From Gemmatimonadota bacterium (lineage in GTDB: Bacteria > Gemmatimonadota > Gemmatimonadetes > Gemmatimonadales > GWC2-71-9), in contig JAZDCZ010000422.1 of the NCBI GenBank assembly GCA_036679605.1, positions 1 to 17,707 on the forward strand: 17,707 nt of DNA, read 5' to 3'. The position numbers and the translations under genes are program-made. The notes under the pieces were generated by a model, which did not search any database, had not been told where the DNA came from, and saw only the letters and a program-made list of their open reading frames with translations. The number at the start of each line of letters is the position of its first letter. The first letter of the stretch is position 1. This document shows positions 1 through 17,707 of the stretch, one piece after another.

Positions 1-110
1 TGCTGAGCTGATCCAACGATCGGCCTATTACCAGCAGCGCAACGAAGCATCCTACCAAAGCCGCCGCCGATCAGCCCATCGAATGGATTCTTCGTAGCGC
101 TGTCATACTA
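1..110 (+). mobile_element. 3' end of an IS701-like insertion sequence (transposase C-terminal tail plus right end)
   Basis: The frame from position 2 reads AELIQRSAYYQQRNEASYQSRRRSAHRMDSS* (TAG 95-97), then GCGCTGTCATAC running into CTAG at 108-111. Bases 1-110 are the exact reverse complement of 17594-17703. A basic Y-x-Q-R-N...S-x-R-R tail and an end running into CTAG are typical of IS701-family elements (family call from recall). Confidence 0.75.
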
Positions 111-3100
111 GGAATCTGGATAAGTTCTCCTCAGATGTTGCATCCATCCGGTGAACACGGCCTGCGATCGCTGCAATCCTGGGCCCAGAGTAATTCCCTT
201 GGAGGGCCGTTTGCGGGTTTGCAGCGAACAGGATTCGATAAGAATAAGGGCTTTTCTGGCTGATTCCCCTAACAATGCCTACGAATAGGCGTTCGCATTT
301 GTCCTCCGTTCCAAGTTCTTTTATCCAGTGTTTGAATATCTCCATACCTGCCACGGCGTCGGCGAATAGAAGCGCCATGATTGGTGGTTGCGTTTTCTCT
401 TCCGGACATAGAAACACTGTACCGTGCCACTCCGCTTTGTCCCACAAGGCGTCACGAATGAGAGACACCGTCTCTACATCCGTGTGTTTCATCCGAGCAA
501 GATCAAAAACCCCTGGCGGGGGATCCTCCTTGCTTAAGCTGCCCTCAACGCGTTGATGCGTAGCCGGCGTCTCACCACTGCGCGCAGCCTCATACCACGC
601 CAACGACCGTGTTAATGGATAACACGTTGCTGTCGCATCTAACCACTCGGATATGGCGATCCGTGGATTATTCCCCAGGACGCCGCCAGCCGTAATGAAA
701 CTACAGCAGAAATGTAGTGCACGGTCGAGTGCGTTGTCATCCCCGAACAGCTTTCTTGCAGTATCCTCAACGTCCTTGAACACAAAGACCCGTGGCAGCA
801 ACTCGACAAAATCACGCGCCAACTGCTTCTTAAGCATCTTTTGTTCAGCAAATGTAAGGTGATTGGGGTCAAAGGTCGGGCAAAGTATTTCCCAATGCGG
901 CCGGCCATGACGGTCTGTAAACTCTGACTTCCATTCGATGCCGGTATAGGGTGATAGCCGAACTTCGCACGACAATTCTGGTTCCTTGGCCATGATGCCG
1001 TCAGCTAGGCCGGTTGACATCAACCCTTCTAGTGCGGCCAATAATGATTCTGCGACCGCCAGGCACACCACGTCATTCTGACAGACAACCGATACTGCGC
1101 ATCCCAGAATGCGAGACTCAAAGGTAACAGTGCGTTCATCGCAGTACGACGGTTGGCTTGGAAGATCTTTTCCTGCCGGTTGAGCGCGCCACTGAAGGAA
1201 ATATTTTTCAATTGCCACGTCGCCTTTGGCTACCTCTTGGAGATCCTCCTTGACTCCGGTATCTGGCCCCAGTGCGTAACGCAGTGCGAGCGACGAGCCG
1301 TGAAGTCGGTAGCGATCGAGAACGTCAGGGAGCTTCTCTAACCACTTGAGTTGCCAAACATCCGTTCGAAGAAGCAGCAATCCGAGGATGGCATCAAATG
1401 CCGATTCGCCGGGGGCAAGCTGTTCTTGATCGTAGCCCTTTTCAGCCAGCGCGGCGCGCACAGCTAGATCAATCTCATGCCATGCCAACACGAAGGGCAC
1501 TCGGCCCAACCGTAGCTCGACCCATTTCAACTTGTTGAAGCACCTACCTTGCAGGGCGGTGACATTCTCGTATGTCCAAAATTCCTGAACTGCAATTGAT
1601 GCGGCCGCCAGGAGCGTTCCCCGTGCCGCCCAAAGCAAGTCGACTTGCTCGTAGCAGCAAGCGCAAAGGTATAGGGCACGAATAATGTCTTGCCGACTCT
1701 CGTGTTTGTAAAGTCGTACCATAGCCCGGCCCAGCGTACGGATTGCCTCGGCTGGCTCGCCCATATCGTGCTGTTGGGCCGCTCGTCGAAGCAGAAGCCT
1801 GGCTGTGCTAACCTCTTGCTCACGCTGCGACGTTACCGAGATGAGGATTTCAAAAAGCTGCTGATACTCGGGCAGGTTGCCCAGATGCTCCCCCAAGTGC
1901 ATCAGGTAATCCGCTATGGCCTGCATAGGAAAACCAATAAATGCACTACAGTTCTTTATGAGACCGGCGTATTCTGCAAGTACTCCATGAATGTCCTCAG
2001 GCTCTGAGGTCACAAGGCGGATGCTGAGGAGAAGGGCTTGAGCGTTATGCGAGGCGCTGGGTCGGTCTTCCTGATCAATCAGGTGACTAACAACGCGTAT
2101 CAGAGCTTGCGTTCTTTCTCCCAACACCACCTCCTTCTCATTGAGATGGCCCGCTCTAACAAGTGAGAAAAGGACAAACCAAAGATTGGTACGCAGCTCC
2201 ATCTCAAATGGATTCGTGCTGTCCGCGGTGTGCTTCTCCAGTTCCATGTAATACCGAACAAAGTGCTCGTAGTCCTCTTGCCAGAATGCAGCGGTCCAGG
2301 CCCGGTGATACGAGAGTTGATTGCGCTGATGTTGCGTGCCACACTTCGCACCAATGGTTTCGGCCCGGTCGAAGCGACCCATTATTTCGTCGACGTGACG
2401 CTCTAGGCTCCTCGCGATCAAGGCCGACTCAATGGCATCATCCATGAGTTGTGGACCAAATCGTTGCTCCTTGCATGCCGCCGTAACTAGATCATCTATT
2501 TCTTTCAAATCCTGTTCACGTTGAAGGTCGAGCGGTCCTCGTCGAATTAGTGTTCGCGCCACGCCGTGGATTCCAAGGTGCTCCGTGGCCAGCTCTTGTA
2601 GTCCGAGGCCGAAGGTTTTGTCGAGAATCCAGGATCTGTCGAGAATGACGACACCAAACCCGTGCTGAGCACTCAGTTCATCTTGAAGCTCGCCGCGGGT
2701 CTTCGATCGGATGAATTGGTTGCTTAGAAAGAAGGCCTTACGGTAATCACGATTTGTATCGGCGATCTTCTGGATGTCCGAACGTAGCTTATCTCGCCAG
2801 ACTCGCTTTGCGCTGAATGCGAACGCCCACCGTTCTGTGTGGGCACCACCGGAATTGCCAACGTACCATGCCAGCGCGAGATCATTCGCTACCGGGTAGG
2901 TTTCGGTGTCGACCTTTGCATCGCCCCCGCCCATTGGACCCGTCTGGGGGACTAGATTTGGGCAGATCGTATGCTCCGCAAGCTTGCGGGCGAAGGTCTC
3001 AAACTGGGCCTCCTGATTTCGATTCGTGAGCGTGTCGAGATGGTATTCAAGAAGAGAGCGGTCCAACTCTGCGACCTGCTCAACGACGCTGTCAGAGAAA

Positions 3101-3156
3101 CGTTCAGGGTGGCGTGCTTGGAGGAATTCACGAGGTGAGAAACGCCCAGTTTCCAT
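103..3156 (-). CDS. Large (~1017 aa) protein with an N-terminal restriction-endonuclease-like (PD-(D/E)xK-type) domain and helical/TPR-like repeats; putative defence protein, probably C-terminally truncated by the IS
   Basis: The likely start is ATG 3156 (METGRFSPREFLQARHPERFSDS); the extra 189 aa in the ORF track are low-complexity and run across a terminator. Motifs are QFETFARKLAE...QTGPMGGGDAKVD...AFSAKRVWRDKLRSD, followed by long amphipathic helical segments. The stop codon TGA (103-105) lies inside the IS end. GC looks lower than in neighbouring genes. Confidence 0.7.
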   Translation of the reverse strand: METGRFSPREFLQARHPERFSDSVVEQVAELDRSLLEYHLDTLTNRNQEAQFETFARKLAEHTICPNLVPQTGPMGGGDAKVDTETYPVANDLALAWYVGNSGGAHTERWAFAFSAKRVWRDKLRSDIQKIADTNRDYRKAFFLSNQFIRSKTRGELQDELSAQHGFGVVILDRSWILDKTFGLGLQELATEHLGIHGVARTLIRRGPLDLQREQDLKEIDDLVTAACKEQRFGPQLMDDAIESALIARSLERHVDEIMGRFDRAETIGAKCGTQHQRNQLSYHRAWTAAFWQEDYEHFVRYYMELEKHTADSTNPFEMELRTNLWFVLFSLVRAGHLNEKEVVLGERTQALIRVVSHLIDQEDRPSASHNAQALLLSIRLVTSEPEDIHGVLAEYAGLIKNCSAFIGFPMQAIADYLMHLGEHLGNLPEYQQLFEILISVTSQREQEVSTARLLLRRAAQQHDMGEPAEAIRTLGRAMVRLYKHESRQDIIRALYLCACCYEQVDLLWAARGTLLAAASIAVQEFWTYENVTALQGRCFNKLKWVELRLGRVPFVLAWHEIDLAVRAALAEKGYDQEQLAPGESAFDAILGLLLLRTDVWQLKWLEKLPDVLDRYRLHGSSLALRYALGPDTGVKEDLQEVAKGDVAIEKYFLQWRAQPAGKDLPSQPSYCDERTVTFESRILGCAVSVVCQNDVVCLAVAESLLAALEGLMSTGLADGIMAKEPELSCEVRLSPYTGIEWKSEFTDRHGRPHWEILCPTFDPNHLTFAEQKMLKKQLARDFVELLPRVFVFKDVEDTARKLFGDDNALDRALHFCCSFITAGGVLGNNPRIAISEWLDATATCYPLTRSLAWYEAARSGETPATHQRVEGSLSKEDPPPGVFDLARMKHTDVETVSLIRDALWDKAEWHGTVFLCPEEKTQPPIMALLFADAVAGMEIFKHWIKELGTEDKCERLFVGIVRGISQKSPYSYRILFAANPQTALQGNYSGPRIAAIAGRVHRMDATSEENLSRFLV

Positions 3157-3302
3157 GATCGCCCGATTATCGCGGAATCGATCTGCGGCACAAATGGCTG
3201 TTGGACGGTCCGAGAGCAACCGGGGTGTTAACAAACTTGCCCTGTTGAGCGCGAGAGGGAGAGAGTTCGAGAGTTTTCGTCGAGGTGGCGGTGGCAACCC
3301 GT

Positions 3303-3491
3303 ACGGTTGCCTTCGGGGCGACGTTGGAGCTGTTCGAAACCGAGGGCGCAGCCGGTATTGGTGGTGCGCGTAAAGGGTTTGTTCGTCGCGAGTTACGGCA
3401 AATCCACGGACGACTTGAAACGACTCCGACCTGCAAACAAGAAAGGCCCGCGTTGCTCGAACGCGGGCCGGATCTCCCCGAAGGCAACCGT
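3303..3491. repeat. 16-bp perfect inverted repeat flanking a 157-bp segment
   Basis: ACGGTTGCCTTCGGGG (3303-3318) and CCCCGAAGGCAACCGT (3476-3491) are exact reverse complements. Confidence 0.85.
3435..3469 (-). terminator. Intrinsic (Rho-independent) terminator downstream of the moeA-moaA-accessory operon
   Basis: The minus strand reads GGCCCGCGTT-CGAGC-AACGCGGGCC-TTTCTTGTTT: a 10-bp perfect stem followed by a U-rich tract. Confidence 0.8.
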
Positions 3492-3760
3492 TTCGAAGAT
3501 TGGCTGGCGGTTGAGAGGATCGGCGGCAGGGGCAAGACAGGTAAACGGCCCGATTCTCGCGCAGCGGAGGCCTCGCCGGCAGAAACGCCGCCATGGGCGC
3601 ACCGCCGCTCTGTTGGTCACGAACAATCCAGCAGTGGTCCGCTGGAGAACCTCTCCTGCTCATGCCGCCATGCATGCCCGCGACGCAGACATCCGCCTGT
3701 CCTGTACTGAAGGCCGCGGTCATCGGTTACATCGTAGGATGCGGCAGTTGTCACGTGCCG

Positions 3761-4714
3761 CTATGGATCGGATACCTGCTGAAACCATGCAAAATCAAGC
3801 AGATCAACGTCGTCGTCCAGGGCCATATCGAAGACGATAAGGCATTTGGCTGCCGTCGTTGACGGAGGATTCGGTGGTTCGTTCGGGCCGGCTTGGCAAT
3901 CCACGAACTCTCGGAAGTCGTTTAGATTTACCTCCCCATCGCCGTCGAAGTCGCCCGGCACCGGTGTAACCGTGAATGTGGAGACCGGCTGGGTGGGCCG
4001 GTTGCCGTCGAGGAAGGCGCGATTCGTGTGGAAGATCCAGCCGACATTTGCATCAAGGCCATACACGCTGAACACTGCGTCTCCGGGAAGGGCATCGAAC
4101 GCGTATTCGACGGTCACGGATGCTCCCAGCGGCGCGAGATTGACGCCGGTCAGGGCGTACAGCGTCACCATCCCGGTCCCGAACGCGTGGCTGATCGCGT
4201 CATCCGACGGCGACGTTGCCGAGTAGTAACCCGAAGGTCTTCCACTGTCGTAGGTCGGCTGATTGTAATGGCCGAAATCATCAGACGTGTCGAACTCGTA
4301 CGGCGCTGCGCCGTGGAGCCCGAGCGACATTTCGAAGCCATCCGGCAGTTCGTCGGCGTCGATGGCCACTAGGATCAGCAGATCGGTAAACGTTCGAGCG
4401 TCGCCGATGTTCTTGACGGCAAAGCTGCCGGTAAGCGCTGTGGCGACGAGATGGCCTGTATCAAGTCCCCCGTACGAAAACTGCAGAGAATTCATTCCCC
4501 GCGCGCTGTCGTCCGATCGGGCTTGGTCAAAGCCAACCTCGTAATCGCCGGCGTTGACCGTGTGCATGAGAATGCGAACTTGGGGAGGTCCGATGTAAAT
4601 CCACGAATCGTCAACCAGCGCTTCCCAAGGCTCGAACGCGGGTTGGGCGAAGCTGAGTGGTACGACCAGCAGAAATCCCAGTAGTGCTACAAACGTGCTG
4701 CGCAGTATTCTCAT
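3761..4714 (-). CDS. Secreted/surface protein with an uncharacterised beta-rich domain and a C-terminal dockerin/EF-hand-like tail
   Basis: Signal peptide MRILRSTFVALLGFLLVVPLSFA|Q. The C-terminus PVPGDFDGDGEVNLNDF...C...C..FDMALDDDVDLLDFAWFQ is the paired dockerin-like repeat common in Phycisphaerae. An alternative GTG start lies at 4726. Confidence 0.8.
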   Translation of the reverse strand: MRILRSTFVALLGFLLVVPLSFAQPAFEPWEALVDDSWIYIGPPQVRILMHTVNAGDYEVGFDQARSDDSARGMNSLQFSYGGLDTGHLVATALTGSFAVKNIGDARTFTDLLILVAIDADELPDGFEMSLGLHGAAPYEFDTSDDFGHYNQPTYDSGRPSGYYSATSPSDDAISHAFGTGMVTLYALTGVNLAPLGASVTVEYAFDALPGDAVFSVYGLDANVGWIFHTNRAFLDGNRPTQPVSTFTVTPVPGDFDGDGEVNLNDFREFVDCQAGPNEPPNPPSTTAAKCLIVFDMALDDDVDLLDFAWFQQVSDP

Positions 4715-4752
4715 GAAGTTACTCACTCTGTTGTCTCATCCGCAGGGCTAAC

Positions 4753-5355
4753 TTAATGCGTTACGTCGTTGCACCGTCGCAAACGAGAACCGAGTATTCC
4801 GCCGATCAGGCCGGCAAATAATCCGAAGAGCGCGTAGGACATCAGATTGCCCCACTCGCCCGCCGCCCACCAGAGGGCATGCGGTTTGAGCGACATCGGA
4901 GAGGCCAGACGTTTGACAAAGCACACAGTGTTGGCCAGCGCCCCGGCGCTGCCGAGCAGGACGATGAGCCACGGCGCCGCCAGCGCGCGCCGCTCGGCGA
5001 AACCGATCACCGCGTCGAGCACCACTCCGGCAACGCCGATGAGCGCCAGATGTCCCGGCCCGCCGGCAATCTGACCGCCGGTCGCCAAGGAAGCGCACGC
5101 GGCTGCGAGCGCGCCCACGGTGGCGCCTCCCGGCGCGCCCAAACGCATCCGCGCAACGATCACCGGAACCATCCAGAGCAGGGCACGATGACCGGACAGC
5201 CCCAGGTGGAGGCGAAGGTGCGGCAGGAGCAGGCCGGCGCACACGCCCACCGCGGCGCTCCCCAGGAGCATGCGCACCTGCTCGGCGTCAAATAGCCTAT
5301 TCGTGCGGTCGGCTACGTTTTCGATCAACGGGGAGCCATACATGATCGCCTTCAC
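4753..5355 (-). CDS. Integral membrane protein resembling an ECF-transporter S component
   Basis: About 170-200 aa with five to six Gly/Ala-rich hydrophobic segments. The pattern HLGLSGHRALLWM...PGGATVG...AGVVLDA...YALFGLFAGLIG follows the S-component layout. The start is uncertain (GTG 5355, ATG 5343 or ATG 5271). Confidence 0.6.
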   Translation of the reverse strand: MKAIMYGSPLIENVADRTNRLFDAEQVRMLLGSAAVGVCAGLLLPHLRLHLGLSGHRALLWMVPVIVARMRLGAPGGATVGALAAACASLATGGQIAGGPGHLALIGVAGVVLDAVIGFAERRALAAPWLIVLLGSAGALANTVCFVKRLASPMSLKPHALWWAAGEWGNLMSYALFGLFAGLIGGILGSRLRRCNDVTH

Positions 5356-6052
5356 TCCATTCCACGGGAAAAACCGGCTTGCCGTGCATCAGTCGTGGAC
5401 GTACCCAATCAAACGTTTCATATCGATCGTCCGGTGCCAGCCGATGCCGGGATGGTTCGTGTGCAAGCGAAATCCCAAGATCGGCGAATGCTTGCCGGTC
5501 AACCCGCCCGTGTAGCGTGCGCAAGCCCGGCAATTCGATGAATCGTCCGTCTTCCCCGGCGCGGCGCTGTCCGACCGAACCCAATGCTCCGATTACCCCC
5601 TGCCCACGTCCGCTGGGCGGCTCCGCCGAATGCGCGGGGGCCACGCCCAAAGCGCGCAGCTTGACTCCGGGGGACACGCCCACCCGCAATGCCTCGTCGA
5701 TCGTCAGCACGCGTTGTGCTACCAGACACCCGAAGTCCTCGATTGCCGTCGTTACGTCTGCGACCACTGAGATACAGACACCTGGATCGGAGCCGGCCGC
5801 GGACCGTTCCCTGACGAAGTCGAACGCAAAGTCGACCACGCCGATTCCTTCCGGGGACGTCACGGCGATGCAGGCGCCACTGTTGTGTGAGGTGTACGGA
5901 ATGCGCGGGTCCAGTAGAAACTGGTGCCGCGTAACGCCCAGTGGCTGCAAGTTGCGCCGCGCGCACTCCGTGCTGAGTTCACGAGCGAGGTGCCCAGTCC
6001 CGCGACTGGTCGGGTTGTCCGTGTCGTCAATGCCGATCAGGATGACGCACAT
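5297..6052 (-). CDS. Stand-alone TiaS N-terminal-like (GIDDTD) domain protein, probably ATP-dependent; function unknown
   Basis: ATG 6052 gives MCVILIGIDDTDNPTSRGTG...RHQFLLDPRIPYTSHNSG...SDPG...GQGVIGALGSVG. These blocks align by eye with TiaS motifs (GIDDTD, P-x-IP-Y-x-T-x-x-N, NPG, GRGIIGAL). At 251 aa it lacks the OB-fold and Zn-ribbon tRNA-binding domains. Confidence 0.75.
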   Translation of the reverse strand: MCVILIGIDDTDNPTSRGTGHLARELSTECARRNLQPLGVTRHQFLLDPRIPYTSHNSGACIAVTSPEGIGVVDFAFDFVRERSAAGSDPGVCISVVADVTTAIEDFGCLVAQRVLTIDEALRVGVSPGVKLRALGVAPAHSAEPPSGRGQGVIGALGSVGQRRAGEDGRFIELPGLRTLHGRVDRQAFADLGISLAHEPSRHRLAPDDRYETFDWVRPRLMHGKPVFPVEWSEGDHVWLPVDRKRSRPHE

Positions 6053-6062
6053 ACGCTTCTGA

Positions 6063-6704
6063 CTACCTGAAATCGCGGCGCGGGCTGCGTTGGATCCTTT
6101 GTACCGCGCCGTCCAGCGTGAAGTAGTTGATGCCTTTCTTGAACGTCCGATGCGCGGTGCGCTGCCCGCTGAACCACGCATCGCTGATGACCCAAGTTTG
6201 CGAGCTCATCTGGTCGCGCAGGACGCGCGGCCAGGCGACCTCCCACCGCAAAAACGTGCAGACATCACGATTGGTCGTGGCCGCACGGCAGGAGTAATAG
6301 AAATAGCTGATCTGCCCCGCGTTAAAATTATCCGCGGTGAAGCGCAGGTCGGGCCGGCGGATCGAAGGGCAGTAATAGCTGCGCGGATCGTCGACGTTAC
6401 TGCTCTCGCCCAGCAGATCGACCAGTTCGCCGTGCGGATTGTCGAGCTTCTCGTCCACGGGCAGGTACGATGCGTTCGTCCCGGCGTAGAGCAATGTGCC
6501 AATGCCGACGGTGCGCAGACGGGAACCACACACGGTCATCCAGGTTTGCTCGCGGGCCCCCCCAAGTGCCGGCAGCAGCAGCGAAATCAGCAACGCCAAA
6601 AGCGCAATGACCACCAGAAGCTCCACGAGGGTGAAGCCACTCCGTTGCCTGCGCGCGCTGGTGCGCGGCAGCGCAAATGCCGGATTGGGTTTGTCGTTAC
6701 GCAA
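6063..6704 (-). CDS. Prepilin-type N-terminal cleavage/methylation protein (DUF1559-like pseudopilin)
   Basis: It has the cleavage motif RQRSG|FTLVELLVVIALLALLISLLLPALGGARE..C...L, an internal YYCPS and a C-terminal H...G.NY...DG motif. The TTG start at 6704 is 6 bp after the moaA stop. Confidence 0.9.
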   Translation of the reverse strand: MRNDKPNPAFALPRTSARRQRSGFTLVELLVVIALLALLISLLLPALGGAREQTWMTVCGSRLRTVGIGTLLYAGTNASYLPVDEKLDNPHGELVDLLGESSNVDDPRSYYCPSIRRPDLRFTADNFNAGQISYFYYSCRAATTNRDVCTFLRWEVAWPRVLRDQMSSQTWVISDAWFSGQRTAHRTFKKGINYFTLDGAVQRIQRSPRRDFR

Positions 6705-6710
6705 GGGAGC

Positions 6711-7511
6711 TCATCCTCCCATGAGGCTGAACGTGGTTGTCAGGTTGCGCTGGCCCGCCCAGGGCTTGTGATCAATCGCGCGCATGAGCGCGTCCGTGGC
6801 GCCAAACTCGCGAACGCTGAATCCCTCGTCGCTGAACAGGCAGGGACGTACCACGCCGTCACTGCTGAGCCGCAAACGACTGCACCGGGGACAATCGCCC
6901 CCGGCCCCGCCGATCACCGGCCAGAATTCACCGGTTGCGAGATTCATACGGCGGATGAAGCGCACGATGAGTCCGTGCTCCCGCGCGAAGTCCGCCACGT
7001 TCTGCGCGTCCGGCTCATTGCACGATGATTCGATCACGCAGTTCAGCTTGATGCACTTGAAACCGGCTGCCTGCGCCGCCCGGATGCCGGTCAGGACGTG
7101 TTGCACGTTGCCGCCTCGGGATTTGGCGCGGTAGCGTGCGGCGTCGATGGCGTCCAGGCTGATGTTGAGCCGCTGCAACCCCGCCTCGGCGAGCGGCGAC
7201 GCCAGCGCTTCGAGCATCGTGCCATTGGTCGTCATGGAAAGATCGGTCATGCCTGGGATGCGCGCCAGCATGCCGACGAGTTCGACAACGTGCGCGCGTA
7301 CCAACGGTTCGCCACCGGTCAGTCTGATCTTCTTGGCGCCCAACGAAATGGCAGACCGCGCGACTTCGGTGATCTCTTCGAATGTGAGCAGATTCTCCTG
7401 CGGAATAAGCGGCACCCCGCGTTCCGGCATGCAGTAGCGGCACCGGAGGTTACAGCGGTCGGTCACCGAGATGCGCAGGTAGTCGATTGTGCGCCCCCAG
7501 GGATCGTGCAT
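6711..7511 (-). CDS. moaA: GTP 3',8-cyclase (radical SAM), short form, 266 aa
   Basis: Motifs: YLRISVTDRCNLRCRYCM (CxxxCxxC), RLTGGEPL, TTNG, NISLD, the second-cluster motif CPRCSRLRLSSDG...PCL, and the terminal MGG. Confidence 0.95.
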   Translation of the reverse strand: MHDPWGRTIDYLRISVTDRCNLRCRYCMPERGVPLIPQENLLTFEEITEVARSAISLGAKKIRLTGGEPLVRAHVVELVGMLARIPGMTDLSMTTNGTMLEALASPLAEAGLQRLNISLDAIDAARYRAKSRGGNVQHVLTGIRAAQAAGFKCIKLNCVIESSCNEPDAQNVADFAREHGLIVRFIRRMNLATGEFWPVIGGAGGDCPRCSRLRLSSDGVVRPCLFSDEGFSVREFGATDALMRAIDHKPWAGQRNLTTTFSLMGG

Positions 7512-8741
7512 CTAAATCCACTCCTGACAAAACTGCACCACTTCCAGCTCCGCGCCGGCGCTGAGTGACGTGGTCCCGCGTGGAATGACCAGGAATCCGT
7601 CTGCGTGCAGCAGTGCTGTCAAATCGGCGGAGCCGCGGTAGGCCACGGTTGCAGCCCAACCGTCCCGCGAGATCCGACAGGGAACGAACTCCGTTCGGTC
7701 ACCCGATTCTCTTGAGAAGCCGGTGGTCAGACGAAACCTAGATCGTTCCCGCGCGCCGGTGCTACCGCTCAAACGCGCCGCCGCGCGCAGGACGAACAGA
7801 TCAAAAGTCAGGTAAGCTGCCACGGGATTGCCCGGAAGGCCGAACACGAGAGCGCCATCACCCGTGGCGAACGTCGTTGGCTTGCCCGGCTTCAGCGCCA
7901 GGCGCGAAAACTGTATCTGCAATCCGCAAGCGACCATCGCTTCGGGGACGAGATCAAAATCGCCGACCGAAACACCGCCGGTGAGTACGACGATGTCGGC
8001 TTCGCGCCGCGCATGCTGTAGGGCCGCGACGATCGCTGAAAGCTCATCTGGAACGCGCACCGCGCTGAACAATTCCAAGCCGCGCTCGCGCGCCAGCTCT
8101 GAAATCAGCGGGCCGTTGGTGTTTATGATCCTGCCTGGACGCAACTCCGCGACGGAATCCACGATCTCATGGCCAGTCGAGATAATCGCTAGCCGCACGC
8201 GCCGCGTTACCTCTACCTCGGACACGCCGCACCCAATCAGGCACGCCATTTCCAAGGGCCCCAGTCGGCTTCCGGCTGGCAGGATAGTTTTTCCCTGCGC
8301 GACGTTTTCGCCGCGCCGGCGGATGTTGGTCGCTGCAGGTGCGTCCCGAAATTGTACGCGCCCGTCTTGCTCGAAGGCGTGCTCAACCATGACCACCCGC
8401 GCTGTGCCGCGAGGAATCGGAGCGCCGGTCATGACTTTGACGACGTGGCCCGGTGCTAGTGCGGCGCCCTCGCGCTCGCCTGCCGTCGTCGTGTCCGCAA
8501 GGATGTACGCCGCGTGTTCGTCGTCTGCGCGGACCGCGTATCCGTCTACGGCCGCATTGTCGAACGGGGGCAGGTCGAGTTGGGATTTCTCATCGGATGC
8601 GAGGATGCGGCCACCCGCGTGTCGCACGGGTACGGTTTCGCTGGGCATTCGCCAGCCCGCTACGCTGCGGTCCACGGCTTCCAGAGCTTCCTCGAGCGAC
8701 AGCAGGGCGGAGCGCTGACCGGATCCGGAACCTCGGCTCAC
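7512..8741 (-). CDS. moeA: Molybdopterin molybdenumtransferase MoeA
   Basis: Motifs: PPFDNAAVDGYAV, VMTGAPIP, STGHEI, TGGVSVGDFD, KPGKP, GLPGNP. The start is uncertain: GTG 8741 gives a typical ~409 aa, while ATG 8885 has a GGAGG RBS. The stop abuts the moaA ATG. Confidence 0.93.
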   Translation of the reverse strand: MSRGSGSGQRSALLSLEEALEAVDRSVAGWRMPSETVPVRHAGGRILASDEKSQLDLPPFDNAAVDGYAVRADDEHAAYILADTTTAGEREGAALAPGHVVKVMTGAPIPRGTARVVMVEHAFEQDGRVQFRDAPAATNIRRRGENVAQGKTILPAGSRLGPLEMACLIGCGVSEVEVTRRVRLAIISTGHEIVDSVAELRPGRIINTNGPLISELARERGLELFSAVRVPDELSAIVAALQHARREADIVVLTGGVSVGDFDLVPEAMVACGLQIQFSRLALKPGKPTTFATGDGALVFGLPGNPVAAYLTFDLFVLRAAARLSGSTGARERSRFRLTTGFSRESGDRTEFVPCRISRDGWAATVAYRGSADLTALLHADGFLVIPRGTTSLSAGAELEVVQFCQEWI

Positions 8742-8863
8742 TGAATCGTGCCGGTTGGCGTTCTGCCCGATAGCGGTCTGCTGTTCCGATGGCGGTTGGG
8801 GATCTTGGGGACGATCAGAGACCGCGTGTCGCCCCTGCAGCAGGTCGTCGCAAACCCGAAGAG

Positions 8864-8887
8864 CGATATGTTCCGAAAGGCACATCG
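8864..8887. promoter_or_regulatory. Candidate ModE-type operator upstream of moeA
   Basis: CGATATGTT-CCGAAA-GGCACATCG is an imperfect palindrome with the CG-N20-CG geometry of ModE boxes (ATCGNTATATA-N6-TATATANCGAT). It shares AGCGATATG-N10-CACAWCG with the site at 11359-11382. Confidence 0.65.
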
Positions 8888-8977
8888 TGCCCTCCAAGAA
8901 AGCTGCATCCGCTCTCCGACCGCAGTGCCAAACTGTGTTTGGCGGCTTAAACGTCGCCCAGAATGGGCTACAGCTAC

Positions 8978-9006
8978 CATATAAGGATTCCGGTAGTGCT
9001 TTGCAA
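8978..9006 (-). promoter_or_regulatory. Candidate sigma70 promoter for the moeA operon
   Basis: Minus strand: TTGCAA (9006-9001), a 17-bp spacer, then TATATG (8983-8978). Confidence 0.4.
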
Positions 9007-9012
9007 GGGTTT

Positions 9013-9030
9013 TTGTGAAATAATTCACAA
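9013..9030. promoter_or_regulatory. Rex-type operator palindrome (also fits the CRP core)
   Basis: TTGTGAA-ATAA-TTCACAA is a perfect match to the Rex consensus TTGTGAA-N4-TTCACAA. The palindrome extends to 9011-9032 and sits in the AT-rich divergent moeA/modE region. Confidence 0.75.
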
Positions 9031-9052
9031 AATGTCATTCGGACGATATACT
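9024..9052 (+). promoter_or_regulatory. Candidate sigma70 promoter for the modE-like gene
   Basis: TTCACA (9024-9029), a 17-bp spacer, then TATACT (9047-9052). The -35 box overlaps the right half of the Rex-type palindrome. Confidence 0.55.
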
Positions 9053-9134
9053 AGTACTGAGCACCGAGGTCTAGCTCGGTCTTCTTGCCCCGATCGTGGC
9101 ACGGATTCGACCGGCGAAATTGGGGAGGCCGATC

Positions 9135-9614
9135 ATGGGCAGGACCCATCCCGGCCCGCGAACAGGCCAGCCGTTAACACTCAATGATGCGTCAAATGAG
9201 CAGTGGGAGGGCCGCCTGCGTCTGTGGATCAGCGTGGGCGGACGCAACGCGCTCGGTCCAGGTAAGGTCCGCCTTCTCGACGCCATCGATGCCACCCGGT
9301 CTTTGGCGGCCGCCGCCAAGAGGCTTGGCATGAGTTATCGCTTGGCGTGGAAGCACCTCCGGCTCATGGAAGAATGGACGCACATGGCCGTGGTTGAACC
9401 GCGACGCGGTGGGCGCGACGGCGGGGGAACCGTCCTCACCCCGGAAGGACGCGCACTGCTTGCCGCTTATCACGCGTTTCGCAGCGACATGGACGCGCAC
9501 ATGCGCTCCTCATTCAACCGCCGGTTCGCGGTTTGGTCTTCCCAACCACGCCCCGATACGAGCACTGCGGGACCGCCTGCTGATGAAACGGGCGGTGCCG
9601 GTTTCGGATCGTGA
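9135..9614 (+). CDS. modE: ModE-family winged-helix regulator, N-terminal domain only (no TOBE/molybdate-binding domain)
   Basis: LRLWI...LGPGKVRLLDAIDATRSLAAAAKRLGMSYRLAW...RGGRDGGGTVLTPEG is the ModE HTH signature. A GGGGAGG RBS precedes ATG 9135. Confidence 0.88.
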   Translation: MGRTHPGPRTGQPLTLNDASNEQWEGRLRLWISVGGRNALGPGKVRLLDAIDATRSLAAAAKRLGMSYRLAWKHLRLMEEWTHMAVVEPRRGGRDGGGTVLTPEGRALLAAYHAFRSDMDAHMRSSFNRRFAVWSSQPRPDTSTAGPPADETGGAGFGS

Positions 9615-9645
9615 CGCTCGCGACAACCCGCCGAGTACGTAGGGC

Positions 9646-10290
9646 TCAGACCTTCGCGTGGGTTAACGCCGCGCCCATGCGCCCCAGCATTCCCTGATCT
9701 GACTGCTGCGACGTTGTATCGACCGGCCAAGTGAACAGCGGGCATAACAAAGGAAACGTCTGCCGCAGGCGCGCAGCCTCCTGGACTCCGCATCCGTCGG
9801 GATCGCTCGTATGAATCACAAGGTCGGTCACCTGGTGTAATACTGCCGCCGTGGCAGGCTTCATTTCACGAATCGGCGGGCGCGTGACCAGCATGACGAC
9901 CGCCGGCTGCATCAGCAGCGCGGCGCTCGAGCTCTCGACGACGATCGCCACCTCCTTGGGAAAACGATCAAGGGCGGCCTGCAGCCCGTCCGTAATGTCG
10001 CGGCCCCGATGCCGGAGTCGTTCCACGTGGAGGGCGCCCGCGGCCAGATACAAGGCGGTGTCCTTGCCCGGCCGGACAAGCTCTTCAGGGTTCTCGAAGT
10101 GGTAATCGGTTGCGGTGTCCGCGTCCGCGGCGCCCTCACCAACAGGATGCTCGTAGGCCGGGCTAATCTTCAAACAACCGAATCCGCCCAGTTGTTTGAG
10201 CAGGTAGATTACGAACGCGGTCTTTCCGGAACCCGAGTGGGGACCCACTACGGAAACGATGGTGCGACCGGCGCCTGGCCGGCTACGCAT
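9646..10290 (-). CDS. MobB-like P-loop NTPase (molybdopterin-guanine dinucleotide biosynthesis-associated)
   Basis: Motifs: IVSVVGPHSGSGKT (Walker A), GKDTALYLAAGA, IVVES. ATG 10290 overlaps the end of fdhD, suggesting translational coupling. Confidence 0.7.
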   Translation of the reverse strand: MRSRPGAGRTIVSVVGPHSGSGKTAFVIYLLKQLGGFGCLKISPAYEHPVGEGAADADTATDYHFENPEELVRPGKDTALYLAAGALHVERLRHRGRDITDGLQAALDRFPKEVAIVVESSSAALLMQPAVVMLVTRPPIREMKPATAAVLHQVTDLVIHTSDPDGCGVQEAARLRQTFPLLCPLFTWPVDTTSQQSDQGMLGRMGAALTHAKV

Positions 10291-11134
10291 CGTTCGCCGC
10301 CACACGTTGGTATCCGGTATAGACATTGAGGCGCTGGCCTCGAAGAAACCCAACGAGGGTCAACCCGAAACGACGCGCCCACTGTACGCCCATCGCAGTT
10401 GGCGCGGACGACGACGCCAGCACGGGCACGCCGTGTGCGATGGCCTTGCCCACGATCTCGGCCGAAAGCCGGCCGGTCGTGAGGGCGATGCGCTGCGAGA
10501 GATCCATGCGGCATTGCAGGGCCTTACCGGCGACCTTGTCGAACGCGTTGTGCCGGCCCACGTCCTCCGCAAACAGCAAGACTTGATCGAGGCTCGCGAT
10601 TCCGCAGGCATGTACCCCTCCCGTCTCGCGATAAAGCTTGCTCTGCCGGCTGAACGCGCGGCCCAGGTCGGTCAACTGGGAAGCGCGGACTACAAGCGGA
10701 CTGTCGAGCGGCTGGCATTCCGCGAGCAGCGAAGTGTCCCGCGCCGTTCCGCCACCACCACAGCCGGTTCCGAAAGTCCATCTTTGATGAATGCTATCGA
10801 CCGCGTCATCGTCGAAGACTCCCGTGCAGACAACCCGTCCGGCGGCGGCGTCAAAGCGCACATCGGGAAGTATCCGGCGCGTCCGCCACAATCCCTCGGA
10901 AACGAGAAACCCCAGCGCCAGCGCCTCGACATCCTCGGGCAAGGCAAGCATGGCGAGTAAGGGCACGCCGTTGAGCACCAACTCGATGCGCCGTTCCTTG
11001 ACCACGGTGTCGTACAGCGCTTCGTGCTGCCCGGAACGGGAGAAGCGGCGGATGGGCCAGGTGGTGGTCCGCTCCGTGTCGCCGGCGGGCGCCGTCGTCG
11101 TCGGGAGTGCCTCAGTCTGTTGTCCGTCTGGCAT
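10283..11134 (-). CDS. fdhD: Formate dehydrogenase accessory sulfurtransferase FdhD
   Basis: Motifs: LALGFLVSEG, GTGCGGG, YRETGGVHA, EDVGRHNAFDKVAG, TTGRLSAEIV.KA, LVGFLRG. The likely start is ATG 11134. Confidence 0.95.
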   Translation of the reverse strand: MPDGQQTEALPTTTAPAGDTERTTTWPIRRFSRSGQHEALYDTVVKERRIELVLNGVPLLAMLALPEDVEALALGFLVSEGLWRTRRILPDVRFDAAAGRVVCTGVFDDDAVDSIHQRWTFGTGCGGGGTARDTSLLAECQPLDSPLVVRASQLTDLGRAFSRQSKLYRETGGVHACGIASLDQVLLFAEDVGRHNAFDKVAGKALQCRMDLSQRIALTTGRLSAEIVGKAIAHGVPVLASSSAPTAMGVQWARRFGLTLVGFLRGQRLNVYTGYQRVAANDA

Positions 11135-11358
11135 GTCCTGCTCGCGACCGCATGTTTGTGGCAGCGCTGGGGAGTTGCCATCGAGTATACCGAGCGCGCC
11201 GTCGCACACCAACCGTCGCGGCCGGCAATTATCGATGGAGTAGCGCGCACCGACCGGCCCGCATTCAGCCGCACTTTATCGCAGCTTTGATTGCAGCATC
11301 CGCTGATTGGGAAAAACAACGTTTACCAGTGGGCGCCGCCGTCGTCGCGGGGGCAAAG

Positions 11359-11382
11359 CGATATGCTTGGCAAAACACAACG
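11359..11382. promoter_or_regulatory. Candidate ModE-type operator between fdhD and fdhA
   Basis: CGATATGCT-TGGCAA-AACACAACG has the CG-N20-CG geometry and the same AGCGATATG-N10-CACAWCG pattern as 8864-8887. Confidence 0.65.
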
Positions 11383-11421
11383 GAACTCCTTATGCAGCAG
11401 CTACTTACAACGATTATTGGC

Positions 11422-11450
11422 TTGACGTTAAAGCCCTAGTAGGCGATACT
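11422..11450 (+). promoter_or_regulatory. Candidate sigma70 promoter of the fdh operon
   Basis: TTGACG (11422-11427), a 17-bp spacer, then GATACT (11445-11450). Confidence 0.55.
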
Positions 11451-11680
11451 TAGAACGGCCGGTCAGGGATCACACGCGCAGTGCGGATCAGGAGCGCGCT
11501 CCGTGGTCGACGCCAACCCATCACCGGCGACACCCAATCGTAGGTTCCGTGCAAACACCGACACTGCATCCCGCTCCCGGTTAAGCGGTGCCAGTTTCAT
11601 GTCACTCCGTGATGATTTCCCTGAAACAGCTCGACGGTCGCAGCCGCAGGGGTCACTTCTTGTCGAGATAGGAGGCGACG

Positions 11681-14600
11681 ATGCTCGTCACACGTAGAGA
11701 TTTTCTCAGGGTCACTGCGGCATCCGCCGGAGTGGCCGCCATCGGCATGGGCTTCGGGTTCGCCCCCGTTGAAGCGCATGCGGCAAGACTCCGCAAGAAT
11801 CTCCAGGAGGCCACGCGCACCACGACGATATGTCCGTTCTGTGCTGTGGGCTGCGGGTTTGTCGTCCATGCCTCCGGTGGCAAGGTCATCAACATCGAAG
11901 GTGACTCAGACCACCCGATCAACGAGGGGACGGCCTGCTCGAAGGGTTCCTCCATCTTTCAGATGGCGAACAACGACAATCGGCTCACGAACGTGCGCTA
12001 TCGGGCGCCGTTCGCTACCGAATGGACGGAGATGGGCATGGGCGATGCCATCTCCATGATTGCCCAGCGCATCCAGGCGACGCGGGACGCGACGTTCGAG
12101 ACGGTCAATGCCGGCGGAGCCACGGTCAACCGCACGCTCGGTATCGGATCGCTCGGCAGCGCCGCGATGGACAACGAGGAATGTTGGCTATACCAGAAGT
12201 TCTTGAGGGCGCTCGGCCTGGTGTATATTGAACACCAGGCCAGGAACTGACACTCTGCCACTGTCGCCAGTCTGGCGACCGGATTCGGCAGAGGGGCCAT
12301 GACCAACCACTGGATCGACATCAAGAACAGCGATGTCATCCTGATCATGGGCTCGAACGCGGCTGAGAATCATCCCATCTCCTTCCGTTGGGTCACCGAA
12401 GCCCGCGTCAACAACAACGCCACGCTGATCAGCGTCGATCCCCGCTTCACCCGTACCTCCAGTCGGGCAGATATCTACGCCCCGCTGCGGAGCGGGACGG
12501 ATATCGCGTTTCTCGGCGGCATGCTGAACTACATCCTCGAGAACGACCTGATCCACACCGAGTACGTCGTGGAATACACCAACGCGGCGTATCTCGTCGA
12601 CGAGGACTTCAGCTTTGATCCCGCCACGGGTCTGTTCAGCGGCTATGACGCGACCAACCGGAAGTACGACACCACCTCGTGGAACTTCCAAACCGACGCG
12701 ACCGGCGTCATCCTGCGGGACAAGACGCTCGAGGATCCGCGCTGCGTCTATCAGATCCTCAAGGAACACTACCGGCGCTACACGCTCGCGAAGGTCTCGA
12801 GCATCACCGGCACGCCGCAGGACAAGCTGCTCGAGGTCTATAAGGTTTACGTCGAGCGGTCGTACCAGCCCGGGACCTCCGGAACCATCATGTATGCCAT
12901 GGGCTGGACGCAACACACCGTGGGCGCCCAGAACATCCGGACGATGTCCATGATCCAGCTCTTGCTGGGCAACATCGGCGTGGCGGGCGGCGGCGTCAAC
13001 GCCTTGCGCGGTGAATCCAACGTGCAGGGTTCGACGGACCATTGTCTGCTCTTCCACATCCTGCCGGGATACCTCAAGACGCCGGAGGAGCAGTACCCGA
13101 CGCTGGCGGACTACAACGGGAAATGGGCACCGACGGCCCGACCGACCCCGCCGGGCGAACCGTTGAGCGCCAACTGGTGGGGCAACTATCCCAAGTACAT
13201 CACCAGTTACCTGAAGAGCATGTACGGCGACGCCGCGACCGCGGCCAATGACTTCGGGTATGGGTGGCTGCCCAAGCGCGATGCCGGCGGGAACTACGCG
13301 TGGCAGCCGATGTTTGACGCCATGTACAACGGGACCGTCAAGGGCTTCTTCGCCTGGGGTCAGAATCCCGCCAACAGCAGCGCCAACGCCAACAAGGTTC
13401 GCCAGGCATTGGCCAAGCTCGATTGGCTGGTGACCGTCAACATTTACCCGACCGAGACCGCCGAGTTCTGGCGTGGCCCGGATATGGATCCCGCCTCCGT
13501 CGGTACTGAGGTGTTCCAGTTACCCTGTGCCTCTTCTGTCGAGAAGGAGGGCAGCATCACGAACTCGGGTCGCTGGGCGCAATGGCGCTTCAAGGCGATT
13601 GAACCGCCGGGCGACGCAATGCCTGATTCCGAGATCATGGACCAGTTGTACACCGCAGTGAAGGCGCTCTACGACGCCGGCGGCGTGTTCCCCGATCCCA
13701 TTCAGAATCTCAAGTGGGATTACTTCACCGGCGCAGAATTGCCTGCGCGCTTAATCGCCAAGGAGATCAACGGGTACTTCCTCGAGGACTATGAGGAAGC
13801 GGACGGCACGCTGCGTCAGGCGGGCGACTTGGTGCCCAGCTTTTCCAAGCTGCGCGATGACGGCAAAACTTCGTCGGGCAACTGGCTGTACTGCAACTCG
13901 TATACCGATCACGACTTTAACGTGGGCAACAAGATGGCGCGCCGCATCGCCGAGACCACCGGGATCGGTTTGAACCCAGAGTGGTCCTGGTGTTGGCCGG
14001 TCAATCGACGCATCGTCTACAACCGGGCAAGCGTGGACCTCACCGGTCAACCTTACGATGCAGCCACGCCGGTCATCTCGTGGGACGGCGAGAAGTGGGT
14101 GGGCGACGTGCCCGACGGTGGCTGGCCGCCCATGGATCAGGGCGAGGCGTCCAGGCTACCCTTCATCATGCAGCCGGATGGCGTGGGCAAAGCATTCGCC
14201 AACGTTACGGGCGCGTCCACCAACGACGGTCCTGTTCCCGAGCACTACGAACCGTTCGAGTCGCCGTTGGCCGCCAACCCGATGGGCCACACGAGTCGCG
14301 TCAATCCCGTCGCGTTTGTTCCGCCCGCGGCAGAGATGAATCCGCTGGCGGAACCGGGCGGTGCCGACTTTCCTATCGTGGCCACCAGCTATCGCATGGT
14401 GGAGCACTGGCAAACGGGCGTGATGAGTCGATGGGCACCCTGGCTCAACGAGTTGCAACCGGAAATGTGGGTCGAGATGTCCGAGGAGCTCGCCGCGGAG
14501 AAAAGCATCGCCAATGGCGATCGCGTCCGCGTACGGAGCATCCGCGGTGAAATCAAAGCCGTGGCTATCGTCACGAAACGGTTCAAGCCCTTCAACATTC

Positions 14601-14773
14601 AGGGCCAAACCGTTCATGAGGTCGGCCTGCCCTGGTGCTACGGGTGGGCGGCTCCGGTTCGTGATCCCGCCCGGGTCAGCAACGCCAATCTGCTCACGCC
14701 GAACGTGGGCGATCCCAATACGCGTATCCCGGAAAGCAAGGCATTCATGGTCGACGTGGTGAAGGAGGCATAA
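11681..14773 (+). CDS. fdnG: Tat-exported selenocysteine-containing formate dehydrogenase alpha subunit (FdnG/FdhA type, Mo/W-bisPGD), 1030 aa with Sec at codon 190
   Basis: It has a GGAGG RBS, a Tat motif TRRDFL and a 4Fe-4S motif CPFCAVGC...CSKG. EHQARN-[TGA 12248-12250]-HSATVASLATGFGRGAMTNHW joins ORFs 11681-12250 and 12299-14773 in the same frame. Further motifs are ALRGESNVQG, WPVNRRIVYNRAS and PESKAFMV. Confidence 0.97.
12248..12279 (+). promoter_or_regulatory. Selenocysteine UGA codon and bacterial SECIS hairpin
   Basis: TGA, 12 nt, then GTCGCC-AGTCT-GGCGAC (12263-12279). This is a perfect stem with a GU-containing loop at the position expected for fdnG/fdhF-type SECIS elements. Confidence 0.9.
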
Positions 14774-14776
14774 GCG

Positions 14777-15430
14777 ATGGCCAGCGGAAAGTCTTTCCTG
14801 ATCGACACGACCAAGTGCTTCGCTTGCCGCTCCTGCCAAGTGGCGTGCAAGCAATGGAACGAACTCTCAGCCGAGGCGGAAGTCCCCATCAATCGCGGCA
14901 GCTATGAGAATCCGCCGGATCTGTCCCACACCCAGTGGGTGCTGATCCATTTCAAGGAGTCCGACCGTCCGGACGGATCCTTCGCATGGAACTTCGTGCG
15001 CAACTCGTGCCGGCACTGTATCGATGCGCCCTGCCGGCAGGCAGCAGACAACAAGGACGCGATCCTCGTTGACGAGGAAACCGGCGCGGTCCTCTTCCAA
15101 GAGGAAACCAAAAACGAGAACTTCGAGAGTATCCGCCGAAGTTGCCCGTTCAACATCCCGCGCCGCGATCCCGCCACGGGACAGATGTTCAAGTGCGTCA
15201 TGTGCGAAGATCGGGTGCGCGATGGGGAATTGCCAGCCTGTGCCAAGGCCTGCCCGAGCGACGCCATTGTCTTCGGCGAGCGCGACGAGATCCTCGCCCA
15301 GGCGGATGCGCGCGTGGCGGTGCTGCAGGATGAATTCCCGCAGGCGCGCATTCTGGACCGCAGGGACGTGCGACTGCTCATCCTGCTGGCGGATCCGGCT
15401 GAGGCGTACACGCTGCGCGCGGGCTCCTAG
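14777..15430 (+). CDS. fdhB: Formate dehydrogenase iron-sulfur (beta) subunit, soluble Desulfovibrio FdhB type
   Basis: Motifs: CFACRSCQVAC, CRHCIDAPC, a degenerate third motif (IRRSCPFNIP), CVMCEDR..PACAKACP. There is no C-terminal transmembrane anchor. Confidence 0.93.
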   Translation: MASGKSFLIDTTKCFACRSCQVACKQWNELSAEAEVPINRGSYENPPDLSHTQWVLIHFKESDRPDGSFAWNFVRNSCRHCIDAPCRQAADNKDAILVDEETGAVLFQEETKNENFESIRRSCPFNIPRRDPATGQMFKCVMCEDRVRDGELPACAKACPSDAIVFGERDEILAQADARVAVLQDEFPQARILDRRDVRLLILLADPAEAYTLRAGS

Positions 15431-15453
15431 GCAACTTGGTTCGAGAATGCATC

Positions 15454-16380
15454 ATGGACTGTTCCACGTGTTCGACCGTGACCCCGGCACCCACCGCCGA
15501 CCAGCTCCGGCGGCGCGCCAAGACCATCATCCAGGCGCGCCCCGGGTACGGTGAGATGGTGACCTTCTACCTGCCGGTCTTCTGCCGGCAGGTCGAATGG
15601 CGCGACCGGGTCATCGCCCATCCGGAACAGGTCGACGAAACCGACCTGCGCTCGACCCTGAGCGAGGGCACGCCGCTGGCCCAACGATTTGACCCGGGCA
15701 TCGCCGTTCAAAGCATGCTGGATCTCTGGACGGAAATGAAGGCGCTCTTTCGCGCGGGCAACAAGGTGCTTGCACACGCGGTTGAATGGATCGAGACCGC
15801 CGAAGCAAGCGGCGCGTTCCTGCCCGCCCCTTGGTTGCTCGAACAGCGTCCGGAGCGCAGCGCCCTGGTCGCGGAGGCGAGCTACGTCATCGGTATCGAA
15901 GAAACGATTATGGCGACACTGGGCCGTGCAGTGACCCTGCCGCATTGGTCATGCGTGGCCCGAGCTTGGGTGGTGAACGGCCTGCTGAAACACTGGCGCC
16001 GTTGCGCCTGTCCGGTGTGTGGCGGTCCGCCGGGACTCGTAGAGACGCGCGGGGATGGCAGCGCCCGGGACGGCGTCACTGCAGCGGTTCGGCGTTACCA
16101 CCACTGTTCATTCTGCGGTACCCGTTGGGCGGTCCCGTCCATGGCGTGCCCGTCCTGTGGTTCGACCCGGAAGGGCGACGCGCGGTACCTCTTCACACGC
16201 GAGGAGCCCGAGCTGCGCATCGATTATTGCGCGTCGTGCCACCGCTACAGCAAGACCGTCGACGGCGACAAAATACCCGGGCCGGTACACGTGGGATTGG
16301 AAATGCTGACGACAGCCCATCTGGATGTCATGGCGCGGGACAAAGACTTGCAGCCATTGGAGATACCCAATACCGACTGA
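15454..16380 (+). CDS. fdhE: Formate dehydrogenase maturation protein FdhE
   Basis: Motifs: CPVCG, R..HCSFCGTRW, CPSCG, IDYCASCHRYSK, HLDVMA. The likely start is ATG 15454. Confidence 0.9.
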   Translation: MDCSTCSTVTPAPTADQLRRRAKTIIQARPGYGEMVTFYLPVFCRQVEWRDRVIAHPEQVDETDLRSTLSEGTPLAQRFDPGIAVQSMLDLWTEMKALFRAGNKVLAHAVEWIETAEASGAFLPAPWLLEQRPERSALVAEASYVIGIEETIMATLGRAVTLPHWSCVARAWVVNGLLKHWRRCACPVCGGPPGLVETRGDGSARDGVTAAVRRYHHCSFCGTRWAVPSMACPSCGSTRKGDARYLFTREEPELRIDYCASCHRYSKTVDGDKIPGPVHVGLEMLTTAHLDVMARDKDLQPLEIPNTD

Positions 16381-16400
16381 TTCTTCTGGAGATATGCGTG

Positions 16401-17018
16401 ATGAGCAAAAGACCCTGCCGCGGCGAGTGGTGCGCAATGTTGGCCTTGGCCTGCCTGTGCGCTGTGATGATGCTGGCTTCCGGATGTCCCGCAACCACCC
16501 CGCAATGCACGACCGATGCCGACTGCGACGTAGGCCAGGTCTGCAACGATTCCGGCGTTTGCGAGGCCGGTACGGGAACTACATGCACCGCCGATGCTGA
16601 CTGTAACGACGGTCTCTTTTGCAACGGCACCGAGACCTGCGTGGAGACGGCCTGTCAGGCTGGGTCCGCACCCTGTCTTGCAGGACAGACCTGCGACGAA
16701 GAAGGCGAGGTCTGCGTGGGTGAGGAGTCTCCGTTTGAAACCAATGTTTTTCTCGATGAATTCGACAGGGTCCACGGTCTGCACCGCACGGCATTTCCGA
16801 CGTGTACCGTCTGCCACCACGACGAACCGGTCAGCGCGGGCTTCGGGCGATGTAGCGAGTGCCACAGCCTCGACCCGGCTGAGTTGAACAGCTACAAGGA
16901 CATCGCCCACGATCAGAATGAAAGTGGTGACGGGTGCCGCATGTGCCACGACGACGAGCGGAACGACGACGACACGTGGAACTGCAGTTTCTGCCACACG
17001 TTGTTATCCGAGTTGTAG
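16401..17018 (+). CDS. Lipoprotein tetraheme class III cytochrome c (c3-like) with an N-terminal Cys-rich repeat region, 205 aa
   Basis: A GGAGA RBS precedes ATG 16401, and the lipobox is LASG|C. The Cys-rich repeats are CTTDADCDVGQVC and CTADADCNDGLFCNGTETC. The heme domain H..H...CTVCHH...CSECH...AH...CRMCH...CSFCH gives four CxxCH motifs plus four distal His in c3 order. Confidence 0.88.
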   Translation: MSKRPCRGEWCAMLALACLCAVMMLASGCPATTPQCTTDADCDVGQVCNDSGVCEAGTGTTCTADADCNDGLFCNGTETCVETACQAGSAPCLAGQTCDEEGEVCVGEESPFETNVFLDEFDRVHGLHRTAFPTCTVCHHDEPVSAGFGRCSECHSLDPAELNSYKDIAHDQNESGDGCRMCHDDERNDDDTWNCSFCHTLLSEL

Positions 17019-17593
17019 CCGTCGAGAATCGACGGAGGTGCAGCCGGCGCGCGGCATGCATCATAATCGCCGTTATCGCTCGTTTGGGCCCTCATGCCGA
17101 CAGTGAGCACAAAAATGGTCGTGCGGACGCACGATTGGTCATGCCGGCCTTTGACGAAGAGGCTGCGTGAAGCTTGGTTAGTCATCCAAACGGGCCCACC
17201 GGCTTGCGGTCCCGTCACACAATCCCATTGTAAATCTGGGCAACGTAGGTTATCCGGGTTGACCGCCGGACATAAAACCCGGAAGTCAAGCCGATGGCCG
17301 ATGGAGCCGTCCAGCTCGGGGATCAATGGCGATCATACCCGCAAACAGCGATGAGACAATCACTTATGATTTCGGCGATCCGGGCTTGGTGTCACTTTGG
17401 GGAAGCTCCGAACTCGGTGAACTAGTGGAGGCTTGGCCGGCGCCAGGGTTGCTGTGCTCACGATGATGCGCGCCTGCGGCGACGGCCCCAGGCCCCGACC
17501 AACCCGAGACCTAGCCCGGAGTCCATGAACGGCTAGAATCGGCCACGAACTGCCGGAACGAATTCTGGCCGGTGCGCGCCGTGAGTTGATCAG

Positions 17594-17707
17594 TAGTATG
17601 ACAGCGCTACGAAGAATCCATTCGATGGGCTGATCGGCGGCGGCTTTGGTAGGATGCTTCGTTGCGCTGCTGGTAATAGGCCGATCGTTGGATCAGCTCA
17701 GCATACG
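17594..17707 (-). mobile_element. 3' end of a second copy of the same IS701-like element, inverted relative to the left copy
   Basis: 17594-17703 is the exact reverse complement of 1-110. The transposase-tail stop is at 17607-17609 on the minus strand, and the junction reads ...TGTCATAC-TAC. Confidence 0.75.

What the first reader, a model, noticed from the sequence alone, without database searches (positions are those of the whole stretch)
3761..8741. moeA-moaA operon extended by a four-gene module (pseudopilin, TiaS-N-like enzyme, ECF S-like membrane protein, secreted dockerin-tailed protein): candidate undescribed Mo/W- or pterin-cofactor scavenging system
Seen: six co-directional genes are tightly packed (gaps of 0, 6 and 10 bp, then an overlap or ~25 bp, then 26-38 bp). 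They lie downstream of a ModE-like box and a Rex-like box and end at one terminator (3435-3469). Known: none of the last four genes belongs to canonical Moco biosynthesis (Moa/Mog/Moe/Mob) or to ModABC/TupABC uptake, and ECF S components bind vitamins, cofactors and metals. Inference: the parts list of a surface binding protein, a pseudopilin, a membrane substrate-capture protein and a cytoplasmic ATP-dependent enzyme looks like an import-and-salvage module supplying the neighbouring Mo/W formate dehydrogenase. The substrate could be molybdopterin or a precursor, a Mo/W chelate, or another cofactor.
Basis: partly seen in the sequence, partly recalled or inferred. Interest (0 to 1): 0.85.

Follow-up and report, generated by a model that had tools for sequence, protein, structure and literature searches.

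The report
Pilin-fronted molybdenum/tungsten scavenging module
Four unstudied genes behind a molybdenum-sensor binding site look like an import line for a molybdenum- or tungsten-carrying molecule, and in this bacterial group a pilin-like protein plus a surface protein sit where other bacteria encode the outer-membrane receptor for the same line.

Summary
The six genes, spacings and terminator are real. The four extra genes are a conserved Planctomycetota module: all four occur in 21 of 33 loci, and the surface protein is found only in genomes with the enzyme (12 of 14 versus 0 of 237). Its core, a stand-alone TiaS kinase domain plus an ECF S-like protein, spans at least seven phyla. It sits behind ModE-type boxes (exact in 14 of 80 loci versus 0-1 for other spacings) and beside tungstate/molybdate transporters. 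Elsewhere the core has a TonB receptor (26 of 56 loci); in Planctomycetota the receptor was not found and a pseudopilin plus a PEP-CTERM/dockerin protein takes its place, as in their B12-riboswitch operons (10 of 10 fetched). The moeA-moaA link is optional (11 of 33). Carriers make their own pterin (moaC in 73 of 80), so the target is more likely the metal. Substrate and mechanism are inferred. The scan found the core and the B12 pilin cassette before on other DNA; this window joins them. The contig is probably a Phycisphaerae contaminant of its assembly.

The parts
8864..8887 (.). ModE-type operator CGATATG-N10-CACATCG, 122 bp upstream of moeA
   Evidence: 1 mismatch of 12; consensus ATCGNTATATA-N6-TATATANCGAT in PMC545781 and RTTATGT-N8-RCATAAY in PMC12327845
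9013..9030 (.). Palindrome TTGTGAA-N4-TTCACAA (Rex-like or CRP/FNR-like) between the divergent moeA and modE promoters
   Evidence: found in none of the 84 related loci scanned; Rex consensus recalled, HcpR consensus
9096..9614 (+). ModE DNA-binding domain protein without molybdate-binding (TOBE/Mop) domains
   Evidence: TIGR00637 80.8 bits, below cut-off 98.5; HTH_1 only in Pfam
7512..8741 (-). moeA, molybdopterin molybdotransferase
   Evidence: MoeA_N, MoCF_biosynth, MoeA_C above cut-off; homology to relatives starts at the 8741 start
6711..7511 (-). moaA, compact 266-aa GTP 3',8-cyclase
   Evidence: Radical_SAM; TIGR02666 267.9 bits, just under cut-off 284; same short form in relatives
6063..6704 (-). 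Pseudopilin with prepilin GFTLVE site and a conserved C-terminal domain (invariant C59, C112-P113, S174-D175, H185, K190-G191-N193)
   Evidence: PF07963 and TIGR02532 above cut-off; 23-member alignment A7; 31 of 33 Planctomycetota loci, 0 of 56 others
5297..6052 (-). Stand-alone TiaS kinase-domain (TCKD-like) enzyme, 251 aa
   Evidence: Profile hit to TiaS structures E 1e-10 over residues 1-151, with DDTD and Thr18 in register; model pLDDT 91.5; Z 20.0, rmsd 2.0, 152 aligned to 3amt; invariant D9 D10 T11 D12 T19 R42 H43 Q44 T54 N57 in 65 sequences
4753..5355 (-). ECF S-component-like membrane protein, six hydrophobic segments, PGH motif
   Evidence: hydropathy; weak YkoE 5edl hit E 1.5; Atlas clusters 0.95 'Thia_YuaJ' and 0.91 with PF09819 in 31% of members; homologues in operons with ECF ATPase and CbiQ/EcfT in L058, L059, L062
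3761..4714 (-). Secreted all-beta protein of an unnamed family; dockerin-like tail here, PEP-CTERM tail in many orthologues
   Evidence: model pLDDT 78.1; best fold match only Z 7.5; distant kin in methanogen surface proteins
3435..3469 (-). Intrinsic-terminator-like hairpin closing the six-gene run
11359..11382 (.). Second ModE-type operator between fdhD and the formate dehydrogenase operon
   Evidence: 1 mismatch of 12

Best explanation
The four genes are a ModE-regulon scavenging line, switched on when Mo/W is short, for Mo or W held in an organic complex that ModABC/TupABC cannot take. The likeliest cargo is pterin cofactor released by other cells, or its breakdown products; a metallophore complex is the alternative. 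Steps: (1) the tail-anchored beta-sandwich protein binds the cargo at the surface (inferred); (2) the pseudopilin, working with the cell's own type IV filament/secretin machinery, moves binder or cargo across the outer membrane in place of a TonB receptor (inferred from gene replacement); (3) the S component carries it across the inner membrane, mostly without a dedicated EcfT/A module (S identity supported; solitary action inferred); (4) the TiaS-like enzyme uses ATP to O-phosphorylate the cargo, which traps it and readies it for MoeA or for metal release (fold and active-site residues shown by homology; substrate inferred). Shown here: gene content, conservation, operator, fold. Not shown: expression, binding, transport, chemistry.
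For: Core pair: S-like gene in 70 of 80 TiaS-like loci. ModE box exact in 14 of 80 loci vs 0-1 for eight other spacer lengths, and 27 vs 3-7 at one mismatch. In Bacteroidota and Gammaproteobacteria boxes lie about 45-60 bp before the enzyme gene and again before the receptor part. Neighbours include TupA-like binding proteins (cluster in 17 loci), HTH-PBP regulators (19), moaC (15), moaA (13). moaC in 73 of 80 carrier genomes and 13 of 14 vs 111 of 237 in a class sample (p 6e-4, kin not independent). Outer slot swaps by phylum: two TonB receptor families in 26 of 56 non-module loci, a 150-aa lipoprotein in 21, pilin in 31 of 33 Planctomycetota loci and 0 of 56 others. 12 of 32 Planctomycetota carriers have no Plug domain match at all; the other 20 give at most 122 and 111 bits to the two receptor profiles vs 757 and 1051 in positive controls. 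Five Plug-less carriers have 4-7 secretin matches each. The same order, tail-anchored binder then pilin, follows B12 riboswitches in 10 of 10 fetched operons, 6 with the proven B12 binder DUF4465 (PMC13398666, abstract and passages). No CbiQ/EcfT in 8 of 8 gamma and Bacteroidales carriers. The enzyme is kept where a full ECF module is present (L058, L059, L062, L063), so it is not the S component's motor. Precedent: BtuB + solitary BtuM + BtuR trapping (PMC6072759, passages).
Against: No ligand, expression or transport data. 11 of 33 Planctomycetota loci show neither a Mo gene nor a box at one mismatch in the stretch held (several are short contigs). The window's ModE lacks a molybdate-binding domain, so metal sensing by it is not assured, and E. 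coli ModE also activates genes (PMC12327845, passage), so 'on when metal is short' is inferred. The box pattern was written after seeing some of these loci. Distant kin of the surface domain in three methanogen-type loci have no Mo/W neighbour or box. S-component assignment rests on weak hits and context; no model was folded. 23 of 32 Planctomycetota carriers have a CbiQ/EcfT gene elsewhere, so the S protein may not be solitary there. Most genomes are incomplete MAGs, so the missing receptor is 'not found', not absent. Four of four TPP riboswitch matches in five carriers front thiC/thiG, not pilin cassettes.
Confidence: 0.5

Rival explanations
1. Pterin salvage or repair: the cargo is metal-free (cPMP, dephospho-molybdopterin, or a deaminated 2-oxo form). 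The TiaS-like enzyme re-phosphorylates it, or activates the 2-oxo group for amine displacement as TiaS does at C2 of cytidine, feeding MoeA/MobA.
For: ECF S components bind organic cofactors (established). Co-location with moa/moe/mob genes in 11 of 33 loci. In Chloroflexota and Bacillota the outer slot holds a lipoprotein related to Cys-less sulfite-oxidase-type domains (hhalign probability 97, E 3e-11), whose profile weakly hits the pterin-binding protein PruR (7rkb E 0.12, 7kp2 E 0.19; PMC13259868 section 7).
Against: Carriers make their own pterin (moaC 73 of 80). Control is by a metal-type operator; no Moco riboswitch in the window or in 16 loci scanned. The lipoprotein lacks, by eye, the Trp and Tyr that PMC13259868 links to pterin binding. 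Cyanobacterial copies lie beside nifH/vnfH-like genes, whose enzyme uses no pterin.
Confidence: 0.2
2. The line imports another micronutrient needed when Mo is short or when Mo/W enzymes are built, such as a vanadium complex or a selenium compound.
For: Three of four cyanobacterial loci lie beside an HTH-PBP regulator and nifH-like gene resembling vnfR-vnfH, which are Mo-repressed in Anabaena variabilis (PMC4284476 and PMC8461463, passages). The window's formate dehydrogenase has an in-frame TGA and a SECIS-like element.
Against: Most carriers are non-diazotroph lineages in which the neighbours are tungstate/molybdate transporters and Moco genes. No selenium or vanadium gene formed a recurrent neighbour cluster. 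vnfH identity was not tested by a tree.
Confidence: 0.12
3. The inner core imports something, but the pseudopilin and surface protein are only co-regulated surface or adhesion proteins with no transport role.
For: Neither has a characterised ligand. The surface protein's fold matches are generic beta-sandwiches (best Z 7.5). It is replaced by a DNRLRE/PEP-CTERM protein in L031 and L032 (L032 is an unpublished genome) and missing from the locus in L013, L020, L106, L108.
Against: Strict co-occurrence (12 of 14 vs 0 of 237), fixed position next to the core, and mutual exclusion with the TonB receptor. The parallel B12 cassettes carry a proven ligand binder in the same slot.
Confidence: 0.25
4. 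The enzyme modifies an RNA or free nucleoside, like TiaS, and the Mo link is incidental.
For: Only TiaS chains stand out in sequence and fold searches.
Against: It matches only TiaS residues 1-151 of 420 and scores 32 bits against a 600-bit cut-off. It is translationally coupled to a membrane protein and lies behind ModE boxes.
Confidence: 0.05

Closest known systems
BtuB + solitary S component BtuM + BtuR (cobalamin uptake; PMC6072759, passages read)
   Same: Outer receptor, solitary S-fold inner-membrane protein in genomes without EcfT, and a co-encoded cytoplasmic enzyme proposed to trap the cargo.
   Different: Control by a ModE-type operator, not a B12 riboswitch; different S family; the enzyme is a TiaS kinase domain; in Planctomycetota the receptor gene is replaced by a pseudopilin plus a surface protein.
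TiaS, tRNA(Ile2) 2-agmatinylcytidine synthetase (PDB 3AMT, 4RVZ, 3U02)
   Same: N-terminal kinase fold (Z 20.0, rmsd 2.0) with DDTD, Thr18 and Y-x-T-x-x-N in register.
   Different: 251 aa instead of 420; no match to the rest of TiaS; own C-terminal part with invariant G169-R170 and near-invariant W216-R218-P219; bacterial; coupled to a transporter.
Group I ECF transporter YkoEDC (S component YkoE, PDB 5EDL)
   Same: Weak profile similarity; a few Chloroflexota loci carry the double ATPase and T component in the same operon.
   Different: Most loci, including this window, have no ECF module next to the S gene; not under a TPP riboswitch.
ModABC, TupABC, WtpABC oxyanion transporters under ModE
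   Same: Same operator type; often in the same operon (TupA, WtpA).
   Different: No shared component; the need for a TonB receptor or substitute and an ATP-using enzyme points to an organic cargo, not free molybdate or tungstate.
Bacteroides BtuJ (DUF4465) surface B12 binders with BtuB (PMC13398666, abstract and passages)
   Same: Surface binder encoded with the outer-membrane step; in Planctomycetota DUF4465 carries the same PEP-CTERM/dockerin tails and is followed by a pilin.
   Different: The surface domain here is another, unnamed family; that paper has 0 occurrences of planctomycete, pilin, PEP-CTERM or dockerin in its main text.

Membership tests
TiaS (agmatidine synthetase) | TCKD fold with DDTD motif and Thr18 | tested here: met
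   the role of Thr18 as phospho-acceptor is recalled (primary papers not held; only a title seen)
TiaS (agmatidine synthetase) | Full-length protein with the tRNA- and agmatine-binding domains; NF040849 score at least 600 | tested here: not met
   251 aa; 32.3 bits, profile positions 3-152 of 422; PDB match ends at residue 151
TiaS (agmatidine synthetase) | ATP-dependent activity on tRNA C34 | not testable with these tools
   needs assay
ECF S component | About 20 kDa with six membrane helices | tested here: met
   200 aa, six hydrophobic segments
ECF S component | Sequence or fold similarity to solved S components | tested here: inconclusive
   YkoE E 1.5; Trep_Strep 13.3 bits vs cut-off 28.7; Atlas 0.91-0.95; no NCBIfam family; not folded
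ECF S component | Homologues encoded with EcfA/A' and EcfT | tested here: met
   L058, L059, L062: profile E 1e-21 to 5e-25, with ECF ATPase and CbiQ
Type IV pilin / pseudopilin | Prepilin cleavage site G/FxxxE and hydrophobic helix | tested here: met
   PF07963 32.3 bits; TIGR02532 in 18 of 23 members
DUF1559 / H-X9-DG pseudopilins | PF07596 or TIGR04294 match; H-X9-DG motif | tested here: not met
   No PF07596 for the window protein, no such NCBIfam family in 23 members; spacing is H-X12-DG. One orthologue, L108, has a short PF07596 match, so it may be a divergent branch
ModE regulon | Operator matching the ModE consensus upstream of the operon | tested here: met
ModE regulon | Regulator with a molybdate-binding (TOBE/Mop) domain | tested here: not met
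   window ModE has the HTH domain only; a separate sensor was not sought in the source organism, of which only a part is in the assembly
ModE regulon | Mo/W-dependent expression | not testable with these tools
   needs RNA data
Dockerin type I | PF00404 above cut-off, two Ca-binding repeats | tested here: inconclusive
   14.8 bits vs 22.9; PF00404 listed for orthologue P0010; 11 similar tails elsewhere in the assembly
PruR-type pterin-binding proteins (for the Chloroflexota lipoprotein, not in this window) | Cys-less SUOX fold with conserved Trp and Tyr | tested here: inconclusive
   Indirect link through A6; no direct PDB hit; Trp/Tyr not seen by eye

The most novel reading that the evidence does not exclude
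Planctomycetota import scarce cofactors through cargo-specific pseudopilins paired with PEP-CTERM/dockerin-tailed surface binders and a shared secretin channel, instead of TonB receptors. This locus is the Mo/W version: it captures molybdenum or tungsten cofactor released by other cells, moves it through a solitary S component and traps it with a TiaS-type small-molecule kinase. That would be a bacterial Moco/Wco uptake route, a pilus-driven micronutrient importer and a new reaction for the TiaS fold.
Probability: 0.25. Interest if true: 0.92.

Novelty: new variant of a known kind. Interest (0 to 1): 0.76.

Why it matters
The same orthologous inner core is served by a TonB receptor in some phyla and by a pseudopilin plus surface protein in Planctomycetota. 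That is a natural swap experiment: it gives a testable job (outer-membrane uptake) to a class of planctomycete pseudopilins of unknown function, for a second nutrient besides B12. It also points to an undescribed way of acquiring Mo/W in organic form, relevant to metal-limited anaerobes and diazotrophs, and to a large unstudied enzyme family (6,976 proteins at E 1e-10 among 8,000 candidates scored) that reuses the TiaS kinase domain. A 2026 review says it is unknown how pterins cross bacterial membranes (PMC13259868, passage); cultured carriers such as Tolypothrix tenuis PCC 7101 and Lentisalinibacter sediminis make the core testable.

Tried and rejected
Complex prediction for pseudopilin + surface protein: no answer, score 0.00; no evidence either way. 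Fold search of the surface domain: nothing beyond a common beta-sandwich (best Z 7.5 to 7fe0, rmsd 3.4, 139 aligned; Foldseek TM 0.37); Atlas gave no usable hit. Rfam: no riboswitch in the window; no Moco riboswitch in 16 of 80 loci scanned, only three SAM riboswitches on the opposite strand. Auxotroph-salvage idea rejected: moaC in 73 of 80 carriers. Enzyme as the S component's motor rejected: kept beside full ECF modules. Cyanobacterial TonB receptors (L037, L048, L053) dropped from the receptor count: siderophore type and unrelated to the two module families. Pilin cassette for thiamine: not seen in 4 of 4 TPP matches. Mo link for methanogen kin of the surface domain: none in 3 loci, though 3 of 125 such relatives also carry a domain like the SUOX-type lipoprotein. 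Relatives of the assembly's own lineage: surface gene in 0 of 60, enzyme in 4 of 400. The tree is the quick one, not the careful search. Literature: ten searches (listings and abstract starts) showed no paper on a bacterial stand-alone TiaS domain, an ECF S component under ModE, or planctomycete pilins in cofactor uptake. Three papers were not held (a TiaS review; Studholme and Pau 2003, tried by DOI and by PMC id). No supplements were read; regulon tables in supplements or RegPrecise could list these genes as hypothetical ModE targets.

Full report
Observation. The six minus-strand genes are present at the stated coordinates with gaps of 0, 6, 10, an overlap of 47-59 and 26-38 bp, followed by a terminator-like hairpin at 3469-3445. 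moeA and moaA are ordinary. Upstream lie a ModE-type box at 8864-8887, a Rex- or CRP/FNR-like palindrome at 9013-9030 and a divergent modE that has only the DNA-binding domain. Further on are a MobB-like gene, fdhD, a second box (11359-11382) and a selenocysteine formate dehydrogenase operon.

Provenance. The window is one whole contig of a 6.7-Mb assembly with 6.3% contamination. By tetranucleotide clustering it falls with about 0.6 Mb of short contigs that also hold most of the dockerin-tailed proteins, apart from the 4.5-Mb main set. Its enzyme sits in a clade of 22 Planctomycetota rows (support 100, quick tree), nearest a Phycisphaerae MAG at 66% identity. The assembly's own relatives lack the surface gene (0 of 60). 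The contig is therefore most likely a Phycisphaerae contaminant, and the rest of the assembly says nothing about its host.

The four proteins. (a) The 251-aa enzyme matches only TiaS: profile E 1e-10 over residues 1-151 with DDTD and Thr18 in register, model pLDDT 91.5 and Z 20.0 to 3amt against 6.8 for the best unrelated chain. Those residues are invariant in 65 homologues. It lacks the rest of TiaS, so it is not TiaS. That TiaS phosphorylates its own Thr18 and the C2 oxygen of C34 is recalled. The family is large. (b) The 200-aa membrane protein has six hydrophobic segments, weak similarity to YkoE and other S components, and homologues inside complete ECF operons in three Chloroflexota loci. 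(c) The pseudopilin has a prepilin site and its own conserved C-terminal domain, with H-X12-DG rather than the H-X9-DG of DUF1559 proteins. (d) The secreted protein is an unnamed all-beta domain with interchangeable dockerin-like or PEP-CTERM tails; 129 relatives at E 0.001 include repeated domains of methanogen surface proteins.

Conservation. A genome scan with the enzyme kept the best 80 of 285 confirmed loci. The S-like gene is in 70 of 80. In 33 Planctomycetota loci (24 from that scan, 9 more from a class sample) the pilin is in 31, the S gene in 29, the surface protein in 24 and all four in 21; several misses are contig ends. The usual order is surface protein, pilin, enzyme, S; the window has the surface gene last. 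In 251 genomes of one class, 14 carry the enzyme (four of them already in my alignments) and 12 the surface protein, all 12 among the 14.

Link to Mo/W. A palindrome seen in these loci equals the published ModE consensus of E. coli (PMC545781, passages) and the tested motif of Methanosarcina acetivorans (PMC12327845, passages). It is exact in 14 of 80 loci against 0-1 for eight other spacer lengths, and 27 against 3-7 at one mismatch. In Planctomycetota 15 of 33 loci have a box at one mismatch or better upstream of the module, 17 have modE, moa, moe or fdhD, 22 have either, and 11 have neither in the stretch held. moa/moe genes are beside the module in 11 of the 24 similarity-ranked loci and 0 of the 9 sampled ones, so the moeA-moaA fusion of the window is optional. 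moaC is in 73 of 80 carrier genomes and in 13 of 14 carriers against 111 of 237 non-carriers. In Chloroflexota the pair often sits between an HTH-PBP regulator and tupABC; in Bacteroidota beside modE and aldehyde oxidoreductase; in three of four cyanobacterial loci beside a vnfR/vnfH-like pair (PMC4284476, PMC8461463, passages).

The outer slot. Outside the module-bearing Planctomycetota, 26 of 56 loci carry one of two TonB receptor families and 21 carry a lipoprotein related to Cys-less sulfite-oxidase-type domains; none has the pilin or the surface protein. Among 32 Planctomycetota carriers, 12 have no Plug match and the other 20 have no orthologue of either receptor, while five Plug-less carriers have 4-7 secretin matches. 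As an independent test I took the 15 cobalamin riboswitches in 10 carriers, fetched the 10 whose first gene looked secreted (the other five front cob or other cytoplasmic genes by eye), and found tail-anchored proteins followed by a pilin in 10 of 10, DUF4465 in 6, and no TonB receptor among 48 of 65 ORFs scanned. Background for the pilin pattern was 1 in 206 kb. DUF4465 proteins are proven B12 binders that elsewhere lie with TonB receptors (PMC13398666, abstract and passages). Thiamine riboswitches did not show the pattern.

Mechanism. The architecture is that of BtuB, solitary BtuM and BtuR (PMC6072759, passages): outer step, S component, trapping enzyme. The enzyme is kept where EcfA/T are present, so it is a processing step, not a motor; EcfT was not found in 8 of 8 gamma and Bacteroidales carriers but was in 23 of 32 Planctomycetota carriers, elsewhere in the genome. 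Because carriers make pterin, use a metal-type operator and often share an operon with oxyanion transporters, I read the aim as the metal, taken in an organic complex (0.5), ahead of metal-free pterin salvage (0.2) and another micronutrient (0.12). The chance that pilin and surface protein are mere passengers is about 0.25. None of this is shown by experiment.

Novelty. Ten literature searches showed no description; subscription papers and supplements were not seen. This scan noted the enzyme/S core with a receptor on other DNA and the B12 pilin cassette several times; a word search for the planctomycete ModE version and two sequence look-ups returned nothing. I had reached the core reading before and the B12 result. 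What this window adds is the join: one orthologous core with receptor and pilin cassette as alternatives. Verdict: real, conserved, a new variant of the receptor/S-component/trapping-enzyme kind, interest 0.76. Claims touching L032 (DNRLRE replacement; one row in the 33- and 80-locus counts) rest on an unpublished genome.

Noticed in passing
window:11681-14773: Formate dehydrogenase large subunit with TAT signal is split by an in-frame TGA at 12248-12250 with a SECIS_3-like element at 12245-12303 (E 0.0066, below gathering score): selenocysteine enzyme, followed by fdhB, fdhE and a class III cytochrome c.
   Followed up: partly
window (contig C360 of G000): The assembly looks chimeric: the window and about 0.6 Mb of short contigs with dockerin-tailed proteins differ in tetranucleotide make-up from the main genome.
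   Followed up: partly
window:103-3153: Large (about 1,000+ aa) minus-strand protein with lower GC (52-56%) and no Pfam or NCBIfam match; PADLOC not run.
   Followed up: no
window:9646-10353: 235-aa P-loop protein with a weak MobB match; similar domains precede or are fused to MobA in L018, L020, L028.
   Followed up: no
L128-L137: Cobalamin riboswitches of Planctomycetota front PEP-CTERM/dockerin proteins (DUF4465 in 6 of 10) followed by a pilin in 10 of 10 fetched operons.
   Followed up: yes
L055, L057, L060, L061, L073, L084, L089 (about +1.3 to +5 kb from the enzyme gene): Bacteroidota version adds an unnamed 300-aa lipoprotein, the receptor and a T9SS-tailed protein behind a second ModE box.
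   Followed up: partly
L046:5774-7246, L058:8490-9947, L079:8179-9552: Lipoproteins made of degenerate Oxidored_molyb domains, alone in triplicate beside WtpA or fused to TupA.
   Followed up: partly
L037, L048, L053: Cyanobacterial enzyme/S pair next to an HTH-PBP regulator and nifH-like gene (with nifE/nifN-like genes in L037, L048); in L034 the S gene is truncated to 124 aa.
   Followed up: partly
L142, L143, L144: Methanogen-type kin of the surface domain occur in tandem, divergent from MoxR/DUF58/vWA genes, or repeated in giant PKD/beta-propeller surface proteins.
   Followed up: partly
L091, L092: Two divergent copies of the lipoprotein + receptor unit flank the enzyme/S pair in Rikenellaceae/Tenuifilaceae.
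   Followed up: no

Follow-up and report, generated by a model that had tools for sequence, protein, structure and literature searches.

The window (the whole stretch of DNA analysed, 17,707 nt) carries a run of genes on the minus strand that starts with moeA (molybdopterin molybdotransferase, 7512..9038; NF007960, E = 2e-86, with the match beginning at residue 112 of the open reading frame and the true start near 8700) and moaA (GTP 3',8-cyclase, short form, 6711..7511; TIGR02666, E = 1e-79). On the same strand the run continues as a cassette of a prepilin-type pseudopilin with the N-methyl motif (6063..6704; PF07963 over cut-off), a 251-residue stand-alone protein related to the TiaS kinase domain (TCKD; 5297..6052), a membrane protein (4753..5355; its likely ATG, at 5343, lies within the 3'-terminal part of the kinase coding sequence) and a secreted protein with a dockerin-like tail (3761..4726). 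The last of these recurs in planctomycete loci and is a candidate surface capture protein; its matches among PDB sequences were dockerins, in the tail only, and neither the ESM Atlas nor a single-sequence metagenome scan returned anything for it. A gene for a protein with a ModE-type molybdate repressor DNA-binding domain (9096..9614, plus strand; TIGR00637, E = 6e-23, below the cut-off) is divergent from the operon, and a formate dehydrogenase cluster lies beyond it. Palindromic ModE-type boxes were predicted upstream of the moeA-moaA-pilin-kinase-S-secreted protein run (8864..8887) and in the gap that separates fdhD from the divergently oriented formate dehydrogenase genes (11359..11382); with these two predicted sites and its modE-type gene, the operon appears to belong to a ModE regulon. 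A MobB-like P-loop protein (9646-10353, minus strand) is encoded between fdhD and modE; in other planctomycete loci, related domains form part of a fusion with MobA. The Tat-exported, formate dehydrogenase-N-type alpha subunit (11681-14773, plus strand) appears in pieces in ORF lists on account of an in-frame TGA (12248-12250), read through as selenocysteine; fdhB, fdhE and the gene for a multiheme c-type cytochrome come next. Towards the contig end region runs a long ORF of lower GC content (103-3723, minus strand; about 1000 residues with a start probably near 3153, GC 0.53-0.56), which had no Pfam match at E ≤ 1 and may be an inserted gene, of NTPase/TPR type or for defence.

The origin of the contig bears on which genomes can serve for comparison. 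Planctomycetes are not known to have ftsZ, and the source assembly has ftsZ over cut-off, only three dockerin-like motifs and 6.3% contamination, with the window contig placed 84/92 in tetranucleotide distance. The closest homologs of the kinase were found in Phycisphaerae and other planctomycete metagenome-assembled genomes (MAGs). The contig may thus be Phycisphaerae-like and misbinned in its assembly, and for this reason we relied on the genomes of relatives. In the phylum to which the assembly is assigned, the kinase family was present in 4/251 genomes and moaC in 246/251; these tallies include unpublished genomes. The genomes of this phylum do not resemble relatives of the window contig, this background is uninformative, and no conclusion was drawn from it. 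A CbiQ-like T component had no match in the source assembly, to which the contig's assignment is doubtful.

The 251-residue protein was identified by profile, alignment and predicted fold. Translation of 5297..6052 gives the motifs GIDDTD (residues 7-12), RHQFLLDPRIPYTSHNS (42-58), SDPG (88-91) and GQGVIGALG (150-158) and not one CxxC pair. Residues of interest are D9-D10-T11-D12, T19 (equivalent to TiaS Thr18), the family-specific R42-H43-Q44, T54-S-H-N57-S58, D89, G169-R170, R178 and R218. The ORF matched the NCBIfam TiaS model NF040849 at E = 4e-8 (score 32 bits, cut-off 600; profile positions 3-152 of 422) and the Pfam TiaS_TCKD model PF22641 weakly (E = 0.002), so the likeness seen by sequence profiles is confined to the N-terminal part of TiaS. 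A profile of 97 family sequences searched against the PDB retrieved the four TiaS sequences there, over TiaS residues 1-151 (E = 3e-11 to 8e-11), and had no other match at E ≤ 1. Homologs numbered 2495 at E ≤ 0.001, the best 120 spanning 236-278 residues, and those at E ≤ 1e-30 formed 450 clusters at 50% identity (median length 247 in the best 150); because so many relatives are of similar length, 5297..6052 is, by sequence comparison, a real gene of a widespread, unnamed family. Matches in the ESM Atlas were confined to unnamed or mis-named clusters. Among distant representatives D9 was conserved in 145/146, T19 in 144/147, N57 in 150/150 and R42 in 149/150, with the DDTD motif at 140 to 145/146. 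In the 150 best representatives at 50% identity, the family-specific residues H43 (147/150), Q44 (144/150), S58 (135/150), D89 (126/150) and R170 (125/149) were also largely kept, as was C61 (121/150), and a CxxC..CxxC ribbon was present in none. Five longer proteins came from a search for fusions (partners: a binding protein, a ModE-TonB receptor read-through and a GlpA-like protein), none of which joins the kinase to OB-fold or zinc-ribbon domains. One locus (L095) has a second, adjoining kinase paralog (7645-8550, minus strand) in which the acidic motif is degenerate and the conserved Thr is missing; it may be a pseudo-enzyme partner.

The AlphaFold model of the protein (pLDDT 92.7) matched TiaS chains in all nine Foldseek hits at E ≤ 0.001 (E = 4e-8 to 7e-5). 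VIA aligned 150 residues to TiaS with Z = 20.4 and an rmsd of 1.9 Å, with unrelated folds at Z ≤ 7.5; a likeness to the pterin pyrophosphokinase HPPK in the fold list (Z about 6.3) was set aside as lying within the common ferredoxin-like range. Across TiaS entries (3AMT, 3AMU, 3AU7, 4RVZ, 5XOB and 3U02) the TCKD fold is shared at Z = 16-20 and an rmsd of about 2 Å. D9-D12 correspond to TiaS D8-D11 and T19 to T18, and R42, T54, N57, G152 and G155 also have TiaS counterparts (R41, T53, N56, G141 and G144 in TiaS numbering), whereas the position of TiaS Arg140 is Gln in the window protein and varies across the family. The aligned range pairs residues 2-221 of the model with 1-243 of TiaS, leaving TiaS residues of about 157-240 mostly unaligned with a shorter insert instead, and PF08489 (the FLD module) gave no match at E ≤ 1 in the ORF, the profile match stopping at TiaS residue 151. 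The original prediction of a bacterial stand-alone TiaS N-terminal module with these motifs, without a Cys zinc ribbon or tRNA-binding domains, is therefore borne out by translation, profile match (TiaS 1-151) and the comparison of predicted structure and catalytic Asp/Thr positions that it had called for, with one refinement: to judge from the model, the FLD module is missing as well as the OB-fold and zinc-ribbon domains of full-length TiaS (about 420 residues), with the shorter insert in its place. Apart from its length, the family further differs from TiaS in its own conserved residues and C-terminal part, in being bacterial, in coexisting with TilS, and in being encoded together with importers. 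A TCKD-like domain outside TiaS is also found in methanogenesis marker 11 (TIGR03280; E = 9e-4, profile positions 135-265), which has 134 extra N-terminal positions and a cut-off of 255.8 bits against the 18.4 bits scored by the kinase ORF. On these profile scores the protein is a member of neither TiaS nor Mmp11.

To establish the gene neighborhood, the best 80 of at least 285 relatives found in genome contigs were combined with the window (81 loci), and neighboring proteins were clustered by all-against-all BLAST. A gene for a membrane protein of about 190 residues directly follows the kinase in 66 of the 75 loci with enough downstream DNA. The nine exceptions comprise L008, in which the S gene is present and failed the motif filter; L046, L047, L050 and L051, in which an ECF ATPase and T component stand next to the kinase (four of all 81 loci), followed in three by a lipoprotein and the S gene; and L038, L039, L042 and L073, with no S gene after the kinase. 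In all 66 pairs the S gene overlaps the 3' end of the kinase gene with one and the same frame offset, its ATG lying 34-67 nt inside, and the wobble base that creates this ATG is T in 43/47 cases compared to 472/836 elsewhere in kinase genes. The conserved overlap and the excess of T at the synonymous base that makes the ATG indicate selected translational coupling at the sequence level, in agreement with the proposed tie between the enzyme and the adjacent S-like protein. The window membrane protein is a putative, YkoE-like protein of the ECF S-component type, with weak scores (PF09605, E = 0.086; S-family profile against YkoE [5edl], E = 0.038); PF09819 matched 7/33 aligned S-family members (best E = 3e-6, in loci with an ECF T component and ATPase).

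Beyond this pair, the transport genes vary between phyla. A TonB-dependent receptor occurs in 28/55 non-planctomycete loci and its cluster is absent from all 26 planctomycete loci, of which 25 have the pseudopilin (0/55 others) and 19 the secreted protein, dockerin- or PEP-CTERM-tailed. In the reverse direction, among 80 metagenome loci with the secreted protein, the pilin and kinase were present in each of the 18 that extend 2.2 kb or more to each side, and the S gene in 17 of these 18. In Bacteroidota (L043, L044, L045, L048, L061, L074, L079 and L080) an unnamed lipoprotein of about 300 residues sits between the S gene and the TonB receptor, often with a T9SS-tailed protein after the receptor; in several of these loci a ModE-type box precedes the gene for this lipoprotein. 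In Bacillota the kinase was found in 18/251 genomes, and a BtuCD/FecCD-type ABC transporter, whole or in part, lay beside it in all 13 loci read, often accompanied by a secreted protein and by a small ORF rich in Cys; the kinase is likewise paired with a BtuCD/FecCD-type ABC transporter on a haloarchaeal plasmid. HI_1472, which we take to be the molybdate-binding MolA of MolBC-A, was the second-best PDB match of the Bacillota binding protein (E = 4e-24). The Cys-rich ORF (about 70 residues, no NCBIfam match) directly follows the kinase in L090 (7254-7466), L091 (7362-7574), L092 (8141-8344) and L094 (7438-7653), and in P0123-P0125 it is fused to the kinase, ahead of a GlpA-like FAD oxidoreductase. 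In 17 loci, mostly of Chloroflexota, the gene for a small lipoprotein precedes that of the kinase. The top match to a model of this Chloroflexota lipoprotein was PruR (7kom, E = 5e-5), then Moco domains of the sulfite oxidase family, placing it in the SUOX-type fold by predicted model, and no Cys was conserved in the aligned mature domain. The accessible part of PMC11194511 describes PruR (7KOM, 7KOS, 7RKB) as binding small non-Moco pterins in a truncated Moco cleft. PruR shares its fold with the partner lipoprotein of Chloroflexota and Bacillota loci and signals to a diguanylate cyclase, whereas the PruR-fold lipoprotein lies in an uptake operon, and is missing from the window. Near the cassette in L034, L047, L063, L067 and L070, and in L049, L079 and L080, larger lipoproteins with repeated SUOX-like domains have wtpA-type tungstate ABC genes as neighbors.

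At least one molybdenum or tungsten (Mo/W) cluster was found in 52/81 loci, and none of those scored (modE/moeA, moaA, moaC, MOSC-MogA, mobA, fdhD, formate dehydrogenase, tupA/modA, wtpA, mop and a PBP-type regulator) in 29/81. The ModE-type palindrome has the core RTTATGT-N8-RCATAAY in the part of PMC12327845 that was accessible. A relaxed form of it gave 35 matches across the loci compared to 15-28 in shuffled sequence, a weak enrichment, and a sharper form with flanking CG gave 14 matches at ≤1 mismatch (0-1 in 10 shuffles) and 29 at ≤2 (1-8 in shuffles), with both the sharper and the window pattern refined after matches had been seen. Most boxes of the sharper form stand at the start of an operon; in L058, L064 and L078, for instance, they lie 64-66 nt ahead of the kinase. 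The window box at 8864 has three mismatches to the general pattern, and the same variant occurs in L006, L016, L032 and L061. A relaxed form was also found in 22 of the 80 independent metagenome loci, in most of them immediately ahead of the gene for the secreted protein, with some near-duplicates among these loci and no shuffle control. In Bacillota, RF01055 (the Moco RNA motif) was present in 7/13 loci and directly before the operon in six; no riboswitch reached the gathering score in the window. In three cyanobacterial loci the kinase/S pair stands beside a nifH-type gene, taken to be vnfH, and a PBP-type regulator, taken to be VnfR2. In the accessible portion of PMC4284476, VnfR2 is a Mo-dependent repressor.

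Whether the cassette follows the metal or its pterin cofactor was addressed with genome profiles. In 251 Bacteroidales genomes, a single sample of one order consisting mostly of incomplete MAGs, the kinase was present in 40 and moaC in 115, both together in 38, leaving moaC in 77/211 non-carriers. None of the 22 nifD genomes carries the kinase, and 19 of them are without moaC; Bacteroidales that need Mo and not the pterin were therefore not found to keep the kinase gene. Fisher tests gave P = 8e-13 for moaC and P = 0.002 for nifD, naive values since related genomes are not independent. AOR-family enzymes are usually tungsten enzymes; their genes were present in 15/15 carriers compared to 9/15 moaC-positive non-carriers (15 of the 38 and 15 of the 77, taken in list order). 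In Bacteroidales, the one order profiled, the kinase family is confined to makers of the pterin cofactor. The link to Mo/W-pterin biology in the original prediction is supported by gene context, ModE-type boxes, RF01055, the PruR-fold lipoprotein and the Bacteroidales profile (moaC in 38/40 carriers, AOR 15/15, nifD 0/22), a profile of the kind that it had proposed. A general supply of Mo for nitrogenase was not supported (0/22 nifD Bacteroidales with the kinase). Among 50 carrier genomes from the 80 loci (one of them unpublished) 47 had moaC, and replacement of de novo synthesis by the cassette was rejected on this count.

Our preferred reading, to which we give a probability of roughly 40%, is that the kinase is an ATP-dependent, cytoplasmic member of the cassette that phosphorylates, and so traps and reactivates, an imported Mo/W-pterin cofactor or its dephosphorylated form. 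It is based on the TCKD motifs and predicted fold, the pairing with importers, the Mo/W context, the Mo-type regulatory elements and the confinement to makers of the pterin cofactor in Bacteroidales, and from these we infer a Mo/W pterin as the substrate. Action on the cargo is the most likely arrangement, because one enzyme family accompanies three unrelated transporter types. Importers of organic or chelated ligands were found in every lineage examined. Phosphoryl transfer to a hydroxyl would be the simplest chemistry, since the kinase core is kept and the amine-binding module is gone. In vitamin salvage, cofactors cross membranes dephosphorylated and are then trapped by a kinase, and S-components or TonB receptors are paired with trapping kinases in the YkoE/ThiT-type thiamine, RibU/RibF and PnuC/NadR systems. 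The cassette shares with these modules an organic-cofactor importer, an adjoining kinase in the cytoplasm and control that responds to the cofactor or to metal, as well as the S-family profile match to YkoE; it differs in its Mo/W-pterin context, and the vitamin kinases are of unrelated fold. Under low Mo/W or cofactor the ModE box or Moco riboswitch would be off, and the compound would be captured by the TonB receptor, PruR-fold lipoprotein or BtuF-type binding protein or, in the window, by the secreted protein and pseudopilin, and handed to the S-component. The kinase would bind ATP-Mg via D9, D10 and D12 and transfer phosphate to a side-chain hydroxyl, in most loci pulling uptake through the S-component without an ATPase, and the phosphorylated product would pass to MoeA/MobA. 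Several points count against this salvage reading. There is no auxotrophy pattern and carriers keep de novo synthesis; PruR lacks the Moco cleft and binds non-Moco pterins; and the neighboring tupA/modA/wtpA/mop genes, ModE control, the nifH-type neighbor and the HI_1472 likeness fit metal acquisition equally well. Free Moco is oxygen-labile.

The last of these genomic points lead to the alternative that survives best, in which the cassette imports Mo/W on an organic chelator (metallophore), and phosphorylation of the ligand or activation of the oxyanion by the enzyme unloads the metal for MoeA. Metal chelates are the typical cargo of TonB receptors and binding proteins of the BtuF/FecB class, the operons carry Mo-sensing regulators and ModE-type boxes beside the metal-transport genes, and the small Cys-rich ORF after the kinase in several Bacillota loci could aid reductive release. 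MolBC-A of Haemophilus influenzae, the Type II ABC importer whose HI_1472 resembles the Bacillota binding protein, is molybdate-repressed and of low affinity for molybdate, and no kinase partner is described for it in the accessible part of PMC4031551. We nevertheless consider import on a chelator unlikely: the 22 nifD Bacteroidales genomes without the kinase include 19 that need Mo without moaC, the capture slot holds lipoproteins of the PruR/SUOX fold, and the recurring neighbor clusters include no chelator-synthesis genes.

A second alternative stays closer to TiaS, which phosphorylates the carbonyl oxygen of C34 before it is displaced. By the same chemistry, a carbonyl oxygen on a pterin or on cPMP might be phosphorylated and displaced by an amine or sulfide, in cofactor repair or as a stand-in for molybdopterin (MPT) synthase. 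C61 is conserved in most of the family, and many carriers are without moaE, which was present in 2/25 Bacteroidales, 2/12 planctomycete and 0/10 Bacillota carriers. Against this, moaE was present in 8/8 Chloroflexota carriers and missing in 18/25 moaC-positive Bacteroidales non-carriers too (2/25 carriers compared to 7/25 non-carriers with moaE, P = 0.14); replacement of moaE by the kinase gene is therefore not supported, there being no clean anticorrelation between the two. The agmatine site of TiaS is in the FLD module, which the window protein is missing. The original prediction had proposed ATP-dependent carbonyl activation or amination of a pterin- or nucleotide-like molecule; the kinase core agrees with its ATP-dependent part, and amination is less likely because the FLD is unaligned and the Arg140 position is variable. 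Carbonyl activation is on the whole improbable. It is also worth noting that moaE was unmatched in many moaC-positive anaerobes (41/50 Bacteroidales, 10/12 planctomycetes and 10/10 Bacillota), where the MPT synthase step is unexplained.

TiaS converts ATP to AMP, and its gamma-phosphate goes to a substrate oxygen or, in autophosphorylation, to Thr18. The TiaS kinase domain acts on RNA and protein according to the accessible part of PMC11938285. A regulatory or protein kinase, in which autophosphorylation of Thr19 or phosphorylation of the transporter gates or energizes uptake and leaves the cargo unchanged, is very unlikely: transporters as unrelated as the S-component, ECF and BtuCD-type ABC systems share the family, which argues for a common small-molecule substrate, and many conserved polar residues (H43, Q44, S58, D89 and R170) are absent from TiaS. 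Finally, a split TiaS half modifying tRNA-Ile2 or another RNA with a separate RNA-binding partner, for which homology to TiaS and nothing more speaks, was rejected as having almost no chance of being right, since TilS was over cut-off in 29/30 carrier genomes (including that of the closest Phycisphaerae relative, L001) and in the source assembly, where no separate TiaS C-terminal half was found and the sole NF040849 match was the kinase gene itself; recurring neighbors include no RNA-related gene, and the family is patchily distributed (40/251, 18/251 and 4/300 genomes). A role in tRNA work is accordingly unlikely on genomic grounds, as the original prediction had assumed.

Returning to salvage of a Mo/W-pterin cofactor, the broader claim is that environmental Mo/W cofactor is scavenged by a dedicated pathway, made up of capture proteins of several kinds, an S-component for pterins and a TiaS-derived kinase class, with the planctomycete pseudopilin and secreted anchored protein replacing the TonB receptor; we hold this only tentatively and regard it as rather doubtful. 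According to the accessible part of PMC13259868, it is not known how pterins cross the membranes of bacteria. A search of the openly available literature returned no paper on the kinase family, no described bacterial Moco uptake or salvage and no function for methanogenesis marker 11, and the accessible parts of PMC7694415, PMC6313347 and PMC12584684 hold nothing on the family. The cassette names candidates for each step of Moco uptake. If the reading is correct, Moco reuse via the cassette would be an undescribed route for bacteria, the TiaS kinase domain would gain a second chemistry outside tRNA, and one planctomycete pseudopilin family would be tied to a single regulated cargo. In two planctomycete loci (L019, 1119-2069; L020, 6495-7352) a DNRLRE-domain protein of the PEP-CTERM type lies between two pseudopilin genes, replacing the secreted protein, and a MOSC-MogA fusion recurs in planctomycete operons.
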